Under the pieces are notes generated by a model. It searched no databases, was not told where the DNA came from, and was given only the letters and a program-made list of their open reading frames with translations. From positions 42,781 through 106,780 of the forward strand of contig JAFTSB010000067.1 in NCBI GenBank assembly GCA_017461945.1: a DNA stretch of 64,000 nucleotides, read 5' to 3'. How positions within the stretch are numbered: position 1 is the stretch's first letter; the number at the start of each line of letters is the position of its first letter. The stretch is from Clostridia bacterium. GTDB taxonomy: Bacteria; Bacillota; Clostridia; Oscillospirales; CAG-272. A program made the translations under genes and the position numbers. This document shows, one piece after another, positions 1 through 64,000 of the stretch.

Positions 1-1
1 G

Positions 2-1525
2 ATCAACGATCTGGTCAAAGTGCGTGGCATGACGACCGGAGCAGCCAGCCAATTGTTATATTGTGGGGGATTGAAGATTTGTACCACGGTGGATCCTGAG
101 CTCCAAGAAATTTTGGAAGCGCATTATGCAGACGGATCGAACTTTCCCACTCACAGCGACGGCAGGAAAGCACAAAGCGCTATGATGATTGCAGACCCCG
201 ATACCGGCGATATTTTGGCTATTGTGGGTGCCGTCGGAGAAAAGCGCGGAAATCGCATTCAGAATTATGCCATAGATGCCAAGCGTCCTTCGGGCTCGGT
301 GATCAAACCCTTGTCGGTATTTGCCCCTGCTCTGGAAAAGGGGTTGATCACATGGTCAACGGTCTTTGACGATGTTCCAAAGCAGTTCCGCTCCAACGGT
401 GCCCCCTGGCCGAGGAACTCGCCCAATCTGTATCGTGGGCTTACCAATGTCAGCGCCGCGCTAACACACTCCATCAACACCGTCAGCGTATCGGTGCTGG
501 AACGGTTGGGCTGCGGTTCTTCTTATCGTTTTCTTTCTCAAACACTGGGTTTTTCTTCTCTTGACCCGGTATTGGATACCGGAACAGCTGCATTGGCTTT
601 GGGACAACAGCAGAACGGAGTAACCTTGATAGAATTGATGGGCGGATATACAGCGCTGGCTAACGGTGGGATATACTCCAATCTGCGTAGCTACGAAACG
701 GTGACAGATCAAAATGACAATGTTCTTTTGAGCAAAGAGATTACCCAGCATCGCGCATTGGAGCGTGATAACGCGGCGATTATGACCATGCTGCTTCGCC
801 AGGTCACCAGGCAGGGAACGGCAAAGAGCATGACGCTGACGGAACAGGTCGATGTAGCAGGGAAAACAGGGACCTCAAGCAACAACTGTGACAAATGGTT
901 TATTGGGTACACGCCAGAGCTTTTGGCCGGCGTGTGGTATGGTTATGAATATCCGGAAAGCCTTTCGGATGTAAAGGGAAATCCTGCGCTTGCCACCTTT
1001 GATGCCGTGATGAATCAAGTCCTTTCGATTCGTCCGGCGAAAAAAAGGCAGTTGGATACCGAGGGGGACTTGGTGGCCGTTCGGTATTGCAAGGATTCGG
1101 GAAGGCTGATGAGCGAGGCGTGTCAGCACGACCCACGCGGAGACCGATCGGAGATCGGATATTTTAAAAGGGGAACACAACCAACGGAGCAATGTCAATG
1201 TCACGTTCTGATTTCTTATTGCTCGCAAGGGGGCGTGGCATGCGAAAACTGCCCACCGGAGGAGTGCCAATACAGCGCATTGCTGCGCATTAGCAGAAGC
1301 TTTCCACGGCAAGTGAAGGTTTTGGATGCCCCTTACACGTATGGTGGCCCGGTTATAAAAAAAGAACACCATTTAACAAATAATGAGCCATATTATGTCG
1401 AAAACGATCGTTCTAAACGAAATGTCGGTGTTGGAATGGATGTAATTCCGTATAACCGTCTTTGTCCGTTTCATTCTTGCACGGATAATTTTTGGAGGCG
1501 TCGACAGGGAGAGCGCATCGCATAA
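2..1525 (+). CDS. Class A penicillin-binding protein (PBP1A family), transpeptidase part, 5'-truncated by the window edge
   Basis: SxxK (SVIK), SxN (SIN) and KTG motifs; frame open to the window start; Cys-rich C-terminal tail. Confidence 0.9.
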   Translation: MNDLVKVRGMTTGAASQLLYCGGLKICTTVDPELQEILEAHYADGSNFPTHSDGRKAQSAMMIADPDTGDILAIVGAVGEKRGNRIQNYAIDAKRPSGSVIKPLSVFAPALEKGLITWSTVFDDVPKQFRSNGAPWPRNSPNLYRGLTNVSAALTHSINTVSVSVLERLGCGSSYRFLSQTLGFSSLDPVLDTGTAALALGQQQNGVTLIELMGGYTALANGGIYSNLRSYETVTDQNDNVLLSKEITQHRALERDNAAIMTMLLRQVTRQGTAKSMTLTEQVDVAGKTGTSSNNCDKWFIGYTPELLAGVWYGYEYPESLSDVKGNPALATFDAVMNQVLSIRPAKKRQLDTEGDLVAVRYCKDSGRLMSEACQHDPRGDRSEIGYFKRGTQPTEQCQCHVLISYCSQGGVACENCPPEECQYSALLRISRSFPRQVKVLDAPYTYGGPVIKKEHHLTNNEPYYVENDRSKRNVGVGMDVIPYNRLCPFHSCTDNFWRRRQGERIA

Positions 1526-1529
1526 AAGG

Positions 1530-1556
1530 CGCCCCACATCAACACGATGTGGGGCG
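1530..1556. terminator. Intrinsic terminator between convergent genes
   Basis: 11-bp stem cgccccacatc/gatgtggggcg followed by a T-rich run. Confidence 0.7.
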
Positions 1557-1567
1557 TTCCTTCTTTC

Positions 1568-1783
1568 TTATTGTTCCTCTTTTTTCAACGCTTCCTTCTT
1601 GACATACCAGCAGATACCGCTGATAATTCCCACAAGGCCAACGCTTACCAATATGACAACGATCACCGGCGGGATCACAGTACCCGCGCAGAAATTGATC
1701 ACAATAAAAGCATCCGCTGCCACAATGGCAACAACGCCGATCAAGAACAGTACCTTCAAAAACATCAAAAACTTCATTTGCAT
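1568..1783 (-). CDS. Small two-TM membrane protein
   Basis: Start MQMKFLMF after a gagg SD; two hydrophobic helices, basic tail; lies directly after the 63-aa ORF. Confidence 0.6.
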   Translation of the reverse strand: MQMKFLMFLKVLFLIGVVAIVAADAFIVINFCAGTVIPPVIVVILVSVGLVGIISGICWYVKKEALKKEEQ

Positions 1784-1787
1784 ATCC

Positions 1788-1979
1788 TCATTTCTTTTCT
1801 TTTTGCAGGGCATACCGAACAACGCCAAGAATGGAGCTGATCGCCGCCACGATCAAAAGGGGCAAGACGATGTAAAGCGGAAAAATCTCTTTATCCGCAA
1901 AGATATTGACCATATTCAACGCGCAGGCCAACAAAAAGGTGATACTGCCAATCAGCAGCAATCCTCTGATAATTTTCAT
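1788..1979 (-). CDS. Small two-TM membrane protein
   Basis: 63 aa, gaaggag SD, two hydrophobic helices, basic tail, downstream of mnmA. Confidence 0.65.
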   Translation of the reverse strand: MKIIRGLLLIGSITFLLACALNMVNIFADKEIFPLYIVLPLLIVAAISSILGVVRYALQKEKK

Positions 1980-1998
1980 GATCCTTCTCCTTCACAAA

Positions 1999-3039
1999 TT
2001 AACATATATATCCGCCGCCCACAAGATAGTCGCCGTCATAAAGCACCAGCGATTGTCCGGGGCAGACAGCGCGCTGTGGGGTATCAAACTCGGCGATCAA
2101 GGTATGCTCGTCGATCTGTTCCACACGGGCAGGGCTTGCCTCTTGCCGATATCTGGCCTTGGCCAAAAGCTTCCTAGGGGTATGGAGTGTTTCAAAGGGA
2201 ATAAAATTGATATTTTTTGCCATAACGCGGGTGGTGAACAGTTCTTCGTTTGTTCCCAGCGTTACCGTGTTATCAGAGGCGGATTTTGCGGTAACAAAGG
2301 CAGGCTTTCCGAGAGCAATTCCCAATCCCTTGCGCTGACCGATGGTGTAACAGAGCTGTCCTTGGTGAGTGCCCAATACATTTCCATTTCGATCAATGTA
2401 TGATCCCGGCGCAGGAGTGCGCCCGGTGAAACGTCGGATAAACGCGGCGTAATCGCCGTCCGGTACAAAGCATATATCCTGACTGTCCTTTTTGCGTGCC
2501 ATTGGAAATCCGTTTTCCTCTGCTATTTCCCGCGCTTCTGTCTTGGAAAGCTCTCCCAAGGGAAATACACATCGCGCCAACACATTCTGCGACAGAGACC
2601 AAAGCATATAGGTTTGATCCTTGCTCGCATCCAAGGCGCGTCGCAGCAGGGTGCGGCCGTTTTGCCGTTCCAAACGAATGTAATGGCCGGTGGCAATCCG
2701 ATCATAACCCTTTTGCACGGCAAAATCCAACAAAGCGCCAAATTTTATAGATTTGTTGCAAAAAATGCAAGGGTTTGGCGTGAGACCGGCTTCATATGCC
2801 TGAACGAAAGGGTCGATCACAAAACGGGAAAAATCGTCTTTCAGATCTGCCACATAATGGGGGATTTGCAGCAGAGAGCAGACTTGTCTGGCGCCCGAAA
2901 TATCATCTTGTGCAGCGTCGTCATTCAGCAGACACATGGTCACCCCAGCCGTTTTTTCTGCCAGTCCGGAAGCAAGCAAGGCTGCCACTGCGCTATCCAC
3001 ACCGCCGCTCATGGCAATCATAATGCCGTTATTGCTCAT
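1999..3039 (-). CDS. mnmA: tRNA 2-thiouridylase MnmA
   Basis: AMSGGVDS, TPNPCIFCN, ATGHY, KDQTY, DSQDICF and YTIGQRKGLG motifs; start moved to MSNNG. Confidence 0.97.
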   Translation of the reverse strand: MSNNGIMIAMSGGVDSAVAALLASGLAEKTAGVTMCLLNDDAAQDDISGARQVCSLLQIPHYVADLKDDFSRFVIDPFVQAYEAGLTPNPCIFCNKSIKFGALLDFAVQKGYDRIATGHYIRLERQNGRTLLRRALDASKDQTYMLWSLSQNVLARCVFPLGELSKTEAREIAEENGFPMARKKDSQDICFVPDGDYAAFIRRFTGRTPAPGSYIDRNGNVLGTHQGQLCYTIGQRKGLGIALGKPAFVTAKSASDNTVTLGTNEELFTTRVMAKNINFIPFETLHTPRKLLAKARYRQEASPARVEQIDEHTLIAEFDTPQRAVCPGQSLVLYDGDYLVGGGYIC

Positions 3040-3544
3040 GGCTGTCATTCCAATCAAATTTGGTGAGTTGACCCTCTTGGCAAAGGCCGGCAAAGTCGTG
3101 CTGACGCAGAATCTCATACACCGCGATGGCCACGGTGTTGGAGAGGTTTAAGCTGCGAAGTCCGTTGCGCATGGGGAGTCGAACTGCCTTGTTGGGATGG
3201 GCAAATAAAAGCTCCTCAGGCAGACCGGCACTCTCTTTGCCAAACATAATAAAAACCTCGTCAGGATAAGACACCTCGGTGTAAAGGTGCTTGCCCTTGG
3301 TGGTGAAATAAAAGATGTTTGCACCCGGGTGCTTAGCATTAAAATCGTCCAAGCCATCGTAATACGTAATATCCAGCTTATCCCAGTAATCAAGGCCTGC
3401 GCGCTTTAGCTTTTTATCATCCACGGTGAATCCCATAGGGCGAATCAAGTGCAAGGAAGCGCCGGTGGCGGCACATGTTCTTGCAATATTACCCGTATTC
3501 TGGGGAATTTCGGGCTCGTGAAGCACGATATTGATATGCGGCAT
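3029..3544 (-). CDS. trmL: tRNA (cytidine/uridine-34-2'-O)-methyltransferase TrmL
   Basis: PEIPQNTGNIARTCA, RAGLDYW, FGKESAGLP and RSLNLSN SPOUT motifs; aggagg SD. Confidence 0.95.
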   Translation of the reverse strand: MPHINIVLHEPEIPQNTGNIARTCAATGASLHLIRPMGFTVDDKKLKRAGLDYWDKLDITYYDGLDDFNAKHPGANIFYFTTKGKHLYTEVSYPDEVFIMFGKESAGLPEELLFAHPNKAVRLPMRNGLRSLNLSNTVAIAVYEILRQHDFAGLCQEGQLTKFDWNDSHEQ

Positions 3545-3699
3545 ATTCTTCCTCCTTGCCATACTGGTTTCATTATATCGCATTTCTGCTTATTTCGCAA
3601 GAGAAACGAAAATAATTTGCAAATTTTTTTATATTGTTATAGCATTTTCCACTTATATGTAGTATAATAAATTCTAATATTATGTTACGGAGGAATTCC

Positions 3700-6438
3700 A
3701 TGGGGCTTTTCCGCAAGTTGTTCGGTTCTTACAGCGACCGACAAATCAAAAAACTGAAAAAGATTGCCGATGAAATCGAGGCCTTGGCTCCCACCTATGC
3801 CGCTATGTCTAACGAGGAGCTGGCCGGCGTGACCGCAAAGCTCAAGCAAAGACTGGCTGATGGAGAAGAGCTTGACGATATTTTGTGTGATGCTTACGCC
3901 GCCATTCGTGAAGCGGACGAGCGCGTGTTGGGCAAGCGCCCCTTTTACGTGCAGTTGTTGGGCGCTATCATTTTGCATCAAGGGCGCATTGCTGAGATGA
4001 AAACCGGTGAAGGTAAAACGCTGGTGGCAACAATGCCTGCCTATCTGAACGCTTTGGCCGGCGAGGGCGTGCACGTCGTCACCGTAAACGACTATCTGGC
4101 TCGCCGTGACAGTGAGGAAATGGGTCGCGTCTACTCCTTTATGGGGCTTTCTACAGGTCTTGTGGTACACGGTCTGTCTCCGGCTGAAAAGCAGGCTGCT
4201 TATGCCGCCGATATTACCTACGGTACCAATAATGAGTTTGGCTTTGACTACCTGCGCGATAACATGGTGGTCTATAAAAAAGACATGGTACAGCGCGGTC
4301 ACGTTTTTGCCATTGTTGACGAGGTGGACTCGATCCTGATCGACGAAGCGCGTACTCCCTTGATCATTTCGGGCGCAGGACAGAAGTCCACAGATCTTTA
4401 TGATCGCACCAATGAGTTGGTTCGCCGTATGACCAAGCTGATCCGCAAGGAAGTGGATAACAAAGAGGAAACTGACGAGGTGGACGCCGACTATCTGGTG
4501 GACGAAAAGGCAAGAAATGCCATTTTGACTCCCAGAGGTGCCAAGCGTGCCGAGGAGTTTTTTGGTATTGAAAACCTCAACGACCCCGAAAACGCCGACC
4601 TCGCCCATCATGTAAAACAAGCGATCCACGCTTATGGTGTCATGAAGCGCGATGTGGATTACGTCGTCAATGAGAACGGTGTTATGATCGTGGATTCCTT
4701 CACCGGCCGTATTATGCCCGGACGCCGCTATTCCAACGGCTTGCATCAGGCGATCGAGGCCAAAGAGGGGGTACAGGTCCAAAAAGAAAATCGCACCCTG
4801 GCTACCATCACCTTCCAGAATTACTTCCGCATGTATCGCAAGCTTTCCGGTATGACGGGCACTGCACTGACCGAGGAGACCGAATTCCGCGAAATCTATG
4901 CTTTGGATGTGGTAGAGGTTCCTACCAATCGTCCCATGATCCGCATTGACCAAAACGATGTGGTCTATAAGAACACCAAGGGCAAATACGATGCCATTGT
5001 GGCGCAGATTGAGGAGTGCCATCGAAAGGGCCAGCCGGTTCTGGTGGGCACCGTCAGCGTTGACAAATCCGAGGAATTGTCTGCACGCTTGAAAAAACAC
5101 GGTATTCCGCATAATGTGCTGAATGCCAAGCATCACGAGCGAGAAGCGGAAATCGTTGCCCAGGCGGGTAAGTTCGGAGCTGTGACCATCTCCACCAATA
5201 TGGCGGGGCGTGGTACTGACATTATGCTGGGTGGCAACTCGGAATTTATGGCCAAAAACGAAATGCGCAAGCAGGGAATTCCTGAGGAGCTGATCGCTAT
5301 GGCCACGGGTACTGCCGATATCGACGATGACGAAATTCGGGAGGCAAGACTCACCTTCCAAAAGCTCAATGAGCATTTCAAGGACCTGATCGCCCCTGAG
5401 GCCGATCGTGTTCGGGAGGCCGGAGGCCTGTATATTTTAGGCACAGAGCGCCACGAGAGCCGTCGCATTGATAACCAGCTCCGCGGTCGTTCCGGCCGCC
5501 AGGGTGACCCCGGCGAATCTCGCTTCTTCCTTTCCTTGGAGGACGATTTGATGCGCTTGTTTGGTGGCGACCGTATGATTAATATGGTGGAAAAGCTGGG
5601 ACTTCCCGAGGATCAGCCGATCAATGCGGGTATCTTGTCCAGCTCGATCGAAAACGCTCAAAAGCGCATTGAGGAAAACAACTTCAAGCGCAGAAAATAC
5701 GTGTTGACCTATGATGACGTGATGAACCAACAACGCAATCTTATCTATGAACAGCGTTTGCAGGTTCTCAACGGTGAGGATATTTCCGACACAATTCTTT
5801 CTATGATGCGTTCTTCTATTGAAGAAACGGTAGCGGCCTATGTAGGAGGCGACGATGGCGCCAACCTGGAGGGGCTAGCGGAACAATACAGCTATCTTTT
5901 GGCAGAAGGTGAGCTTTCTGACGATCACAAACAGAAAGCCGACGATCTTGTCGAGTTCATCTACCAAAAGGCTTTGGATGTTTACAATGGTAAAAAGGAG
6001 TTGTTCGGTGCGGATGTGTTCCCGGAGGTGGAGCGCTCGATCTTGCTGCAAACGGTAGACCGCCATTGGATGGAGCATATCGACACCATGGACGATCTAA
6101 AGGAGAGCATTGGCCTGCAGGCATATGCGCAGCGCGATCCCGTTAACGAGTATCGCCTGCAGGGCGCAGATCTGTTTGACGTTATGGTGGCCGAGATACG
6201 GGCAGAAACCGTTCGCATCATTCTTTCTGCCGTTCCTCGCACGCAGACGGTGCAACGTGTACAGGTTGCCAAGCCCTTGGCAGAAAGCTTTGCCGGCGCT
6301 GCAGGGCAGGAGAAAAAGAAAACCACTGTTGTGGTGCGCAAGGCCGAAAAGGTGGGCAGAAATGATCTTTGCCCCTGCGGCAGCGGAAAGAAATACAAAA
6401 AGTGCTGTGGTGCCCCCGGCAACGGCGGCGAGCAGTAA
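3700..6438 (+). CDS. secA: Preprotein translocase ATPase SecA
   Basis: MKTGEGKT, DEVDSILIDEARTPLIIS, TNMAGRGTDI and C-terminal CPCGSGKKYKKCC. Confidence 0.99.
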   Translation: MGLFRKLFGSYSDRQIKKLKKIADEIEALAPTYAAMSNEELAGVTAKLKQRLADGEELDDILCDAYAAIREADERVLGKRPFYVQLLGAIILHQGRIAEMKTGEGKTLVATMPAYLNALAGEGVHVVTVNDYLARRDSEEMGRVYSFMGLSTGLVVHGLSPAEKQAAYAADITYGTNNEFGFDYLRDNMVVYKKDMVQRGHVFAIVDEVDSILIDEARTPLIISGAGQKSTDLYDRTNELVRRMTKLIRKEVDNKEETDEVDADYLVDEKARNAILTPRGAKRAEEFFGIENLNDPENADLAHHVKQAIHAYGVMKRDVDYVVNENGVMIVDSFTGRIMPGRRYSNGLHQAIEAKEGVQVQKENRTLATITFQNYFRMYRKLSGMTGTALTEETEFREIYALDVVEVPTNRPMIRIDQNDVVYKNTKGKYDAIVAQIEECHRKGQPVLVGTVSVDKSEELSARLKKHGIPHNVLNAKHHEREAEIVAQAGKFGAVTISTNMAGRGTDIMLGGNSEFMAKNEMRKQGIPEELIAMATGTADIDDDEIREARLTFQKLNEHFKDLIAPEADRVREAGGLYILGTERHESRRIDNQLRGRSGRQGDPGESRFFLSLEDDLMRLFGGDRMINMVEKLGLPEDQPINAGILSSSIENAQKRIEENNFKRRKYVLTYDDVMNQQRNLIYEQRLQVLNGEDISDTILSMMRSSIEETVAAYVGGDDGANLEGLAEQYSYLLAEGELSDDHKQKADDLVEFIYQKALDVYNGKKELFGADVFPEVERSILLQTVDRHWMEHIDTMDDLKESIGLQAYAQRDPVNEYRLQGADLFDVMVAEIRAETVRIILSAVPRTQTVQRVQVAKPLAESFAGAAGQEKKKTTVVVRKAEKVGRNDLCPCGSGKKYKKCCGAPGNGGEQ

Positions 6439-6460
6439 AAAGAAGAAGGGAGTGTAAAAT

Positions 6461-7066
6461 ATGGGCTTTGGTTGGTTGCTTGTAGGTTATTTCTTTGCCA
6501 ATTTCATGTCTCTGTACTCTCCCTTGTCCATCGGTATGCTGATCGGTTATCCCATGATGATCATGGGATTATACCGATTGGCGCCGTATCATAACCGCTT
6601 TCGATATACCTTTTATCTTTCATTCCTATCCTTGCCCTTTGCCATCTATTTTTCCTTGTATGGCTTGGCGCAGATGGGATTTGGATCGTATCCCTTTCTG
6701 GGCGGCATCTTTTTCATGGTGATGGAATGGGGGTATTTTATCTTTTCTTTCGCGTTTCACGCCTTTCTTTTAAGCGCCATTGCCGCTCTGACCCAGGAAT
6801 TGGGGCTTGCGGCGTTGCAGGGAAATGCTTGGCGCAATATGATTTTTGTTGCGCTTTATTACATCCTGGATTGCTTTGCTCGATTGCCCATTGGTTGGGT
6901 CCTGGCGCATCGCAACTATTTTTCGCTATCCGTGATTTTGCTGCGCATTATTTTTATGATGTTGAATATGTATCTGATCTTTAAATGCTATCGGCACATT
7001 TGCCCCGAAGGGGACGAAACCATGCCGGAGCCCAAGAGAAAAGGGGAGAAAGGAGAGAAAAAATGA
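6461..7066 (+). CDS. Hypothetical multi-pass membrane protein
   Basis: 201 aa, several hydrophobic helices, gggag SD, directly after secA. Confidence 0.75.
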   Translation: MGFGWLLVGYFFANFMSLYSPLSIGMLIGYPMMIMGLYRLAPYHNRFRYTFYLSFLSLPFAIYFSLYGLAQMGFGSYPFLGGIFFMVMEWGYFIFSFAFHAFLLSAIAALTQELGLAALQGNAWRNMIFVALYYILDCFARLPIGWVLAHRNYFSLSVILLRIIFMMLNMYLIFKCYRHICPEGDETMPEPKRKGEKGEKK

Positions 7067-8448
7067 ATGATAGTTACCGTCCCGCGCGACTGACGCTGGT
7101 CTTTATAGGTCTTTGCTTTTTCTTTAATCCTCCCTTTGCCGTGATCGACGTTCTTCCTGATTTTATTGGGTGCTTGCTGATCTGTCTCGGCCTTTTGCGC
7201 GTGGCTCCTATCTGCGCCCCTCTCGCCGAGGCAAGGAAGGCCTTTTTAAAGGTTGGAGCGATCGATATCGTGAAAAATCTGGCCTTGATGATCATTTTTG
7301 GCGCCGGAACCGGAGCGGAGCAGCCCACGGCTATTTTATTGGCCGCCTTCTTGACCGCTACTGTGGGACTTTTCTTTTTAATTCCTGCAATGCGCCACCT
7401 GTTCACGGGCTTTACGCACCTTGCTATGAACTATGAACACGTCGCCCTATATGAAAGCAATTTGGGCTATCTTTCCTATACGGATCGTTTGGAAAAGCTG
7501 ACCTATGTTTTTCTTGTGTTCCGCGAGATTGTTTCGCTTTTGCCCGAAATGACGGCGCTGACGATCAGCTCTTACCAGGATTCGGGAGTGAATCGCATTT
7601 ACGATCACATTGGTGTGATGCGTGGAATGGCTTGCATTTTAGTGAGTGTTTTTGGCATTTATTGGCTGGTTCGTGTGCTGATGTATCGGCATAAATGGGT
7701 CGCTTATTCGCCTTTGACCGATGGGGTGGGCATCCGATGTGGAGAATACTATGCGGCACATCCCGGTATTGCTGTGCTGCGTCGACACGGTGTTGGCTTT
7801 TTGCTGGTGCTGATCGGCGGTGCATTTTTAATCGACTTTTATTTGGATTTTCAAAACATTTTTCCGGATTGGGTGGCGGCACTTTTGATTCTTATAGGTG
7901 CGCTTTGTATGAACGTGGCCCTCAAATTTCGCCTGTTTGCTGCAGGCTCTGCAGTTGTTTATGGCTTGGCATCTGCCGTCTCTTCACGGTTGGCGTATGA
8001 TTTTTCGTTCCAGTATAGCGTGGGTGAAATTTCCAAAAGTAAAGAGGCAACCACCGCATACAACAAAATGTGGGCAGCCTCCCTTGTGGAATTTTTGCTT
8101 TTTCTTGTTCTTTTGGCGGCGTTGTTGCTATTGCTGCGAGTCGTGATCCGGCAATGGGCAGGATATCGCGCACAGCACACCGATGAAGGCTTTGAAGATC
8201 GCTATCACGCCGATTTTTTGGCACAAATGGATAGCAAGCTGATTGGATTGATGATATCGGGCTTTGTTACCGGCTTGTTCTCCTTTTTGTTTGATTACAT
8301 TAAAACGCCCGTGGGAAAGGGCATTTACCATTTGCTGGAGTTCACCTGGATCTTTGATTTTTGCGCATCCTTGCTGTTTGCCGCTTTATTGGGCGCGTTT
8401 CTTTTCCGGGTCTATCATGAAATTAAAAACAGATTTCAATATGATTGA
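7063..8448 (+). CDS. Hypothetical multi-pass membrane protein
   Basis: Start MNDSYRP with ATGA overlap of the upstream stop and aggag SD; many TM segments. Confidence 0.75.
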   Translation: MNDSYRPARLTLVFIGLCFFFNPPFAVIDVLPDFIGCLLICLGLLRVAPICAPLAEARKAFLKVGAIDIVKNLALMIIFGAGTGAEQPTAILLAAFLTATVGLFFLIPAMRHLFTGFTHLAMNYEHVALYESNLGYLSYTDRLEKLTYVFLVFREIVSLLPEMTALTISSYQDSGVNRIYDHIGVMRGMACILVSVFGIYWLVRVLMYRHKWVAYSPLTDGVGIRCGEYYAAHPGIAVLRRHGVGFLLVLIGGAFLIDFYLDFQNIFPDWVAALLILIGALCMNVALKFRLFAAGSAVVYGLASAVSSRLAYDFSFQYSVGEISKSKEATTAYNKMWAASLVEFLLFLVLLAALLLLLRVVIRQWAGYRAQHTDEGFEDRYHADFLAQMDSKLIGLMISGFVTGLFSFLFDYIKTPVGKGIYHLLEFTWIFDFCASLLFAALLGAFLFRVYHEIKNRFQYD

Positions 8449-8476
8449 ATAGACTGCAGATCGTTGCATCATACTA
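8447..8476 (+). promoter_or_regulatory. SigmaG-type forespore promoter
   Basis: GAATA-18 bp-CATACTA matches the B. subtilis sigmaG consensus. Confidence 0.65.
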
Positions 8477-8514
8477 TTTCTGTACCCCAATGAAATACAA
8501 GGAGATGCAAGATC

Positions 8515-8661
8515 ATGGAAAACCGCAATCAAAACCAAAACCAAAACAAAGACAAAAATCAGAATCAGAACCAAAATCAAAATCAGCAGCAAAGCCAAAA
8601 TAAAAACCAGAACAACCAAAATCAAAATCGCAGCGAAAACAAGCAAAACCAAAACGATTGA
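8515..8661 (+). CDS. 48-aa Asn/Gln-rich small protein, SASP-like (not in the ORF track)
   Basis: MENRNQNQNQNKDKNQ...; 35 of 48 residues are N or Q; aaggag SD; own promoter and terminator. Confidence 0.75.
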   Translation: MENRNQNQNQNKDKNQNQNQNQNQQQSQNKNQNNQNQNRSENKQNQND

Positions 8662-8671
8662 TGGAGTGTTC

Positions 8672-8704
8672 AAAGGAGCCGGAAAAATTCCGGCTCCTTT
8701 TTTC
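8672..8704 (+). terminator. Intrinsic terminator
   Basis: aaaggagccggaa/ttccggctccttt stem plus T run. Confidence 0.85.
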
Positions 8705-8715
8705 ATGTCGCATTG

Positions 8716-8744
8716 TTGCTTTTTGTGGCGAATTATTGTATAAT
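8716..8744 (+). promoter_or_regulatory. SigmaA promoter of pcrA
   Basis: TTGCTT-17-TATAAT. Confidence 0.6.
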
Positions 8745-8772
8745 GAAAGAGAATATAAAAGAGAGGTTGGCC

Positions 8773-11178
8773 ATGTCTGAATTAAAACCCCGTTATCTTG
8801 CCGCCAAGCGCGCGCTTTTTGACCGCTATTATGCTTCTTTAAACGAGCAACAACGCCAAGCGGTATATCATATTCATCAACCCTTGCTGATACTGGCAGG
8901 CGCCGGCAGCGGAAAAACCACCGTGCTGGTGCGTCGTATTGCCTACATCATCCGATACGGAAATGCTTATCACAGCGATTATGTGCCATTTGGGATTACC
9001 GATGCTGATGTGGCAGAGCTGGAAGGCGCTGTAAAGCGCCCTATGCCCAAGGGTGATCTGGAGGTGTTTTTAGAGCGTTTTTCCACGGATCTTTGCAAGC
9101 CGTGGAACGTTTTGGCCATCACCTTTACCAACAAAGCCGCCAATGAGATCAAAGCGCGCCTTGCCGCCGCCTTTCCGGAGGATCCCACACTCCCGACCAC
9201 CATTTGGACGGGTACTTTTCACTCGATCTGTATGCGTATCCTGCGTCGTTATACGGTTGAGGCCGGCCTGTTGCCCGGATTTACGGTGTACGATACCGAT
9301 GATCAGAAAAAGGCCTTTAAGGCTGTGCTGGCTTCCTTGAATATTGACGAAAAGGTATTGCCCGTTAAAACTGCAATGAATTTGATCAGCCGCGCAAAGG
9401 ATAAGCTGATCACCCCAGACCGTTTTTTGCTTGAGATGGGAAACGATTATCGCATGAAAATGGTGGAAAAGGTCTATACCGCTTATCAAAAGCGGCTGGC
9501 CGATTCCAACGCGCTGGATTTTGACGATATCATTGTTCGCACCGTAGAGCTGTTGCGCTCTCACAAGGATATTTTGGAGTCCTATCAGCGTCAGTTCCGT
9601 TACGTTTCTGTGGACGAGTATCAGGATACGAACGAGGCACAGTTCCACTTGACCGCTCTGCTTTCCGCAGGCCATCGTAATTTGATGGTGGTGGGTGATG
9701 ATGACCAGAGCATTTATAAGTTCCGCGGTGCTACTATTGAGAACATACGCCAATTTACCACGGTCTTCCATCCCGCAACCCTGATCCGCCTGGAGCAGAA
9801 TTACCGATCGACACAATGTATTCTGGATGCTGCCAATGCCGTCATTGCCAACAATGAAAAGGCAGAGGCAATGCGTAAAACGTTGTTTACCGATCGCGGC
9901 GAGGGGCAAAAGATCCGGGTTTTGAACCCCGAGCATCAAAATGCCGAATCCCGTGCTATTGTGGACATCATCCAAAAGGAAGTGGCCGCGGGGAAAAGTC
10001 GCTATCGCGATTATGCCGTTTTGTTCCGTGCCAATGCGCAGTCCAACGCTTTGGAAACGGCCTTTGCACGCAGTGCGGTTCCTTACCGCATGCTAGGAGG
10101 CGTACGCTTCTCGGATCGTAAGGAAATCCGTGATATCGTTGCCTACTTACAGCTGATTGAAAACCATAATGATAAGGAACGGCTATTGCGCATTGTCAAC
10201 GAGCCCAAACGAAAATTGGGCGACCGTACGCTTGCCGCCGTAGAAGAAATCGGCGAAAACGAGGGCTATAGCATGTTCCAGGTGATGGAAAAAGCCGATC
10301 AATACATTGCGCTATCCCGTTCTGCCAATACGCTCAAGCAATTTGCAGGCTTGATCAATGAATTGACCGAGCTGATGCCCTCTATGGCACTGGACGACTT
10401 TGTAGACGAGGTGCTGGATCGCACCGGCTACCGTCAGATGATCCGCGATATGGGCGAGGAAGAAGCCGATCGCTTGGATAACTTAAACGAGTTTATTTCT
10501 AACGTTAAAGAATATATTGACAATGCAGAACAGCCCTCTCTTTCTGAATTCTTACAGGAAACAGCGCTGGTTGCTGATGTAGACCGTTATGACGACAGCG
10601 CCGACGCCGTTGTTTTGATGACCATCCACAGCGCCAAGGGCTTGGAATTTCCCAAAGTCTTTTTGCCCGGATTTGAGGAGGGGATTTTCCCCGGACTTCA
10701 AACCGTTATGGCCGGACCCGAGGAAATCGAAGAGGAGCGCCGATTGGCGTATGTCGCCATCACACGCGCCAAAGATGAGCTCTATATTTTGCATACCAAA
10801 TCTCGTATGCTTTACGGTAAAACGACCTGTAATCCAGCCTCTCGGTTTCTATCGGAGATTCCGGAGCGACTGTTGGATCGCCCACGTGCAGAGCAGGGTC
10901 GCCCCCCGATGATGAGTGGCAATGCCGCGTACCGTCGCCCCGAAACGGCACGTCAGATTGCTGCCAAGGATAGCATCAGCGTGGGGCGTGCGGCGACTCG
11001 CCCTGCTACCCAGGTTGAGCGCTTTAACGCCGGAGACCGCGTGCGGCATATGCTGTTTGGTGATGGCACAATTTTAACCGTAACCAAAATGGCCGCCGAC
11101 ACACTATACGAGATCGCTTTTGATACCAAGGGCACCAAAAAGCTGATGGCAACCTATGCAAAGCTCAAAAAAATTTAA
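8773..11178 (+). CDS. pcrA: ATP-dependent DNA helicase PcrA/UvrD
   Basis: AGAGSGKT, DEYQDTN, VGDDDQSIYKFRGA, LEQNYRS, TIHSAKGLEF, EERRLAYVAITRA and a C-terminal Tudor-like domain. Confidence 0.97.
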   Translation: MSELKPRYLAAKRALFDRYYASLNEQQRQAVYHIHQPLLILAGAGSGKTTVLVRRIAYIIRYGNAYHSDYVPFGITDADVAELEGAVKRPMPKGDLEVFLERFSTDLCKPWNVLAITFTNKAANEIKARLAAAFPEDPTLPTTIWTGTFHSICMRILRRYTVEAGLLPGFTVYDTDDQKKAFKAVLASLNIDEKVLPVKTAMNLISRAKDKLITPDRFLLEMGNDYRMKMVEKVYTAYQKRLADSNALDFDDIIVRTVELLRSHKDILESYQRQFRYVSVDEYQDTNEAQFHLTALLSAGHRNLMVVGDDDQSIYKFRGATIENIRQFTTVFHPATLIRLEQNYRSTQCILDAANAVIANNEKAEAMRKTLFTDRGEGQKIRVLNPEHQNAESRAIVDIIQKEVAAGKSRYRDYAVLFRANAQSNALETAFARSAVPYRMLGGVRFSDRKEIRDIVAYLQLIENHNDKERLLRIVNEPKRKLGDRTLAAVEEIGENEGYSMFQVMEKADQYIALSRSANTLKQFAGLINELTELMPSMALDDFVDEVLDRTGYRQMIRDMGEEEADRLDNLNEFISNVKEYIDNAEQPSLSEFLQETALVADVDRYDDSADAVVLMTIHSAKGLEFPKVFLPGFEEGIFPGLQTVMAGPEEIEEERRLAYVAITRAKDELYILHTKSRMLYGKTTCNPASRFLSEIPERLLDRPRAEQGRPPMMSGNAAYRRPETARQIAAKDSISVGRAATRPATQVERFNAGDRVRHMLFGDGTILTVTKMAADTLYEIAFDTKGTKKLMATYAKLKKI

Positions 11179-11191
11179 AGGAGGACTTGCT

Positions 11192-11881
11192 TTGAAAGAA
11201 AACAAATTTTTCTCCAAATATGCAGTCCACGTGGCAACCGCCTGTGCTGTTCTGGCTCTTATTCTGTTCATTCCCGCAAGCGTGACCAAAAGCATTGGCT
11301 TGAAGGTGTTTTTCATTGTTTTGATGGCACTTTCTCTGATTGGCGGCGTAGTGCTTTTATTTCTGTCCAACCGCGCCAAAGGCGAGAGATTGCATTATTT
11401 TCTGTACGATCGTCGCCGGGGCGAGAGCGTTTCTAAGGAAGAATTGACCTTTTTGTTGGTGCGTGAGGGAATGGAAGCTTATCTTTCTGATTTTGCCGAA
11501 GCGCCATCCGCCTTGCTTTCGGATCTACCCAAGCGGCTTCGCGTTCAACTGGAAAGCGAAAGCAACGCCGCTTTTGCTCCCCTTGTGGCATATCGAATGT
11601 TTTGGGAGCTTTCTGCAATGGAGCCCGAAGATATCGCTGCAGCATTTCAGAGCGCCAACCCCAAGGTGATCGGATATCTTTGTGCCATCTTGCGCGAGAA
11701 CGCAGACGGTGAAATGGCCGATTACATATTTAATCTAAAGAAAAACGCCTTGCGCGAGGGAACTCGTGTCGCCAACTTTTTTCGCAAGAATCGCCGTTGC
11801 TTTGAGGATCGTATGCTTCACTACGTAGAGCTGCACATGAGCGATTTTTACATGGAAAAGCATCGTGTCTCCCCCAAATAA
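11192..11881 (+). CDS. Hypothetical protein with two N-terminal TM helices
   Basis: TTG start after an aggagg SD; ORF followed by a terminator. Confidence 0.7.
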   Translation: MKENKFFSKYAVHVATACAVLALILFIPASVTKSIGLKVFFIVLMALSLIGGVVLLFLSNRAKGERLHYFLYDRRRGESVSKEELTFLLVREGMEAYLSDFAEAPSALLSDLPKRLRVQLESESNAAFAPLVAYRMFWELSAMEPEDIAAAFQSANPKVIGYLCAILRENADGEMADYIFNLKKNALREGTRVANFFRKNRRCFEDRMLHYVELHMSDFYMEKHRVSPK

Positions 11882-11887
11882 TCCCCA

Positions 11888-11922
11888 TGCACTCCTGCAT
11901 CAATGCAGGAGTGCACTTTTTT
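11888..11922 (+). terminator. Intrinsic terminator
   Basis: tgcactcctgcat/atgcaggagtgca stem plus T run. Confidence 0.8.
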
Positions 11923-11946
11923 ATAAATTTTGTATTCAAAATTTAA

Positions 11947-11975
11947 TTTACAAATAGAAAAGAATGTGTTAAAAT
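11947..11975 (+). promoter_or_regulatory. SigmaA promoter
   Basis: TTTACA-17-TAAAAT with extended TG. Confidence 0.55.
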
Positions 11976-12003
11976 GATGTTGTATATTTGAAAGGAGTCT
12001 AAG

Positions 12004-12903
12004 ATGAACTACTTATTGATTCTAATTTTAATACTGATCTACACAGGGCAATCCTTTTTCTGCAAGGTCTATACCGACCATTATCCCGGTGATGCGGATG
12101 CTACTACGCCCGTATTTTCCGTCGTTAGTGGATTGATTACCGCGCTGTCTGCCTTTGTATTCTCCCTTTGTACATGGTCATTTCATTGGAATTGGCAGAT
12201 TATCGTGCTGGGCGTGCTGAACAGCGTTGTGCTGGCGGCCTATAATTTTTCGTTGATCAAAGCCTCTGAAAAAGGGCCGTACTCCATCCTGATGTCGATC
12301 ATGCTTTCCGGTGGCATCTTAGTGCCCGCGTTTTTCTCCTATGCTTATGGCAACGGACTAAAGCCCTTGGGGTGGTTGTTTGTGGCCGTCATCATCATTT
12401 CCGTCTTTTTGGTCAGCAAAAAGAAAGGGGAGAGCATTTTTGGCGGCAACTGGCAGTTCTGGTTATTCTGTATGGGACTTTTTGTGTTCAACGGTCTATA
12501 CGGTGCTTTTCTTGCACATCAAGCCGCATATTCTGTTACCACTTATTCGAAAAACGAAATGATCATCTGTACCTTTGGTGCATCGGCACTGATCAATTTG
12601 ATTTTAGGCTTTGCGCAAAGAAAAAAGCAATTCCTGTTTGATTTCAAGCAGACAAAAAAATCCTGTCTGTTCTTGCTGCTCAGCTCGTTGGCCACTGCTT
12701 CTGCGATCATCCTGCTGACGGTGCTGATCAACAGTGGCATGAATACCACGGTTTTGTTTACCTTTGATAATGCCGGTGTATTGCTGTTCAGCGTATTGTG
12801 CTCCTTTATTTTCTTAAAAGAAAAACTTTCGGTCGTCAATTTGATCGGTTGTGCCACGATGGCCTTTGGCCTAATCGGAATCGTATTTTGGGGAGGTGCC
12901 TGA
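12004..12903 (+). CDS. DMT/EamA-family transporter
   Basis: About 10 TM helices; C-terminal IFLKEKLS...IG pattern typical of EamA. Confidence 0.8.
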   Translation: MNYLLILILILIYTGQSFFCKVYTDHYPGDADATTPVFSVVSGLITALSAFVFSLCTWSFHWNWQIIVLGVLNSVVLAAYNFSLIKASEKGPYSILMSIMLSGGILVPAFFSYAYGNGLKPLGWLFVAVIIISVFLVSKKKGESIFGGNWQFWLFCMGLFVFNGLYGAFLAHQAAYSVTTYSKNEMIICTFGASALINLILGFAQRKKQFLFDFKQTKKSCLFLLLSSLATASAIILLTVLINSGMNTTVLFTFDNAGVLLFSVLCSFIFLKEKLSVVNLIGCATMAFGLIGIVFWGGA

Positions 12904-12905
12904 TA

Positions 12906-13940
12906 ATGGAAAACAAACTTTTGACCGGTGTTGCCTACCACGGCAACCGCATTCTGCGCCACGTAGAAGAGGATATGCTGGACATTGTCAACCACAATAT
13001 GAATCTTGTGGTGCATATGTTCTCTCACAATGACTGGGATCGTCATCTTGGTGTGATGAAGGACATTGTAGACATTTCTAAAAAAGCCGGCCTGGAGGTC
13101 TGGATAGATAACTGGGGCCTTGCCGGTGCGCCCGGCGATAAATCCTTTTATCTGGAATATCACCCCGATGCCCACCAGGTTTTTAATGATGGCAGCGTCA
13201 GCCCCGTTCGTGTTTGTCTCAATCATCCGGGATTCGTGCAGTTCACCAAGGATTGGTTGGATGCCGTCAAGGGCTTTGGCGGCGAAACGATCTTTTGGGA
13301 TGAGCCTTCCTTTGCCTCCCAAAAAACCGAGAGTGGCGAAGCACTTTTTGCCTGCTGCTGCGAGAACTGCAAGCGGCTGTTCCGTGAACGATACGGCCAC
13401 GAAATGCCAACCGTTATGACCGATGAGATAAAGGCATTTCGTTCTTGGTCGTTGCTCCGTTATTTTGAGCAGGTGACCGAATATGCGGCATCACTTGGGA
13501 TGAAAAACATCACTTGTGTCATGCCTCACACCATTGAGGAGTGTACCGAACTGCTGCAGCTGCCGCATTTGGACAATTTTGGAACCGACCCTTATTGGGG
13601 ACCTCGCCGCCATCCGGAGCGCGATGTATATGATTTTGTATACAGTGGAACTAAGAATATTTTGGATCTGACGGCCAAATATGGCAAAGAGAGCCACCTT
13701 TGGGTGCAAGCCTATGATTTCCCGGCAGGGAGCGAGGATGATCTGATTCTTGCCACCGATGCCGCCTATGATGCCGGTGCGCGCACCATCATTGATTGGA
13801 GCTTCCGCGGAGGCGAATCCAACTCCTACAAGGCAGATCGCTGCGATATGCTGTGGCGTGTGATGGGCGAGGCCATGGGACGTATCAGAGCAAGACACTT
13901 TGATGCCATTCGCGCCGAAAAGTTGAAAAAATATCAATAA
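12906..13940 (+). CDS. Putative glycoside hydrolase-like TIM-barrel protein (GH42-like N-terminal domain)
   Basis: CLNHP, FWDEP, CCCENC..F..RYG and TDPYW resemble GH42/GH-A clan motifs; ggagg SD. Confidence 0.55.
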   Translation: MENKLLTGVAYHGNRILRHVEEDMLDIVNHNMNLVVHMFSHNDWDRHLGVMKDIVDISKKAGLEVWIDNWGLAGAPGDKSFYLEYHPDAHQVFNDGSVSPVRVCLNHPGFVQFTKDWLDAVKGFGGETIFWDEPSFASQKTESGEALFACCCENCKRLFRERYGHEMPTVMTDEIKAFRSWSLLRYFEQVTEYAASLGMKNITCVMPHTIEECTELLQLPHLDNFGTDPYWGPRRHPERDVYDFVYSGTKNILDLTAKYGKESHLWVQAYDFPAGSEDDLILATDAAYDAGARTIIDWSFRGGESNSYKADRCDMLWRVMGEAMGRIRARHFDAIRAEKLKKYQ

Positions 13941-13979
13941 AAAATAAGTGCTTGGAATTTTTCCAAGCACTTATTTTTT
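13940..13979 (+). terminator. Intrinsic terminator
   Basis: aaaataagtgcttggaa/ttccaagcacttatttt stem. Confidence 0.8.
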
Positions 13980-14044
13980 CTCCACAAATTGAAAGGTTGA
14001 ACGTGAAAAAGCGTGATAAACTAAAAAAGAAGGGAGTGGATTCT

Positions 14045-14821
14045 ATGAAAAAAACAATTATAAAATGCTTTTTGCTTTTGCTGGTCGCCTTAACATTGAT
14101 GCTGCAGATCAGTGCAAATTGCGGCGAGCTGCATTGGTATTGCACGCGACAAAAGGCTCATCGACAGGCAATTGCCGCCTCTGAACTGCGGTTTGTAGAA
14201 GAATATGGCAGCTATTATATTGATCACACGCACAACGAGGCAAGCGATGAAAAGGTCATTTATCTGACCTTTGATGCCGGATATGAAAACGGCAATGTGG
14301 AAAAGATTCTGAACACGCTGCAAGAAACCCAAACGCCGGCGGCTTTTTTTGTGTTAAAACATTTGGTTACTGCCAATACGGCTTTGGTACAACGTATGGT
14401 AAGCGATGGGCATTTGGTTTGTAATCATACTGCTCATCACCCCAATTTAGCCATGGCCAGCGCTGATCAGATTGCCAAGGAGCTGCGAGAGCTGGAAACA
14501 GTTTGCCAAGAGAACGGCATTGTGACCGCTCCTTATTTTCGGCCGCCGGAGGGAAGCTTTTCAAAAGAAATGCTACAGCACGTACAAAAGCTTGGTTATA
14601 AAACAATATTCTGGAGTTTTGCATATGCCGATTGGGATAACGCCAAGCAACCCTCTCAGGATCACGCCATTCGGTGCATTATGGATAATGTACACAACGG
14701 CGCTGTATTGCTGTTGCATCCCACATCGGCCACAAATGCAGCCGTACTGCCAACAGTGATAAAAAGTTTGAAGGAGGAAGGGTATCGCTTTGGTACCTTG
14801 AAGGAGCTATGCGGCGATTGA
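14045..14821 (+). CDS. pdaA: Polysaccharide deacetylase, PdaA-like (spore cortex delta-lactam synthesis)
   Basis: Signal peptide; YLTFDAGYENG, NHTAHH, FRPPEG, WSFAYADW and LLHP match the PdaA subfamily. Confidence 0.8.
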   Translation: MKKTIIKCFLLLLVALTLMLQISANCGELHWYCTRQKAHRQAIAASELRFVEEYGSYYIDHTHNEASDEKVIYLTFDAGYENGNVEKILNTLQETQTPAAFFVLKHLVTANTALVQRMVSDGHLVCNHTAHHPNLAMASADQIAKELRELETVCQENGIVTAPYFRPPEGSFSKEMLQHVQKLGYKTIFWSFAYADWDNAKQPSQDHAIRCIMDNVHNGAVLLLHPTSATNAAVLPTVIKSLKEEGYRFGTLKELCGD

Positions 14822-15501
14822 GGAGATGGGGGTGTATTTTTCTTTGTTTGGGCTTGCTGTGGATAGGAGGGCTTTGCGTTGCTGCACAAGAATCACAGAT
14901 TATTTATCGGTATGTGTCAAACAGCGGCCAGCCGCGCATCGCCTTGACCTTTGACGATGGTCCTCATCCACGTTACACGCCCGTCATCCTGGATCTTTTA
15001 GCGGAATATGACATTCCGGCCACCTTTTTTGTGGTTGGAAGCAATGCCGAGACATATCCCGATTTGGTGCGCAGAATTTATACCGAGGGACATGAGATCG
15101 GCAATCACACCTACCATCACAATCACGTTTCAAAATTGAATCCGGAAGAATTATCCAAAGAAATCGCTCTTTGCAATGCCGCAGTAGAACGCATTACAAA
15201 TCACCCCCCAAAGTTATTTCGCCCACCGGAAGGTGTTTGCACCGGCGCTTTGAAAACCATTTGTGGGGCAACGGGAATGACCATTGTACTTTGGAGTGTT
15301 GACACCAGAGACTGGGCGCACACACCTGTGCGAGAGATCTGCCAAAACGTGAAAGCAAACACCGCCAATGGTTCGATTATTCTGATGCACGATTTTATCG
15401 GCAAAAATAGCCCAACCCCCGAGGCACTGCGGCATTTATTGCCAATGCTACGGGAATTGGGCTTTGAATTTGTTACGGTCACTCAATTGCTGGAGGGGTG
15501 A
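14809..15501 (+). CDS. NodB-family polysaccharide deacetylase
   Basis: ALTFDDGP, GNHTYHH, FRPPEG, WSVDTRDW and ILMHD. Confidence 0.9.
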   Translation: MRRLRRWGCIFLCLGLLWIGGLCVAAQESQIIYRYVSNSGQPRIALTFDDGPHPRYTPVILDLLAEYDIPATFFVVGSNAETYPDLVRRIYTEGHEIGNHTYHHNHVSKLNPEELSKEIALCNAAVERITNHPPKLFRPPEGVCTGALKTICGATGMTIVLWSVDTRDWAHTPVREICQNVKANTANGSIILMHDFIGKNSPTPEALRHLLPMLRELGFEFVTVTQLLEG

Positions 15502-16459
15502 GAGCATCTTCGCTCTCGTTGGTATCTTCTCCCTCATTTTTCTGGTAAGGATCGATCATATATTGCTGGATCACGGGCCAGGCGGCGTATCCGGCAATAA
15601 AGCCTGCCAGGGCGGGGAGATAGAACAGCGGCAAAATCAAGGGGAGCGAAAAGCCAACGCTGAGGCAGGGAACGATCAATGCAAGGTTTGCGCCAATCAC
15701 GATTGCCAGACCAAGAAGAGCCATCGCATTGCGCTTAAGGCCAAGCATGACAAAGATCAAGGCGTTTTTCAAAAGCTTTTTCACCGAAAGATCAAAGGTG
15801 ATCATCATGTGGTAGATGTAAAAGCGCATCACGGTATAGATCACGGCCAGGGCGATCATCATCACGTACACCACACCGCACCAAAAAACATCTGCCAGCG
15901 CGCTGAAATAGTAAAGATCGATAAACAGCACGGCAATGACGGAAAAATCCAAAAGACCAAAGAAAAAGCCCTGCTTCAAATTGCGACGAATGGCATAAAA
16001 ATAGTCGGACATTAAAAAGCAGGAGTCGCCGCGAATCAGGCTGCGGAGATTATAAGTAGCTCCCACATTTTGCCAGCCCCACGTTAAAGCGGTTGCGACG
16101 ACCAAAATCAAAATGGCAATCAAACGCCCGGAGGAAAGCACAGGAACATCCAAGGGGCGCGATATGGCGCCCATCAGCAAATTTGCCGTAGGAGAGCCGC
16201 CGGCAAGGCTGACGCCCAAGAGCGGTGCAAATAGGGCACTTTCGGTCGTAGGCATCGTATCACCAAAAAAGTAAACGATCAAGGCAACGATTAAGGGGAT
16301 GTACAATACCGACATCATCAAATTAAGAGACATCAGCTTTCCAAGCTTGCGCCCAAGCAGCTTGAAAAAGAATTTTAACGTGGGCGTTGTGTCCTCGGCA
16401 ACCGCATCCGGGCGATCGGTTTTGCGAGAAAAAAACGACTTTTTCTTTTCGTTTTCCAT
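15479..16459 (-). CDS. YesL/DUF624-like membrane protein
   Basis: Multi-TM; DYFYAIRRNLKQ and LLKNALIF patterns. Confidence 0.65.
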   Translation of the reverse strand: MENEKKKSFFSRKTDRPDAVAEDTTPTLKFFFKLLGRKLGKLMSLNLMMSVLYIPLIVALIVYFFGDTMPTTESALFAPLLGVSLAGGSPTANLLMGAISRPLDVPVLSSGRLIAILILVVATALTWGWQNVGATYNLRSLIRGDSCFLMSDYFYAIRRNLKQGFFFGLLDFSVIAVLFIDLYYFSALADVFWCGVVYVMMIALAVIYTVMRFYIYHMMITFDLSVKKLLKNALIFVMLGLKRNAMALLGLAIVIGANLALIVPCLSVGFSLPLILPLFYLPALAGFIAGYAAWPVIQQYMIDPYQKNEGEDTNESEDALTPPAIE

Positions 16460-16480
16460 AAAGCTTCCTTTCGGATCAAT

Positions 16481-17017
16481 TCAAAGGGAAGAAAAAATCT
16501 CCCATTGCCGCATGAGTTGCGGCCACATAAAGTACAGAGTGGAGCCAATCGCTAACAGTATAACGGTTTCAATCATATATTTTCCAAACTCGCGAGAAAA
16601 AAGCAAGCCAGTATCTCGCTTTGGGCAAAGAAAGCTGAATAGTTGCGCTCTTGCTGCGGATAATGCAAACAGCAACAGGGAGCTGACCACCAGTAAAAAG
16701 CAAATATTCCATTGTAAAATACCCAACGAGCCCCTTTGTGTTAGGGATGATATATGAAACAAAACCGTCACGTCGTATAAGGCCTTACATACCGATAAAA
16801 CCAATAAATAGGGTTTTGTTAAGGTCAGAACTGCCCCCAAAAGAGCCAAAGCGACAAAGAGCAGGGATGCATTACCAAAGGTCAATACATTAAAAGACAA
16901 CCATTGTCGGGCTGCGATGCCAATTCCAACGGGAACTGCAAGTGCATAGCACAGAAAAAAACGCATAAACAATCGCGAAACGATGTTTTGACGGTTGGTT
17001 GCTGCTTTCTTTTGCAT
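16481..17017 (-). CDS. Hypothetical membrane protein
   Basis: Start MQKKAA after a gggggtga SD; about 5 TM helices. Confidence 0.6.
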   Translation of the reverse strand: MQKKAATNRQNIVSRLFMRFFLCYALAVPVGIGIAARQWLSFNVLTFGNASLLFVALALLGAVLTLTKPYLLVLSVCKALYDVTVLFHISSLTQRGSLGILQWNICFLLVVSSLLLFALSAARAQLFSFLCPKRDTGLLFSREFGKYMIETVILLAIGSTLYFMWPQLMRQWEIFSSL

Positions 17018-17122
17018 TTTATCACCCCCAATTACTATATGAGGGCAACAAATAGGATATATCAAATTTATTGTAACATATATCCCTTAAAAAATCAACA
17101 GCCGCGCAAAAGATTTACAATT

Positions 17123-17158
17123 AAAGGCACCGTGTGCCAAGCCACACGGTGCCTTTTT
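17123..17158. terminator. Intrinsic terminator after clpX
   Basis: aaaggcaccgtgtg/cacacggtgccttt stem. Confidence 0.8.
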
Positions 17159-17163
17159 GTCAT

Positions 17164-18495
17164 TTATGAGCCAGCCTCGGTCTTTTCCTCAAGATCGCGA
17201 AGTAGCACGTATTCGGGCTTCTTTTTGCCCTTGACCGATGCCGGGGTGATCACGACCTCGGCCACGTCCTTGCGGGCGGGGATTTCGTACATCGTTTCCT
17301 GCATCAGGTTTTCCATAATCGCGCGAAGGCCACGTGCGCCGGTGTTGCGCTCCAACGCCATTTCGGCAATGGCCTCCATAGAGCCCTTTGCAAAGGTCAG
17401 TTTGACGCCGTCCATTTCAAATAGCTTTTGATATTGGCGCACCAAAGAGTTCTTCGGCTCGCTGATGATACGCACCAGCGCGCTTTTATCCAACTCGTTC
17501 AGCGATACGATCACGGGGATACGACCCACCAATTCGGGGATCAAACCGTATTTCACAATATCGTGGGGGAGTACGTCTTTATAAATACCAACCTGCTTTT
17601 TCTCGGACTTTTTCAAGATCTCGCTGCCAAAGCCCACCGCGTGGTTGCCCTTGCGACGCTCAATAACTTGCTCCAGTCCTTCAAAAGCGCCACCGCAAAT
17701 GAAAAGAATGTTCTTAGTATTGATATGAATGAACTCCTGATTGGGGTGCTTGCGCCCGCCCTGTGGGGGAACGTTGGCAACGGTACCTTCCAGGATCTTC
17801 AGCAATGCTTGTTGAACGCCCTCTCCGGATACATCGCGGGTAATGGAACGGTTTTCGCTTTTGCGCGCGATCTTGTCGATCTCATCAATATAAATGATGC
17901 CGCGCTCGGCCAAAGCAATATCAAAATCGGCGGCTTGGATCAAGCGAAGCAGAATGTTTTCTACATCCTCGCCCACATAGCCCGCCTCCGTTAGCGTGGT
18001 GGCATCGGCAATAGCAAAGGGAACCTTTAAGGTTTTTGCCAAGGTTTGTGCAAGATAGGTTTTACCCACACCGGTGGGGCCAAGAAGTAGCACATTACTC
18101 TTTTGCAGCTCGATGCCTTCTTCTTGCTCCTCCTCGGTGCGTTTACCGTGCTTTTTCTTGCCGGCACTATGTTGCTCTGCGTAAAGCACGCGCTTATAGT
18201 GGTTGTACACCGCCACAGAAAGGGCTACCTTGGCCTCATCCTGTCCGATCACGTAATCATCCAATGCAGCCTTGATCTGTGTGGGGCGAGGGAGCGTATC
18301 CAACGTAAATCCGCTGCGATCCGCCACCTGCTCCTCGGTTTCGCTGATCAGCTCGGCACAGGCATCCACGCAAAAATCGCAGATGTAAATACCGGTGGGG
18401 GAGGGAATGAGAAAATTAGCTTGATTCTCGTTTCTGCCGCAAAAAGAGCAATAGCGCGTAGAGCGACTGCCCTTATTCGTGGTATTATTAGACAT
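17164..18495 (-). CDS. clpX: ATP-dependent Clp protease ATP-binding subunit ClpX
   Basis: CSFCG zinc finger, [24 protein letters not shown] and [10 protein letters not shown]. Confidence 0.99.
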
Positions 18496-18515
18496 GATAA
18501 CCTCTTGATTTGATA

Positions 18516-19121
18516 TTAGTTGCGCTTGGCAAGAACCTTATCCACCAAGCCGTAGGCAAGTGCCTGGTCGGCCGTCATAAAATTGTCACGATCGGTATCA
18601 CGGGCAATCTCCTCAATGGATCTGCCGGTGTTCTCGGCCAAAATGCGATTCAAGGTGTCGCGAGTGCGCAGGATCAGATCAGCTTGGATCTTGATATCAG
18701 AGGCTTGACCTCTGGCACCACCAAGGGGCTGGTGGATCATGATCTCACTGTTGGGAAGGGCAAAGCGCTTGCCCTTAGTGCCGGAGGATAGCAGAAATGC
18801 ACCCATAGAAGCTGCCATGCCGATACAAATGGTAGAAACATCACACTTGATGTAGTTCATGGTGTCATAAATTGCCATACCTGCCGTTACCGAGCCGCCG
18901 GGACTGTTGATATAAAACATAATATCCTTATCGGGGTCCTGTGCCTCCAAAAACAGCATCTGCGCAACCACCAAAGAAGCGGTGGTATCGTTGACTTCAT
19001 CGGAGAGAAATACGATGCGGTCATTGAGCAAACGGGAGAAAATGTCAAAGGAGCGCTCGCCATGGCCGGTCTGCTCGACAACCATGGGAACCAAAGCATT
19101 GTTACGATAAAAATCCATCAT
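18516..19121 (-). CDS. clpP: ATP-dependent Clp protease proteolytic subunit ClpP
   Basis: [29 protein letters not shown] and RDNFM. Confidence 0.99.
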
Positions 19122-19217
19122 AATTCTTTCAAAACCTCCGTGAATCGTTATTTTTTGAAAATAGGAAAGGAAACAGTAGCCGCGACAAGATGCCGCGGCT
19201 ACAATGTTGATCAAAGA

Positions 19218-20531
19218 TTATTCTGCCTTGTCTTCAGCAGCCTTGGGGGCTTCGTCGGTAATGACAGCCTTCTCACGAACGAGATCCATAGCCTTCTTTA
19301 CACGCATATCGTCGGTGATAGCATCGGCAGGGATGCTTTCCTTTACCTGATCAACAGGCATATTGTATGCATCGGCAATGCGCTGATATTCGGCGTTGAT
19401 ATCCTCCTCGGTGGCCTCTACCTTTTCCAGCTCAGCAATCTTCTCCAGGGCAAGGCGAGCCTTTACCTGACGCTCTGCCTGGGGACGGAACTGCTCACGC
19501 AGGCCATCCAGGGTCATACCGGTATACTTCATGTAGGTGTTCAGATCCAAGCCGGACTGACGCAGTCTCATATCGTAATCGCGCAGGAAGTTCTCAGCCT
19601 CGGCCTCAAACATAGGAGCAGGGATATCGGCAACCAACTTCTCGATCAGGGCATCTACCAGCTTTTCGTCAGCAGCAGTGCTGGCGCTGTCCAGATGTCT
19701 CTTTTCGATCTTTGCCTTCAGATCAGCCTTGTATTCAGCAAAGGTGTCAAATTCAGAAACATCCTTTGCAAACTCGTCATCCAGCTCGGGGAGCTCGGTG
19801 CGAGTCAGAGCGTGCAGCTTGCACTTGAACACAGCCTCCTTACCGGCCAGCTCCTTGGAGTGGTACTCGGTGGGGAAGGTGACGTTTACATCAAACTCCT
19901 CGTCGATCTTCTTGCCGACGATCTGATCTTCAAATCCGGGAATAAAGGTGTTGGAGCCCAGCTTCAGAGCGTAATCCTCGCCCTTTCCGCCCTCGAATGC
20001 CTTGCCATCGCAAAAGCCCTCATAGTCGATTACAGCGGTATCGCCCATCTCGGCTGCACGGCCCAGAACCTCGGTCTCGCGAGAATTGCGCTCACGAATA
20101 ACCTCGATTTCGCGATCAACCTCCTCGTCGGTGACGGGAGCAACGGTGCGGGTAACGGCAAGACCCAGGTAATCAGCAATCTCAACCTCAGGCTTTACAA
20201 AAACCTTGGCAGAGAGAACCAGACCCTCGTCGTCCAGAGAAACAATATCAAACTCGGGCTGAGCCACGGGGTTGATCTTGGATTCCTCAAGAGCTGCGGT
20301 ATAAGCATCGGGGATGAGATCGTTAATGGCGGTTTCATAGAACACACCCTTACCGTACATCTTTTCGATAATGCTGCGAGGAGCCTTACCCTTACGGAAG
20401 CCGGGAATGCTCATCTTTTTACCTTCCTTTTGAAATGCCTTGTTTACGGCAGCATCAAAAGTCGCCTTATCAATCGAGATATGCAGCTCGTACTTGCTTG
20501 CCTCGATCTTTTCAGCTTTGACCAATTTCAT
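19218..20531 (-). CDS. tig: Trigger factor
   Basis: IPGFRKGKAP signature and FKBP domain FIPGFEDQ; tig-clpP-clpX synteny. Confidence 0.98.
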   Translation of the reverse strand: MKLVKAEKIEASKYELHISIDKATFDAAVNKAFQKEGKKMSIPGFRKGKAPRSIIEKMYGKGVFYETAINDLIPDAYTAALEESKINPVAQPEFDIVSLDDEGLVLSAKVFVKPEVEIADYLGLAVTRTVAPVTDEEVDREIEVIRERNSRETEVLGRAAEMGDTAVIDYEGFCDGKAFEGGKGEDYALKLGSNTFIPGFEDQIVGKKIDEEFDVNVTFPTEYHSKELAGKEAVFKCKLHALTRTELPELDDEFAKDVSEFDTFAEYKADLKAKIEKRHLDSASTAADEKLVDALIEKLVADIPAPMFEAEAENFLRDYDMRLRQSGLDLNTYMKYTGMTLDGLREQFRPQAERQVKARLALEKIAELEKVEATEEDINAEYQRIADAYNMPVDQVKESIPADAITDDMRVKKAMDLVREKAVITDEAPKAAEDKAE

Positions 20532-20645
20532 TTTTTCATCCTCCAGAGAATTAGAAAATTTCACACATCGTATATTTTACTGTTTTCACACTGGTTTGTC
20601 AAGAGTTTTCCATAAAATAATAATATAAAGCGTGGAAAATACGCT

Positions 20646-21368
20646 TCAAACGATTAAAAAAGGGGTAAAATTTAAGAAATCGGAAGAAATCATCCGAATG
20701 GAAAGCTCGCCGACTTGCTTTGTGGCAGGAATGTGATAGGTGCCGTGGATGTGCCCGTGGTAGCAGCGCCGTATGCCATAGCTTGAAAGCAGGTCAATGA
20801 TCTCCTTACATTCAAAGCCATTCCAAATGGGAGGGAAATGCAAAAAAACCAAAATTTCTTTATCGGCATTTTCGCCGGTTTTCAGCGCCATGGCAGCATC
20901 CAAGCTGAGCTTTAGTCGAAGAACCTCGCGGTTAACAATCTTGGCATAATCCACATCGCCAACCGTTTGTTGCTGCCCTTCTTCTACAAACCAACCGCGC
21001 GTGCCGCAAACAATATAGTTTTCAATCACAAAGGCGTTGTTGTAAAGCAGATTCAAGGTCGAAATTTGGTTTTCGGCAAAGAAACGCCCCATCTTTGCGG
21101 CGGTTTCCCACCAAAAATCGTGGTTGCCCTTGCCAAGATATTTTTGCCCGGGAAGGGAATCCAAAAGCTTGAAATCCTCTCGCGCCTCGTTCAGATGCAT
21201 CGCCCAAGAAACGTCGCCGGGAATAATGACAGAATCCCGCTCGCCAACCACGGCACGCCAATTCTTGCAAATCTTTTCGGTGTAACCTTGCCAACGGGCG
21301 CCGAACACGTCCATAGCATGATCTGAGCCGTTTGACAAGTGAAGATCGGCGATAACAAAAAGTGACAT
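20646..21368 (-). CDS. Calcineurin-like metallophosphoesterase
   Basis: ADLH, PGDVSW, GNHD, HFPP and GHIH motifs. Confidence 0.9.
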   Translation of the reverse strand: MSLFVIADLHLSNGSDHAMDVFGARWQGYTEKICKNWRAVVGERDSVIIPGDVSWAMHLNEAREDFKLLDSLPGQKYLGKGNHDFWWETAAKMGRFFAENQISTLNLLYNNAFVIENYIVCGTRGWFVEEGQQQTVGDVDYAKIVNREVLRLKLSLDAAMALKTGENADKEILVFLHFPPIWNGFECKEIIDLLSSYGIRRCYHGHIHGTYHIPATKQVGELSIRMISSDFLNFTPFLIV

Positions 21369-21389
21369 AACGGCTCCTTTCTAAAAAGT

Positions 21390-21419
21390 GTATAAGTGAA
21401 GGGAAAGTGGGGCAAACTG
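21390..21419 (+). promoter_or_regulatory. SigmaF/sigmaG-type forespore promoter
   Basis: GTATA-15-GGGCAAACTG upstream of the DUF1540 gene. Confidence 0.5.
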
Positions 21420-21449
21420 ATATCATCCCGGGAAAGGAGATGAAATCAA

Positions 21450-21635
21450 ATGGAAATGAACAAGAAAAACGATTGCTGTGAAAACGTCAACCAAGGCATT
21501 ACCTGTGACGTTAAGAACTGCCAATACCACGAGGGCGATTGCTATTGCACCGCACACAAGATTGCGGTTGGCCCCAGCTTCGCTACGTCCAGCACCGATA
21601 CGGTGTGCGCCACTTTTAAGCCCAAGAAGGACTGA
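21450..21635 (+). CDS. DUF1540-family small Cys-rich protein
   Basis: ITCDVKNCQYH...YCTA...TVCATF pattern; aggag SD. Confidence 0.8.
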   Translation: MEMNKKNDCCENVNQGITCDVKNCQYHEGDCYCTAHKIAVGPSFATSSTDTVCATFKPKKD

Positions 21636-21688
21636 TTTTATCTTTTCTTGCAAAACGGAGCAAATTTGCTCCGTTTTGTCTTTTATGA

Positions 21689-23170
21689 TCAGCCAAGATA
21701 TTTCTGAACGGCCTTCCACATATCGGCAGCAGGAACCACGTCGGTAAAGCGAATCTTTCGCTGCCCAATGCCGCGCAAGGGATAAGGGATTTCGGTACCG
21801 GTTTTCGCAGAAAGCTCATCCAGCGCAGCCAAAGGATCGGTAGGATTGGTGCCGTAAAGAGAACGGTAAACATCGTTTGCAAACTTGTAAGGGCTGGCGG
21901 TAGAGGCCACGACCATAGGCTTGGTATCGCCGGACACCTTCATATACTGGCGAGCGGCCGAAAGTGCAACTGCAGTGTGCGTGTCGGCCAAATATCCCGA
22001 CTCTTTCATGGTGTCTCGGATGGTTTGGGCGGTCTCCTCCTCGTTGGCGCAGAAGCCACTAAAGGAGGCGTCAATTGCCTTTTTGATTTCAGGCTCTATG
22101 GTATAAGCACCGGTTTTATTCAAGGACTCCATGTAAGCTGCCGTATGCTCGGCACCGGCCATGAAATAGAGGAGACGCTCCAGGTTGCTGGAGATCAGAA
22201 TGTCCATAGAAGGGGACATGGTCAAATGGAAGGCGCGGTTACGGTCATACGTGCCGGTCCGGAAGAAGTCGGTCAAAATATTGTTTTTATTAGAGGCACA
22301 GACCAGACGATCAATGGGGAGACCCATGAGCTTGGCAATATAGGCGGCCAGAATATTGCCGAAATTGCCGGTGGGGACCGTAACATTCATTTTCTCGCCC
22401 ATTTGTAGCGTACCGTTGTTCAACAGATCGCAGTAAGCCGATACATAGTATACGATCTGCGGTGCAAGACGTCCCCAGTTGATCGAGTTGGCAGAGGAGA
22501 AGAAAAATCCTTTTTCATTGAGATATTTCACATCCTCGTCGCTGGAGAAGATCTTTTTCACGCCGGTTTGTGCATCATCAAAGTTGCCGTTAATGGCGCA
22601 AACATACACATTATTGCCAGTTTGGGTCTGCATCTGCAGCTTTTGGACACGGCTGACACCGTCAACAGGGTAAAACACCACCATTTTAATACGGTCAATG
22701 TCCTTATAGCCCTCCAATGCCGCTTTGCCGGTATCACCGGAGGTTGCGACCAAAATCAGCGCTGTGCGCTCCTCGCCGGTCTTGACCAAAGCACGGGAGA
22801 GCAAACGGGGCATGATCTGCAGAGCCATATCCTTGAAGGCAGCAGTGGGACCGTGCCAAAGCTCCATAGAAAACACGTTGTTCTTCAGAGCCACCAAGGG
22901 CGCAGCACCGCCCACAAAGGAGCTTTCCGCATAGGCGGCACGGCAGTCGGCCAGCAACTCCTCCTCGGTATAGTCGGTTAAAAATTTGCCCAAAATTTTT
23001 GCAGCGCGCGTAGGATAATCAGCGTTGCGCAATGCCTCGATCTCGGCTACGGTTAAGGTGGGAATGGATTCGGGCACAAACAGACCCCCATCCGAAGCAA
23101 GACCTTGCTTGATCACCTGTGCGGCAGAAAATTTAGTGGCGCTTTGATCGCGAGTACTTTGAAATTTCAT
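21689..23170 (-). CDS. thrC: Threonine synthase
   Basis: GLASDGGLFVP, ELWHGPTAAFKDMAL, ATSGDTG, NSINWGR and VPTGNFGN. Confidence 0.97.
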   Translation of the reverse strand: MKFQSTRDQSATKFSAAQVIKQGLASDGGLFVPESIPTLTVAEIEALRNADYPTRAAKILGKFLTDYTEEELLADCRAAYAESSFVGGAAPLVALKNNVFSMELWHGPTAAFKDMALQIMPRLLSRALVKTGEERTALILVATSGDTGKAALEGYKDIDRIKMVVFYPVDGVSRVQKLQMQTQTGNNVYVCAINGNFDDAQTGVKKIFSSDEDVKYLNEKGFFFSSANSINWGRLAPQIVYYVSAYCDLLNNGTLQMGEKMNVTVPTGNFGNILAAYIAKLMGLPIDRLVCASNKNNILTDFFRTGTYDRNRAFHLTMSPSMDILISSNLERLLYFMAGAEHTAAYMESLNKTGAYTIEPEIKKAIDASFSGFCANEEETAQTIRDTMKESGYLADTHTAVALSAARQYMKVSGDTKPMVVASTASPYKFANDVYRSLYGTNPTDPLAALDELSAKTGTEIPYPLRGIGQRKIRFTDVVPAADMWKAVQKYLG

Positions 23171-23198
23171 GATAGATATGCTCCTTTAATAGGTTTCA

Positions 23199-23600
23199 TT
23201 AGTGCAAGGAACCGTCCGCGCCAAAGGCGTCGGGAATGTGGTTCACCTTAAAAGGCTTGTTGGTGGATCGGTTCAAGTAGATTTCAATCACATCCAAGCG
23301 TGGGATAAGGTTTGTGGGGTGTTCTTGGAGATAATAGCGCATCGCTTCGACGGTTCGCCGCCTTTTGGCCATATTGACAGCCATAGAAGGGCGGCGTTTC
23401 AAGGAATCCTCCGAACACTCAAAGGTCAGGGATTTTACCTCCACAAAGACAATATAGCGGCCGTCGCGCATTACAAGATCCAGTTCATTCTTGCCACATT
23501 GGCAATTTCGATTCAAGAGCTTGTATCCTTGCTTTTTTAAGTGTCTTGCAGCCGCATCCTCGCCTAAAAATCCGATGTCTTTTTTAGAAAACAGCTTCAT
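23199..23600 (-). CDS. YraN-family putative endonuclease
   Basis: GEDAAARHL, ELDLV, VFVEVK and RLDVI; lies after rnhB. Confidence 0.88.
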   Translation of the reverse strand: MKLFSKKDIGFLGEDAAARHLKKQGYKLLNRNCQCGKNELDLVMRDGRYIVFVEVKSLTFECSEDSLKRRPSMAVNMAKRRRTVEAMRYYLQEHPTNLIPRLDVIEIYLNRSTNKPFKVNHIPDAFGADGSLH

Positions 23601-24196
23601 TGATCCAAGAACCGAATGAATTTGGTGCGATAGATCTCGCAAGGACCGTATTGGCGCAAGGCATCCATATGCGCTTTTGTGCCGTAACCTTTGTGCTTGG
23701 CAATGCCGTATTGGGGATATTTTGCATCCAACTCGGCGCACAGGCGATCACGGGTCACCTTGGCTAAAATTGAAGCGGCAGCGATGCTGGGAGAGGTGGC
23801 ATCACCGTGAACCACAGCACGGCAGGGAAGTGTGAAATCGCGTGTAATATTCCCGTCGATCAAGGCAAAATCGGGCTTGGGATCCAGTTGATCAATGGCC
23901 TCGCGCATAGCGTGCAACGTGGTGGAAAGAATATCCGTTTCGTTGATCTCCTCTACACTCCCCAGCACAATGGCATAAGCAACGGCGTTTTCGCAGATCT
24001 GATCGTACAGGATCTCGCGTTTTTTCTCGCTCAATTTTTTAGAGTCGTTTAACCCCTCCAGCACAAGCCCGGTAGGCAAGATGCAGGCTGCGGCGGCAAC
24101 CGGTCCGCACAAGGGGCCTCGTCCCGCCTCGTCCACACCGCAAATAAGGGAATACCCTTGGCGGATCAGCTCTTCTTCCAATTCATATGTCAGCAT
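23597..24196 (-). CDS. rnhB: Ribonuclease HII
   Basis: GVDEAGRGPL, DSKKL, SIAAASILAKVTRD and HKGYGT. Confidence 0.97.
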   Translation of the reverse strand: MLTYELEEELIRQGYSLICGVDEAGRGPLCGPVAAAACILPTGLVLEGLNDSKKLSEKKREILYDQICENAVAYAIVLGSVEEINETDILSTTLHAMREAIDQLDPKPDFALIDGNITRDFTLPCRAVVHGDATSPSIAAASILAKVTRDRLCAELDAKYPQYGIAKHKGYGTKAHMDALRQYGPCEIYRTKFIRFLDQ

Positions 24197-24198
24197 GA

Positions 24199-25074
24199 TT
24201 ACGGTGCCTCCTTACCAAGGAAATCCAGCGTAATGCGGCCGATTTTGGCAGCGCGGAACTCGTCCAACAGGGTGTTGGCGGTCCGCTCCTCATTGATATC
24301 GCCGCCGCTGATCAAAAAACCGCGCTTCTTACCGATCAGCTCAAAAAGCTCATAATCGGTTAGCTCTGACGCTGCATCGGGATCGAATTTATAGCGAGCG
24401 CCCAGCAAAGCAGGGTAGTGGGAACGCAGCTTGTGGCATAACGCCACGGCAAGCGTCTCGATCTGTACGACGTCATCCTTGATGGCGCCGGTGATCGCCA
24501 GATTTTCGCCAATTCTTCGATCATCAAATCGCGGCCAAAGCACGCCGGGCATATCCATCAGATCCAGCCCTAAAGAGGTGCTGACCCATTGTGGGGCAAG
24601 CGTTACACCGGGGCGATTTTCCACCTTGGCTTTTTTATTGCCGCAAAGGCGATTGATCAGAGAGGATTTTCCCACATTGGGGATTCCTACAACCATTGCG
24701 CGCAGCTTGCGTCCGCTCATACCCTTTTGATTGTAGCGTTCGATCTTATCCGAAAGCAGCGCGCGGATAGTGGGCATCAGCTTGTCCATTCCTTTGCCGC
24801 TGACACAGTCCACGGCAAGGCATGTCTGGCCAAGGGAACGATAATGGGCGATCCAACGCTCGGTGGCATCGGGATCTGCCAGCATCGCCTTGTTTAACAG
24901 CGTGACCACCGGTTTTCCCTCGGTCAGCTTTTCGATTTCGGGGTTGCGGGAGCTATACGGAATGCGCGCATCCAAAAGCTCGATCAAAACATCCACATTT
25001 TTAAGATTTTCCTGCATCAAACGGCGGGTTTTCGCCATATGACCGGGAAACCATTGAATAATATCTGTTGGCAT
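24199..25074 (-). CDS. rbgA: Ribosome biogenesis GTPase RbgA (YlqF)
   Basis: IQWFPGHMAK, DARIPYSSRNP and GIPNVGKSSLIN. Confidence 0.96.
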   Translation of the reverse strand: MPTDIIQWFPGHMAKTRRLMQENLKNVDVLIELLDARIPYSSRNPEIEKLTEGKPVVTLLNKAMLADPDATERWIAHYRSLGQTCLAVDCVSGKGMDKLMPTIRALLSDKIERYNQKGMSGRKLRAMVVGIPNVGKSSLINRLCGNKKAKVENRPGVTLAPQWVSTSLGLDLMDMPGVLWPRFDDRRIGENLAITGAIKDDVVQIETLAVALCHKLRSHYPALLGARYKFDPDAASELTDYELFELIGKKRGFLISGGDINEERTANTLLDEFRAAKIGRITLDFLGKEAP

Positions 25075-25081
25075 TGTTACC

Positions 25082-25711
25082 TCATTCTACCTTTCCAAAG
25101 GAGGAAAAGGGACTTAAGCGAAGCAGAACCTTTCCCAAAACGCGGCGCTCATCCACAAGCCCCACATAATGTGAACGGCTGTCAGCCGAGTTGTTGCGAT
25201 TATCGCCCATTACAAAAAGATACCCTTCGGGAACAGCAAAGGTCTCCTCTGCGCGACCTCCAACTGCCTCTTTCCAAGCGCCGTTGGGGTTGGCAAAATA
25301 GGCATAATTGCTCTCATCAATTACTTCGTTTTCTGTAAAATCAGCATCGTTTGATACATACACCTTATTTTCAGTATAGTTGATGCGCACGTGTTGACCG
25401 CCTGTGGCGATCACGCGCTTGACAATGGGCTCGTTGAACTGATCATAAACTTCGCTGGTTTGGTGAAAAACAATGATGTCGCCCTGCTTGGGAGTATACA
25501 TAAAATTGGAAATCAAAACGCGCTCGTTGTGCTGCAGGGTCTGATTCATCGAAGGACCATTGACAGCGCAAAGGCGTACTGCAAAGGTCATCAGCAAAAT
25601 CACCGCCACAGCGGCGAACACAAACATTTCCATATACTCAAATAGCGCGGCGGTGAAGCTTTTTTCCTTTTGGGGAGCAGGGGAGGGGGTGATTTCGGTT
25701 TGCTCGTTCAT
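25082..25711 (-). CDS. lepB: Signal peptidase I
   Basis: GPSMNQTL, VKRVIA and MGDNRNNSADSR. Confidence 0.95.
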   Translation of the reverse strand: MNEQTEITPSPAPQKEKSFTAALFEYMEMFVFAAVAVILLMTFAVRLCAVNGPSMNQTLQHNERVLISNFMYTPKQGDIIVFHQTSEVYDQFNEPIVKRVIATGGQHVRINYTENKVYVSNDADFTENEVIDESNYAYFANPNGAWKEAVGGRAEETFAVPEGYLFVMGDNRNNSADSRSHYVGLVDERRVLGKVLLRLSPFSSFGKVE

Positions 25712-25721
25712 AAAAACCTCC

Positions 25722-26936
25722 TTATTTTTCGATGAGAAGCTCCATGAGTTGATAACCGTTGGCCACATAATAATTCTGTTGTGCGGCGCTTTCCTCTGAA
25801 AAATGACAAACACCGTTCTGTGTATTGCTGGAGGAATAGATCATAAAGGGAACCGGCAAAATGGTGTGGGTGCGCAAACGAATGGGAGTTGGATGATCGG
25901 GCAGAATCATCACCTTAAATTCCTCTCCGGTGCTACGCAGATAGTCCAAAACAGGCGAAAGGATCTCGGCATCGATCTTTTCCACGGCCATCACCTTATT
26001 TTCCAGTTCGGCGCGGTGGCCGCACTCATCGGGGCCTTCAACGTGAACGTAAACATACTCATAACCGTCACGGAACGCTTGTACGGCAGCATCTGCCTTG
26101 CCCTTGTAATTGGTGTGACAGTTGCCGGTGGCACCTTCTACATCGATCGAACGCATGCCGGCGCAAAGGCCAATGCCCTTGATAAGATCCACGGCAGAGA
26201 TCACGGCACCCTTCAATCCCCATTTTTCAGAGAAGGAAGGAAGCTGCGGCTTTTTGCCGGGGCTCCACAGCCAAGCGGAATTGGCAGGCTTTAAGCCACG
26301 GGCACGTCGGACCTCATTAACGGGATGATGATTTAAAACATCAAAGCTTTTGCGCATCAGTTCATAAAACGCCGCACCGCCATTTTCCGCCTTGGGCAGA
26401 TAGTCTCCGATACGCTGCCCCAAGATATCGTGAGGACGATTAAAGTCATAACGATCATCACCATTTTTCCAAATCAGGCAATGACGATAACTGATGCCGG
26501 TATGAAAGGTCTTGATCTCGTCGCCCATTTCTGCCTGCAAGGCCTTGATCAACTGATCGGCTTCCTCAGTACTGATCTCGTCAGCGCTATGATCCAAAAT
26601 GATCTTATCGTCATAGTCCTCGCCGTTGTCGCTCAGGGTCACCACGTTGCAACGATAAGCGGTTTCGTCAGGCTGCATTTCGATGCCGATGCTGACAGCC
26701 TCCAATGGGGAACGACCCTTGGAAAAAACCTTGGGATCATACGAAAGAATCGCAAGATTGGCGGTGTCACTTTCCGGCACCATTCCTTGCGGTACATTCG
26801 AAACAGTACCTACCAGTGATTCCTTGGCCAAAGCATCCATACAGGGCTTGTGCGCTTTTTGCATGGGCGTGACGCCGCCCAACGCTTCAATAGGCTCGTC
26901 GGCCATGCCGTCTGGAATCAAAACGAAATATTTCAT
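25722..26936 (-). CDS. apgM: Cofactor-independent phosphoglycerate mutase, ApgM family
   Basis: DGMADEP, ESDTANL, GRSPLEA, HVEGPDECGH and DHPTP. Confidence 0.85.
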   Translation of the reverse strand: MKYFVLIPDGMADEPIEALGGVTPMQKAHKPCMDALAKESLVGTVSNVPQGMVPESDTANLAILSYDPKVFSKGRSPLEAVSIGIEMQPDETAYRCNVVTLSDNGEDYDDKIILDHSADEISTEEADQLIKALQAEMGDEIKTFHTGISYRHCLIWKNGDDRYDFNRPHDILGQRIGDYLPKAENGGAAFYELMRKSFDVLNHHPVNEVRRARGLKPANSAWLWSPGKKPQLPSFSEKWGLKGAVISAVDLIKGIGLCAGMRSIDVEGATGNCHTNYKGKADAAVQAFRDGYEYVYVHVEGPDECGHRAELENKVMAVEKIDAEILSPVLDYLRSTGEEFKVMILPDHPTPIRLRTHTILPVPFMIYSSSNTQNGVCHFSEESAAQQNYYVANGYQLMELLIEK

Positions 26937-27042
26937 GACAAATTCCTCATTAAATATATAAAATTATATTTTATTATATCATATTATAACGTACAGAGCA
27001 ACAGCGAAAATCGGATTTTTTGAAAAATTTACGAAAAAATAA

Positions 27043-27074
27043 AGAGTCGATCCTGAAAAAATCAAGATCGACTC
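27043..27074 (-). terminator. Probable terminator
   Basis: agagtcgatc/gatcgactct stem with a minus-strand T run. Confidence 0.55.
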
Positions 27075-27087
27075 TACGTTTTTATAA

Positions 27088-27507
27088 TTAGAGGCTGTCA
27101 ACGATGCGATGTGCCCAATCCAGACAAGCTTTCTTTTCCTCATCCTTAACGCTGTTAAGGAAGGGAAGGAAGCTGCTCTTTACATAAAAGACCTCGTCCT
27201 TAACGTTAGTTCCGGCCTCGGCCAAAATACCTTTAACGTACTTGGCACCGGCTTCGTTGCCGTCGATAACCAAAGCCACGTTCTGGGCACGAGCCTTGGT
27301 CAGCTCGCGGCAGAACAAGCGAACCTGGTTTTCCAGATCGCCCTTGGTAGCAAGCAGCAGAACAACCAAACGCTCGTTATTGCAGGAATAAGCAGGAGGA
27401 ATAACGTCGGTAGCGTTGATGTCAAGACCAAACTCCTGATGAATCATAGGGGCGAGAGCGGCAACTTTGCCTTTGCCGGTATGAAGAACGCGCATTTTGA
27501 TAGCCAT
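27088..27507 (-). CDS. Hypothetical protein, possible flavodoxin-like fold
   Basis: 139 aa alpha/beta pattern, ggagg SD, own extended -10 promoter. Confidence 0.65.
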   Translation of the reverse strand: MAIKMRVLHTGKGKVAALAPMIHQEFGLDINATDVIPPAYSCNNERLVVLLLATKGDLENQVRLFCRELTKARAQNVALVIDGNEAGAKYVKGILAEAGTNVKDEVFYVKSSFLPFLNSVKDEEKKACLDWAHRIVDSL

Positions 27508-27676
27508 GAAAAAACCTCCAAAATATGTTTAAAATATCATGTAAATATGATCTTATTATAGTATAACATAGCAGGGAAGCATAACGCAAATATTTTTATA
27601 AAAAAAGAATAAAATCGGAGTTTTTAACAGTTTTTTATGGCATTTTTTATTCAAAATGCTTTAATAAACCCTTCTT

Positions 27677-27708
27677 TTTTTTGTTGTTGACTTGTCAACA
27701 ACAAAAAA
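27677..27708. repeat. Perfect 15-bp inverted repeat
   Basis: ttttttgttgttgac-tt-gtcaacaacaaaaaa. Confidence 0.8.
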
Positions 27709-27758
27709 GGGTGCCATTACAATTATTTTAAATAAGTCAAGGTATCAATTGTTTTTCG

Positions 27759-28145
27759 CATTTAAAATTTTTAATAAAAGCCAAAGATGGAATTGTCTAT
27801 TAAAAAAAATAATCAAAGATAATAATAAATATTTTTTATGGAAACAATCCGTGGTCGTTGCAGCAGTTTTTTGTAGAATGAAAAGATTAAATACTTTCAT
27901 TAAAAATTTTAAATAAAAACGATGGATCGTCCATCCGGCAACTTTTTATTGATTGGCGGAAAACGCGTTCGCAAATGGCAATGAAAATTTTTGAACAAAA
28001 CAAGGGAGAGTCCGTTGAAAGAAATTTTAAAAAAGCATATATGATCCGCCACAGCCTTTATAACATTAAAAATTTTCAACGAAAACGATGAACTGTCCAT
28101 AAGATCCATTTTTATTAAACGCATCCAAGCGATCGGCACGCGTTC
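27759..28145. repeat. Degenerate ~37-bp direct repeats in an AT-rich intergenic region
   Basis: Copies at 27898 and 28064 are 31/37 identical; 27979 is 26/37 to 27898; weaker copies at ~27759 and ~27823. Confidence 0.55.
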
Positions 28146-28317
28146 AGAATAAAAGGTATTAAAAGTTCAAAACGCTCCTTGGCTCAGGGGCTATTTATTT
28201 ACCAATGTAGATCAGAAAGAACACTTCGAAACAAACCTCGCTAAAAACACCATTTAACAAAGACATCCGCATTGCAACGCGTTCGATTGATTTATCCCGG
28301 CTTTTTTATCCCCTTTT

Positions 28318-28343
28318 TTATACAAAACTTTGATTTTGTATAA
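28318..28343. other. Palindromic tyrosine-recombinase-type site (candidate dif; attL of the prophage)
   Basis: TTATACAAAA-CTTTGA-TTTTGTATAA: perfect 10-bp arms and 6-bp spacer; AAAA-CTnnnn-TTTT core resembles difSL/difH. Confidence 0.6.
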
Positions 28344-28385
28344 TTTAATACATATTTTAAAAAGGGGTAAGCCCTCCACGTTTAT

Positions 28386-28414
28386 AGTATATCATACTCT
28401 TTTTGTTTTGTCAA
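28386..28414 (-). promoter_or_regulatory. Outward-facing sigmaA promoter at the prophage left end (faces the phage operon in the circle)
   Basis: Minus strand TTGACA-17-TATACT with extended TG; predicted TSS ~28379. Confidence 0.75.
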
Positions 28415-28440
28415 GAAGTAATTTGCGCCAACTGGGTGGG

Positions 28441-28507
28441 GCGAAGGGGCGCTGCACTTGGGTGCCCCCCACTACTGGTGGGGCCCCCAAGTGAGCGCCA
28501 TTTTCGC
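28441..28507. other. GC-rich long hairpin, candidate rolling-circle origin or packaging signal
   Basis: Nested stems gcgaa/ttcgc, ggcgct/agcgcc, cacttggg/cccaagtg and ccccac/gtgggg with a TACTG loop. Confidence 0.5.
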
Positions 28508-28612
28508 AAAGCAAAAAGCCGTAGCGCTTGCGCCACGGCTTCAATTTGCCCTACTCTTAGACTTGCTCCGTTATGGACGGGCTTCGTAAACAAGCCGAAA
28601 GGAGGTGATATT

Positions 28613-28699
28613 ATGCTACTACATCGTATTTGCTATTTTGTCAATGTCCATGGCCAAATGTTCCTTGACATAATAGCATTGCTCGTTGTCGCAAGATAA
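28613..28699 (+). CDS. 28-aa hydrophobic peptide, putative type I toxin
   Basis: MLLHRICYFVNVHGQMFLDIIALLVVAR; AGGAGGTGA SD; 14/28 identical to copy 2 with synonymous changes. Confidence 0.7.
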   Translation: MLLHRICYFVNVHGQMFLDIIALLVVAR

Positions 28700-28723
28700 C
28701 ACGCTCTTTCGGCTTGCCCGTCT

Positions 28724-28752
28724 ATTATACCATAACGGGCAAGTCTTGTCAA
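28724..28752 (-). promoter_or_regulatory. Consensus antisense promoter (putative antitoxin RNA)
   Basis: Minus strand TTGACA-17-TATAAT with extended TG, firing back across the peptide gene. Confidence 0.75.
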
Positions 28753-28937
28753 GAGCCAAGGTAGATACCTCAATCCACCCCTAACCGAATTTGTAGCCGT
28801 GGAAAACGCAAGCGCTTTTTGTTGGCCCGGGGGAGCATCTCGCCGCGCACCTCTCGGTGTCTGCGGCTTCGGTCACCTCGTCTGCGGACTCGGAAAAATG
28901 GCAATTAGGGATGGTGTCCCTGACCCACCCACCCTTG

Positions 28938-29732
28938 TTAGTCGGTGTCGGTTGTGAGCGGTTCCCTTCTCTCTTTGGGCAAGGTCAAAAGGCGGTTGGT
29001 CTGTAGCACCTTCCATCGGTCTGCAACTTCGGTGGGTACGCTTTTATAACGGCCTGCATAGCAGTGGGTATCGTAGGAGCGGAAAAAGGGGTTGATGAAG
29101 CCAACGAGGGTGCGCATATTGTCTTCGGTATTCCCTTCTTCTACTGTCTTGATTTCCTCGGAAATGCTGATGTTACGGCACTTGACCCAGTAGAAGCACA
29201 GAAACTTCTTAAAGTGCATCAAGTTATACACTACGTTAATGCGGCGGCGGATTTCAAGCACGATGTTTTCGGAGCACTGGTCATTGCACACGATATAGCC
29301 ACCGCGCGTGTAGTGTCGAAATAATCGAATGGCTTCGTTAAAGTTCTTCAGCACCAAGGGATTTTTGAAATCAAACTGATTGGCAAATGCACCTATCTCG
29401 TCAATGAAAACCACGGAGCGTGGGACGATACGTTCCCACAAAAGCAAATGCCCTGCTGTGAGAACTTCGGCATACTCCTTGCGGCTGATGCGCAAAGGGA
29501 TAGACGAATATAGCAAGGGCTTTTCCCATCTATCCTTGGGGTGCAAAAGGTTGTGCCATTTCACCTTGCGGCGGTTTTTACGTAGCAACTTCTTTGCCTG
29601 CTGTACCGATTTTAATGACTTCCCCGAGCCAAGGCCGCCAGTATAACATTGAATGGTGTCATAATGGATGATGTAAGGCTTAATGAGCCACACAAGAAAG
29701 ATGATTGTCAGCGCAATGATAAGAAATGCCAT
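28938..29732 (-). CDS. Zot-like / pI morphogenesis ATPase with N-terminal TM helix
   Basis: N-terminal TM, Walker A GGLGSGKS, Walker B VVFIDE, RHY and downstream Q motifs; aggag SD. Confidence 0.88.
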   Translation of the reverse strand: MAFLIIALTIIFLVWLIKPYIIHYDTIQCYTGGLGSGKSLKSVQQAKKLLRKNRRKVKWHNLLHPKDRWEKPLLYSSIPLRISRKEYAEVLTAGHLLLWERIVPRSVVFIDEIGAFANQFDFKNPLVLKNFNEAIRLFRHYTRGGYIVCNDQCSENIVLEIRRRINVVYNLMHFKKFLCFYWVKCRNISISEEIKTVEEGNTEDNMRTLVGFINPFFRSYDTHCYAGRYKSVPTEVADRWKVLQTNRLLTLPKERREPLTTDTD

Positions 29733-29733
29733 A

Positions 29734-30339
29734 TTATCTCCTTCCTCGCCACTCACTACCATAGAATTTATCAAAATCTACAGTATCAGCGGCAACACCG
29801 ATATTTATACCATCCATTCTGACCTCGCCGTCCTCTACCATCCGTTGCCAGTCCAACGGCAACAAACAATACTTGAAAGCGTTAAACCAATCTTTCGAAT
29901 TAAAGACTCGGTCAAGATAACTGGTCATAGTTCCCCACGCATTACGGATAGGCAGAGTCAACCACTCTACGGCGGTTTGGATATTTGACCATAACTTGGG
30001 AAAAACACCGCCAAGATTGTCAAAGAAATGCCGCATATAAGTTATACAGTTATTCATAAAGTCTGTGATGGCCTTGGGCACTTCAGACCATTTTTCAACA
30101 CTAACTTCTTGCCAACTGGGGAAATTAGGCATTAACTCAACATAGCGCGGCACAAACCCTTCCTTGTGATATTCTACATCATCAAGGGTTGGGAAGGTTT
30201 CAAAAAGCACGGCCATACGATTGAGATATTGAGCCGCATTGATGTGATAAGTGCTCACGATCGGCATTGATCCTATCTTTGCAAACAGAGCCGATACCAG
30301 TAATGCGGCACACAAAACGAAAACAAAAAACGTTCTCAT
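29734..30339 (-). CDS. Phage membrane-associated protein (pVI-position)
   Basis: N-terminal hydrophobic segment and amphipathic helices; ATGA-coupled to the upstream ORF; lies directly before pI. Confidence 0.65.
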   Translation of the reverse strand: MRTFFVFVLCAALLVSALFAKIGSMPIVSTYHINAAQYLNRMAVLFETFPTLDDVEYHKEGFVPRYVELMPNFPSWQEVSVEKWSEVPKAITDFMNNCITYMRHFFDNLGGVFPKLWSNIQTAVEWLTLPIRNAWGTMTSYLDRVFNSKDWFNAFKYCLLPLDWQRMVEDGEVRMDGINIGVAADTVDFDKFYGSEWRGRR

Positions 30340-30533
30340 CGTTTCAACCACCCTTTATATTTCATAAAGCGAAGCAAAAAATGGTAAGGCACACACACAA
30401 AGAAATGTACCATCACGGCGGCTACGGCGGTGATGAAGATATAGTAGAAGGTCTTTTCGCCATAGCCTTCGTATAGGCTTAAGTCGCCAAAATGAGGCAT
30501 AATGTACGTATGAAGAATTTCATAAAAGGTCAT
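30336..30533 (-). CDS. Small single-TM phage protein (minor coat candidate)
   Basis: 65 aa, one TM, basic C-terminus, ggaggg SD. Confidence 0.65.
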   Translation of the reverse strand: MTFYEILHTYIMPHFGDLSLYEGYGEKTFYYIFITAVAAVMVHFFVCVPYHFLLRFMKYKGWLKR

Positions 30534-30545
30534 ATACTTCCCTCC

Positions 30546-31496
30546 TTATCCGAAGAAGAATTTGCCACAGATGCCAATCACGAAAGCGGCAACAACGAAC
30601 GTAAACACTTGGACTACTACACCTGCAAGATTGAAACCGAAAACCTCAAAATCAAACATGGTCGATACCGCCCTATAGGGAGCAAATGCAATCTCGCCTA
30701 TAATGTCAAGGAAACTTTCGCTTACATCGTTGCTTTCGCCTTTAGTGACTCCGTTTCTGTACGCAGTATTAACTTGTTCAGCAACATCAGCAAGGCCTGC
30801 GGCCTTTCCTTCGTCAAAGCCTTCATTATAGCCGCTTGGTTCACCATCGTTAAAACCCTCTTCGTACCCGTCATTCCACGCAAAGCCCAAATCTTCCTCA
30901 TCATAATATCCTGCATGTTTTTCAATCCAAAAGATAGGGGGTGTATATGGCATTGAATAGACTCCAACCGTACTGGGTAAAGCGTTCAAATTCATTGAAA
31001 TAGAAGTGTCTAAACCATTACCACCATTGGCATAATAAAGCCATATGGTGCAATGTGCCCCAGCCTTAACCACAGAAGACGAACACTCGTAATTATCATC
31101 ACCGATAAGCCGTATTTCGCTTTCAGTACCATCTAAATTCTCGATATAAACAACAATCTGCCAGTCAAGCATTTCAGAGTCCTCTATTGGGCGATCCGTA
31201 TATTCAACAGTAACACCGAAATATACATCTTGGGTGGTAAACAATTCAAAAGAGCCAAGTTTAATTTCATCAGTTTGGCTTTCGTGATCTATTACCATAT
31301 CAATCACCCCATTTGAGTGAATAACATAATTGCACTCCTGCCTTTCAATAGGAATTTCAGGCATTTCATTCCAAATGATGTGATTTGTATAAATATTTTC
31401 TTCCATTGGGCTAAGATATGTTGCCGATGCCGTAACGGCAAACGCAGAAACCATCAGCACAACCAGAGTCAGCAATACAAACATTCTCTTTTTCAT
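30546..31496 (-). CDS. pIII-like adsorption protein
   Basis: Signal peptide ending ASA, acidic N-terminal domain, GxxxG linker GYEEGFNDG...GYNEGFDEGKAAG, C-terminal TM anchor. Confidence 0.7.
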   Translation of the reverse strand: MKKRMFVLLTLVVLMVSAFAVTASATYLSPMEENIYTNHIIWNEMPEIPIERQECNYVIHSNGVIDMVIDHESQTDEIKLGSFELFTTQDVYFGVTVEYTDRPIEDSEMLDWQIVVYIENLDGTESEIRLIGDDNYECSSSVVKAGAHCTIWLYYANGGNGLDTSISMNLNALPSTVGVYSMPYTPPIFWIEKHAGYYDEEDLGFAWNDGYEEGFNDGEPSGYNEGFDEGKAAGLADVAEQVNTAYRNGVTKGESNDVSESFLDIIGEIAFAPYRAVSTMFDFEVFGFNLAGVVVQVFTFVVAAFVIGICGKFFFG

Positions 31497-31510
31497 TTCT
31501 TTCTCCTTTC

Positions 31511-31547
31511 AAATAAAAACCCCATCCGGCATTGCTGGATGGGGTTT
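31511..31547 (-). terminator. Intrinsic terminator directly after the major coat gene
   Basis: aaaccccatccagc/gccggatggggttt stem plus U run; same position as the terminator after gene VIII in Ff phages. Confidence 0.85.
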
Positions 31548-31551
31548 ATTA

Positions 31552-31776
31552 TCAGCCGCGCAGGTGCTTGATAAAGGCAAAAATGCCCATTACAAGACCA
31601 ATCGCAAGACCAATGCCGCCGACAGTCAGACCAACTTTTGCAATGTCCGAGAGCACAGGCTCGGCTGCTGCAGGGTCAGCATAAATCAAATGCGAAAATG
31701 CCGTTTTAATGCCCTGCGTCATAGGCTCGATGATGCCAGTAAAGCCATCGCCAATCTGTTTAACGATATCGCCCAT
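31552..31776 (-). CDS. Major coat protein candidate (pVIII-like)
   Basis: 74 aa, amphipathic N-terminal half, Gly-rich TM helix, basic C-terminus KHLRG; aaggag SD. Confidence 0.75.
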   Translation of the reverse strand: MGDIVKQIGDGFTGIIEPMTQGIKTAFSHLIYADPAAAEPVLSDIAKVGLTVGGIGLAIGLVMGIFAFIKHLRG

Positions 31777-31778
31777 TA

Positions 31779-31940
31779 TTACTCCTTTCCGACAAGCGCA
31801 AGAAGCAAGCGACGGTCGCTCTTGAACACGGGTTTGATGGGAATATCAAAACCGCGCACGCGCAGAATTAACTGCTCAAAATGTACCTTCTCGCCCGTCT
31901 CCTGATTGTCAAAATCACGGGTTTCAGTATAAAGTTCCAT
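31779..31940 (-). CDS. 53-aa protein, ssDNA-binding (pV-position) candidate, not in the ORF track
   Basis: MELYTETRDFDNQETGEKVHFEQLILRVRGFDIPIKPVFKSDRRLLLALVGKE; aggagg SD; between rep and coat. Confidence 0.65.
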   Translation of the reverse strand: MELYTETRDFDNQETGEKVHFEQLILRVRGFDIPIKPVFKSDRRLLLALVGKE

Positions 31941-31996
31941 ATGCACATACCTCCTTTATGGCTTTATTATAAAGCCATAAATCCGAATATGATATA

Positions 31997-32581
31997 TCAC
32001 TCTAAAATTTCTCCAGTTTCTGTATCGCACGTATTCCACATAGGGCTCTGTGCCAAAGCAACCAATTTCAGCAAGGAATTTGCTTGATAAATGAAGGAAG
32101 GGTGTGTGCGCAAAAATGCCTTGTAGCCAATTTGATTTAAAGCAAGGGATTCAATATCTTCAAGCAGAGTTTCGTTCTTATCTTCTTCGGTCTGCTCTGT
32201 GACCTTTTGAAGCACTTCTTCTAATTCGGCAGGGGCTAAATTAGTATCAAGGTCAACTTGCTTATATTCGGGCTTTTCGGGGTTATCCAAATGGAGCAAA
32301 TATCGCACCGCGCCGTTGGGCTTGGTGGCAAGAGGGGCTTGCACAAATCTATTGTCAAGGCCAAGCCGCTTGGCTATGGTGTACTGAAATTCCCTTTTAT
32401 CCGACATCACAACAAGGTGAAAATGGACTTTTTTGGCCGTTCCATCTTCGTTAATGTCTTGGTCATGTTTTATCATCGCATAACGATAGCCAAAGGCCTT
32501 AAGGCCTGCCCTTACGCTCTCTACGTGTTCCTCATAGAACATGGACGGAAACCACTTTGCACGCGCTCCTCTTTCAGCCAT
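31997..32581 (-). CDS. Rolling-circle replication initiator, HUH superfamily, pMV158 RepB/Rep_2-like
   Basis: HDQD...KKVHFHLVV (HUH motif 2) and YLLH (motif 3 Tyr). Confidence 0.85.
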   Translation of the reverse strand: MAERGARAKWFPSMFYEEHVESVRAGLKAFGYRYAMIKHDQDINEDGTAKKVHFHLVVMSDKREFQYTIAKRLGLDNRFVQAPLATKPNGAVRYLLHLDNPEKPEYKQVDLDTNLAPAELEEVLQKVTEQTEEDKNETLLEDIESLALNQIGYKAFLRTHPSFIYQANSLLKLVALAQSPMWNTCDTETGEILE

Positions 32582-32855
32582 TTCTCGCCACCTCGCTTTC
32601 GTTCACAATTTGTTCATGGACAATGGACAATGGGGGCAGATGGTCGCAGTACATCTGCCCTGCCCACCCTTCCTCTGCAGGGTCAAAATCGTCAACGAAA
32701 ATACCGTAATATGGGTTTTGAGTACATCCAGTTACAATGCGGTGCACTTGTAACCAAGATAGACCAAGGAAACGTGCAACGTCTGCTTGCGAGTAAAACA
32801 ACGCTACTGGTAATTGTGCTTCGGTGCGCTTTTCGTAAATAAGATATGAACGCAT
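32574..32855 (-). CDS. Putative HTH DNA-binding protein, first gene of the phage operon
   Basis: SQADVARFLGLSWLQVHRIV helix-turn-helix-like segment; ggagg SD; overlaps the rep start. Confidence 0.6.
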   Translation of the reverse strand: MRSYLIYEKRTEAQLPVALFYSQADVARFLGLSWLQVHRIVTGCTQNPYYGIFVDDFDPAEEGWAGQMYCDHLPPLSIVHEQIVNESEVARNG

Positions 32856-32886
32856 AAAAAAACCTCCACAGTTTTTACTGTGGAGG
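32856..32886 (-). terminator. Terminator/SD-sequestering hairpin directly before the first phage ATG
   Basis: Minus strand CCTCCACAGT-AAAA-ACTGTGGAGG-TTTTTTT-ATG. Confidence 0.75.
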
Positions 32887-32973
32887 GCTTGCAATCTAAA
32901 AATATAATAAATTATGCCCTATACGGGCACTCGCTCTACCCGCGCGCCTTGCGGCTTTCAAAGCACGGGCGAG

Positions 32974-33079
32974 TACAAAATCAGCATTTTGTGCAAAGAA
33001 GCAAATGTATAGGTAAAAAGCCCTACTGGCTTTTTGCAATCCTTCTTTACACAAAACACACGCTCGATTTTGTATAATT
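32974..33079. other. Two inverted dif-like sites (attR region, folded-attP remnant)
   Basis: TACAAAA-TCAGCA-TTTTGTGCAAAGAAG at 32974-33001 is complementary to CTTCTTTACACAAAA-(11 nt)-TTTTGTA at 33042-33074. Confidence 0.65.
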
Positions 33080-33141
33080 GTATGTATAAATAGATGAGGG
33101 CATGTGCCCCCTTGCTCCCTTGTTATAGCATACCTTTCGAA

Positions 33142-33364
33142 TTGCGCCACGGTTGTCAATTTGCCCTACTCTTAGACTTGCTTCGTCATGGACGAGCTTC
33201 GTAAACAAGCCGAAAAGAGGTGATATCATGCCGTTTAAAACTTTTTGCTACATAATCAATACTCACACCCAAATGATACTTGATATTGTAGCACTAATCG
33301 TTATTGCAAAATAACACGCTCTTTCGGCTTGCCCGTTTATTATACCATAACAGGCATGTCAAGA
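33142..33364 (+). repeat. Type I TA-like module, copy 2
   Basis: Direct repeat of 28528-28754; antisense TGnTATAAT retained, -35 spacer only 12 bp. Confidence 0.8.
33228..33314 (+). CDS. 28-aa hydrophobic peptide, putative type I toxin (not in the ORF track)
   Basis: MPFKTFCYIINTHTQMILDIVALIVIAK; GAGGTGA SD; paralog of 28613-28699. Confidence 0.7.
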   Translation: MPFKTFCYIINTHTQMILDIVALIVIAK

Positions 33365-33391
33365 AATTGTTCCCTTTTGCTTAATGTTATC

Positions 33392-33661
33392 TCAGATGTT
33401 CTTTTTTTCGCCACTATTTTTATACTTTTGGCGCGTAGCCTCGCCGCCACGCAAATGGCGCTCGTTTTTGTTTTTTTGTAAAATATCCTGTACGCGCTCA
33501 AACAAACAACGATTGACCCCTTGCAATTCTACTGTAACGTCTTTATGTACGGTGCTTTTGCTGATGCCAAAATATTGTGCAGCGGCACGAACGGTGCAGC
33601 CGTATTCCACAATATAATTCCCGATCAGCTCGCAGCGCCTTGGTTGACTGAAGTATGCCAT
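33392..33661 (-). CDS. spoIIID: Sporulation transcriptional regulator SpoIIID
   Basis: TVRAAAQYFGISKSTVHKDVT and ERHLRGGEATRQKY. Confidence 0.93.
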   Translation of the reverse strand: MAYFSQPRRCELIGNYIVEYGCTVRAAAQYFGISKSTVHKDVTVELQGVNRCLFERVQDILQKNKNERHLRGGEATRQKYKNSGEKKNI

Positions 33662-33751
33662 GATTCTCTCTTTTCTGTTGAAAAATCAGAAGAAATCTGT
33701 TATACTATATTATGCCAATTACCGCAGATAAAGAACTGAAGGGTTAAAAAT

Positions 33752-34522
33752 ATGATAAAAGAAGAAAACCGCTTTGTTTCCTCCAATATTTTAGAAGGAA
33801 TGACTTCTATTTCTGCCCTCCTTGGGGCGCAGGATGCCGGTGTAAATGATCGCATGATAACCGAGATTCTGTTTGACAAGGCTAAAAAAGCCAAAAAGTC
33901 ACGTGAATATGCTTTTCTTGCCCACAAATGTGCAGAAAAAAATATAAAACTAACCTTGACCGATGCCGAAGCCTTGACAAAGATCTGCATCGGTAATACC
34001 CACGGCGGTATCGTTGCCCTTTGCGGAGAGCGGACACTCCCCTCCCCCTCGCGCAACAATTTGCCCTCAAACGGTTTTTTATGCCTTTTGGAAGGGATTG
34101 AGGATCCCTATAATTTCGGCTATGCACTTCGCTCTCTTTATGCGGCCGGATGCGACGGCATCCTGTTGGGTGAGCGTAACTGGATGAGCGCAGCCGGCGT
34201 TGTTGCCCGCGCCTCGGCTGGTGCTTCAGAGTCTATGCCCATTTGGACCGGTAACACCGAGGACGCCATTTCTTTGCTGAAGGAAATGGGATATCGGATC
34301 GTATGCGCCGGTATACGCGACTCGGTTGGTTTGTACGATGCCGACTTAAAAAAACCTCTATTGCTGGTGGTGGGTGGCGAAAAACGCGGCATTTCTGCCG
34401 ATATGCTTTCCAAGGCCGATCAGATCGTGCGCATTGACTATGGTCGGGAATTCCGCGGTTCCCTTTCTGCCGCATCGGCCGCAACCGTAATGGCGTTTGA
34501 GATTTTAAGACAAAACTCATAA
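33752..34522 (+). CDS. TrmH/SpoU-family RNA methyltransferase
   Basis: HGGIVA, EGIEDPYNFG, VVGGEKRGIS and SLSAASA. Confidence 0.88.
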   Translation: MIKEENRFVSSNILEGMTSISALLGAQDAGVNDRMITEILFDKAKKAKKSREYAFLAHKCAEKNIKLTLTDAEALTKICIGNTHGGIVALCGERTLPSPSRNNLPSNGFLCLLEGIEDPYNFGYALRSLYAAGCDGILLGERNWMSAAGVVARASAGASESMPIWTGNTEDAISLLKEMGYRIVCAGIRDSVGLYDADLKKPLLLVVGGEKRGISADMLSKADQIVRIDYGREFRGSLSAASAATVMAFEILRQNS

Positions 34523-34568
34523 ACAAACCTTGGCGGTTGTGCAACGAAATTTGAAAGATTGGAAATAG

Positions 34569-34605
34569 AAAAAGCCCCTTGCGATTACTCGCAAGGGGCT
34601 TTTTT
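34569..34605. terminator. Bidirectional intrinsic terminator
   Basis: aaaaagccccttgcga/tcgcaaggggcttttt between convergent genes. Confidence 0.85.
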
Positions 34606-34606
34606 A

Positions 34607-35791
34607 TTATTCGGTGGTATAGTTGTCGAAATAACCTTGGATATAGATGATAGGAGTGCCCTTATCGCCCGAGCCGGAGGTCAGATCGCAAAGGGAGCCA
34701 ATCAGGTCAGTGAGACGTCTGGGGGTGGTGCCCATCTGCCCTTCTTGCTTGGTATCCTTATGAGAAATCTTATCCTCAATAGCGGCACGAAGTTCCTCAC
34801 CGGTCAGATTGGCAAAATCATTGTCAGCCAGGTACTTCAGCTTCAACTCATTGGGGGTTCCCTCCAGGCCCTTGGTATAAGCAGGAGAAACCACCGGGTC
34901 AGCCAGCTCCCAGATCTTACCGACAGGATCCTTAAAGGCACCATCGCCATATACCATGACCTCAACCAACTTGCCGGTCTCCTGCAGGATACGATCCTGA
35001 ATGGCTTCTACCAACGTCTGGCAATCGCGGGGAAACAGCTTGACCTTATCATCGGTGGCCTTATTGGAACCAAGCAGACCGTAATTCTCGTTATAACCGC
35101 TGCCGTCGATGGGGGCAGACATAATATCGTCCATGCCGTATACCGTCTTGGCACCGGCAGCCTTCAGCAGTCTCTTGGTGCGAGCACGGGTGTGAATATC
35201 GCAGCAAAGAACGTTATCGGTATACTTCAAAATGGCGCGAGGATCGTTTGCAAAAATAATTTCGCAATCGGCGCCTTCTGCACGGACAAGCTGCTCGTAA
35301 TATTCTACATAGTCTACACCGGTAAAGGTGTGCTTTTCATAGCCAAAGCACTCACGGTAGCGCTTCACGTCCAAAACATCGCTGTAAGGATTGATCCCTG
35401 CTGCGTCAATAGCATCCAGGCTGACCAAGTGGTTGCCCACCTCGTCCGAGGGATAGGACAGCATGATCACAACCTTTTTGGCACCTCTGGCAATGCCGGT
35501 CAGACACACAGAAAAGCGATTGCGAGAAAGGATCGGGAAAACGATACCAACCGTCTCACCGCCGAATTTATTGCGAATGTCGGTTGCAATATTGTCATTG
35601 GTGACGTAATTCTCCTGTGCGCGCGCAACGATAGATTCAGTCATAGCAACAATGTCACGATTTCTGATCTCATAGCCGCCGTCCTTGGCAGCCTCTATAA
35701 TGCAATTGGTAACGATTGCTGTCAAATCGTCTCCGCCGCGAATAATGGGGGCGCGAACTCCGCGAGATACAGTACCGATCATACGGCTCAT
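34607..35791 (-). CDS. Coenzyme F420-0:L-glutamate ligase (CofE)-like protein
   Basis: RAPIIRGGDDL, TESIVARAQ and DLTSGSGDKGTP patterns of the Firmicute CofE-like family. Confidence 0.75.
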   Translation of the reverse strand: MSRMIGTVSRGVRAPIIRGGDDLTAIVTNCIIEAAKDGGYEIRNRDIVAMTESIVARAQENYVTNDNIATDIRNKFGGETVGIVFPILSRNRFSVCLTGIARGAKKVVIMLSYPSDEVGNHLVSLDAIDAAGINPYSDVLDVKRYRECFGYEKHTFTGVDYVEYYEQLVRAEGADCEIIFANDPRAILKYTDNVLCCDIHTRARTKRLLKAAGAKTVYGMDDIMSAPIDGSGYNENYGLLGSNKATDDKVKLFPRDCQTLVEAIQDRILQETGKLVEVMVYGDGAFKDPVGKIWELADPVVSPAYTKGLEGTPNELKLKYLADNDFANLTGEELRAAIEDKISHKDTKQEGQMGTTPRRLTDLIGSLCDLTSGSGDKGTPIIYIQGYFDNYTTE

Positions 35792-35971
35792 AAACAAACC
35801 ACTCCTTTTTTAAGCCGCTTGCCTTGCAAGCAGGGGTAAGATGATTTTACCACATCCATTAGTATACCAAAAAAATGTCGGTTTGTAAAGGTTTTTCGAA
35901 TAAAAAAACGCTGTTTTTTTCGTTTTGGCAAAGTAGTATAATATTATTGTATTATAGTTTGAATTTCCGTA

Positions 35972-36014
35972 AAAATGAATAAAGAGGGGCGTATTGCCCC
36001 TCTTTATTCATTTT
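35972..36014 (-). terminator. Intrinsic terminator
   Basis: aaaatgaataaagaggggc/gcccctctttattcatttt stem. Confidence 0.8.
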
Positions 36015-36020
36015 GGGTCA

Positions 36021-37172
36021 TCAATATTCCAATGCTGCATAGATCAAATTGCGCAGTCTGGGATGTACAATGGGCTCTTTGCTGTTCAGCATGTGCTGCA
36101 GATAAACAATAGAAAGCTCCTTTTCTGGGTCACAATGCACATATGCCCCCGCAGCACCTCCCCAGGCAAATTCACCAAGCGAGGTAAGCGATCCGCCCTT
36201 TGCCGGGCTGATAAAGGTGCGAACGCCAAAGCCGTAGCCATAGCCACGGAAAGCATCCCAGTTGAAATCGGGACGCGTGTTATCATCCAGGCAGTCCGAA
36301 CGCATCAGATCCACCGCACGTCCGGAGAGAATACGGTTGCCATTGGGAGCAACGCCCTTGTGCGTCAACGTCTCAGCAAACAGAATATAGTCGTCCACGC
36401 AAGAAATGCACCCTGCCCCACCGCTTTCAAACTTGGGGCCAAAGATATGATCGTTTTTAAAGCCAAACTCAATCGGCTTTCCCTGTGCAGCGTCGAACTT
36501 ATATTGCATGGCCATTCGTGGGATCAGATCATCGGTCAGGTGATAATAAGAATTCTTCATCCCGATCGGATCAAAAATATTTTTTTGCACATAATTGCCA
36601 AAGGATTCTCCGGTCACCACCTCGATAATGCGTGCCAACACATCGTGTGAAAAACCGTACATCCAATGCTCGCCCGGATGGAAATTCAAGGGACGAGTGG
36701 CAAAGGCCTTGATGATATCAGCAGTGCTGGGGGCGCCGTTGTGCTCCTCCATACAAGCCATAATTTCAGGGGCCTTTGTGTTGTAAGCGATACCGGAGGT
36801 CATGGTCATTAAATGCCAAATGCGCAAGGTGTGACGGGCGGGAACGGTGGAGCTTGCACCTCTTGCATCCATCACCTTTACTTTGGGGTTAACATATTCG
36901 GGTAGATACTTACTAACCGGCTCCTGCAAAAGGATTTTTCCTCGCTCCAGCTGCTGCAGGGCCGCCACCATTGTCAAGAGCTTAGAGGCGGAATACATAT
37001 AATAAAGATCGTCACGGCGAATCGGTTCTGCGGTGGCCAGATTACGATATCCGGCGCTGTGCCGATAGATTTCTTTTCCCTTTTGATAGATTACAATATC
37101 TCTGGAAGGAACGCCCTCCAAATCATACAAATTGTCAATGTATTCAGTCAAATATTTGAAATTCATAGCCAT
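36021..37172 (-). CDS. Serine hydrolase, beta-lactamase/esterase family VIII
   Basis: SASK (SxxK), HLMTMTSG, PGEHWMYG and WGGAAG. Confidence 0.88.
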   Translation of the reverse strand: MAMNFKYLTEYIDNLYDLEGVPSRDIVIYQKGKEIYRHSAGYRNLATAEPIRRDDLYYMYSASKLLTMVAALQQLERGKILLQEPVSKYLPEYVNPKVKVMDARGASSTVPARHTLRIWHLMTMTSGIAYNTKAPEIMACMEEHNGAPSTADIIKAFATRPLNFHPGEHWMYGFSHDVLARIIEVVTGESFGNYVQKNIFDPIGMKNSYYHLTDDLIPRMAMQYKFDAAQGKPIEFGFKNDHIFGPKFESGGAGCISCVDDYILFAETLTHKGVAPNGNRILSGRAVDLMRSDCLDDNTRPDFNWDAFRGYGYGFGVRTFISPAKGGSLTSLGEFAWGGAAGAYVHCDPEKELSIVYLQHMLNSKEPIVHPRLRNLIYAALEY

Positions 37173-37180
37173 CCTCCCCC

Positions 37181-37909
37181 TTATTTTGCTTGGTACATTG
37201 TGCTTTCGTTTTCCGGCGTTGCGTTCAATTCTTTGCCAAAGATCGTATCAAACAGCATATCCGCAAACAAATGGTGCATTTCTCTCGTAGGGTGATTGAT
37301 GCGATTGCACAGCATCATAGTGGTATCCTCGGTCTTGCTTTTTTTCTTCCAGACCGAATAGCAATCACACACCGTAACGCCCATTTCCCTGGCCAAATCG
37401 CAAGCTTTTCCAATAAACAGATCCATTTTGCCGCTGTTTTGCATATCGGCGGTTTTGTGGGCGTAATCCCACCAGCGTTTTTCGGTATCCTCGGCCACGT
37501 AGGTATTCAGCATATTGGGAGACAGATAAATAACATCCGCCCCCGAGGCAAGACATTTTGCAAAAATTTCGCGCATAGCCTCAAGAAAGCTTTCCAGTTC
37601 CTTGTTCACATCATTAAGGCCAAAACAAACAATTACAAGGTCGGGCTCGTGCTTCAGCACCTGCTTTTCCAAACGCGCCACCGAGGCCTTGGCGGTGGTA
37701 CCGCCGATAGCGGCATTGATCACGTTAACCGGCACGTAATTCCGCACCTTATTCAGCTTTTGCCGCAACAGATTCCAGTAAACAGTATCATAATCGATTT
37801 CGCCCTGTAGGGCACCGTGTGTGACACTGTCGCCAAAAGCAACAATTGTAATCGGACCGTACTTTTCCAGATCGGCGCGCTCCATATACAATTTATCTTT
37901 AATATGCAT
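37181..37909 (-). CDS. SGNH/GDSL hydrolase
   Basis: AFGDSVT, FGLND and NHP blocks. Confidence 0.88.
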   Translation of the reverse strand: MHIKDKLYMERADLEKYGPITIVAFGDSVTHGALQGEIDYDTVYWNLLRQKLNKVRNYVPVNVINAAIGGTTAKASVARLEKQVLKHEPDLVIVCFGLNDVNKELESFLEAMREIFAKCLASGADVIYLSPNMLNTYVAEDTEKRWWDYAHKTADMQNSGKMDLFIGKACDLAREMGVTVCDCYSVWKKKSKTEDTTMMLCNRINHPTREMHHLFADMLFDTIFGKELNATPENESTMYQAK

Positions 37910-38089
37910 CGGACATCCCTCCCATCGGTTTCTTTTATTATACTCTTTTAAGCAACCACCCGTCAACCCTTTTTCACAAAAAGCAAGATATTGAAAGAAA
38001 ACTTGACCAAAAACTTTGATTTTGAGAGTTTAGGGCGGTTTTTTTATCGATTTTAAAGGAAAACAGCGATTTTTCCCCTTTTTGACCCA

Positions 38090-38118
38090 TTGACGAGTAC
38101 CCTAAATTGTGATATAAT
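38090..38118 (+). promoter_or_regulatory. SigmaA promoter
   Basis: TTGACG-17-TATAAT with extended TG. Confidence 0.75.
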
Positions 38119-38163
38119 TAGGCTATCCTAATAATATTGAGGAAAGGAGAACCCACACCGAAC

Positions 38164-38281
38164 ATGGACGCGGACAGTTGTACCCCCAAGCACGACGAAC
38201 CCCCTTTACAATCTTGGCTGTTTTGTGATGGACATAACCCGATGCTTATGTAAATAAGCGTTTTTGGTTATGCCTTTTTTT
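38164..38281 (+). promoter_or_regulatory. Putative leader peptide (38164-38253) and attenuator
   Basis: uORF MDADSCTPKHDEPPLQSWLFCDGHNPMLM; its stop lies in the loop of a hairpin followed by a T run, upstream of the main ORF. Confidence 0.5.
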
Positions 38282-38316
38282 GCGCCTATTTTTAAATTGT
38301 AAAGGAGTTTTTTAAC

Positions 38317-39660
38317 ATGAATATTGCTTTGATGCTATTGCTTCAGGTCGTTCTGATCGCCCTGAATGCCATTTTTGCCTGTGCCGAAATTGCGGTGATC
38401 AGCACCAATCCTGCCAAGCTGGAGCAGCTGGCCGAAAAAGGTGATAAGCGCGCCAAGCGGCTGCTGAAATTAACCGCCCAACCCGCCCGTTTTTTGGCCA
38501 CGATTCAGGTCGCCATTACCCTTTCCGGCTTTTTGGGCTCTGCGTTTGCAGCAGATAACTTTGCCGAGCCCCTCGTTCATTGGCTAGAGAGTATAGGCTT
38601 ACATATCCCCGAGGCGGTTATCGTGATTTTGATCACATTGATCCTGTCCTTTTTCACGCTTGTTTTTGGTGAGCTTGTTCCCAAGCGTCTTGCCCAGCGA
38701 AAGGCCGAATCGCTCTCCCTTGGCATTTCCGGCTTGGTTTACGGTATTTCCAAGATTTTTGCCCCTTTGGTAGCCCTTCTGACGGTTTCCACCAACGGCA
38801 TTTTGCGATTGTTTCACATCGATCCCAATGCCACTGAGGAGGATGTCAGCGAGGAGGATATCAAGTTGACGATTGATACTGCCTCCAAGCAGGGATCCAT
38901 TGAAGAAGAAGAAAAAGAACTGATCCAAAATATTTTTGAATTTGACGATCTGACGGCCGGTGAGATCGTAACTCACCGCACCGAGCTGGCTTTGCTTTGG
39001 ACCGAGGAAAGCGACGAGGAGTGGGAAAACACCATCAAGACCAACCGCTTTACCCTTTACCCTGTTTGTGAAGAAAGCGTTGACAAGGTGGTGGGTATTC
39101 TCAGCACCAAGGATTATTTCCGTTTGGAGAGCACCGATCGCGAAACCGTTATGAAAGAGGCTGTCCGTCCCGCTTATTTCGTCCCCGATGGCGTGAAGGC
39201 TGACGTATTGTTCCGCAATATGAAGCAAGAGCGCGTTTCTTTAGCCGTGGTCATCGACGAGCACGGTGGCGTACTGGGCATCGTTACCATGAACGACCTG
39301 ATCGAATGTCTGTTGGGCGACCTGACCGACGAGGAGACCCCCATTGCTCCCGAGCCTGAAATCCAGGCCTTGGAGGACGGTAGCTGGCATGTACTTGGTT
39401 GTGTCACCTTAGATGCCCTTAGTAAGGAGCTTGGCATCGAGATTGAAAACGAGGATTGTGACACCATTGGCGGCCTTGCCCTGGCAAAGCTTGGCTCTAT
39501 CCCCGCCGACGGAACCGGATTTACCGTGGAGACCGAGCAGCTTTCTATCGAGGTAGATAACGTACAAGATCTCCAGGTTGTCAGCGCCCTTGTGCGCATT
39601 CTCCCCCCCGTCCTCACTGAAGAAGACGAGAAAAACACCGATGATGAAGAAAATGAATAA
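38317..39660 (+). CDS. HlyC/CorC (CNNM/DUF21-CBS-CorC) family transporter
   Basis: FACAEIA, LATIQVAIT, VFGELVPKRLA, CBS pair VIDEHGG and CorC domain DTIGG. Confidence 0.92.
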   Translation: MNIALMLLLQVVLIALNAIFACAEIAVISTNPAKLEQLAEKGDKRAKRLLKLTAQPARFLATIQVAITLSGFLGSAFAADNFAEPLVHWLESIGLHIPEAVIVILITLILSFFTLVFGELVPKRLAQRKAESLSLGISGLVYGISKIFAPLVALLTVSTNGILRLFHIDPNATEEDVSEEDIKLTIDTASKQGSIEEEEKELIQNIFEFDDLTAGEIVTHRTELALLWTEESDEEWENTIKTNRFTLYPVCEESVDKVVGILSTKDYFRLESTDRETVMKEAVRPAYFVPDGVKADVLFRNMKQERVSLAVVIDEHGGVLGIVTMNDLIECLLGDLTDEETPIAPEPEIQALEDGSWHVLGCVTLDALSKELGIEIENEDCDTIGGLALAKLGSIPADGTGFTVETEQLSIEVDNVQDLQVVSALVRILPPVLTEEDEKNTDDEENE

Positions 39661-39697
39661 CAACAAGCGCCGTGGAGCTTCCACGGCGCTTGTTGTT
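39659..39697. terminator. Bidirectional terminator
   Basis: aacaacaagcgccgtgga/tccacggcgcttgttgtt stem. Confidence 0.8.
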
Positions 39698-40592
39698 ATA
39701 ATTTTCTTTTTTTGATCGCGTGAATGAAAATATACACTCCTATTAAAATTGCAACGCTGATACCTAAAATGAGGTACATAACAGAAGTGCTGACCAAATG
39801 ATCGAAAAAATAGAGGTTACAATCCAACGCATCTCGCAATCCAACCATCGTCTGTTCGGGAACGCCTTCCTTTTCCAATTGCTCCAGTGCCCCTCGCATG
39901 GCGTGATTGCGGATCAGCGAGGTTCCATAAGTGCCGGGCAAAAAAGAGATCACCGTGCGCAGGCCTTCTCCAAAGGTGGAGATTGGCATATATGCACCGC
40001 AAATAAAACCATATCCCGCGCTGACCAATGTTCCAACAGCAGAGATCTGCCCCTGTGTCGACAAAAAGACGTTAATAATGGAAGAAAGTGCCGTGCCAAA
40101 CAACACCAGCAGGAAAACATCCAAAAGAAGTAAGAATACATCTGCAACAGAAAAATACCAACCCACAAACCCGATATAAATCAGGCACACAGCAGCCGCC
40201 ACAAGGCAAACCAATAATGTGGAAAGCAGCGTCGCGGTATAATAACTGATCGACAATGCCGCAGGACGGAGCGGTGAGATGCAAAAATCCTTATTTGCTC
40301 CGGTCACCTTGTCCTGTACCATTAAAAAATTAGAGCAAAAGGCAACGGTTACGCAAGACACCGCTAAAATGGAGGAGATCAGCTGACCGCCAACAAGGCC
40401 GTTGATCAGCTTTTCTGACAGCTGTAGTTGTGGCGGCAGGTTGGAAAGAAAGCTGTCTCGATATACATTTCCTAAAAAGGTAACATACAGAACCAGCAAA
40501 ATGGCGGGTGTGATCAGCGCGGTAAAAAACATCCCCTTATCTTTAAAAAACAGCTTGACATGGCGTTTTATCAAGATGATTGTTGTGTTCAT
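39696..40592 (-). CDS. ABC-2 type transporter permease
   Basis: Six TM helices, GAYMP motif, overlaps the ATPase gene. Confidence 0.85.
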   Translation of the reverse strand: MNTTIILIKRHVKLFFKDKGMFFTALITPAILLVLYVTFLGNVYRDSFLSNLPPQLQLSEKLINGLVGGQLISSILAVSCVTVAFCSNFLMVQDKVTGANKDFCISPLRPAALSISYYTATLLSTLLVCLVAAAVCLIYIGFVGWYFSVADVFLLLLDVFLLVLFGTALSSIINVFLSTQGQISAVGTLVSAGYGFICGAYMPISTFGEGLRTVISFLPGTYGTSLIRNHAMRGALEQLEKEGVPEQTMVGLRDALDCNLYFFDHLVSTSVMYLILGISVAILIGVYIFIHAIKKRKL

Positions 40593-41503
40593 TTCCCTTC
40601 ACCTCCATTCAATTTCTTGCCGGTAACTGCAAGAAACACATCATCCATTTTCCCCTTTGTGACCTCGAAATCACGGAATGCTGCAGGATGATTTGCGATC
40701 AACTCAGCAGCAGCGCGTGTATTGGGAACAGACAAACGGAATGCATCCCGGATCGGCTCGTACGGAAGACCAAATGCACGAATTGTCTCCTCGCTCTCTC
40801 CGTAAACGGTGATAAAATCCCCGGTGTAGGCGTTTTTCAATTCCAGCGGTGTTCCCTTTGCGGCAATGCTTCCCTCGTCAATGATCACCACGTAATCGGC
40901 CTCTGCTGCCTCTTCCATATAATGCGTCGTTAAAAACACCGTCAGCTGCTCGTCCCTTCTCAAAACCGATAGAACATCCCACAGCATTTTTCGGGTCTGA
41001 GGATCCAATCCTGTGGTGGGCTCGTCCAATATCAGAATCTCGGGCTGATGCAATAAAGCTCTTGCAATATCGATTCTGCGCCGTTGTCCCCCTGAAAGCT
41101 TGGCAACAGGGCGCTTTAAAAGCGGCTCCAGCTCCAATAGCGCAGCAAGAACATTTAACCGCTGACGAAAACGCTCGCCGGTCAAGCCGTAAAGTGCGCC
41201 GCGACACTCTAAATTGTCATACACACACAATGCGCCGTCCAGCACAGAATTCTGAAAGACCACTCCAAGTTTTTGTTTTACCGCATCCGGAGCAATGGCA
41301 GGATCATCTCCGCCTATTAAAATTTTACCGTTATCCTTTGAGAGCTGACCGCACATCATATGAATCGTAGTAGACTTGCCGGCGCCGTTGCTGCCAAGAA
41401 ATGCAAAAAGATCTCCCTTTTTAACGCAAAAGCTGATATCCTTTACCGCCTTTACTTCGCCAAAGCTTTTTTGCAAATGTTCGATTTCAATAATGTTGCT
41501 CAT
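40589..41503 (-). CDS. ABC transporter ATP-binding protein
   Basis: GSNGAGKS, LSGGQ, ILDEPTTGLD and TTHYMEEA. Confidence 0.95.
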   Translation of the reverse strand: MSNIIEIEHLQKSFGEVKAVKDISFCVKKGDLFAFLGSNGAGKSTTIHMMCGQLSKDNGKILIGGDDPAIAPDAVKQKLGVVFQNSVLDGALCVYDNLECRGALYGLTGERFRQRLNVLAALLELEPLLKRPVAKLSGGQRRRIDIARALLHQPEILILDEPTTGLDPQTRKMLWDVLSVLRRDEQLTVFLTTHYMEEAAEADYVVIIDEGSIAAKGTPLELKNAYTGDFITVYGESEETIRAFGLPYEPIRDAFRLSVPNTRAAAELIANHPAAFRDFEVTKGKMDDVFLAVTGKKLNGGEGK

Positions 41504-41600
41504 AATACCCTCCCTTGCCGTTTCTGCTTTTATTTTACACAATCTCTATGAGTTTTGCAATATTTTTTTACTGTTCGGTCAGTTTAAAAGGGTAAACGGC

Positions 41601-41638
41601 AAAAAAGGAACAGACACTTGCGTGTCTGTTCCTTTTTT
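41601..41638 (-). terminator. Intrinsic terminator after fucO
   Basis: aaaaaaggaacagacac/gtgtctgttcctttttt stem. Confidence 0.85.
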
Positions 41639-41643
41639 GTTTA

Positions 41644-42789
41644 TTACATCAGGCTTCTGTAAAGCTCGGCGATCTCGGCCTCGCTGGTTTCGCGAGGGTT
41701 GCCGGGACGGCAGGCATCGGCAAAGGCATCTCTTGCCAGTGCGGGGATATCCTCCTCCTTGGCAACGCCCTTAAGGGAGCACTGAATACCAACGTCTTCA
41801 GCCAACTGGCGAACGGCGTCAACAGCAGCCTTGCGGTATTCTTCCTGGGTCATATTATCTACGCCCTTAACGCCCATAGCACGGGCAATCTCGCGGTATT
41901 TTTCGCCGGTGTAATCCGCATTGTAAGCCATAACGGTGGGCAACAGCGTTGCGCAGGCCTTGCCGTGAGGCATGTCGTAATAAGCGGAGAGGGTATGTGC
42001 CATGGAGTGGTCAACACCAAGACCTACATTCGAGAAGCCCATGCCGGCCACATATTGGCCAAGCGCCATGCCTTCTCTGCCCTCCTGGGTGTTCTCCACA
42101 GCACCGCGCAGACTCTTTGCAATGATTTCAATGGCCTTAATATGGAACATATCAGAAAGCTCCCAAGCGCCCTTGGTGATATATCCCTCGATGGCGTGGG
42201 TCAGTGCATCCATGCCGGTTGCGGCAGTCAGGCCCTTGGGCATCGTGGACATCATATCGGGATCGACCACAGCCACAACAGGGATATCATGCACATCAAC
42301 GCAAACAAACTTACGCTTCTTTTCCACGTCGGTGATTACATAGTTGATGGTAACCTCGGCAGCAGTACCGGCGGTGGTGGGCACAGCAATGATCGGCACG
42401 CAGGGGTTCTTGGTGGGAGCTACACCTTCCAAAGAACGAACATCCTCAAATTCGGGGTTGGCAACGATGATGCCAATCGCCTTGGAGGTATCCATAGAAG
42501 AACCGCCGCCAATGGCAACGATGCAATCTGCGCCGCAAGCCTTAAAGGCCGCAACGCCGTTCTGCACGTTTTCAATGGTGGGGTTTGCCTTGATGTCGGA
42601 ATAAACAGCATAAGGAATCTTGGCGGCATCCAGAAGGTCGGTAACCTTGGCAGTTACACCAAACTTGATCAGATCGGGATCGGAGGCAACGAAGGCCTTC
42701 TTAAAGCCGCGGTTCTTGATCTCGTCAGGAACAACGGAAATGGCTCCTGCGCCGTGGTAAGAGGTCTCATTCAATACAAAACGATTCAT
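41644..42789 (-). CDS. fucO: Lactaldehyde reductase (iron-containing alcohol dehydrogenase)
   Basis: NRFVLNETSYHG, GGGSSMD, PTTAGTAAEVT, DALTHAIEG and HSMAH; adjacent to rhaA. Confidence 0.93.
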   Translation of the reverse strand: MNRFVLNETSYHGAGAISVVPDEIKNRGFKKAFVASDPDLIKFGVTAKVTDLLDAAKIPYAVYSDIKANPTIENVQNGVAAFKACGADCIVAIGGGSSMDTSKAIGIIVANPEFEDVRSLEGVAPTKNPCVPIIAVPTTAGTAAEVTINYVITDVEKKRKFVCVDVHDIPVVAVVDPDMMSTMPKGLTAATGMDALTHAIEGYITKGAWELSDMFHIKAIEIIAKSLRGAVENTQEGREGMALGQYVAGMGFSNVGLGVDHSMAHTLSAYYDMPHGKACATLLPTVMAYNADYTGEKYREIARAMGVKGVDNMTQEEYRKAAVDAVRQLAEDVGIQCSLKGVAKEEDIPALARDAFADACRPGNPRETSEAEIAELYRSLM

Positions 42790-42837
42790 TTGTAGTACCT
42801 TCCTTTATTATTTTTGAAGCAATGTTGCTTTACAAAC

Positions 42838-44088
42838 TTATTTGCGCGCGGCAAGTACATTTTTTTCGTACTGCTGCACTTCTGTAAACCAGCGCTCATC
42901 TGCAGGAACGCCGCAGCGGTTGCAGAACTCCTCCCAAACGATGCATTCGGGATAGAATTTCAGTTCCTCACTCATCACAAGCAGATCGGTGAATTTGCCC
43001 TCATCCTGCAGCTTTTTAAAGGCAGCATGAGGCATCAGCAATGCGCCCAACAAAGCACGCTGCATATTGCGCATGCCAACTACCCAAGCAGCTACGCGAT
43101 TGATGCTGGCATCGAAGAAATCCAGCGCCAACGCCACATCGCCCATGCGGCCGGAAGCCACCAGCTCCTTGGCGATCTCACGGGTCTCATCATCCAAACG
43201 AACAACGTGATCGCTATCCCAGCGAACACCGCGAGTCACGTGCAAAGCAACCTTTTTGTTGAACAAGAACATCGCGGATAGCTTATCGGATACCACCTCG
43301 GTGGGATGATAATGGCCGTTGTCCATCAAGGGCACCAAGCCGTTCTTAGCTACATAGCTCATGGTGAATTCGGCAGATCCAACCGTATAAGACTCCACGC
43401 CAATGCCAAACACCTTGGATTCCAAGCAAACCAGAACCTTCTCCTTATCGTAAGGAATGGAAAGGATCTCGTCCAACGACTGAGCGAAACGCGCACGGGG
43501 GCCCATACGATCTGCGGGGGTATCCTTGTATCCATCGGGAATCCAAATGTTCATTACACAAGGAATGCCGGTCTCATTTGCAAAATATTCAGAAATGCGG
43601 ATGCAAGCCTTACCGTGCTCTACCCAAAAGCGACGGACCTCATCATCGGGCGAGGAGAGGGTCAAGCCGGAGGCGGCCATGGGGTGGGAGAAAAAGGTAG
43701 GATTGAAGTCAATACCCATACCGCGCTCCTTTGCATAGGAAACCCAACGCTTGAAATGCTTAGGCTCCAGCTTGTCGCGATCGGCAAACTCGCCCTTTTC
43801 AAAAATGGCATAGCTAGCATGCAAATTGACCTTATGCTTGCCGCCAATCAGCGAAAAAGCTTTATCCATATCGGCCATCAGTTCCTCAGGCGTGGTAGCG
43901 CGACCGGGATAGTTACCCGTGGTCTGAATGCCACCGGAAAGTGCCTCTTTGGTGTCAAAGCCGCGGACGTCATCCCCTTGCCAGCAATGCATCGAGATGG
44001 CATATTTTTGCAACGCTTTGATGGCGGCCTCGGTATCAACACCCAATGCCGCATATTTAGTTTTAGCCCATTCATAGCAGCTTGCCAT
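42838..44088 (-). CDS. rhaA: L-rhamnose isomerase
   Basis: SMHCWQGDDV, GGIQTTGNYPG, ESKVFGIGVES, GHYHP and VRWDSDHVV. Confidence 0.95.
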   Translation of the reverse strand: MASCYEWAKTKYAALGVDTEAAIKALQKYAISMHCWQGDDVRGFDTKEALSGGIQTTGNYPGRATTPEELMADMDKAFSLIGGKHKVNLHASYAIFEKGEFADRDKLEPKHFKRWVSYAKERGMGIDFNPTFFSHPMAASGLTLSSPDDEVRRFWVEHGKACIRISEYFANETGIPCVMNIWIPDGYKDTPADRMGPRARFAQSLDEILSIPYDKEKVLVCLESKVFGIGVESYTVGSAEFTMSYVAKNGLVPLMDNGHYHPTEVVSDKLSAMFLFNKKVALHVTRGVRWDSDHVVRLDDETREIAKELVASGRMGDVALALDFFDASINRVAAWVVGMRNMQRALLGALLMPHAAFKKLQDEGKFTDLLVMSEELKFYPECIVWEEFCNRCGVPADERWFTEVQQYEKNVLAARK

Positions 44089-44255
44089 GATTTAATCCCC
44101 CTTAAAAGGTTTTATTTTCAATTTCATTGTAACACAAATATGAGAAAATAATAAGAACGGCTATTTCACAAAAATAGGGCTATTTTTAATGAAACCTATT
44201 GCAGAACAACGCTTTTTGTGATATACTGAATGTATCTTACCAAAGGAGTGGCATC

Positions 44256-45254
44256 ATGAGAGAGGATATTCTGACACGCTTGGCTCAAATCAACGAAGAG
44301 GAACGCAAGATCCTGGATGGCGAGCACAAGGTAAACAAGCGCCTTTACACCGCCTTTGCCAAAGAATTTATCGTGAATAGCCACCGCTTGATGCAAGAGG
44401 GCGAGCAGATTGCCCTGCGCCGCCACACACGCTTTGCTGACTTTCCCGCTCACGGTCACAACTATGTAGAAATGACCTACGTAGCCAGCGGTCATGTTAC
44501 CCACGTGATCAAGCACCGCGAGGTTAAAATGCAGGCCGGCGATGTTTTGCTGCTGAACCGCCATACCCAGCACAGCGTACGCAAGACCGGCGAGCACGAT
44601 CTGGCGGTTAACATCATGTTGGCCACAGAATGCTTCCATTCGCTGGCATCGGTGCTGCCCCCGGCATCTCCCCTTTCCTCCTTTATGGCCGAAAACATCC
44701 GCTCCAATGGTGAGCCGGAATATATGCTGTTTTCCACCGAGGGTGTCCCCCCTTTGGAAAACCTGTTTGAAAATCTGACCTATGCCTTGGTAGGCAACGA
44801 CATCACCGGCGTTGACACACTCAAGGCCACGGTGGCCTTAATCCTTCGTTATTTTGGCGAGCTGCCCGAATGTATGATCTCCGCCGCCCGTCACCGTTCG
44901 GATTCCGAGCTGCTGCAGGCACGCATTGAGGACTATCTGCAGACCGATTTCCGCACCGCAACGCTCAGCGAGCTTGCCGAAAAGCTGGGGCTTAGCGTTC
45001 CCTATCTTTCCAAACGCGTACGCGAGCTTTGCGGCTTTACCTTCAGCCAGCTTTTGCAGGAGGAGCGCTTCAAAGAAGCTATTCGCCTTTTGGAGGAAAC
45101 CGATCTTCCCGTTGGCGACATCATTATTGCCGTAGGCTATGAAAATACCAGCTTTTTCCACAATCAATTTAAAGAGCGTTACCATTGCTCCCCTTTCCGA
45201 TGGCGCCGCAATCAGCGATTGCTGCATGAAAATGAAGAGCTTGGTGTACAATAA
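44256..45254 (+). CDS. AraC-family regulator, divergent from rhaA
   Basis: Cupin motif HGHNYVEM and C-terminal double HTH VGYENTSFF. Confidence 0.9.
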   Translation: MREDILTRLAQINEEERKILDGEHKVNKRLYTAFAKEFIVNSHRLMQEGEQIALRRHTRFADFPAHGHNYVEMTYVASGHVTHVIKHREVKMQAGDVLLLNRHTQHSVRKTGEHDLAVNIMLATECFHSLASVLPPASPLSSFMAENIRSNGEPEYMLFSTEGVPPLENLFENLTYALVGNDITGVDTLKATVALILRYFGELPECMISAARHRSDSELLQARIEDYLQTDFRTATLSELAEKLGLSVPYLSKRVRELCGFTFSQLLQEERFKEAIRLLEETDLPVGDIIIAVGYENTSFFHNQFKERYHCSPFRWRRNQRLLHENEELGVQ

Positions 45255-45342
45255 GCAAAAAAGCGCCTTTATGCAGGAAACGGAAACGCCCCTTCCCAAT
45301 AAAATAAAAAACCGGCCGAAATAATCGGCCGGTTTTTTGCAA

Positions 45343-46200
45343 TCAGGAATTTCCGCAGCAACCAGACGAGCGTCCGCCACATCCGCCACTGCCGTTGGCG
45401 GTGGTAGCGGGCGAGGTGATCGGGCAAAATGCCGAGGTCGGGAACGGCATCTTGCGGAAGGTGCAGCAAGGATCCTCCTCGTTCGGCTCGCAGCACTCCT
45501 TGTCGGGCAAGCAGAACTCGGTAGCCTGCACTAAAAGCTGACCGGGACGAACCAACCGAACAACCGAGAAAATACCAAGAGAAACCGTGAGATAGCGAAC
45601 CGCACCATCCCCCATATCTACCAGCGTTCCGTTAACGGTATCTGCCACCGAAGCGGGGATATCGCAGCAGCTGCAGCAGCAATGACAGCTGTTACAAGCC
45701 TCTTGGATCTGCGCCCCAAGCACCACCGGCTCTACCACCTCAACAACCGCCTCGGGATCCTTTTTGGCGCAGCAAACAGGCTCAGGAATCGAGCAAAATC
45801 CGTTGGTATCGCCGCTGCGGAACACGCTGACGCAACTCTCGCCGCCAAACAGCACCACACGCTTTTCCAGCACGGCAACGCCTTCAAATTCCTGGGATTG
45901 CCCCATAGGCACACAGACCTCAAAGGTCAAGGTGATATAAAAGCGGATCGAAACCGAGTAAAAACCGCGATTGAACTGAATGGGATCGGTGGTAATGTTG
46001 GCGCCGCAGAGCTTGGCGCATTTGACGCGAACGTTGTTGGTGCGAGTGATCAGATCCTCTCCGACGGCGGTCAGAAAAACACGCACGTTCTCAAAGCAAT
46101 CTCTGTCACGGCAGGCGTCCAGAATACGAGAGGCTTCAATGCCAAAGCTCTCACTCGCCCCCGAAGAATGTCCGAGACAGGAATATCTGTTTTCTCCCAT
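45343..46200 (-). CDS. Cys-rich hypothetical protein, possible spore coat protein
   Basis: CHCCCSCC and other Cys clusters; aggagg SD; bounded by hairpins. Confidence 0.7.
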   Translation of the reverse strand: MGENRYSCLGHSSGASESFGIEASRILDACRDRDCFENVRVFLTAVGEDLITRTNNVRVKCAKLCGANITTDPIQFNRGFYSVSIRFYITLTFEVCVPMGQSQEFEGVAVLEKRVVLFGGESCVSVFRSGDTNGFCSIPEPVCCAKKDPEAVVEVVEPVVLGAQIQEACNSCHCCCSCCDIPASVADTVNGTLVDMGDGAVRYLTVSLGIFSVVRLVRPGQLLVQATEFCLPDKECCEPNEEDPCCTFRKMPFPTSAFCPITSPATTANGSGGCGGRSSGCCGNS

Positions 46201-46306
46201 AGGATAAGGGCCCTCCTTATTGGATTTGAGCTACAAAAAGCAGCTCTTCCTTATTATGCTATGCGAGAATACCGAATTTGACAAAAAACTTGGAGTTTTG
46301 TCGAAA

Positions 46307-48589
46307 TCACTCCAGACGGTAGATACACTCCCCGGGCAGTAATATGTGCTTTTCTTTATCATACCCGATAAACAGATCCGGATATTCTTTTCTGGCAAGC
46401 ACCAGCTCGTCAGGGGGCGTGGTATACGACAGTGCAAATATTTCTTTTGGGATGGGACCATGTGAGCCAAGAATCAGAACCTCCGGTGCTTCGCCGCTCC
46501 GTACAATATTGGCGTGAGCGGCATATTCCGTATAAGAAGCGCTTTGATAAAGCAGCTCGCTTTCTCCAAAGCGGAAGGACAAGCAATACGCAGGCTCTAC
46601 CGATCTTTCTTCAAACAACGGCGTTGACAACTGTATGCTCCCCGTCTCAAACACCGTTAAGGGACAGTTTCGTTCATAAACCGTTACGGGAATCTCGGCG
46701 CGCATGGCGACCTCTAAAAGCGAAAAATGAACGGCAAGATCCTTCTCGGTGATCGGCGGCGGCAGCCAAAGGGCTCGCACGGGAATATCGCTTGCAAAGC
46801 GTGAGAGAGCGGTCACCTGCTTGCTATGATAATGCGTCAGTAGCAGAACATCCACATCGGTGGCGCCCATTTCCTGCGCCAAACGATAGCTCCCTTGCAA
46901 TTGCGTGCGGCTTCCGTTTGAAAGATCACAAAGCACCGTGTCTCCATTTTGCACCAACACGATCCCCTCGTTACTTCCTTGATATCGATAGATAGCCTCA
47001 ACATGGTCCTTGCCCGTCTTAGCAACTACGATCGTGCATATCACAAAAGCAAGCAATGCCACAGCCGATGGTACGCAAACAAGCGCGCGCCATTTCTTCA
47101 GATCGACCAGTAAGAGCACGGCAGTCATGAAAAAGAGTGGGATAAAAATGTACGGAACAAACTCCTGGCGCAGTGAAATCACACAATCCAGAGATGCCAG
47201 TTGTTCTGTTACGATCAGAATGCCTTTTGCCGGCAAAGCGGTTATTGTTGCCACAATAGAAGCAACTGCCGGCAATGGCAGCAGAAGTACCGTGATCACC
47301 GACAAGATCAAAAGCGGAGTCAAAGGCAATAGCATTGCCAGATTGGATAGCGGTGCCACAAGAGAAAGCTCACCGAAAACCAGCCATTGCACCGGCAGGA
47401 CGGCAATCGTTGCAGAAAATGTAATAAAAAGCGAGGCGATCACAGCGCGCAAAGCGCCCACAGCAATTCCCTTGATTCCTTTTTGGGCCGGCAGCCATTG
47501 GTGCAGTTGATTCCAAAGCTCTCCAAACGCCAGAATACCAAAGGTAGCCAACATGGTCATTTGAAAAGAAAGATCAAACACCGCACCCGGGGTCGCAAGC
47601 ACCATCGCAGCGCCCGAGAAACACAAGGAGGTCAAGGGGTCACGGTCTCCCCCTGCAAAGAAGGCACCGCCTGCCATCAGCAGCATCAGCACGGAGCGCA
47701 GCATCGAAAATGTACACCCGGTAAAAATCAAATATCCGACACAAAGCACCGCCACACCGAGAATGCGCCAACGCCGTGACACTCGACAAAGATACAAAAA
47801 ACGATCGGTAGCCCCGGCGAGGATCGACAGATGCAATCCGCTAAGAGCCAGCAAATGCGATAATCCTACGCGGCGAAAATCGCGCGTTACGCGATCCGAA
47901 AGTCCATTCTTTGTACCAAGCACCAAGGCAGAAATCAAATCCCCTTCATCACCCGAAACAACGCGCTTTATTCGCAAGCGTAAGCCTTCTCTGAAATCGG
48001 CCAGACGCGCACGGAAGGAATGCGTGCCGCTTGCCATCAGTTCTACATCAGCTTGCGCAACCAAAGCGGCATAAGCGCCTTCGGCAACATAGCGGCTGCT
48101 CTCCCCCTTATAATATATGTGATCCTCCAGCGGTGTAATCGTAGCGCGCACACGAATTTGGTCGCCATAGTAAAGCGGAGTCATGCCGTCAAAAACCATC
48201 AAAGCATTGCCCTGCACGCGCTCCCCTGCCAGTTCTTCTACTTTCACCAAAAGGCGCGAGCCATAGGCGGTACGATCATAGATCTCCCGAACACGCACCA
48301 CGCAGGTAACGGTATTGCTCATATAAGAATCAAAATCTTCCTTTGCCTGTGTCCGATCCCATAACACGCGGCCGCCACCAAGCAACATGCACAGCAAAAT
48401 TAAAAATACAGTCAAGGCGTGGTGGTCAAAGCCGCGGCATTTTGCACATATAAAAAACAATAACAGCAGCGCGGCCAAGACAACGATTGCGATTTGAAGA
48501 ACGATATGCGAAACAAAGAAAGAAGCAGCAACGACCACGATCAAGCAAATGGTTGCAAACGCAAGAGGACGAAACCGCAAAAGTGCCAT
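46307..48589 (-). CDS. comEC: ComEC/Rec2 competence protein
   Basis: GLSHLLALSGLHL, LRSVLM and SFQMT; OB-like domain and C-terminal beta-lactamase-like domain. Confidence 0.88.
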   Translation of the reverse strand: MALLRFRPLAFATICLIVVVAASFFVSHIVLQIAIVVLAALLLLFFICAKCRGFDHHALTVFLILLCMLLGGGRVLWDRTQAKEDFDSYMSNTVTCVVRVREIYDRTAYGSRLLVKVEELAGERVQGNALMVFDGMTPLYYGDQIRVRATITPLEDHIYYKGESSRYVAEGAYAALVAQADVELMASGTHSFRARLADFREGLRLRIKRVVSGDEGDLISALVLGTKNGLSDRVTRDFRRVGLSHLLALSGLHLSILAGATDRFLYLCRVSRRWRILGVAVLCVGYLIFTGCTFSMLRSVLMLLMAGGAFFAGGDRDPLTSLCFSGAAMVLATPGAVFDLSFQMTMLATFGILAFGELWNQLHQWLPAQKGIKGIAVGALRAVIASLFITFSATIAVLPVQWLVFGELSLVAPLSNLAMLLPLTPLLILSVITVLLLPLPAVASIVATITALPAKGILIVTEQLASLDCVISLRQEFVPYIFIPLFFMTAVLLLVDLKKWRALVCVPSAVALLAFVICTIVVAKTGKDHVEAIYRYQGSNEGIVLVQNGDTVLCDLSNGSRTQLQGSYRLAQEMGATDVDVLLLTHYHSKQVTALSRFASDIPVRALWLPPPITEKDLAVHFSLLEVAMRAEIPVTVYERNCPLTVFETGSIQLSTPLFEERSVEPAYCLSFRFGESELLYQSASYTEYAAHANIVRSGEAPEVLILGSHGPIPKEIFALSYTTPPDELVLARKEYPDLFIGYDKEKHILLPGECIYRLE

Positions 48590-48701
48590 GAATACCACAC
48601 TCCTTTCTTGTTTTTTCAACAAATTCCTTTTCATTATAGACAAAAATCGGCAAAGTGTCAACTTTTCCTATAGTCCCCCACAAAAATAGCATCAAACGCC
48701 C

Positions 48702-48730
48702 TTGACAAATACGTTTTTTTTCGCTATAAT
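48702..48730 (+). promoter_or_regulatory. Consensus sigmaA promoter of the acp gene
   Basis: TTGACA-17-TATAAT. Confidence 0.85.
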
Positions 48731-48779
48731 GATAAAAAAATATGCGACAACAGTTTGAATTTATTGGAGGAAGATTTCT

Positions 48780-49001
48780 ATGTTTGAAAAAGTAAAAGAC
48801 TTGTTGGTTGAAGAACTGCAGCTCAACCCCAACGACATCACGCTGGACGCTGAGCTCTCCAAGGATCTGGGTATCAACTCCATCGAGTTGGCCGATCTCA
48901 TCATGCTGTGCGAAGAAAAGTTCGGCATTGAGATCTCCGAGGATGATTCCAACACCTTTAACACCGTTGGAGACGTTGTTAACTATCTCGAAACCCTCTG
49001 A
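48780..49001 (+). CDS. acpP: Acyl carrier protein
   Basis: 73-aa acidic protein with DLGINSIE, EEKFGIEI and TVGDVVNY. Confidence 0.85.
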   Translation: MFEKVKDLLVEELQLNPNDITLDAELSKDLGINSIELADLIMLCEEKFGIEISEDDSNTFNTVGDVVNYLETL

Positions 49002-49009
49002 TCAAACTT

Positions 49010-49040
49010 AAAAGCAGAGCGCCTTGGCGCTCTGCTTTTT
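49010..49040 (+). terminator. Intrinsic terminator
   Basis: aaaagcagagcgcc/ggcgctctgctttt stem. Confidence 0.85.
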
Positions 49041-49091
49041 ACTTGTCATAAAAGCCGTGAACTGCCCTTATATTGTAACGAGGTGATTACA

Positions 49092-49811
49092 ATGAAGCAA
49101 AACAGGGCTTTTTTCTTTTTTGGAGCTGTATTTCTTTCCTGCACGTTGCTGTTCTCTGCCGTTTTTCGCGTATGTCTACAACAATTAGAGACCGAAATCC
49201 CCACCAACGGTTCATCCATTCGCGATTCGCCCGTGATCATTTTGGATGCCGGCCACGGTGGTGAAGACGGCGGCGCCACCGGCACCAACGGCGTTCTGGA
49301 AAAGGATCTGAATTTAACAGTTACCAACACGCTGGCCGCCTTACTGCGCCTATCGGGCTACACCGTAGTGGAAACCCGCACAGAAGATAAGCTTTTATAC
49401 ACCGAAGGCACCAAAAAGGGGCACAAAAAGCAATCCGATCTGGAAAACCGTTTGTTTTTTACCACCCAATATGAGCAATGCCTGCTGATCAGCATTCATA
49501 TGAACACCTTTCCTGATACCTTTTGTCAAGGGGCGCAGGTATGGTTTTCTCCAAATCACCCAACTTCACGTGAGCTTGGCGAGCGTATACAAAACCGAAT
49601 CACCAACCTTGTGCAGCAAGACAATCATCGCCGCATAAAAGAGGCAACCAGCGGCATTTACATTCTGCGACACGCGCAGGTACCTGCAGTGTTGATCGAA
49701 TGTGGATTTCTTTCCACTCCATCGGATTGCGAAAGGCTTTGCACCCCTGAATATCAAAAAAAGCTGGTGCTGGCCATTTTTGATGCCATTGTGAAAAAAA
49801 CAGAGTTATAA
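49092..49811 (+). CDS. cwlD: N-acetylmuramoyl-L-alanine amidase (Amidase_3), CwlD-like
   Basis: N-terminal TM, ILDAGHGGEDGGA, EKDLNL, SIHMN, GAQVWF and LIECGFLS; possible sigmaE promoter GTCATA...CTTATATT at 49045-49074. Confidence 0.78.
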   Translation: MKQNRAFFFFGAVFLSCTLLFSAVFRVCLQQLETEIPTNGSSIRDSPVIILDAGHGGEDGGATGTNGVLEKDLNLTVTNTLAALLRLSGYTVVETRTEDKLLYTEGTKKGHKKQSDLENRLFFTTQYEQCLLISIHMNTFPDTFCQGAQVWFSPNHPTSRELGERIQNRITNLVQQDNHRRIKEATSGIYILRHAQVPAVLIECGFLSTPSDCERLCTPEYQKKLVLAIFDAIVKKTEL

Positions 49812-49874
49812 TCTTGAAAGCCTGCCATCAATATGTTATAATAACGGTAAAGTAAGACTTGATGCGAGGTCCAT

Positions 49875-51263
49875 ATGAAGCTAAAAACCGTTTATGTTTG
49901 CTCCGAATGCACCTACCGCTCCCCGAAATGGATGGGTAAATGCCCTTCTTGCGGTGCTTGGAACAGCTTTGTGGAGGATGTGATCGGTGAGGAAAGCAAG
50001 CCCGACACCGCCCGTTCTCCCCGTCGTGCGCTGACAGCACGCACCGGTGATCATAAAGCAACCCCTTATAAGGAAATGGAAATGCCCTCCTATATCCGTA
50101 CCGCAACCGGCCTTGGCGAGTTGGATCGCGTACTGGGCGGTGGTCTGGTGCTTGGCTCCGTGGTTTTACTTGCCGGTGAGCCCGGCATTGGTAAATCCAC
50201 ATTGCTGATGCAAATATCGGATATTTTAGGCAGCCACCGCAAGGTGCTCTACGTTTCGGGCGAGGAATCTGACGGTCAGCTTAAGCTTCGTGCCGAGCGG
50301 CTGGGCGTGGAGGGAGCCAATCTTTCGATTCTGACCGAAACCAACATTGAGCGGATTCTGGGAGAGATCGACCGCGTGTCCCCGGATGTCATCATTGTGG
50401 ATTCTATTCAGACCATTTACAGCGATAATATCGCCTCTACTCCCGGCGCCGTAACGCAGGTCAAGGAAACCGCACTTGCCTTTATCAACAAAGCCAAAAC
50501 CGATAATATTTCGGTAATTCTTGTAGGCCACGTTAACAAAGAAGGCACCATTGCAGGCCCCAAGGTATTGGAGCATATGGTCGATGCCGTGCTTTATTTT
50601 GAGGGCGAACGTCAGCAGACCTATCGCATCATTCGCGCCATTAAAAATCGCTATGGCTCCACCAATGAGATCGGTGTCTTTGAAATGACCGACGAAGGGC
50701 TTGCAGAAGTAGTCAATCCCTCGGAAATGCTGCTGGCAGGCCGCCCCCAAAACACCCCCGGCAACTGCGCCGTTTGCACCATGGAGGGTACTCGCCCTTT
50801 AATTGCAGAGATCCAGGCTTTGGTCAGCCCCACCGCCTTCCCTGCCCCCAGACGCACCTCCAACGGCATTGATTATAACCGTCTTTGTTTAATTTTGGCC
50901 GTTTTGGAAAAAAGACTTGGCCTTCGTTTTTCTGTCAACGATGTGTATCTGAATGTCATTGGCGGCATGCGCTTAGACGAGCCTGCCTCGGATGTGGCCG
51001 TGGCTATGGCTTTGATTTCGTCGCTGACCGATCGCGCCGTGCCCGACGATCTGATTGCCATTGGCGAGCTGGGGCTGTCGGGCGAATGCCGCTCGGTTTC
51101 CGGGTTGGAATACCGCGTCAAGGAGGCCGCCCGGCTGGGCTTTAAAAAGGCTGTGATCCCCTACCGCAATCTGGAAAAGCGCGCCATCAAGGCCGACATT
51201 GAGCTGATTCCCATCAAAAGCATTTTTGAGGTGCTGAAATATCTCTCTGCTCCTGAAAAATAA
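49875..51263 (+). CDS. radA: DNA repair protein RadA/Sms
   Basis: C4 zinc finger, GEPGIGKST, KNRYG and Lon-like C-terminal domain; TTGAAA-17-TATAAT promoter at 49814-49842. Confidence 0.97.
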   Translation: MKLKTVYVCSECTYRSPKWMGKCPSCGAWNSFVEDVIGEESKPDTARSPRRALTARTGDHKATPYKEMEMPSYIRTATGLGELDRVLGGGLVLGSVVLLAGEPGIGKSTLLMQISDILGSHRKVLYVSGEESDGQLKLRAERLGVEGANLSILTETNIERILGEIDRVSPDVIIVDSIQTIYSDNIASTPGAVTQVKETALAFINKAKTDNISVILVGHVNKEGTIAGPKVLEHMVDAVLYFEGERQQTYRIIRAIKNRYGSTNEIGVFEMTDEGLAEVVNPSEMLLAGRPQNTPGNCAVCTMEGTRPLIAEIQALVSPTAFPAPRRTSNGIDYNRLCLILAVLEKRLGLRFSVNDVYLNVIGGMRLDEPASDVAVAMALISSLTDRAVPDDLIAIGELGLSGECRSVSGLEYRVKEAARLGFKKAVIPYRNLEKRAIKADIELIPIKSIFEVLKYLSAPEK

Positions 51264-51305
51264 ATGCAAAAGAAGCGCTTGGTTTTCCAAGCGCTTCTTT
51301 TGTTA

Positions 51306-51857
51306 TTAAGCGGTTTTATCCTCTGCATCCTTTTTCCGAAAAAGCGGCATCAGCAGCGAAACCAACGCCGAGGTGATTGTAAAGGTCACCCCAATGTATA
51401 CCGTAATGGAATGTGCCTGCATAATGTTATAGATCAAGGTGCAAAGCGATGCCAGAATTGCCAGCATTTTGGTGTGCCTCGGCTCCTTCATCCAGAACGC
51501 AACGGTAGATAGCGAGGAACTGATGGCCGGAAAAATGCTGAAAATGTTGCTCCACGTCAGCACGGCAGACACCGCATACAGAATGATAAAAAACGGAAGC
51601 CACAGAATGCTTTTGCCAAATTTTTTATCTTGATTGTAAAATACAAAGGCACGGCAAAGGCAAAGGGCGCTGGTGGCGGCCGCCGGAAAGGCCGCAATCA
51701 GTAAATAGTGCGTCAGCCAGGATAGATCCTGCACCGTTTTAAAGGTCAAAATTCCCTTTCGCGTTTTGCGCTGATAAATGATCAGCGACATCGTCACGGC
51801 GACAACGCCAAAGCCTTGTGCGATCCAGTATAACGGCGAATTCAAAGCTCCACCCAT
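51306..51857 (-). CDS. YgjV-family inner membrane protein
   Basis: IAQGFG...YQ.K.RK.IL pattern, about 6 TM helices. Confidence 0.7.
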   Translation of the reverse strand: MGGALNSPLYWIAQGFGVVAVTMSLIIYQRKTRKGILTFKTVQDLSWLTHYLLIAAFPAAATSALCLCRAFVFYNQDKKFGKSILWLPFFIILYAVSAVLTWSNIFSIFPAISSSLSTVAFWMKEPRHTKMLAILASLCTLIYNIMQAHSITVYIGVTFTITSALVSLLMPLFRKKDAEDKTA

Positions 51858-53722
51858 CCTTCTTTGCCCTTGGCGCTCTCATACAGCTTATCCAGGACAT
51901 AGCGAGAACGAATACCGTTTTCTGCAGTCACGATAAGGGGTGTGCCGGTGCGCAGCGCATAAGCGAAATTATCGGCTGCCTGGTTCCATTCCTTTTTCAC
52001 GGGATAGGGGCTTTCCTCGGTCCAGCTGCCGTCCTTCCACCAATAGATGTGATCGCCCTCCGGACCGCCTGCGGTCAGCAGATAGGCACCCTTGTCACCA
52101 TAAACCTCCAGCCTGGTATACCAGGACGAGGCGGGATAGGAGGTGGTGGAGGAAAAGCGTGCGATCATACCGTTTTCGTAAAGAAGCTCACCGATGCCGT
52201 AATCCTCTGCCTCGATCTGATGGGTTTGCGTGGTCATGGTACATCTGACCTTTTGAGGCATGCCAAACACGCTTAAAAAGCGGTCTATCTCGTGGATGCC
52301 CTGATTGCTCATCGCACCGCCACCATCCATAGCCCACGTGCCGCGCCAAGCGCCGTTTTCATCAAAATAGGCCTTGTTGCGGCGGATATTCAAAATGATG
52401 TTGGCAGATTTCAGCTTGCCGAAATATCCGTCCTTCACTGCCAACTGCAGCTCCTTCAGTGGGCCGCGAAAATGCAGATCAAAATCCGGGGCAAACAGCA
52501 GACCCTTCTCCTTTGCCAGCTCCGCCACGTGGGCACATTTTTCATAAGTGACGTCCATGGGCTTGGTGGTCAGCACGTGCTTGCCGGCGCGCAGGCATTT
52601 CTCTGCAATATCGCAATGGGTGCCGGTGGGTGTTACAACATACATCACCTCTACGGCCGGATCCTTTAAAAAGGTGTCGATCTCCGTGCTATGGGGCACC
52701 TTGAACTGCTCGCCAATGGTCTTTGCCTTTTCGGCATTGATGTCACAAACACCCATCAGCTTGATGCCGCAGGTATCGCTGATCTGTGCGCAACGGTTTT
52801 TGCCCATACCAAGACCCACCACCACCATACGAACGGGATCATCCTTGTAGGGGCGATCAAAATAATGCTTCACCGACAGTGCCGTCTTCATATCCGCAGG
52901 CGCACTTTCGGGCCATACCTTTTTGATGTGCTGATAGCAGCGCTTAGTAGCTTCCTCGGCGGTCATGGAGGTCACGACGGAGGGTAAATGTGTTTCAATG
53001 GAAATGGGCAGCTGCTTTCCCGTCACGGCGGCGCCGCGCAAAACGCGATCCCAAGGCACCTTTTTGCCCTCGACCTCTGACAGCACGCCACGGCATTTCA
53101 CGTGTAGCATATTGGCATATTTCAAAGCCTTGGTGAAATAAGCAATGCAGTCTCCTTGCGCCTCGGGCAACAGTTCAAACATATTGGAAACATCCCACGC
53201 CATACCCCATTCGGGCACGTTCAATGCCTCAAGAAGCGTGATGACCTCATCAGGGGTTTGACCGCAATTTTCAAAACCGAGGATCAAGCCCGCCTCCCTG
53301 GCGCGCTTGGCAAAGGGATCAAACATCTCCAGCACGCGAGAGAGCTCGTCGGGGCGCATAGCAAGATCGCCGCAATGGGGATCATTTTGATCGTGCTGCC
53401 AGAAGTTAAAGGCGCGCACCATACGGCAATCCAGAATGTCGGCCGCACGGATGATTCCCTCCAGCTTTTCTCTTTCGGCCTGGATGCGTTCTGCATCGGG
53501 TAAATGTGTTTTACAAAGCGAGGATTGGATCACACCGGTTTTGAGTCCAAGGGCATCCAGCTGAGCCTTTAAGGCCTTTAACTGCTCGGTGCTTTGCTTT
53601 TCAATGGGTGCACCGTTGATCCGACCGCGGAAATCAACGTACTCCAACCCCCACTCGGCAAATTTGGGTAATACCTCGGTAACCTCTTTTTTTAGTTCAT
53701 CGGTAAAAACAGAAATATACAT
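51842..53722 (-). CDS. Fusion of a xylose-isomerase-like TIM barrel and a Gfo/Idh/MocA oxidoreductase
   Basis: N-terminal SVFTDE, GFEN, WDVSN, HVK and SIETH; C-terminal VVGLGMG, TPTGTH, TKPM and GGGAMSNQGIHEID. Confidence 0.85.
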   Translation of the reverse strand: MYISVFTDELKKEVTEVLPKFAEWGLEYVDFRGRINGAPIEKQSTEQLKALKAQLDALGLKTGVIQSSLCKTHLPDAERIQAEREKLEGIIRAADILDCRMVRAFNFWQHDQNDPHCGDLAMRPDELSRVLEMFDPFAKRAREAGLILGFENCGQTPDEVITLLEALNVPEWGMAWDVSNMFELLPEAQGDCIAYFTKALKYANMLHVKCRGVLSEVEGKKVPWDRVLRGAAVTGKQLPISIETHLPSVVTSMTAEEATKRCYQHIKKVWPESAPADMKTALSVKHYFDRPYKDDPVRMVVVGLGMGKNRCAQISDTCGIKLMGVCDINAEKAKTIGEQFKVPHSTEIDTFLKDPAVEVMYVVTPTGTHCDIAEKCLRAGKHVLTTKPMDVTYEKCAHVAELAKEKGLLFAPDFDLHFRGPLKELQLAVKDGYFGKLKSANIILNIRRNKAYFDENGAWRGTWAMDGGGAMSNQGIHEIDRFLSVFGMPQKVRCTMTTQTHQIEAEDYGIGELLYENGMIARFSSTTSYPASSWYTRLEVYGDKGAYLLTAGGPEGDHIYWWKDGSWTEESPYPVKKEWNQAADNFAYALRTGTPLIVTAENGIRSRYVLDKLYESAKGKEGWVEL

Positions 53723-53826
53723 AACAATGCTCCTTTTTCTTGACTTTTTGTGTCTTCTCTTTTATAATAATCTTAAAATCATTTTATTTATAGCACAAAA
53801 TTTCTCAAAAATAGGATATTTTTAAT

Positions 53827-54690
53827 ATGAGCGTTTATTTTAACAGACAAATCGAACTGAAGCTGATGCAAAAAAGCGCACCTGTCCTCTTTGTACACAA
53901 ACGCAGCTTTGACACGCCAGAGGGCTTTTCGCTACATCTGAACGACTGTGTTGAAGTCTATGTTTACGTTTCAGGCGAAACCGATTATATTATTGAAGAA
54001 AATTATCACACCCTGCGCCCCGGCGATATTATGGTGATATCTCCCCACGAGGTACACGTCCCCGTATTGAAATCTCCCTGTGAATATGAGCGCTTTTATT
54101 TGCTGTTTCCCCTTGACACCTTTGCGGATTATCGGTTTGACCCCCTGCTCCCTTTTGTGACAAGGCAGAAGGGCGCGTCGGCCAGGCTGGCACTCTCTGC
54201 ACAGGAAAAAGACAAGGCGTTAGATATTCTGCATCAGATCAGCGCCCTGTGTAAGGCTGATCCATCTCCCGGTGATCAGCTGACCGCGTGGGGGCTGACA
54301 ACGCAATTTTTGGGGCTGCTATCTCCGATTTCGCAGACCTGCGGTGATGAGGAGCCCTCCGGTGTTCCCGTTTTGCTGCGGCAGATCCTGCAATTCATCA
54401 GCATTTCTCCCCAGGAGCTGAAATCTGTTGGCGACATTGCCAAACATTTTCATATATCACCCCCTTATCTTTCCGCCTTGTTCAAAAAGCACGTAGGGGT
54501 GACAGCCAGCAGTTATCTGCGTATTAAAAAAATAGCACTTGCCAAAAAGCTGCTGGAAGCGGGAAACTCTGTGGCCTACACCTGCTATGAATGCGGCTTT
54601 TCGGATAGCTCTCACTTTATCAAAAACTTTAAGAATTTCACCGGGATCACGCCCTATCAATACAAGGAAATACACACAAAAAAGAGATGA
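53827..54690 (+). CDS. AraC-family regulator
   Basis: Cupin domain and C-terminal HTH CGFSDSSHFIKNFK. Confidence 0.9.
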   Translation: MSVYFNRQIELKLMQKSAPVLFVHKRSFDTPEGFSLHLNDCVEVYVYVSGETDYIIEENYHTLRPGDIMVISPHEVHVPVLKSPCEYERFYLLFPLDTFADYRFDPLLPFVTRQKGASARLALSAQEKDKALDILHQISALCKADPSPGDQLTAWGLTTQFLGLLSPISQTCGDEEPSGVPVLLRQILQFISISPQELKSVGDIAKHFHISPPYLSALFKKHVGVTASSYLRIKKIALAKKLLEAGNSVAYTCYECGFSDSSHFIKNFKNFTGITPYQYKEIHTKKR

Positions 54691-54691
54691 T

Positions 54692-54730
54692 AAAAGGGAG
54701 AGATGCTCCGTTTGGAGTATCTCTCCCTTT
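54692..54730. terminator. Bidirectional terminator
   Basis: aaaagggagagatgctcc/ggagtatctctccctttt stem. Confidence 0.8.
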
Positions 54731-54737
54731 TATAGCT

Positions 54738-55592
54738 TTATGCTTTTTCAAACATTTCGATCAATAGTCGACCGGTTTTGCCTGCCGTGGCCAAGAAATC
54801 TGCCACCATACAATCGGGCAGCTTACCATAAACAAATTCAAAAGTCAGATTCCCTTGATAACCAATCTCCTTAAGGGATGCCATTTGCTCTCTCCAGTCA
54901 ATATCCCCTTGAAACGGCATAACGTGCAGATCTTTGTTGTAGTAATTGTCATGAATGTGGGTGCAGGTTATGCGGGAGCCAAGCTCACGCATAGCAGCCG
55001 GCATCCCCTCACGGGTAAAAGCAAGACGTGCGTGACCGCTATCCCAACAACATACGACATGAGGATTATCAAAGCGATCGATCAGACCCTTTAATTCCTC
55101 CAAGCGCGAGGTGAAACGGTTGGGGGGTGCATCCTTGGCCCGGTTATCTTCAAAAACCGTTTCAAAAGCCACGCAAAGCCCCTTGGCTGAAGCCCGATCT
55201 ACATACGGTGCCCACAGCTCATACATTTCCTTCATAGCAGCATCAGCATCGTAAACGCCATCCTTTTGGACACGATAATCATCACCGTGCACGACAATTT
55301 GCTTGTTTCCCATGCGAATGGCGGCCTCAAAGGCGATATCCAGCAAAACCTTGTACTCCTCCATAGAGCGTTTTTTATAACGGTTAAAGGGAGCGTGGCT
55401 CTGCTCGATGGGCAGTTCCAGGGACTCGGAGGCATTTAAAAGCGAGGCCACCTGCTTTTCCCAGTTTTCGCTGCTGGGACTGTAATCAACAACAGTAAAA
55501 CCAGCCTCTTTGCAAAGGCGGAACATATTCATTGCACTTTTATCGGTCAGCTCGGTTCTTTGCAAATAGTTGGCACAAATCGAAAGCTCCAT
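54738..55592 (-). CDS. Sugar phosphate isomerase/epimerase (AP_endonuc_2 TIM barrel)
   Basis: QSHAPF, AFET, CWDSGH, HIHDN, DLH..PF.G.IDW and TFE. Confidence 0.88.
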   Translation of the reverse strand: MELSICANYLQRTELTDKSAMNMFRLCKEAGFTVVDYSPSSENWEKQVASLLNASESLELPIEQSHAPFNRYKKRSMEEYKVLLDIAFEAAIRMGNKQIVVHGDDYRVQKDGVYDADAAMKEMYELWAPYVDRASAKGLCVAFETVFEDNRAKDAPPNRFTSRLEELKGLIDRFDNPHVVCCWDSGHARLAFTREGMPAAMRELGSRITCTHIHDNYYNKDLHVMPFQGDIDWREQMASLKEIGYQGNLTFEFVYGKLPDCMVADFLATAGKTGRLLIEMFEKA

Positions 55593-55615
55593 ATCTTTTT
55601 CCTTTCCGAACGTTT

Positions 55616-57061
55616 TTACTTTCTTCCGTATAGTTGATTCATATGGCAAAATTTAGAGCGATCCAGGCTTTGCAGTTGCTCCTTGGTAATGCGGTAACCC
55701 CAGTTACCGTCGGCCTTGCCGGGGGTGTTCATACGGGTATCTGCCCCAAAGCGCAGGAGATCCTGCACGGGAAAAATGGTCAACCCTGCGTGAGAGCCCA
55801 GCATGGTGCGGAAGATAGCATCATACCCCCGATCCCAATCGGAATCGGTATAACCGCAATATTCCAGCATCTGCCGCCGGGTGTTGGCATCCTGCTCCCA
55901 GACATAACCAAGCAGAGTGTTGTTATCGTGAGTACCGGTGTAGGCAATGCAGTTTGCCGGATAATTATGAGGCAAATGCGGCGTTTGGGGATCTCCAAGA
56001 AATGCGAATTGGAATACGCGCATCCCCGGGAAACCACTCTTTTCCAACAGCTTTTGCACAGCGGGCGGAATATCGCCCAGGTCCTCGGCAATGATCATCC
56101 GCCCCCCTGCGACCTCTTTCATAGCTTTTACAAAAGCCATCCCTGGGCCCTTCTTCCACTGACCTTCTCTGGCGGTTTCGGCCGTTGCGGGAATGCGCCA
56201 ATAGGATTCGATACCGCGAAAATGATCGATACGAACGCCATCAAACAGTGACAAGGTATGCGCCATACGCGCGCGCCACCAAGTGAAATCATCCTGCTTC
56301 ATCACATTCCAGCGATAAAGCGGATTGCCCCACATCTGGCCATCCTTGGAAAAATAATCAGGCGGACAACCGGCAATGCTTGTGGAATATCCATCGGCAT
56401 CCAGTTCAAACTGATCGGGATGACAGTAGACATCTGCACTATGCAAGCCCACATAAATCGGCAGGTCACCGATGATGAAGATCCCCTTTTTGTTGGCATA
56501 TTCCTTGACGCGTTTCCATTGCTTTAAAAAGTGGAACTGCACAAAAGCGTGATAGAAATAATCCTGCTCATCATATTGCGTGCTTTTCCAATCCTGCCAA
56601 GGCAAGAAATGATTGGCTTTATCCAAAGCCAAAAAGCGACAGGCTTCATCCAAATAGGGTTGCCCTTGGATGAAATCAAGGATTTCCTGCTTATGGATAG
56701 TGCGAGATGCGGCACGGCGCAACAACAGCTCGCGCTCGATCGAAAGGCGCTTGGCTTCTACCTGATAAGGGTCCTTTTGCTGCGCCAGGGCAAGCTCGGC
56801 AGTGGTGATCAGCCCCTCTTCATAGAGCGTAGGCAGATCAATAAAGTAAGGATTGCCCGCAAAAGCAGATACTGATTTATAGGGTGAGTTGCATTCATCG
56901 GGAATGGTAAAAGGCAGGACCTGCCAATAACGAAAACCACAATCCGACAAAAAATCTATAAACTCCAAGGCTTCCTTGCCAAAGGAGCCAACCGAAAACT
57001 CACCATGAAGTGAGGAAACATGCATCAATACGCCCGAGGCACGGGATTCAGTGACTGTCAT
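55616..57061 (-). CDS. malQ: 4-alpha-glucanotransferase (GH77)
   Basis: SGVLMHVSSL, WQVLP, GQMWGNP, RIDHFRG, AEDLG and TGTHDN. Confidence 0.95.
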   Translation of the reverse strand: MTVTESRASGVLMHVSSLHGEFSVGSFGKEALEFIDFLSDCGFRYWQVLPFTIPDECNSPYKSVSAFAGNPYFIDLPTLYEEGLITTAELALAQQKDPYQVEAKRLSIERELLLRRAASRTIHKQEILDFIQGQPYLDEACRFLALDKANHFLPWQDWKSTQYDEQDYFYHAFVQFHFLKQWKRVKEYANKKGIFIIGDLPIYVGLHSADVYCHPDQFELDADGYSTSIAGCPPDYFSKDGQMWGNPLYRWNVMKQDDFTWWRARMAHTLSLFDGVRIDHFRGIESYWRIPATAETAREGQWKKGPGMAFVKAMKEVAGGRMIIAEDLGDIPPAVQKLLEKSGFPGMRVFQFAFLGDPQTPHLPHNYPANCIAYTGTHDNNTLLGYVWEQDANTRRQMLEYCGYTDSDWDRGYDAIFRTMLGSHAGLTIFPVQDLLRFGADTRMNTPGKADGNWGYRITKEQLQSLDRSKFCHMNQLYGRK

Positions 57062-59555
57062 ACCAATTCTCTCCTTCTGCAACACCAACCTTCAGGGCTA
57101 CCTTTAATGAAACGGCATTTTCCATTTCGCTAACCAACAGCTCTCGTGCGGCGGCGACATCCTGCTTGGAGGCTTCTACGATCAGCTCGTCATGCACCTG
57201 CAGGATCAAACGCGCGTCCAAGCCGGAGGCCTTCAGCTTTTGATCCACACGCACCATAGCGATCTTGATGATGTCAGCAGCAGTACCCTGAATGGGGCTG
57301 TTCATGGCCACGCGCTCGCCAAAGTGTTGCATATTTTTGTTTTGCATTTTCAGCTCCGGAATGTACCGGCGGCGGCCCAAAAGCGTGGTAACATATCCGT
57401 TATCATATCCACTTTGAATCACCGATTTCAAGTAACCGTCAATCTGGGGATAGGCGGCGAAATAGCCCGCAATATACTCCTTGGCCTTGGCCTGCGAGAT
57501 GTGCAGATCCTCGGAAAGGCTATAGGCCCCCATACCGTAAAGAATGCCAAAATTCACCGCTTTGGCACGTTTTCGTAACTCAGGAGTCACCTGTTCTATC
57601 GGCACGCCAAAGACGTTGGCGGCGGTTGCTGTGTGGATATCCTCGCCGCTTTCAAAAGAGGCCAGCATTGCCTCGTCCTCGGCCAAAGCAGCTAACAAGC
57701 GAAGCTCAATTTGCGAGTAGTCTGCATCAATTAGCAAATAATTGTCGTTCTCGGAGATAAAATAACGCCTTAATTCCTTTCCCAGATCAGTACGAATCGG
57801 AATGTTTTGCAGGTTCGGCTCCGCCGAAGAAAGTCGGCCCGTGGCCGTTCCGGTCTGCTTGAACACCGTGTGAATGCGACCGTCGTCGGCAATTTGCTTC
57901 AGCAATCCGTCGGCATACGTGCTGTTCAGCTTGGTAACCTGCCGATAATCCAAGATCTCCTCAATAATAGGATGATACGGCCGTAATTTTTCCAAAACCT
58001 CCGCATTGGTAGAATATCCCGTTTTCGTCTTTTTTCCATGGGGCAAGCCCAGCTTTTCGAACAGCACCTCGCCCAACTGCTTGGGAGAATGAATGTTGAA
58101 TTCTCCCCCTGCCAGATAGTAGATGCGTTCTGCCAATGCCTCGCTGACACTGGTCAGCTCTGCGCCATAAGCCGCAAGGCCATCCTTGTTCACACGAAAG
58201 CCGATCCGCTCCATATCGGCCAGTACGGCCGCCAAGGGCATTTCGATCTCATACAACAGCTTTTCCATGGCAAGCTCGGTAATGCGCTTTTCCAGCTCTG
58301 CAGCAAGAGACAGAACGGCGGTCAGATGAGAAGGGGCAGCGGCAGGCTGTTTGCCGCAGTATTGCAATGAAAGACGAGATAGATCAAACCCACCCTCTGC
58401 AGCATTGAGTACATACGCAGCCAGCATCGTATCCATTGCACAACCGCGCCAATGGATCCCCTGCTCCTCCAGCTCCTTATAAATTCGCTTGCAATCGTGG
58501 CAAACCACTTTCAGATCTTTCGAAAGCAACGTTTGAATCGCCTCGGTATCCGCCAATTTCCATATGCGGCCCTCTGCGGCCATATAGCCCGCACCTTCGT
58601 AAAGATCAAATGCCACCGTACCGTTCCACGCAGCAAGGGCAGCAGCATCCATCGTGCCGATTTCGGTAACTGTCTCGATTGTTACTTGTTGTGGCTCAGC
58701 CAATCCAAAGCGCTTGATAAAGGCATTGAATTCAAATCTGGTGAAAAGCGCCAGTGCGGCGGTTTTGTCAATGCCGTTGTATGTCAATTGCGATAGGGAT
58801 TTTTCAATGGGCGCTTGGCGAAAAATGGTAGCCAGCTTTTGCGATAAATAGGCACTATCCTTGCCGCCCTCCAGCTTGGCGCGCACCGAAGGAGTGTGCT
58901 TGGCGGTGGGCAACTCACGATAGATACCATCTAGGTTGCCGTATTCGGCAATCAGCTTTAGAGCAGTCTTTTCACCGATGCCCGGCACGCCCGGAATATT
59001 ATCAGAGCTATCTCCCATCAGCGCCTTGACATCCACAAATTGCGTGGATTCTACACCGTATTTCTCGCGGAATTTCTCGCGGTTCATATCAATTGTCTCG
59101 GTATTAGTAGCCAACAACACGTGTACCCGATCCGAAATCAGCTGCAAAGCATCGCGGTCCCCCGTCAAGATATAGGCTTCGCAGTCTTCAGCCTCTGCCA
59201 TAGCAGCCAGCGTGCCAAGTATATCGTCTGCCTCATATCCCTCCAGCTCCAAAGGCGTAAACCCAAGAGCGGCGGCAAGCTCCTTTGCAAGGGGCAATTG
59301 CGTAAGCAGCTCCTCCGGCGTGGGGCGGCGACCGGCCTTATAAGCATCGTACATCTTGTGGCGGAAGGTCGGCGCCTTAAGATCAAAGGCGATGGCGGCA
59401 AAATCGGGCTTGACCAGCTCCAGATTTTTCTCCAGGATACTGACCATGCCAAACAGCGCATTTGTAGGCAATCCCTCTTTATTGGAAAGGGGGCGAATGC
59501 CGTAAAAAGCGCGATTAACAATGCTATTGCCGTCTACAGCCAGAATTTTTTTCAT
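57048..59555 (-). CDS. polA: DNA polymerase I
   Basis: 5'-3' exonuclease (VDGNS, YEADD, GDSSDNIPGVPGIG), DYSQIELR, RAKAVNFGILYG and QVHDE. Confidence 0.99.
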   Translation of the reverse strand: MKKILAVDGNSIVNRAFYGIRPLSNKEGLPTNALFGMVSILEKNLELVKPDFAAIAFDLKAPTFRHKMYDAYKAGRRPTPEELLTQLPLAKELAAALGFTPLELEGYEADDILGTLAAMAEAEDCEAYILTGDRDALQLISDRVHVLLATNTETIDMNREKFREKYGVESTQFVDVKALMGDSSDNIPGVPGIGEKTALKLIAEYGNLDGIYRELPTAKHTPSVRAKLEGGKDSAYLSQKLATIFRQAPIEKSLSQLTYNGIDKTAALALFTRFEFNAFIKRFGLAEPQQVTIETVTEIGTMDAAALAAWNGTVAFDLYEGAGYMAAEGRIWKLADTEAIQTLLSKDLKVVCHDCKRIYKELEEQGIHWRGCAMDTMLAAYVLNAAEGGFDLSRLSLQYCGKQPAAAPSHLTAVLSLAAELEKRITELAMEKLLYEIEMPLAAVLADMERIGFRVNKDGLAAYGAELTSVSEALAERIYYLAGGEFNIHSPKQLGEVLFEKLGLPHGKKTKTGYSTNAEVLEKLRPYHPIIEEILDYRQVTKLNSTYADGLLKQIADDGRIHTVFKQTGTATGRLSSAEPNLQNIPIRTDLGKELRRYFISENDNYLLIDADYSQIELRLLAALAEDEAMLASFESGEDIHTATAANVFGVPIEQVTPELRKRAKAVNFGILYGMGAYSLSEDLHISQAKAKEYIAGYFAAYPQIDGYLKSVIQSGYDNGYVTTLLGRRRYIPELKMQNKNMQHFGERVAMNSPIQGTAADIIKIAMVRVDQKLKASGLDARLILQVHDELIVEASKQDVAAARELLVSEMENAVSLKVALKVGVAEGENWYDSH

Positions 59556-59683
59556 ATCTTCCTCCGCGAATGGGATTTTATGATCACATTATACTACTTT
59601 TTTATGCTTTCGTCAATCTTTCACTTGCCTTTTGAAGCAAGATATGCTACAATAAAAATAGATATTTTCAAAGGAGACCCCTT

Positions 59684-60190
59684 ATGATCGCAAAAGATTT
59701 CTTTAAAAAGATCTGCATACATACCTGCTTCTATTTTACAGCTGCTACGCTGCTGCTGATCTTATTCGGACTTGCCGTAAATCAAGATTTGAGTCGCGGC
59801 ATTCACCCAGGGGCACAAGCACTTTTGCTCCCCTTCTCATTTTTGCTTGCCACTGCCAACATCCAATTTAAATATGCGGACTTTCACATTGCCGGCCGAA
59901 CCGCAATACATTATGCTTTGACAATGTTTGGAACGATGTGCTGTTTGTATCTCCCCAATAAAAATGCAGGGGCTGGCGGCTCGCAGGGCCTGATCCTTTT
60001 CGTGGCACTATCGGCAATTTATGCCATCATTATGGGTATTGTGCTGGGCATCCGCGCCAGAATCAAGCGCGTGACTCGTGATGAATCGCGTTACAAAAGC
60101 GTATATAAGCAAGACCGAGATGAGCCAGAACCGGTAAAAAGAGACCATAAGAAAAAAGACGATTATCAAAGCGTATTTAAAAAGAAATAA
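59684..60190 (+). CDS. Hypothetical four-TM membrane protein
   Basis: aaggag SD, hydrophobic helices, charged tail. Confidence 0.7.
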   Translation: MIAKDFFKKICIHTCFYFTAATLLLILFGLAVNQDLSRGIHPGAQALLLPFSFLLATANIQFKYADFHIAGRTAIHYALTMFGTMCCLYLPNKNAGAGGSQGLILFVALSAIYAIIMGIVLGIRARIKRVTRDESRYKSVYKQDRDEPEPVKRDHKKKDDYQSVFKKK

Positions 60191-60219
60191 GGGTTACAAT
60201 ACGGTTGGAGGTATTTGAT

Positions 60220-60933
60220 ATGCCATTCAACCGTATTTTTCTTTTTATTTTTATAGCATCCTTAACCGTAATTCTAACGGCAAGCTGCCAAAAGACCGCT
60301 ACCGATCTGCCGACAGATATTGCGCCTTCTGATCGCAATTTTACAGAAAAACTGACCTTTCTCGGTGACTCTACCACCGCCCATATGCAACAGCGTTCCT
60401 CATTAAAGCCACAGCAGATCTGGGCCACAAAAAACCGCTATCTGAATTTGGATAGCCGCATCACCTATGCCAAGATCATTGCCCCCGACACCGGCAAAGA
60501 GGAGCCGATCGCCGATGTGGCGGCTCGCCTTCATCCTTCCTATTTAGTAATCACCTTGGGCGTGGATTACGGCGTTTATTATTATCGCGACCGCCCCGAG
60601 GAATTCACGCACTATTATGAAAAACTACTTTCTGCCATTCAGCAGGCCTCGCCCGATACCGTTTTGGTGCTGCAATCCATCTTTCCAGTGGCGAAAAGCA
60701 GTCAGGTGATTACAAACGCCATGATCCAAAAGGCCAACCAACTGGTCTCAGATATCGCGCAAAGGCGCGGTATTATATATGTTGATCAAACACCGATACT
60801 GGCTGATGAAAACGGTTTTTTACGCCCCGAATTCTGCTTTAGCGAGGATGGCATCCATCTGACTGCCAAGGCGTATGATGCTATTTTAGAGCATCTCGCC
60901 ACTTTGCAAGCAGAGATTGGAGGCCACGCATGA
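60220..60933 (+). CDS. SGNH/GDSL-family lipoprotein
   Basis: Lipobox-like TASC, FLGDS and DGIH. Confidence 0.8.
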   Translation: MPFNRIFLFIFIASLTVILTASCQKTATDLPTDIAPSDRNFTEKLTFLGDSTTAHMQQRSSLKPQQIWATKNRYLNLDSRITYAKIIAPDTGKEEPIADVAARLHPSYLVITLGVDYGVYYYRDRPEEFTHYYEKLLSAIQQASPDTVLVLQSIFPVAKSSQVITNAMIQKANQLVSDIAQRRGIIYVDQTPILADENGFLRPEFCFSEDGIHLTAKAYDAILEHLATLQAEIGGHA

Positions 60934-61394
60934 AAAAAATCTGCATCGTGCTGATCCTGTTGTCTTTTTTACTCTCGGCTTGTGCGCGCGCGGCACACAG
61001 CCTGCGCGTTGATGATGCAGCAAAGGCTGTTCTGCAAGAATTCGGAGAGACGGAACAATTTCAAAAAGCAGACGAGGATTTTATTACAACCAATTTTGAC
61101 ACCGAAAACGTAACCGAGGCAGCTGTTTATTTTGCCGATGATGGCACAGAATTCGGCTTTTTTCAACTGGCTGACATCAATGAAAAAGATACAATGCAAG
61201 CCTCTATCAGAGCCTATGTGAATAGCGAGCGTGAATCGGTAAACTCTCTTGCTGCGCTTTACCCCGCCGAGGAGCTGACGCGACGCTTAGAGCGCTTTGA
61301 CCATGTTAATATAGGGGTTGTAGGAGATCTGGTCTATTATTTTATCTCCGACGAAGCCTTGACAAAACGCGCACTAAAGCAAATTCACTCATAA
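60930..61394 (+). CDS. Lipoprotein, DUF4358-like
   Basis: LSAC lipobox, EFGFFQ and YPAEE patterns; ATGA overlap with the upstream gene. Confidence 0.65.
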   Translation: MKKICIVLILLSFLLSACARAAHSLRVDDAAKAVLQEFGETEQFQKADEDFITTNFDTENVTEAAVYFADDGTEFGFFQLADINEKDTMQASIRAYVNSERESVNSLAALYPAEELTRRLERFDHVNIGVVGDLVYYFISDEALTKRALKQIHS

Positions 61395-61430
61395 AAGAGG
61401 CCCGCAGGCAAACTGCCTACGGGCCTTTTT

Positions 61431-62882
61431 TTATTTTCCTCTTTGCTTTTTGATCATGCCATATTTGAGGTCCCACAGCTTTTGAGACAAGTCTACATAA
61501 TAATTATGGGGGTTTTCAAAGCGCTTGACCTCGTCCCACATACTTTCCAAAGAGGCGCGACAATGGGCGCGTATCTCCTCAATGGTAGGCAACTCATATA
61601 CCTGATTGCCATCCTTGAAAATGGGTACAAGCAATTCTTCTGCCTTAAAGTTAGTGAGTGTCTTGGTTTTCCAAGTATTGTCAGGATCAAAAATTTCCAA
61701 AGGCTTGGTGTCATCCACGGTCTCATCATATATGCAAAGCAGATCGGCCTCTGCCTTTCCGTTTTCGCGGTCATAGAGACGATAGACCTTTTTGAAATGG
61801 GGCGTGGTGATCTTGCCCACGTTCTCGCTGAGCTTAATCTTGGGCGTAATATTCCCTTGATCATCCTCAACAGCGCAAAGCTTGTAAACGCCGCCAAATA
61901 CAGGAGCGCTCTTGGCGGTGATCAACCGTTCGCCAACGCCAAAGGCGTCGATCTGCGCACCTTGATGAATCAGGCCACGAATGATATACTCGTCCAAAGA
62001 GTTGGATGCCACGATCTTGCATTCCGGAAAGCCGGCGTCATCCAGCATCTTACGGATCTTGTTGGAAAGATAAGCAATATCTCCGGAGTCAATGCGCACA
62101 GCGCATTTGGTGATACCTTTAGGCGCCAAAATTTCCTTGAACACGCGAATGGCATTGGGCACACCGGATTCCAGCACATTGTAAGTATCCACCAATAAGG
62201 TAACGTCATTGGGATAGATCTCGCAATAGGCTTTGAAAGCCTCATATTCGCTATCAAACATCTGTACCCAAGAATGGGCCATGGTGCCGGTCGCAGGCAC
62301 GCCAAATACCGTGTCAGCAATCGCGCAAGCGGTACCGTTTACGCCACCGATATAGGCAGCGCGAGCGCCCAGGATTGCCGCATCTGCGCCCTGTGCGCGA
62401 CGGGAGCCAAACTCGCTGACCACACGCCCCTTGGCCGCACGAGTAATGCGAGCGGCCTTGGTTGCGATCAAGGATTGATGGTTGAGCATCATCAGCAAAT
62501 AGGTTTCGATAAACTGCGCTTCAATGGCAGGGGCGCGCACGGTCATCAAGGGCTCACCCGGGAACACAACCGTGCCCTCAGGCACAGCCCAGATGTCACC
62601 GGTAAAATGAAAGCCACGCAGATATTCCAAAAAGTCCTCGTTAAAGCAACCGCGGCGGCGGAGATAATCAATATCTTCCTTGTCAAAGTGCAAGTCGTTA
62701 ACATATTCTACCACCTGTTCAAGACCCGCTACGATAGCATATCCGCCTTCATCGGGATTTTTGCGATAGAAAACGTCAAAATATGCGATCTTATCCTTCA
62801 TTCCCTTGCGGAAATATCCATTGCCCATGGTCAGCTCATAATAATCGACCAGCATTGTCAGATTACGAGAAATGTCTTTCAT
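61431..62882 (-). CDS. pncB: Nicotinate phosphoribosyltransferase
   Basis: DYYELTM, EFGSRRAQG, GTMAHSW, LVDTY, RIDSGD and FGVGERL. Confidence 0.96.
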   Translation of the reverse strand: MKDISRNLTMLVDYYELTMGNGYFRKGMKDKIAYFDVFYRKNPDEGGYAIVAGLEQVVEYVNDLHFDKEDIDYLRRRGCFNEDFLEYLRGFHFTGDIWAVPEGTVVFPGEPLMTVRAPAIEAQFIETYLLMMLNHQSLIATKAARITRAAKGRVVSEFGSRRAQGADAAILGARAAYIGGVNGTACAIADTVFGVPATGTMAHSWVQMFDSEYEAFKAYCEIYPNDVTLLVDTYNVLESGVPNAIRVFKEILAPKGITKCAVRIDSGDIAYLSNKIRKMLDDAGFPECKIVASNSLDEYIIRGLIHQGAQIDAFGVGERLITAKSAPVFGGVYKLCAVEDDQGNITPKIKLSENVGKITTPHFKKVYRLYDRENGKAEADLLCIYDETVDDTKPLEIFDPDNTWKTKTLTNFKAEELLVPIFKDGNQVYELPTIEEIRAHCRASLESMWDEVKRFENPHNYYVDLSQKLWDLKYGMIKKQRGK

Positions 62883-62883
62883 A

Positions 62884-64000
62884 TTATCCGTCCTTTTTCT
62901 TTTCGTGCTTTCCCTCTGTGCTATCCTCTGCACGGGGAGCTTTGCCGTTTGCGAAAATGCGAGCGTGGTGGCGGTGACGCAGTATCAGGCTTGCTACCAA
63001 CGCAAGGCTTGCAGCAATGATGATCACCGTAACCAAAATAGGCGTGGTGTAATCCTTGCTTGCCTCTTGTTCGCCTGCATCCGCTCCATCATTTTGCGCT
63101 GCAGCAATGCGATCAGCAAGCTGCTCGCTGTTTAAGGTAGTGCTTTCCAGCGTTAAGGTGTGCAATTTTAAATTATATTCGGCTGTGGTTGATTCCAATG
63201 GGCGTGCCATAATACGAATGCCGCGCAAAGCGTTAATGCCAGACAACGCGCCCGAGAAATCCAAAAAGAGATCGTTTGTGCTTCCTCCCAGCATTACAAC
63301 AGAGGAAATAACCGTTGTGCTCTCTCCCAGTAATCGCACCTGTACCTCAAAGGGAACCGCGCTCTCACCATCCAGTGTCACGCGCAATCGCATCAAGGGA
63401 GCGAAGGAGAAATTTTTGATACTACTGTAATGATAGGCAAGCTCGGCATATTCCTCACCGCCGGTGGATTTAAACGTGGCATTCAGTGCATTTCCCAATA
63501 CAGAAACATCCGTACAGGCGTAGCCGGCATACCAACCAAGGGTATCGGTTGTGGTAGTAAAGCTCCATAGATCATAGCTTCCAATGGGCTGCGCTCCACT
63601 TTGATATGCATTCTCCTGCAGTGGCAACCGTATGATGCTATGGTGCTTCAACGAAGAAGCATTGAAATTCGGAAAAATCTGTGCCAAGGAATCAACACGA
63701 AGGCTTTCTAAAATGGGGGCAAGCACTTCAGCGCTGGAATCGGTATCTATGTGCGTCACCAAATGCTGCAACGCGTTCTTTACGAAACGGTATCCCTCCC
63801 CTTCCAAGAGCGAAAGATCCACGAAAAATCCGTCCACACGTCCGTTTCGCAATAACATGATATATTGAAGCACATATGCTGCTCGTAACGTCTCGGCCGA
63901 GCAAGAGGCATCGGGCTGCCAGGCATAGAGAACACTGGTGTCAATAAAATTGTAATAACTGTGATATTGCTCTAAGATGGAAAGAAAGGATTGCACGCGA
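62884..64000 (-). CDS. C-terminal part of a large membrane-anchored extracellular protein (5'-truncated)
   Basis: Open frame to the window end; beta-rich domain, C-terminal TM and basic tail. Confidence 0.7.
   Translation of the reverse strand, partial: RVQSFLSILEQYHSYYNFIDTSVLYAWQPDASCSAETLRAAYVLQYIMLLRNGRVDGFFVDLSLLEGEGYRFVKNALQHLVTHIDTDSSAEVLAPILESLRVDSLAQIFPNFNASSLKHHSIIRLPLQENAYQSGAQPIGSYDLWSFTTTTDTLGWYAGYACTDVSVLGNALNATFKSTGGEEYAELAYHYSSIKNFSFAPLMRLRVTLDGESAVPFEVQVRLLGESTTVISSVVMLGGSTNDLFLDFSGALSGINALRGIRIMARPLESTTAEYNLKLHTLTLESTTLNSEQLADRIAAAQNDGADAGEQEASKDYTTPILVTVIIIAASLALVASLILRHRHHARIFANGKAPRAEDSTEGKHEKKKDG

Follow-up and report, generated by a model that had tools for sequence, protein, structure and literature searches.

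The filamentous phages CTX-phi, VGJ-phi and TLC-phi, from Vibrio and other Proteobacteria, are described as IMEX phages, which integrate by means of the Xer recombinases of their host (PMC5357621). Inovirus prophages are also described from gut Firmicutes, with those from Enterocloster spanning 6.5–8.5 kb (PMC10061712). Here we analyzed a window of 64,000 nt from a Clostridia genome, in which positions 28346–33065, with inovirus-type genes on the minus strand, are likely to hold a small filamentous (Tubulavirales-like) phage of monoderm gut Clostridia, integrated as a prophage in the host dif; at 4.7 kb, it is smaller than the Enterocloster prophages. Our results support the first-pass annotation of this region as a filamentous prophage, and the new point is the nature of the insertion target.

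The ORF listing contains the eight co-oriented and tightly coupled ORFs previously claimed, all of them on the minus strand and spanning 28938–32894, with a spacing between neighboring ORFs of −8 to +55 nt; the starts of two of them, the 201-aa ORF and the Zot-like gene, were re-placed by eye. A Pfam search of the eight ORFs gave no integrase, transposase or secretin, in agreement with the first-pass annotation, and no relaxase or coupling protein; likewise, the prophage carries no evident toxin or further cargo.

The gene block is preceded by a non-coding region with hairpins (32856–33065, minus strand; stems at 33013–33037 and 32930–32914), which might contain the promoter and the double-strand origin. 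The first ORF (32574–32855, minus strand; open over 32574–32894) has a likely ATG at 32855, preceded by a GGAGG ribosome binding site, and codes for a putative DNA-binding or regulatory protein of 93 aa whose HTH signal is weak (E 0.006 for HTH_Tnp_ISL3, under the Pfam cut-off). The second (31997–32581, minus strand) codes for Rep, a rolling-circle initiator whose proposed assignment to the pMV158 RepB type is supported by a match to PF01719, Rep_OBD, above the Pfam cut-off (46.4 bits, cut-off 24.6, E 5.5e-12); its sequence contains HFHLVV and RYLLH, which we take to be Rep motifs, the former HUH-like. A 55-aa ORF (31779–31946, minus strand) occupies the place of the inovirus ssDNA-binding protein, and its putative label as SSB-like derives from this position only; it belongs to no family in Pfam or PHROGs and has only three homologs besides itself. 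The replication module is not conserved among related loci.

The following gene (31552–31776, minus strand) codes for a coat-like protein of 74 aa, composed of an amphipathic helix (residues 2–31), a Y-x-D-P hinge, a TM helix (residues 44–73) and a basic tail. Its assignment to a coat family is putative: the match to Phage_Coat_B is below the Pfam cut-off (E 0.015), this model was touched by just one of the 15 coat-like members (E 0.015), and there was no significant fold match. In 17 of the 31 loci, the coat-like gene precedes Zot by around 2–2.6 kb, and the nearest Atlas clusters of its product are mostly from Hofneiviricota. Directly 3′ of the coat gene we identified by eye an intrinsic terminator or attenuator (31511–31547, minus strand), with AAACCCCATCC, 9 nt and GGATGGGGTTT followed by a run of T (approximately 31547–31511), which was missed by the automated scan because of its loop limit of 8. 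Three genes for membrane proteins separate this structure from the ATPase gene. The first (30546–31496, minus strand) codes for a protein of 316 aa that combines a signal peptide with a TM anchor at its C terminus, a pIII-like architecture that suggests a role in adsorption or assembly termination; it showed no Pfam family above the cut-off, and its C-terminal ~90–110 aa are conserved across eight loci, including bajarodino virus 71. The second (30336–30533, minus strand) codes for a single-TM protein of 65 aa, possibly a minor virion or assembly protein, with homologs in four related loci that are always placed between the p316-like gene and Zot. The third (29734–30339, minus strand) codes for 201 aa with an N-terminal hydrophobic segment; the ORF is open over 29734–30351 (205 aa), translation likely starting at an ATG (30339) that overlaps the upstream gene within ATGA. 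No family could be assigned to its product, which related loci do not conserve.

The last gene (28938–29732, minus strand; ORF open to a TTG at 29774) has a likely ATG at 29732 with the ribosome binding site GGAAGGAG, and codes for a pI/Zot-like morphogenesis ATPase of 264 aa with Walker A (GGLGSGKS) and Walker B (VVFIDE) motifs; the claim that it contains an N-terminal TM agrees with the helix at residues 11–34 of its AF2 model. Together with the coat-like gene, the terminator, the pIII-like protein and the small TM proteins, it makes up a conserved morphogenesis block. The protein scored 16.1 bits against Pfam Zot, under the cut-off of 20.3; among 32 members of its family, nine matched nSTAND_NTPase5, seven AAA and only six Zot at E ≤ 0.01; the PHROG Zot-like was matched by only five of the 32; and no match came from searching PDB sequences with a profile. 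The sub-threshold score and the generic AAA or STAND matches of some relatives, together with a Rep from a plasmid family, would fit an integrative rolling-circle plasmid or mobilisable island of non-viral nature, with an ATPase acting as a FtsK/VirB4/TcpA-type transfer protein. We nevertheless regard this as highly improbable: the Zot N-domain was the best fold match with both aligners (2r2a, first in Foldseek against PDB, E 1.3e-6), and five of the best 11 rows in the BFVD fold list were named Zot of Inoviridae. Additionally, the coat-like gene, the terminator and the signal-peptide/anchor protein follow the inovirus order, relatives have been deposited as circular virome genomes, and relaxase and coupling protein are missing from the Pfam results. 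The idea that the ATPase is a conjugative protein, raised in the first-pass annotation as a possible refutation, did not succeed.

In a tblastn search of a phage collection, the ATPase matched 13 GenBank records from rodent and pig feces, all of them inoviruses and each with the match annotated as "Zonula occludens toxin"; the best was bajarodino virus 71, a circular genome of 5276 nt (53.8% identity, E 2e-45). The closest ATPases (85–88% identity) are on contigs of which the longest have 4568–4950 nt, and two related loci (L024 and L049) are circular contigs. Relatives were not found in IMG/VR; with 519 homologous ATPases at E ≤ 1e-3 plus the 13 GenBank records, the clade is no rarity in sequence data, which corrects the first-pass annotation. 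A second Zot-like element is present in the same genome.

The prophage is flanked by two exact copies of a 14-bp repeat, GATTTTGTATAATT (28332–28345 and 33066–33079; repeat family D14), located 4734 bp apart as originally noted. By itself, a 14-mer repeat could arise by chance within 8 kb of AT-rich sequence, and we accept it as real because relatives show empty sites. The prophage genes were absent from all 40 relatives searched with a 9.8-kb region; there, both flanks adjoin and the empty site bears a palindrome, so the possibility that these are stable host genes failed as well. In the window, the palindrome, TATACAAAA-CTTTGA-TTTTGTATA (28319–28342), is intact within attL (28318–28345), and the left repeat copy comprises the last 2 nt of its spacer, the right arm and ATT. 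Conversely, the distal junction (33049–33079) contains TACACAAAA and, after an 11-nt spacer, TTTTGTATA; one arm carries a single mismatch and the spacing is wrong. The phage side has in common with the target just one arm and 1–3 nt of the center. Palindromes with up to two arm mismatches occur in 12 of 30 related loci, in ten of them starting 114–301 nt past the Zot match, and in seven of the eight loci listed the repeat consists of an arm plus 1–3 nt of spacer, with the distal second arm degenerate and mis-spaced. In other Clostridia, at least seven related prophages occupy this motif and show the same kind of junction.

The target is a perfect palindrome of 24 bp, TATACAAAA-N6-TTTTGTATA, with a 9-6-9 structure (10-6-10 with the flanking T/A), which we read as a XerH/difH-like dif site. 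It is unique in genome G000 at up to two mismatches, with no control matches, and single-copy in the five other lysogen genomes. At up to one mismatch, it is present in 32 of 40 genus genomes, in exactly one copy in 30 of these 32, with no matches in the controls; the arms do not vary and show no compensatory changes, and the 6-bp center is variable. Such a single-copy site at the replication terminus has the organization of dif sites served by a single recombinase, for example difH. In five of five cases (G000:C43, G041:C10, G043:C11, G056:C18 and G057:C7) the site is 0–25 kb from the cumulative GC-skew maximum, lying 10–25 kb off rather than on it in G000, G041 and G043. In the closed genome G033, the sole perfect copy is at 1,146,000 of ~2.2 Mb, opposite to dnaA (325–798); this position is independent of local synteny, since spoIIID is there 710 kb away.

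Alternatively, the palindrome could be a hairpin with a regulatory or structural role, or an attachment site specific to the phage, with integration by a phage function, such as the HUH Rep acting on the hairpin, or by another integrase from the host or a mobile element. HUH enzymes are able to act on hairpins, the motif is unlike the canonical XerCD dif core, and G000 contains five other tyrosine recombinases. Also, the motif was not found at up to one mismatch in eight of the 40 genus genomes, including one with 97% completeness, nor, at up to two mismatches, in a genome of the order with 100% completeness. However, the site also occurs in non-lysogens and is conserved as a single copy; it is situated at the skew switch and opposite dnaA; and its invariant arms and variable center fit a protein-bound recombination site, not an RNA stem. 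Moreover, the repeats end within the 6-bp center in every lysogen examined, as predicted for a tyrosine-recombinase exchange, the same site is used by relatives with unrelated Rep genes, and we saw no stronger candidate for a dif-like site within the 64-kb window, which surrounds the terminus. Together, these results make a non-dif nature of the palindrome rather unlikely.

Assuming a dif site, the candidate host enzyme is a strongly Xer-like tyrosine recombinase (C62:82648–83667; XerC 215, XerD 203 and XerA 198 bits) that has a single ortholog in 37 of the 40 genus genomes and scores under every NCBIfam Xer equivalog cut-off. Since five more tyrosine recombinases occur in G000 and two to six more in five good genomes, a system of two recombinases may also operate at this site. 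The description of the prophage as integrase-less stands, in that the element has no recombinase gene, and was corrected by adding its likely explanation, the dif-like insertion site: lacking an integrase and inserted at such a site, the phage presumably borrows the host Xer recombinase, as the cholera phage CTX does in Vibrio, and would thus be an IMEX. The Xer-like recombinase would exchange strands at the arm/center boundary shared by dif and the phage attP, rebuilding an intact dif beside the ATPase end and leaving a crippled hybrid at the Rep end; resolution of chromosome dimers would thus still work and the prophage would not be readily excised. Rep would then produce progeny ssDNA circles, to be coated in the membrane by the 74-aa protein and extruded through the pI-type ATPase complex, without a secretin.

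The non-coding left end of the prophage (28346–28937, minus strand) contains GC-rich hairpins (~28425–28542) and a small-ORF module. The minus-strand fold of 28346–28560 has −49.4 kcal/mol (z −5.0), with none of 200 shuffles being as stable, and the hairpins could be a packaging signal or a complementary-strand origin. A 28-aa hydrophobic ORF, MLLHRICYFVNVHGQMFLDIIALLVVAR (28613–28699, plus strand), is antisense to the phage genes and overlaps a minus-strand unit with a perfect TTGACA-17-TATAAT promoter (28752–28724) and a terminator-like stem (28542–28515); the two are a candidate type I toxin-antitoxin-like module. Beyond the distal junction, positions 33080–33375 are a diverged partial duplicate of this left end (repeat family D1), with a 205-nt repeat (33156–33360) that is 81% identical to 28541–28745 and a second copy of the small ORF (33228–33314) that keeps frame and length with mostly conservative changes. 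Relatives have only ~75–200 unrelated nt at this place, and the stretch probably remains from a further phage copy of X6-like type (run X6, record 24). Since the right flank is itself phage-derived, the 14-bp repeat may lie at a junction between two phages and not at a simple attR. This phage-derived stretch also points to insertions at the regenerated dif that were repeated or in tandem, which could occur as in the CTX/RS1/TLC arrays of Vibrio.

A genuine inovirus-derived prophage might also be locked in or defective, a cryptic element or a helper-dependent satellite that makes no virions alone, for which the second Zot-like element could act as helper. The contig depth in run X1 is 8.0–8.1 for the prophage and 7.85 for the flank, with no sign of extra free copies by this weak measure, and depths are likewise equal in run X2; the 11-nt spacer of the distal junction makes simple Xer excision unlikely-looking; and neither the 201-aa ORF nor the replication module is conserved among relatives. 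On the other hand, none of the eight ORFs is interrupted and all show translational coupling, and recent mobility is indicated by pieces at least 99% identical in run X5, from another study, and by a ~90–95% identical relative in run X6, from a third one, where a 490-nt contig joins 33103 back to 28407, compatible with a circle or a tandem array. Likewise, CTX-type phages make virions without excision (PMC6744903). We find a locked-in copy possible, but less plausible than our main interpretation.

The putative dif resembles the XerH/difH sites of Helicobacter and Campylobacter and the XerS/difSL sites of streptococci in its palindromic arms ending in A4/T4, with a 6-bp variable center (TGAAAA-CTATAA-TTTTCA in Campylobacter, TATACAAAA-N6-TTTTGTATA here), in the presence of one copy near the terminus and in the single-copy candidate recombinase of ~340 aa. 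Conversely, the arm sequence is different, its function here is putative, and the recombinase scores 162 bits against XerS, under the equivalog cut-off of 267, and maps ~100–117 kb from dif instead of adjoining it. The Rep shares with pMV158 RepB plasmids the Rep_OBD domain, above the Pfam cut-off, and the HUH-like HFHLVV motif, but serves a phage genome. As in the inoviruses described from gut Firmicutes (B5-like gpI from pig feces, Enterocloster, bajarodino), the small genome contains a pI homolog, Rep and TM structural genes, lacks a secretin, and is flanked by direct repeats in a Clostridia host (PMC9723715; PMC10061712); only the ATPase (54%) and the pIII-like C-terminus (29%) are common to the best GenBank record, and the main texts of those two works do not contain the term "Xer." From the IMEX phages it differs in its monoderm, spore-forming Clostridia host, in a perfectly palindromic dif probably served by one Xer instead of XerC plus XerD, in an attP with a displaced, degenerate second arm (spacer of 7–12 nt) and no CTX-type forked hairpin, and in having no evident toxin or cargo, and we infer its use of Xer. 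As in those phages, however, an inovirus without integrase is placed at dif, its attP is a partial dif mimic with one recombinase arm and part of the center, and an intact dif is restored on one side, with signs of successive or tandem insertions (PMC5357621).

The prophage (approximately 28346–33065) consists of eight co-oriented ORFs on the minus strand (28938–32894), neighboring ORFs being spaced by −8 to +55 nt, and it is bounded by exact copies of the 14-bp direct repeat GATTTTGTATAATT at 28332 and 33066, 4734 bp apart; ORF block and repeat are both present and therefore the first-pass annotation is confirmed in this respect. The DNA places the start of the first gene at ATG 32855, with GGAGG upstream, that of the 205-aa ORF at an ATGA overlap at 30339, and the likeliest start of the ATPase gene (28938–29732) at ATG 29732, 1 nt past the stop codon of the upstream gene and behind GGAAGGAG, in agreement with M15, which hardly varies in the family alignment. 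A strong intrinsic terminator does lie directly 3′ of the 74-aa coat gene, Pfam and PHROGs detect no integrase or transposase among the eight ORFs, and the Rep is indeed of the pMV158 type, matching PF01719 (Rep_OBD) with 46.4 bits (E = 5.5e-12; gathering cut-off, 24.6); it is the only one of the eight proteins above a Pfam cut-off. The 4734 nt between repeats and the rolling-circle Rep fit a small circular genome (ca. 4.5–12 kb), with circularity seen in relatives only. The 316-aa protein combines a signal peptide with a C-terminal anchor; its C-terminal portion is shared with eight loci. The 55-aa ORF has just three homologs and an Atlas search with it yielded nothing usable; its SSB-like label, and the HTH label of the first gene, remain putative.

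The proposed Zot/pI nature of the ATPase was borne out by its fold and by inovirus records, but not by Pfam, where the match to PF05707 (Zot; 16.1 bits, E = 0.008) does not reach the gathering cut-off of 20.3 bits; the match to the PHROG 'Zot-like' family has an E-value of 2.5e-4. The family is very large, counting 519 of 1203 candidate proteins at E ≤ 1e-3, the closest homologs being 85–88% identical and located on contigs of at most 4568–4950 nt. Taken individually (E ≤ 0.01 for Zot), members match nSTAND_NTPase5 (9/32), AAA (7/32) or Zot (6/32), and therefore sequence alone identifies a P-loop NTPase. A search of the PDB with the family profile returned only noise (E ~0.6). An AlphaFold model from a 32-row alignment (pLDDT 80.4) predicts an N-terminal helix at residues 11–34; its best solved match in Foldseek is the N-terminal domain of Neisseria Zot (2r2a, E = 1.3e-6), and five of the 11 best rows from a viral model library are named Zot of Inoviridae. 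It is these matches of the predicted structure that decide the question, in favor of a pI/Zot-like morphogenesis ATPase as expected of an inovirus. Likewise, all 13 matched records among GenBank phages are inoviruses, from rodent or pig feces, and in each the matched stretch is annotated as 'Zonula occludens toxin'; the top record is the circular bajarodino virus 71 (5276 nt, 53.8% identity), and our literature search found no paper on 'bajarodino'. IMG/VR contained no relative, whether searched with the ATPase alone or with its alignment, and in genome_contigs the single-protein scan found none, whereas the alignment scan did.

The coat assignment stood as to protein type and gene order, but not as to family homology, since the Pfam coat families were matched only at E = 0.015 and by one of 15 members. 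The 74-aa protein is a helix-hinge-helix (helices 2–31 and 44–73) with a C-terminal TM segment and the basic tail KHLRG, corresponding to the helical major coat protein of inoviruses (30–90 aa, one TM, basic C-terminus), and 17 of 31 related loci have a homolog, placed 2–2.6 kb upstream of the ATPase gene. In the Atlas, the clusters nearest to the 74-aa protein are mostly from Hofneiviricota, and its model had no fold match in BFVD at E ≤ 0.001. The virus is a new member of the inoviruses of gut Firmicutes, which the available text of three reports (PMC9723715, PMC10061712, PMC6813254) presents as poorly characterized but abundant. The available part of a 2026 preprint counts only B5, Philemon and CAK1 as characterized filamentous phages of monoderms, to which the available text of PMC10061712 adds the secreted Enterocloster inoviruses.

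A search with a 9.8-kb region around the prophage matched in part 33 of 40 relatives, including 23 of the 24 from the genus, and in these the left flank (to ~27525) adjoins the right flank (from ~33415). The alternative that these are stable host genes occurring in all relatives is contradicted by this arrangement, phage genes being found in none of the 40 relatives searched. In the six relatives for which we displayed the intergenic DNA, the empty site contains, where the prophage sits, a conserved palindrome, TATACAAAA-N6-TTTTGTATA. The window has a complete palindrome at 28319–28342, beside the ATPase end, and the 14-bp repeat corresponds to 2 nt of the center together with the right arm.

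Several lines of evidence bear on whether this palindrome is the chromosome-dimer-resolution site, dif. It is unique in the genome containing the window at ≤2 mismatches, its reversed control having no match, and it appears at ≤1 mismatch in 32 of 40 genomes of the genus, in exactly one copy in 30 of them; its arms are invariant across the genus and the 6-bp center varies by species. It was not found at ≤1 mismatch in the other eight genomes (70–97% complete) nor, at the mismatch limit used, in one complete genome of the same order. Two genomes, G014 and G017, have two palindromes each. Those of G017 lie ~130–220 nt from the ends of a left-flank contig (C7:130–153) and a right-flank contig (C88:199–222), which would fit an unassembled element between two dif copies; the extra one of G014 (C102:2613–2636) has a different center and is on a separate contig.

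Cumulative GC skew on the 128-kb contig of the window climbs to ~58–70 kb and then drops, with the site at 71.1 kb. In two other genomes the skew has a plateau at 167–187 kb with the palindrome at 191.7 kb (G041), or a maximum at ~160–165 kb with the palindrome at 149.8 kb (G043), and in lysogens from two other lineages (G056, G057) the palindrome is in the skew-maximum bin or within 1 kb of it; in three contigs it lies 10–25 kb off the maximum. These contigs are not mutually independent, because the gene spoIIID is nearby in all of them. Evidence for a terminus position that is independent of spoIIID synteny is provided by a closed 2.2-Mb genome from another family (G033), which has one perfect palindrome at 1,146,000, with dnaA at 325–798 and spoIIID 710 kb away. 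Across the genus and two further lysogen lineages, but not in G033, spoIIID (33392–33661 in the window) is found 0.1–7 kb from the dif-like site. The palindrome also has the layout of the single-recombinase site difH, for which the available text of PMC3325230 describes a variable 6-bp center flanked by matched palindromic domains that end in A4/T4. As an alternative, a canonical-looking dif core (ATAA-N6-TTATGTNAA, ≤2 mismatches) had 13 matches in the window against 6.25 expected, and was discarded, none of them being palindromic or outstanding. [quoted passage not shown]

Left of the palindrome (27750–28120) is an AT-rich region (26% GC) with four copies of a unit of ~80–85 bp containing AAAATTTTT...GAAACGATGGAC-GTCCAT...GAAG. 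One related locus (L007:2760–3100) has at least four near-identical tandem units of 84 bp, other relatives have looser copies, and the array always adjoins the dif-like site at the terminus; it may be a putative protein-binding array, e.g., a fork trap or a chromosome-organizing site.

Scanning species genomes with the alignment retrieved 30 related loci from Clostridia MAGs. The palindrome (≤2 arm mismatches) is present in 12 loci, in 10 of which it begins 114–301 nt past the ATPase match, and it is single-copy in five of these lysogen genomes. We displayed both ends of eight related prophages, and seven of them (L025, L026, L029, L030, L031, L034, and L036) share a junction pattern: the repeat runs from host flank through one arm into the first 1–3 nt of the center, and the distal junction is composed of an arm, 6–12 other nt and a degenerate TTTTGT(T/A/G). 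In the eighth, L042, the site is on the opposite side of the morphogenesis genes. The distal junction in the window (33049–33079), at the Rep end, follows this pattern: it has one arm with one mismatch, a spacer of 11 nt, and the 14-bp identity. Since junctions with one arm and a partial center recur, the phage attP is a one-armed dif mimic; the element shares with IMEXs an attP that mimics part of dif and, additionally, the lack of a recombinase gene of its own. A relaxed attP pattern run over smaller or more distant loci gave mostly chance matches, meaningful-looking only in L022, L027, L032, and L040. In L031 (3896–5203), the one-armed junction is 182 nt past the ATPase gene and a full palindrome is found 1.1 kb further, a spacing that suggests another small element, or a relic, stacked at dif. 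Two relatives, L024 and L049, are circular contigs with terminal overlaps (141 nt in L024). L024, L035, and L048 are contigs of 3.7–4.3 kb binned to MAGs labelled Nanosyncoccus, Bacteroidaceae and Alphaproteobacteria, and probably represent free phage genomes placed in the wrong bin rather than phages of such hosts.

The genome with the window encodes six tyrosine recombinases, only one of which is strongly Xer-like (C62:82648–83667, ~340 aa), scoring 215, 203, 198, and 162 bits against XerC, XerD, XerA, and XerS, all below the equivalog cut-offs. Of the 40 genomes of the genus, 37 have one copy of its gene (74–88% identity). Five good genomes have 3–7 Phage_integrase matches each, so a second Xer is possible. 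The layout of the site fits a putative system of one Xer at a palindromic dif, with the conserved Xer-like protein as the candidate enzyme.

Past the distal junction, to its right, ~300 nt differ from ordinary host flank: 205 nt of them (33156–33360) are 81% identical to 28541–28745 inside the prophage, and the similarity begins directly after the 14-bp repeat. A 490-nt contig from another study (sequencing run X6), from a relative with ~90–95% identity, joins 32984–33103 to 28407–28539 and then to a stretch most like 33203–33315; this contig spans the junction of a genome, either circular or in tandem, with a left end resembling the right flank in the window. The simplest reading is an earlier occupation of dif by a phage like that of X6, followed by entry of the present phage into the regenerated dif and loss of most of the older copy. 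Prophage and flank have equal contig depth in runs X1 and X2, and pieces at least 99% identical occur in run X5, from a further study; none of the sequencing runs listed was of RNA. Joints of 28343–28345 to 33528–33543 in X1, X2, and X6 could be taken for excision of the prophage; with sides of 26–34 nt and several mismatches, they are instead empty dif-spoIIID sites from other species.

The duplicated sequence forms a small-ORF module (28528–28745 and 33143–33360, 81% identical), each copy with flanking inverted repeats and an ORF for a 28-aa hydrophobic peptide (28613–28699 and 33228–33314) whose frame is kept in both. An antisense unit on the minus strand covers the left ORF, with a perfect sigma-70 promoter (28752–28724) and a terminator (28542–28515); the −35/−10 spacing is disturbed in the right copy. 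An Rfam scan of 27400–33500 gave two sub-threshold chance matches only, with no family for the module. From its sequence features, the module looks like a candidate type I toxin-antitoxin pair that could stabilize the prophage. A TACTAC in the left ORF was rejected as a pMV158-like nick site because the right copy lacks it and its strand is not that of the phage.

A DNA search for CRISPR spacers in 401 genomes of the order, of low sensitivity because only two candidates were scored per genome, gave four short matches outside the source genome, the three that were checked not being in repeat arrays. The source genome also contains, outside the window, a second, distant Zot-like gene (E = 2.7e-21 against the family profile). 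In this region (C31:62500–70900, equivalent to L094:4500–12852) it shares a co-oriented block with a pC194-type Rep_1 (5.8e-63), a protein with a Phage_VG64 domain and a 285-aa tyrosine integrase of the block's own; this is probably a second filamentous-type prophage, carrying an integrase. Such a Zot-like ATPase is present in only three of the 40 genomes of the genus.

We propose tentatively, with confidence falling a little short of even, that this clade of gut Clostridia inoviruses are IMEXs that use a one-armed dif mimic and a single host Xer to enter a perfectly palindromic, XerH/difH-like dif undescribed for these bacteria, rebuilding dif, and that they produce progeny in the CTX style, using a prophage together with the partial copy beside it, without excision. 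By analogy with the Vibrio IMEXs, as outlined in the available text of PMC5357621, the host Xer would act on the shared arm and exchange one strand pair at the arm/center boundary, and the junction would be finished by a second exchange or by replication. Integration would rebuild an intact dif at the ATPase end (attL, 28318–28345) and leave a crippled hybrid at the other end; the prophage would be stable because this attR is not a substrate. From what is known of the family, the RepB-type Rep would replicate the genome, the 74-aa protein would coat it, and the membrane-anchored pI-type ATPase would extrude the particle without a secretin. The rebuilding of dif would also allow elements to stack there. 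Such stacking at dif is known from the evolution of the cholera pathogen, and may also happen in gut commensals.

In the literature searched we found no report of Xer/dif integration by inoviruses of Gram-positive bacteria, nor any treatment of the route to lysogeny of integrase-less filamentous phages of monoderms. The three reports on gut inoviruses cited above, by Roux, Burckhardt and Billaud, do not use the term 'Xer' in their main texts, and the Supplementary Notes of Roux might treat integration. If our proposal is true, Gram-positive bacteria would have, as far as the literature searched goes, their first family of Xer-exploiting phages, and dif would be defined for a major gut lineage. 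The locus offers a testable answer to integrase-less lysogeny, the hijacking of Xer at dif; for many uncultured gut Clostridia, the palindrome predicts both where such phages integrate and where replication terminates, with the candidate single-Xer system as a practical handle. It also provides a rule for prophage ends, with the full palindrome on the side of the ATPase gene and a one-armed copy on the opposite side, for prophages that detectors keyed to tRNA- or integrase-linked att sites would miss. As an integration system, the element described here would work like the known IMEXs; it differs from them in the type of host, in a perfectly palindromic dif probably served by one Xer, and in the design of its attP.

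Follow-up and report, generated by a model that had tools for sequence, protein, structure and literature searches.

CTXphi carries two inverted attachment sites, attP1 (12-bp spacer) and attP2 (5-7-bp spacer), which lie 90 bp apart (PMC4246890). RS1, Ypfphi and CUS-1phi belong to the same CTXphi-type group of IMEX. Enterocloster prophages are bordered by direct repeats, and the terms "recombinase" and "dif site" are both absent from the main text of the report on them (PMC10061712). Like those prophages, Propionibacterium B5 and Clostridium CAK1, the element described here is a small filamentous phage of a Gram-positive host. It is likely that this integrase-less prophage entered the dif site of its host through a host Xer-type tyrosine recombinase, with the single-stranded genome as the substrate. 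The in silico analysis established which genes the element has, that its target is dif, how the sites are arranged, conserved and covarying, and how the junctions are built.

The inovirus-like prophage, 4,734 nt in length, was found in the DNA of a spore-forming gut Clostridia bacterium. The window is the whole 64-kb stretch (64,000 nucleotides) that was analyzed, and all positions refer to it. The element and its genes are as follows.

28346-33079, minus strand: inovirus-like prophage, 4,734 nt, with all seven larger ORFs on this strand
28938-29774, minus strand: pI/Zot-like assembly ATPase with the P-loop GGLGSGKS (Pfam Zot and phrog_197)
29734-30351, minus strand: 205-aa ORF with no family match in Pfam or PHROGs
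30336-30533, minus strand: 65-aa hydrophobic ORF, putatively pVI-like by position and size
30546-31496, minus strand: 316-aa ORF with N-terminal signal-like and C-terminal hydrophobic segments in its translation, putatively pIII-like
31552-31776, minus strand: 74-aa ORF with a C-terminal hydrophobic helix and a basic tail in its translation, putatively major-coat-like
31997-32581, minus strand: rolling-circle replication initiator, Rep_OBD PF01719 (E 5.5e-12, 46.4 bits, cut-off 24.6)
32574-32894, minus strand: 106-aa ORF, possible helix-turn-helix (HTH_Tnp_ISL3 E 0.0062, below cut-off), with the ATG at 32855 as the likelier start
28613-28699, plus strand: gene for a 28-aa hydrophobic peptide, antisense to the phage genes, within a conserved structured module (~28527-28755)

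By its genes, the element fits an inovirus, with a pI-type ATPase, a rolling-circle Rep and a small genome coded on one strand; the coat roles are assigned from size and hydrophobicity. The match of the ATPase to Pfam Zot is below the cut-off (E 0.0081, 16.1 bits; cut-off 20.3), and that to phrog_197 has an E of 2.5e-4. The ATPase has 519 homologues, many of them on contigs of 4.5-6 kb. The 316-aa ORF matched no family in Pfam or PHROGs. The family scan covered ORFs of at least 60 aa. None of the seven prophage ORFs, all of which are open, matched an integrase family in Pfam and PHROGs, or in NCBIfam for Rep and pI. All six PF00589 matches in the genome are on contigs other than that of the prophage (C43), none being on its prophage part; four phage-type integrases are encoded elsewhere in the genome. 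When 40 further genomes were searched, none had DNA matching the phage body. Immediately beyond the right junction is a partial older module (~33146-33360).

The target of the insertion is a palindromic 11-6-11 site, ATACAAAA-N6-TTTTGTAT, of which there is one perfect copy in the 2.2-Mb assembly (85% complete). The earlier note had described the site as palindromic; in this genus, the palindrome is limited to the inner 10 bp of both arms. Eleven loci from relatives (L008-L018) were compared, and 10 have the site. Six of these loci share the arrangement SpoU-spoIIID-site-139-aa gene and are phage-free. The empty site proposed for a search in relatives was thus found in the genus, in a syntenic position between spoIIID and the same neighboring gene. 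The intergenic gap is ~5.9 kb in the window and ~0.8 kb in L012. An exact match to the site occurs in 84 of the 301 genomes of the order, nearly always as a single copy, while a control pattern matched in 4 of the 301. On contig C43, the cumulative GC skew reaches its maximum at 60 kb with a plateau at 58-72 kb, and the site is at 71.1 kb (~11 kb from the maximum). The site coincides exactly with the skew sign change, at 51% of the contig, in two genomes of the same order: in G033, whose single contig has 2,229,578 bp, and on contig C1 (3,008,576 bp) of G063. On these comparative grounds, the target is identified as dif, because it is single copy, empty and syntenic in relatives, and located at the GC-skew switch.

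The attachment sites and the elements of the predicted fold are listed below.

28318-28345: regenerated intact dif at the left junction, TTATACAAAA-CTTTGA-TTTTGTATAATT, with a 6-nt central region
28332-28345: left copy of the 14-bp direct repeat GATTTTGTATAATT (crossover identity; repeat search)
33066-33079: right copy of the 14-bp direct repeat (repeat search)
33042-33079, minus strand: hybrid right junction, composed of the phage arm (CTTCTTTACACAAAA on the plus strand), an 11-nt spacer and the shared arm TTTTGTATAATT
32974-33001, minus strand: inner inverted dif-like site with a 6-nt spacer, supplying the complementary strands of stems P2 and P3
33015-33035: terminator-like hairpin at the apex, AAAAAGCC-CTACT-GGCTTTTT, separating the two sites, with equivalents of other sequence in homologues
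32916-32973, minus strand: GC-rich side hairpin ("split arm"), between TTTTGTA and TAATT of the uncleaved strand; the insert 32916-32974 has 59 nt
28340-28347, minus strand: 5' strand of stem P1 (ATAATTTA on the plus strand), the outer part of the phage dif-like arm (sequence and fold)
32908-32915, minus strand: 3' strand of stem P1 (TAAATTAT on the plus strand), pairing with 28340-28347 after the ends are joined
28369-28379, minus strand: first half of the tentative outermost stem (AAGCCCTCCAC on the plus strand)
32880-32890, minus strand: second half of the tentative outermost stem (GTGGAGGGCTT on the plus strand)

Two dif-like sites in inverted orientation are located at the Rep end of the phage, one with an 11-nt spacer and the other with a 6-nt spacer. 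Read on the minus strand, the hybrid right junction is AATTATACAAAA^TCGAGCGTGTG-TTTTGTGTAAAGAAG, where ^ indicates the putative cleavage point. The pattern ACAAAA-N5-12-TTTTGT occurs four times in the window against 0.19 expected, and none of 100 shuffles reached four. Three of the four matches are located at the prophage ends. As duplex, the two inverted phage sites are probably unusable. The strings quoted in the earlier note are all present where it had placed them. Its pairing between 32974-33001 and 33042-33074 was reproduced. One arm pairs 7/7 and the other 14/15, the exception being a position that forms a T.G wobble in the minus strand, and the internal loop has 6 nt on one side and 11 nt on the other. 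The complementarity of ATAATTTA to TAAATTAT and of AAGCCCTCCAC to GTGGAGGGCTT, and the length of the hairpin insert (59 nt), are likewise as it described.

In silico, the phage sites are predicted to pair within one strand, rebuilding a recombination site. For the minus strand of the contiguous 181-nt region, the folding energy is -40.1 kcal/mol (z = -6.68), a stability that none of 200 shuffles attained; for the plus strand, it is -36.6 kcal/mol (z = -5.95). The sense-strand fold is more stable in four of the seven sequences compared (the window and six homologues, below) and the antisense fold in three, so the folding energy has no power to pick the strand. Since each site is itself palindromic, alternative local folds exist. 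The earlier note had extended the stem outward across the joined ends, and this extension stands in part. The outermost 11-bp stem forms in the 255-nt fold of the computed circle junction, but when 357 nt are folded a local hairpin near 32859-32882 takes its place, and an outer helix specific to the circle junction is seen in only three of the eight loci (the window and seven homologues).

Among the 22 loci with a pI relative on genome contigs, at least two such sites bracket the prophage in seven. The paired inverted design is retained in six of them (L027, L028, L031, L032, L033 and L036). L038 is a variant with a single 7-nt-spacer site and no clear inner site. The spacers in the six homologues are 7-12 and 6-12 nt. 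The spacer of the recombined site is 11-12 nt in five of the seven sequences and 7 nt in L027 and L036; L027 has 7-nt spacers in both sites. Five homologues are cleanly bounded, and the sixth (L033) is in a tandem or truncated context; tandem or duplicated ends are seen in L033 and L031. The site type is absent from all 37 metagenome loci, and the sample is thus seven sequences. L025 is flanked by a different palindrome; its repeat spans the whole central region, and its hybrid site is without a second arm.

Stem P2 is paired 7/7 in all seven sequences. Columns 1-7 of stem P1 are paired in all seven, with two-sided changes at columns 3, 6 and 7. Columns 11-14 of stem P3 are also paired in all seven, with two to three pair types each. 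P3 has recurrent mismatches at column 7 (4/7 sequences) and column 10 (5/7), which are conserved T.T. The arm is split at the same position by a hairpin of 29-59 nt in every sequence. The covariation proposed as a check was thus observed as compensatory changes in P1 and P3, in a motif-anchored register of our own for seven mutually related sequences. The comparison relies on this register because RNAalifold, given a MAFFT alignment of the same regions, returned P1 and missed P2 and P3; its covariation term was +0.41, which is no support, and it preferred a local hairpin formed by the palindrome of the inner site. The host arm is reproduced in the phage arm, outer AATT included, and a deviating host sequence is matched as well (AACTA in L028).

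In the six loci with clean flanks (the window and five homologues), the direct repeats end 1-3 nt past ACAAAA, and the first 1-3 central nucleotides are identical to the host dif. The shared nucleotides that are paired in the fold number two in the window, L027, L031 and L036, and one in L028 and L032. A third dif-shared nucleotide in L027 is unpaired, and so is the single central nucleotide that L033 has in common with its adjacent dif. The intact 6-nt site is on the left and the 11-nt site is on the right, and therefore the exchange is assigned to the minus strand, which is the sense of all phage genes. The junctions are compatible with the exchange of one strand, the coding-sense and presumably virion strand, at the boundary of arm and central region. 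Neither a circular junction nor an empty site was seen in the reads or contigs of four runs, where contigs bridge integrated junctions only.

The candidate recombinase is the product of one conserved Xer-like gene, found in 25 of the 26 genomes of the genus with 188-202 bits on TIGR02225. The XerD cut-off of that model (329.6) is passed in none of the 26 genomes, in agreement with the prediction of a probably single Xer. In this genome, the protein scores below the XerC, XerD, XerA and XerS cut-offs of NCBIfam, and it is about equally far from the solved structures (XerA 6.9e-29, XerD 8e-29, XerH 2.3e-16). Joint use of XerC and XerD, as in CTXphi, was considered and rejected on these counts. 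As the assembly is 85% complete, a second Xer of this genome may have escaped detection.

The following course of integration is proposed. In the circular coding-sense (minus) strand, the intergenic region between the pI-like and Rep ends would fold into a forked hairpin. One arm would be the perfect dif-like arm AATTATACAAAA, with its complement split by the 59-nt side hairpin into stems P1 and P2. It would be followed by an asymmetric central loop, in which 11 nt of the cleaved strand face 6 nt of the opposite one, and by a second, imperfect arm (stem P3) capped by the terminator-like hairpin. The recombinase on the perfect arm would cut after AAAA and swap one strand with its equivalent in dif. 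The first two central nucleotides, TC, are common to dif and would be paired in the fold, which may stabilize the ligation. Replication would then turn the pseudo-Holliday junction into a double-stranded prophage. The product would be the arrangement that is observed, with dif intact at the pI end (28318-28345) and a presumably dead hybrid with an 11-nt spacer at the Rep end (33042-33079). The insertion should be stable because neither phage site is a proper 11-6-11 in duplex DNA. The CTXphi-style strategy put forward in the earlier note, including an intact dif on one side, gains support in silico from the lack of an integrase, the dif target and the recurrence of two inverted sites with non-canonical spacers.

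It is unlikely that the replicative form instead recombined with dif through the single site 33042-33079 as a double-stranded attP, by one or two strand exchanges, with the inner inverted site and the hairpins serving other purposes. Duplex sites of the VGJphi and TLCphi types are established (PMC4246890), and related phages use other modules (another palindrome in L025; one 7-nt-spacer site in L038). The junction sequences alone permit crossover anywhere in the 14-bp identity, and both spacers of L027 are 7 nt, but this explanation does not account for the conservation of the inverted partner, for the covariation in P1 and P3 or for the arm-splitting hairpin of all seven sequences. A spacer of 11-12 nt, as in most of the recombined sites and in the window (11 nt), would leave the two arms out of phase by roughly half a turn of the helix for a dimer of a tyrosine recombinase.

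Long intergenic hairpins serve packaging and complementary-strand synthesis in Ff-type filamentous phages. The forked hairpin could chiefly be such a packaging signal, a minus-strand origin or both, with incidental or secondary dif-like motifs, and integration could proceed otherwise, for example by an integrase in trans, homologous recombination or the HUH Rep. Integrative phages of Xanthomonas use short GC-rich hairpins as packaging signals (10.1101/2023.12.30.573655), the GC-rich side hairpin and the apical hairpin could have such roles, and the four phage-type integrases elsewhere in the genome could act in trans. This is quite improbable, given the concentration of the ACAAAA-N5-12-TTTTGT matches at the ends of the element (three of four), the phage arm that copies the host arm down to its outer AATT and its AACTA variant in L028, and the crossover at the canonical cleavage position. 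A dual role of the sub-hairpins would fit integration through the folded single strand. It is very improbable that the element is a decayed remnant, whose inverted sites are scars of successive dif integrations rather than a functional attP. The partial older module outside the right junction, the tandem or duplicated ends of L033 and L031, and the lack of a circular form in the four runs point in that direction, but all seven ORFs are open, and scars would not keep the same spacing, split arm and compensatory changes in different species.

The proposed integration through the folded single strand resembles that described for CTXphi attP(+) in several respects (PMC4246890). Both are integrase-less filamentous phages at dif, with an inverted pair of dif-like sites, one long (12 bp; here 11-12 nt) and one short (5-7 bp; here 6-7), which folds, here by prediction, in the (+) single strand into one recombination site. 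In CTXphi, the exchange is at the border between arm and central region with specificity in the adjoining bases, and the junctions and the 1-3 shared nucleotides would fit such an exchange here. In both, one end is an intact dif and the other is dead, here presumably. Unlike CTXphi, the host is a sporulating member of Clostridia instead of a gamma-proteobacterium, the dif is of a different, nearly palindromic sequence, and apparently one Xer-like recombinase is used instead of XerC and XerD. The phage has a 4.7-kb genome that encodes a Rep of the Rep_OBD type, its two sites are separated by a loop of ~40 nt instead of 90, a hairpin of 29-59 nt breaks the strand opposite the catalytic arm, and the second arm has conserved mismatches. 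In integrons, the folded bottom strand of attC is recombined by IntI; one strand is exchanged, replication resolves the product, and unpaired bases are at fixed positions. The proposal here likewise has a tyrosine recombinase acting on a folded single strand, but the recombinase and the element differ. The apparent use of one recombinase is shared with XerH/difH, XerS/difSL and the archaeal XerA/dif (~340-360 aa in the bacterial systems), and as in these single-recombinase systems, the inner arms end with AAAA and TTTT at the spacer. The left arm of difH is given as AGTTATGAAAA (PMC5357621), compared with AATTATACAAAA here. The xerS and xerH genes are described as adjoining their sites (PMC5357621), whereas the Xer-like gene here is on contig C62 and dif is on C43. 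VGJphi and TLCphi types are also filamentous or satellite phages using the host Xer at dif (PMC4246890, PMC5357621), but they have a single duplex site of 28-29 bp and are excisable, whereas here the spacer is 11 nt and the inverted partner would be needed. Assignment of the element to these types, for which one duplex site with a 6-7-bp center is sufficient, was rejected on the 11-nt spacer, the corresponding spacer being 7 nt in L027 and L036. The relatives L025 and L038 may be closer to the VGJphi and TLCphi types.

The 4,734-nt segment at 28346-33079 is read as an inovirus-like prophage. Seven ORFs are present between the terminal repeats, all on the minus strand. The sites and genes are as follows.

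Sites and genes of the phage element
28318-28345: intact dif, left junction
28346-33079: phage element
32974-33001: inner inverted site
33042-33079: right junction, hybrid site
Minus strand: P-loop protein resembling the Zot/pI assembly ATPase (weak match; Pfam E 0.0081, below the cut-off; phrog_197 E 2.5e-4)
Minus strand: 205-aa ORF and 65-aa ORF, without family match
Minus strand: 316-aa protein with a signal-like segment and a C-terminal hydrophobic segment
Minus strand: 74-aa protein, coat-like
Minus strand: Rep_OBD rolling-circle initiator (E 5.5e-12)
Minus strand: 106-aa ORF, possible helix-turn-helix

The family name "Zot" carries no meaning of toxicity for the pI-like protein. Family profile scans gave no integrase match for any of the seven phage ORFs. 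PF00589 has six matches in the source genome, all outside the contig carrying dif. For the pI-like protein, 519 relatives were found at E <=1e-5, the best of which are 83-88% identical and encoded on contigs of 2.0-5.0 kb, and a pI relative is found in 3 of 401 genomes of the order, the source genome included. No close relatives of the phage were found in viral_contigs or genome_contigs with the single pI protein as query, or in viral_contigs with an alignment as query. Another contig of the source genome (C31, ~62.5-68.5 kb; fetched as L005 and L023) contains another gene of the pI/Zot type (28% identity), with a tyrosine integrase of 291 aa and a Rep-like ORF lying a few kb away. It is probably a second filamentous prophage of this genome with its own integrase.

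The left end reads ...CCCCTTTTTT-ATACAAAA-CTTTGA-TTTTGTAT-AATT, then TAATACATA..., and the right end reads ...GAGTACAAAA-TCAGCA-TTTTGTGCAAAGAAG, 40 nt, CTTCTTTACACAAAA-CACACGCTCGA-TTTTGTATAATT, then GTATGTATAAATAG. The 14-bp repeat GATTTTGTATAATT has copies at 28332 and 33066. All strings quoted for these ends in the earlier note are located in the window where it had placed them. The pattern ACAAAA-N5-12-TTTTGT has four matches in the window against 0.19 expected, and three of the four are at the prophage ends.

The prophage has dif as its target. A single copy of the perfect palindrome ATACAAAA-N6-TTTTGTAT is present in the 2.2-Mb assembly. On its contig (C43), the cumulative GC skew goes up to 60 kb, is flat to ~72 kb and goes down after that; the site is at 71.1 kb. 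In G033 (2,229,578 bp, the whole assembly) and in contig C1 of G063 (3,008,576 bp), the site is at 51% of the length, exactly at the 10-kb GC skew turn from positive to negative. Of the 301 genomes examined in the order, 84 have an exact match, nearly always in one copy, compared with 4 of 301 for a control pattern. In the genus, the symmetry is limited to the inner 10 bp of each arm, with TTTT outside on the left and AATT on the right. In 40 other genomes searched at the DNA level, only the flanks had matches, never the phage body. The site is present in 10 of the 11 loci fetched from relatives, with a variable central hexamer, and six relatives' loci show the same order of SpoU, spoIIID, the site and a 139-aa gene as the window. 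The intergenic gap is ~0.8 kb in L012, a relative's dif locus, versus ~5.9 kb in the window. These six loci are empty sites, of the kind that the earlier note had proposed to look for in relatives. Two exact copies of the dif-type palindrome each were observed in G026, G174, G221, G227, G324, and G355, which are candidates for elements between two intact sites.

No joint of a circle or an empty site was found in contigs of four metagenome sequencing runs (X2, X3, X5, and X7), and contigs of X2 and X3 bridge integrated junctions only. Many contigs of the four runs match the ~34-43-nt dif core alone (window 28303-28345), both flanks diverging; one such contig in X7 is 4,652 nt. Such divergence outside the core indicates that other community members or other phages have the same core. 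An A/T-rich motif (CATTAAAAATTTT..AA..AAAA) is present at 27758-28116, 200-560 nt to the left of dif, as four scattered copies with distances of 81-139 nt between them; a short palindrome follows some of these copies. Similar repeats adjoin dif in G002 and G013.

A module of ~205-230 nt is present in two copies, at 28527-28755, inside the prophage and antisense to the phage genes, and at 33146-33360, just outside the right junction. Overall identity within the family is 81%, with more divergence in the coding part than in the untranslated flanks. A gene for a 28-aa hydrophobic peptide is found in both copies (28613-28699 and 33228-33314), and the two peptides show 59% identity over 22 aligned residues. 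In both copies, the ribosome-binding region is able to pair with a stretch just past the stop codon, an arrangement that recalls type I toxin-antitoxin loci. L046, a contig of a related phage, encodes a similar peptide downstream of pI. Possibly the outside copy is a remnant of an earlier phage at dif; it was not found in the 11 relatives' loci, whose flanks are too divergent there to tell a phage remnant from chromosomal sequence.

The junctions imply which strand is exchanged. Tyrosine recombinases cut between an arm and the central region. With such a cut, an intact 6-nt site at the left end and an 11-nt one at the right end point to the minus strand, and strand exchange would take place on this strand with cleavage at AATTATACAAAA^TC. 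The minus strand is the sense strand of all phage genes, and the sense strand is the one packaged in Ff and CTXphi. The flanking repeat extends 1-3 nt past ACAAAA in six loci. The nucleotides shared with dif and paired in the fold described below are two in the window's own copy, L027, L031, and L036, and one in L028 and L032. L027 has a third nucleotide in common with dif, unpaired in the fold, and L033, in a tandem context, has one, also unpaired.

The minus strand was folded across the computed join 33079 -> 28346. In the outer arm (stem P1), AAATTA is paired with TAATTT, and in P2, TACAAAA is paired with TTTTGTA. Between TTTTGTA and TAATT, a 59-nt GC-rich hairpin is extruded, and because this hairpin lies inside the arm, the duplex arm AATTATACAAAA/TTTTGTATAATT exists in the fold only. 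The central loop has 11 nt versus 6 nt, its first two nucleotides, TC, being paired with GA. P3 comprises 15 positions, 14 Watson-Crick pairs and one T.G wobble, and the apex is a terminator-like hairpin. For the contiguous 181-nt stretch, the folding energy is -40.1 kcal/mol (z = -6.68), and for the other strand -36.6 (z = -5.95); folding energy shows no consistent bias between strands. The 11-bp outermost stem proposed in the earlier note forms in the 255-nt fold, but is beaten by a local hairpin when more context is included. A junction-specific outer helix is observed in three of eight loci. No Rfam match above the gathering score was found in 27500-33800.

The alignment query yielded 22 loci from genomes and 37 from metagenomes. 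Seven genome loci have the dif type at both ends of a ~5-kb element, and three short contigs have the pI-side site only. The ACAAAA/TTTTGT site type, at <=1 mismatch, was found in none of the 37 metagenome loci, whose DNA similarity to the window is confined to coding parts. The earlier note held that homologues lacking the inverted sites would speak against its reading. The paired design is present in L027, L028, L031, L032, L033, and L036: a hybrid site has an inverted partner at a distance of 60-120 nt, and the pI gene is followed by an intact 6-nt site. L038 is a variant in which only one site, with a 7-nt spacer, is present and the P1 partner lies far off, without a clear inner site.

Covariation, also called for in the earlier note, is seen among seven related sequences in a register anchored on the invariant ACAAAA and TTTTGT. 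P2 is paired in all seven. Columns 1-7 of P1 are likewise paired in 7/7, with two-sided changes at columns 3, 6, and 7; at column 3, TA is replaced by CG in L028, whose host dif likewise has C. Columns 11-14 of P3 are paired in 7/7 with two or three pair types per column, and mismatches occur at column 7 (4/7) and column 10 (5/7). The spacers of the seven sequences are 11, 7, 11, 11, 7, 12, and 12 nt on the cleaved strand and 6, 7, 7, 7, 12, 7, and 6 nt on the opposite strand. From the MAFFT alignment, RNAalifold retrieved nothing beyond P1 and a local hairpin and gave no covariation support for P2 or P3; the covariation table thus hangs on the motif-anchored register. The first MAFFT alignment misaligned the variable spacers, and the second had a 2-column gap in the 5' strand.

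Other relatives show different terminal arrangements. L030 (2109, 9131), a relative in the phage family, has at its two ends a 23-bp repeat resembling the 3' end of a tRNA gene, indicating that integration modules are swapped within the family. In L025 (150-480, 6290-6623), from an Acutalibacteraceae MAG, a related prophage adjoins another long palindrome, GATTTCGTAAAA-TGCAGC-TTTTACGAAATC. Here the flanking repeat spans the entire central region and the site at the far end is without the second arm, more like a double-stranded TLCphi-type site. The contig L044, labelled Bacilli, looks circular (77-nt terminal overlap), encodes a distant pI relative and contains ...TACATAA-CAAATAAA-TTATGTAAACT at 4572-4593. 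The right arm of this site resembles the Bacillus-type XerD arm, and the contig may represent a further Xer-exploiting phage that targets a canonical dif.

Within the genus, 25 of 26 genomes have one conserved match to the XerD model TIGR02225, scoring 188-202 bits; the model's cut-off of 329.6 was reached in none of the 26, and second-best matches were sporadic. In the source genome, this Xer-like protein (340 aa, contig C62) is also below the XerC, XerA, and XerS cut-offs and is about equally distant from the solved XerA, XerD, and XerH. Its relatives, 75-88% identical and labelled XerC or tyrosine recombinase, are from MAGs of Clostridia, Ruminococcaceae, and Oscillospiraceae. A second Xer-like ORF, truncated, lies at a contig end (L006) of the 85% complete assembly. 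The gene content of the genus supports a single Xer in the host, as the earlier note had thought probable, short of proof.

Integration of a folded single strand through host Xer is known chiefly from CTXphi and its close analogues in proteobacteria. In the literature, supplements aside, no Xer-exploiting or folded-attP phage described for a Gram-positive host was found. In the main text of Roux et al. 2019, "dif" and "Xer" are absent as whole words; its supplementary tables may list att sites. The in silico results make it quite likely that the element carries a folded single-stranded attP used by the host Xer, the CTXphi-style reading of the earlier note. With somewhat less confidence, we favor the view that one clade of inoviruses from gut Clostridia carries a single-stranded attP of the CTXphi kind with a split catalytic arm and partner-arm mismatches at fixed positions, targeting an uncharacterised near-palindromic dif served by one Xer-type recombinase. 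If so, the hijacking of Xer by folded ssDNA would be ancient or convergent, no peculiarity of Vibrio, and workable with one recombinase; its occurrence with a Gram-positive host, a palindromic dif and a single recombinase would show the strategy to be general. It would also offer a simple one-protein system for a tyrosine recombinase on a forked single-stranded substrate, define the dif of a large uncultured group of gut Clostridia (the 84 of 301 genomes with an exact match), and explain how the many integrase-less metagenome inoviruses with "non-canonical att" turn into prophages. The split-arm design suggests a way for a phage to hide its recombination site in duplex form.

According to section 7 of the review PMC4246890, the central region is 12 bp in attP1 of CTXphi and 5-7 bp in attP2, the two sites being inverted and 90 bp apart. 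They work only when folded in the (+) strand, strand exchange is catalysed by XerC alone, and specificity lies in the bases beside the XerC arm. [quoted passage not shown] The element in the window resembles CTXphi in architecture and junction logic, but differs in the host, the dif sequence and the apparent single recombinase. Two of its features have no described counterpart in CTXphi: the catalytic arm becomes complete only on folding, as the hairpin splits the complementary strand, and the partner-arm mismatches are at fixed positions.

Follow-up and report, generated by a model that had tools for sequence, protein, structure and literature searches.

The locus studied here raises the question of whether a 26-bp palindrome in the draft genome of a Clostridia bacterium (G000; 68 contigs, 85% complete) is the site at which chromosome dimers of this organism are resolved. 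The palindrome occupies positions 28318..28343 (no strand assigned) of the window, the 64,000-nt stretch of DNA that was analyzed (C43:42781-106780). The original prediction had interpreted it as a dif site of a single-Xer system, disclosed by a phage that targets it. The full 26-mer, TTATACAAAACTTTGATTTTGTATAA, consists of the arms TTATACAAAA and TTTTGTATAA and the 6-bp center CTTTGA; the proposed architecture, with perfect 10-bp arms and a 6-bp spacer, was confirmed. Palindromy by itself is not special at this position, since the window contains nine perfect 10-6-10 inverted repeats versus 0.03 per shuffled sequence. The arms of the other eight contain 3 to 8 G+C in 10 positions; seven of these repeats run into T-rich, terminator-like sequence and the eighth (27680-27705) into an A-run. 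The dif-type site is nearly all A+T, with one G+C per arm, and is the sole such case among the nine. When up to three mismatches are allowed, the window contains no match other than the 26-mer (0 expected, 100 shuffles), which is also the single full site in the whole draft genome of 2.2 Mb.

Relatives were found with a 1.5-kb query, which matched, besides the neighboring gene, a stretch of about 45 bp around the palindrome in about 20 relatives. The comparison covered 20 loci from the genomes of 18 relatives. The site was held in 19 of the 20 loci, with perfect arms in 17 and one outer mismatch in 2, and the six central bases took ten different forms among these 19 loci. The CT at the start of the spacer, as in the CTnnnn core of difSL and difH, is not conserved in the relatives. 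In a sample of 301 genomes of the order, the site was present at up to one mismatch in 70 genomes, while the reversed-pattern control gave 0/301; the exact site was missing from 231 of the 301. In the class-wide sample of 401 genomes, the exact site was found in 52, of which 45 do not belong to the order, and again the reversed control gave no matches. The carriers had one copy in 67 of 70 cases in the order and in 51 of 52 in the class, and the expected single-copy conservation across the lineage was thereby borne out. One copy per chromosome, as is characteristic of dif, was observed. Two copies were seen in the other three order genomes. The double site of G221 represents two contig ends overlapping at the palindrome, and the second site of G026 lies on a 6.7-kb contig (G026:C42) that has the gene order of the genus studied here and is probably foreign to its bin. 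The third genome with two copies is G174, where the cause is not settled.

The position of the site relative to the replication terminus was assessed by GC skew. In the complete, single-contig genome G033 (2,229,578 bp), the cumulative GC-skew maximum was found at 1,144,000 and the site at 1,145,999; all stretches sampled up to 1.146 Mb had positive skew, and those beyond had negative skew. In ten further genomes from five families, for which 40 kb on each side of the site were taken, the skew changed sign at the site in nine cases (at 20-kb resolution), and the cumulative maximum was within 1 kb of the site in seven, being off by -8 kb in G063, +6 kb in G103, and +17 kb in G021. Location at the plus-to-minus skew switch, the terminus position typical of dif, was therefore observed: 8 of all 11 tested relatives have the site within 2 kb of the switch and all 11 within 17 kb. 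The contig carrying the window (C43) also has a switch of the terminus type, with positive skew for 60 kb and negative skew for 68 kb, partly in line with the hint of G>C to the left and C>G to the right. Its cumulative maximum, anticipated near 28 kb, is located at about 16-17 kb of the window, 11 kb to the left of the palindrome. Gene orientation switches at about 15 kb, approximately 13 kb from the site. GC skew is weak in this genus, and in the other tested member of it the maximum was 17 kb off, on the opposite side. As a terminus marker of 26 bp that is present in one copy, the site would be useful for orienting and closing the many draft genomes of gut Clostridia.

The chromosomal surroundings of the site were defined by comparison within the genus. 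On its left are the phosphoglycerate mutase gene, the gene of a 139-aa protein of no known family (27088..27507, minus strand), and an A+T-rich spacer of 800 bp, and its right neighbor by synteny is spoIIID (33392..33661, minus strand; PF12116, 106.9 bits). In 11 loci of the same genus, the site is located between the 139-aa/mutase genes and spoIIID, 67-202 bp from the latter, without any insert, and homologs of the 139-aa protein, 55%-95% identical, lie to its left. These empty sites indicate that the site is chromosomal and that the genome studied here holds an insertion. Absence from prophage-free relatives had been named as an argument against the original prediction, and the site is present there. 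This conserved site could also be a safe landing place for engineering of these organisms.

The insertion is an inovirus-like prophage of about 4.7 kb (28344..33046), whose genes all lie on the minus strand and do not include a recombinase. It begins one base after the site, as expected if the phage targets it: the left junction (attL) is the 28318-28343 site itself, still perfect, and the insert starts at the next base. At the right junction (attR, 33047..33077, no strand), TTACACAAAA-CACACGCTCGA-TTTTGTATAA mimics dif but has a single arm mismatch and 11 bp between the arms. On its left, this mimic is flanked by GCAATCCTTCT, which can be aligned with TTATCCCCTTTT of the chromosomal flank; on its right, it is flanked by TTGTATGTATAAATAG, which is similar to the sequence to the right of the chromosomal site in G006 and G021. 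G020 has a junction that is built in the same way but oppositely oriented, where TCATACAAAA-CAACGTCCAA-TTTTGTATAA, with a 10-bp spacer and a perfect arm, is followed by the chromosomal flank. In the simplest reading of these sequences, attP would be a long-spacer mimic, and crossover at the boundary of the spacer and the right arm would restore a perfect dif on one side.

The history of the right side is more complex. Downstream of attR lies a second non-coding copy (33078..33391, plus strand; fold of -53.9 kcal/mol, z -5.4), which contains no phage genes and is homologous to 28344-28745, with 82% identity over 219 bp. It includes block 2 (33142-33360), the counterpart of block 1 (28528..28745, plus strand) at the left end of the prophage; block 1, which is 82% identical to block 2, forms a 190-nt rod-like fold holding a 28-codon ORF (-80.9 kcal/mol, z -9.5). 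The 314 bp between the mimic and spoIIID have no counterpart in the loci of the relatives, and homology with the latter resumes only at 33414-33422, inside spoIIID. The second copy could be a remnant of an earlier related insertion, and the right boundary of the prophage is tentative. A single larger phage comprising both non-coding blocks and ending in a third site at spoIIID was also considered. Since no such site is present at 33360-33391, the tandem or remnant reading is preferred, although not proven.

Foreign DNA was found past the site in G007 and also in G017 and G020; each of the latter two genomes has, at different contig ends, one site with foreign DNA behind it and one that is empty. 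Together with the insertion in the genome studied here, these cases would be explained if the palindrome were an attachment site only, used by elements that bring their own integrases, with no segregation role. The genome studied here indeed contains a second inovirus-like element at another place, and a tyrosine recombinase is encoded on that contig at a distance of 5 kb from the Zot-like gene of this element. However, most carriers have empty sites, the element at 28344..33046 has no integrase, and the site is conserved across the class at the terminus, where it adjoins a housekeeping xer gene; we consider a purely attachment function very unlikely. In runs X2, X4, and X7, contigs join 28343-28345 to 33528-33543, with 26-34 letters fitting on the short side. 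These joints are read as empty sites of other organisms, the letters between the joined ends being unread, and excision in the strain studied here was set aside in favor of this reading. Two observations from the runs stand apart. X5 and X7 have little or no read cover of the flanks and of 33086-33507, which carries no evidential weight, and X7 contains a joint of 28786 to 33067, with 23 letters on the short side, that is unexplained.

The genome encodes six tyrosine recombinases, only one of which is Xer-like (G000:C62:82648-83670; 340 aa by the gene call on record). This protein scored 215 bits with the XerC model (cut-off 335), 203 bits with XerD, 198 bits with the XerA model NF040815 (cut-off 220), and 162 bits with the XerS model NF003462 (cut-off 267), so that every Xer family score was under its curated cut-off; no XerH model was among its library matches. 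Among chains of solved structures, XerA and XerD gave 104 bits and XerH (5jjv) 63 bits. An XerS/XerH-like gene had been predicted; the genome has one Xer-like recombinase, with scores nearer to XerC, XerD, and XerA than to XerS or XerH. In the complete genome G033, no more than two tyrosine recombinases are encoded, each at a distance of 8-10 kb from the site. One (330 aa, recorded as "Tyrosine recombinase XerC") is an ortholog of the XerC-like protein, 50% identical to it, and the other is a true XerD (329.9 bits), which is 28% identical to the XerC-like protein of G033. The divergent XerC-like gene was present in 267 of the 301 order genomes, with one match per genome in nearly all of them. 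The matched part of this gene is located 24-82 bp from the site in 11 genomes of several families (G169, G181, G322, G201, G035, G257, G113, G075, G249, G197, and G164), and in four more genomes the gene is within 600 bp. In the family of the organism studied here (f1) and in f30, it is distant from the site or on another contig.

Conservation extends beyond the arms. The flank ATCCCCTTTT (28308..28317, no strand) outside the left arm reads AGGGGAT on the other strand, and a TTnAGGGGA-type flank is kept outside one arm across families in the loci of the relatives and outside both arms in G033 and G221. Where xer abuts the site, the AGGGGA flank also serves as the ribosome-binding site of xer; in G169, for example, TTAAGGGGAGGAGCTAGGCC separates the site from the ATG of xer, which is 20 bp past the site. 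G197, whose xer start codon lies another 80 bp away, likewise has the flank, as does f1 with its xer gene elsewhere; similar sequence is found on the phage side of the att mimics. Judging from this distribution, the flank may extend the half-site of the recombinase.

The proximity to xer would also fit an operator for xer autoregulation, or for another terminus protein, that is not a recombination site and serves the phage as a landmark only. In the 11 genomes with the site 24-82 bp upstream of xer it overlaps the expected place of the promoter, and fixed arms with a free spacer also suit a dimeric DNA-binding protein. Nevertheless, the site stays at the skew switch even when xer is on another contig or more than 100 kb off, as in f1 and in G265, G291, and G103, and the phage, which lacks a recombinase, abuts it to the exact base and contains a mimic of this site. 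An operator is therefore an unlikely explanation.

Of the 231 order genomes that lack the exact site, 20 were inspected upstream of the XerC-like gene; 19 of these belong to families in which the exact site is missing, and the remaining genome, G136, belongs to f19, which had the exact site in 2 of 17 sampled genomes. Eight of the 20 regions contained a perfect 10-6-10 palindrome in which the outer letters were altered alike on both arms (TTAAAC, TTGAAC, TTCAAC, CTGCAC, CTTCAC, or TTGCGC) and the inner ACAAAA / TTTTGT (or CTAAA / TTTAG) was kept; two more contained a variant palindrome with one mismatch. Of five variant sites tested, four were within 2 kb of a skew switch, and the fifth, in G133, had no clear switch. 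The same change on both arms is predicted by the binding of one protein to both. The adjacency of gene and site and the co-variation of the two arms suggest that the Xer protein would bind and recombine this site. Such matched sets of arms and recombinases could be used for reading the recognition code.

Compensatory changes of the arms in other families could likewise come from an RNA hairpin, either a terminator of spoIIID or a regulatory stem, and in this genus the perfect inverted repeat does lie just past the 3' end of spoIIID. On the other hand, the stem is nearly all A-T, and on the spoIIID strand it runs into AAAAAGGGG, without the T-run of a terminator and unlike the seven palindromes of the window that are followed by a T-rich run. 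The gene context varies between families, whereas the position at the skew switch does not. Moreover, the eight variant palindromes are perfect as DNA, with none of the G-T pairs that RNA stems tolerate, the two others having one mismatch each. We consider a function as RNA hairpin extremely unlikely.

Terminus position, copy number, recombinase, and phage all support the function put forward in the original prediction. In our opinion, the palindrome is very probably the chromosome dimer resolution site (dif) of a clostridial lineage, acting with one XerC-like recombinase; binding and catalysis, the cleavage positions, the dependence on FtsK, and the order of insertion events we infer from sequence data. 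The genome encodes two FtsK-gamma domains. Searches of the full-text literature outside subscription journals gave no description of this 26-bp palindrome as dif.

Whether one or two recombinases act at the site depends on the distribution of XerD. At E<=1e-75, which corresponds to scores over or near the curated cut-off, XerD was found in 158 of the 301 order genomes, including most members of the site-bearing families f8 (16/18), f10 (9/10), and f14 (13/18). At the same threshold it was not found in f1 (0/17), f30 (0/17), and f4 (0/4), all three of which carry the site. A search of 40 genomes of the genus with a true XerD gave best matches 29%-33% identical in 37 genomes, which were the XerC-like protein itself, and no match in 3. 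In the draft genome studied here taken alone, which is 85% complete and consists of 68 contigs, an xerD gene may have been missed. Since the families with XerD carry the identical palindrome, the site is older than the loss of XerD, and its occurrence both with and without XerD makes these bacteria a natural series for the evolution from two recombinases to one. The single-Xer claim thus holds for f1, where XerD was not found, and not for other site-bearing families, which keep it; judging from gene content, the term would describe this family rather than the site as such.

This distribution leaves room for a classical two-recombinase dif, at which the XerC-like protein and XerD would act jointly wherever XerD exists, f1 being a secondary single-enzyme derivative. 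In eight genomes (G066, G149, G197, G169, G181, G113, G033, and G063) xerD is located from 75 bp to 10 kb from the site, often as a convergent pair with the XerC-like gene, and, when an arm is read outwards from the center (TTTTGTATAAT), 8 of 11 letters agree with TTATGTAAACT, the XerD arm of canonical dif (PMC3025954); this applies to both arms. However, the identical arms and the symmetric flanks of G033 and G221 offer no sequence that distinguishes two proteins, and the arms are unchanged in f1, f30, and f4, where XerD was not found. Joint action of two recombinases is a possible explanation, but we find it rather doubtful.

A canonical dif elsewhere in the genome would have pointed in another direction. 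A degenerate XerCD pattern gave no canonical dif above the reversed control in five genomes; in the genome studied here there were 6 matches versus 17 for the control, and the dif-type site was not among them. The best candidate (C64:23834) is directly upstream of a gene start, in what was read as a promoter region, and has no skew switch. It was rejected. The canonical XerC/XerD-dif is 28 bp long and is listed for Desulfotomaculum, Carboxydothermus, and others (Kono et al. 2011, PMC3025954). The clostridial palindrome shares with it the 6-bp central region, the terminus position, and the single copy, and the best family scores of its recombinase are those of XerC (215 bits) and XerD (203 bits). 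The canonical site, in contrast, has two unlike arms (..ATAA-N6-TTATGT..) for two proteins (PMC3025954), whereas the clostridial arms are identical; judged by its arms and by the pair of XerC and XerD, which is expected for the canonical class but was not found in f1, the site falls outside this class. In the excerpted part of the 2011 dif table, Clostridium species are without prediction or have sites predicted 137-175 degrees from the skew shift (PMC3025954). To judge from these entries, with predictions absent or misplaced for Clostridium, the dif of core Clostridia has been a gap so far.

Comparison with single-recombinase systems was based on excerpts of PMC5357621. Like difSL of streptococci and lactococci, the clostridial arms end on the inner side in AAAA and TTTT, and in many families xer is next to the site as one module, as with XerS. 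The gene is directly beside the site in the 11 genomes from other families listed above and on another contig in the genome studied here. The central region of difSL is reported to be 11 bp long, close to the 10-11 bp of the phage-side mimics, but the chromosomal clostridial site has 6 bp between the arms and is perfectly symmetric, while the arms of difSL are unequal (PMC5357621). XerH/difH of Helicobacter and Campylobacter is likewise a single-recombinase module with the gene near the site, and the reported left arm of difH, AGTTATGAAAA, shares the TTAT...AAAA pattern with TTATACAAAA; the difH arms, however, are imperfect repeats (PMC5357621), and the recombinase matches XerH with 63 bits versus 104 for the XerA and XerD chains. 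Since the arms match the XerD half of canonical dif at 8 of 11 letters and the recombinase is nearer to XerC, XerD, and XerA, the site is filed as a symmetrized dif of the XerC/XerD lineage rather than as a relative of difSL or difH.

The closest analog is dif/XerL of Legionellales (PMC9765430, in excerpts), which was found by way of LME-1, an integrase-less mobile element carrying a dif mimic. Both sites have long uninterrupted inverted-repeat arms (10 and 12 bp there, 10 bp here), and both are A+T-rich, present in a single copy, and located near the skew maximum; after integration, the upstream copy is intact and the downstream copy is altered (PMC9765430). The dif and xer of L. pneumophila are far apart, as in f1. 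The two systems belong to different phyla, and in many clostridial families xer adjoins the site. The altered copy differs as well, since here it has a spacer 5 bp longer and not substitutions alone. The function of XerL was shown by genetics (PMC9765430), while the clostridial system is known from sequence alone.

A mechanism consistent with these data can be proposed. Each of the two identical 10-bp arms would be bound by one copy of the divergent XerC-like protein, which may contact the AGGGGA flank as well, and two sister sites would pair at the closing septum. Strand exchange at the edges of the 6-bp central region could then convert the dimer into two monomers, and the two FtsK-gamma-bearing proteins would be available for coupling the reaction to division. 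The spacer would need to match only that of the sister copy and would thus be free to drift between species, while the arms would co-evolve with the protein. With XerD lost in f1, the XerC-like enzyme would act alone there. The 4.7-kb phage, which has no recombinase, would carry a mimic of the site in which one arm letter is mismatched and the spacer is 11 bp long, and could enter by Xer-catalyzed exchange at the boundary of the spacer and the right arm. After entry, the host would retain an intact dif at the left end, and the right end would consist of an impaired hybrid with a long spacer, which should stabilize the prophage. With about even confidence, this scheme may be extended to the class Clostridia as a whole. 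Dimers would be resolved at a symmetric dif by a homotetramer of one XerC-like protein; the gene and the site would have begun as a terminus module, and family-wise co-evolution of arms and protein would have made XerD dispensable and permitted its repeated loss. Integrase-less gut inoviruses would exploit the system through a long-spacer mimic that allows entry and hinders exit.

The identity of the prophage was examined separately. It encodes a Zot-like morphogenesis ATPase of the inovirus pI type (28938..29774, minus strand) and a rolling-circle replication initiator (31997..32581, minus strand; PF01719 Rep_OBD, 46.4 bits, cut-off 24.6), together with several small ORFs. Over 77% of its length, the Zot-like protein shares 53.8% identity with a protein annotated as Zot in a 5276-bp Inoviridae genome that comes from a fecal virome; the Zot-like protein also matched PHROG 197 (E 2.5e-4), and its match to Pfam Zot (E 0.008) was under the cut-off. 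No coat proteins were identified, and no integrase, resolvase, or transposase family exceeded its cut-off in the eleven ORFs between 28403 and 33229. The combination of a Zot/pI ATPase with a rolling-circle Rep is that of Inoviridae-type phages, whose genomes are about 5-8 kb; the insert is about 4.7 kb. Its G+C content is 41%-46% versus about 49% around it. Rfam and tRNA scans of the window found nothing, and in the absence of a tRNA gene from the window the target of the phage is not a tRNA gene. Homologs of the Zot-like protein were present in only 3 of 40 genomes of the genus and were left out of the further analysis, and no relatives of it were found in viral contigs. The closest phage record, PQ006122.1, has no long-spacer attP-type site, and a scan of viral contigs for the long-spacer form returned essentially chance matches, with a full left arm in 3 of 80 loci.

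The prophage has no recombinase of its own and is integrated at dif between dif-like sites, which are the features of an IMEX. In this respect it resembles the Vibrio phages CTX-phi, VGJ-phi, and TLC-phi, which are filamentous, lack an integrase, and integrate at dif via a dif-like attP (PMC5357621). In the Vibrio IMEX, differences in the central region limit catalysis to one strand exchange (PMC5357621), which is counted as a further likeness. Here, in contrast, a Gram-positive host with apparently only one Xer is involved, the spacer of the attP mimic is 5 bp longer, and no folded single-strand attP of the CTX type, as outlined in PMC5357621, is evident. This would be the integration route of small filamentous phages of abundant gut anaerobes. 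Contigs of runs from two other studies cover the prophage genes. The non-coding region of the phage contains a long G+C-rich hairpin (28425..28530, no strand), which folds as DNA with -32.4 kcal/mol (z -4.0; 0 of 200 shuffles as good) and may be a packaging signal or the origin of complementary-strand synthesis.

Convergent orientation of xerD and the gene for the proposed XerC-like recombinase was observed in several families, with the palindrome put forward as the dif site (positions 28318–28343 of the window) located immediately upstream of the XerC-like gene. Examples of such convergent pairs are found in the relatives' genomes G096 (contig C1, 203872–205776), G041 (C25, 217897–219888), and G169 (C1, 528992–531535). 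The xerD gene, the XerC-like gene, and the palindrome are thus a three-part module at the terminus. In the window, genes are encoded on the plus strand up to position 14818 and on the minus strand from 15482. Both this strand switch and the maximum of the cumulative skew fall within approximately 14800–17200, that is, 11–13 kb from the site, and therefore fork convergence and dif seem to be offset in its own genus.

A repeat array occupies positions 27758–28116, between the site and its left neighbor, a gene encoding a 139-aa protein (27088–27507). It consists of four copies of a unit of about 53 nt spaced 75–85 bp apart, and neither an ORF nor a match to Rfam was found in it. Three copies with a spacing of 84 bp are present at the equivalent place in the related genome G002. 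Given as one possibility, the repeats would be terminus-proximal iterons or sites to which a protein binds.

In the relative's genome G221, the ends of contigs C1 and C36 both terminate in the palindrome, overlapping as reverse complements; the assembly is broken at the site, and therefore "two copies" in draft genomes can be an artifact. Contigs from four gut metagenomes (runs X2, X4, X5, and X7) matched the site alone (28311–28345) and then diverged into differing flanks, suggesting that the same 26-mer is carried by several organisms within one sample. One X7 contig, with a short side of 23 nucleotides, fused the end of block 1 of the prophage's non-coding region (28786) straight onto the right-hand arm of the dif-site mimic at the right prophage junction (33067), and may represent a different arrangement of a related element.

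Block 1 (28560–28750) and block 2 (33174–33364), one in each copy of this non-coding region, are 82% identical, and none of the relatives' loci examined contained a counterpart. Each is predicted to form a single long rod (z-scores of −9.5 and −5.4, respectively), in which the 5′ end is paired with the 3′ end; a 28-codon ORF (MLLHRICYFVNVHGQMFLDIIALLVVAR and MPFKTFCYIINTHTQMILDIVALIVIAK) has its ribosome-binding site buried within the rod. The blocks may give rise to a transcript of the type I toxin-like kind or may instead form a hairpin of phage single-stranded DNA.

Another inovirus-like element is located outside the window in the same genome (contig C31, 61–70 kb). Its Zot-like gene shows 28% identity to that of the window. 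The element encodes a 333-aa rolling-circle Rep with the motif HPHLHLII and, adjoining it and 5 kb from the Zot-like gene, a 285-aa tyrosine recombinase; since the element has its own recombinase gene, its integration route appears to differ from that of the integrase-less prophage abutting the site (28344–33046).
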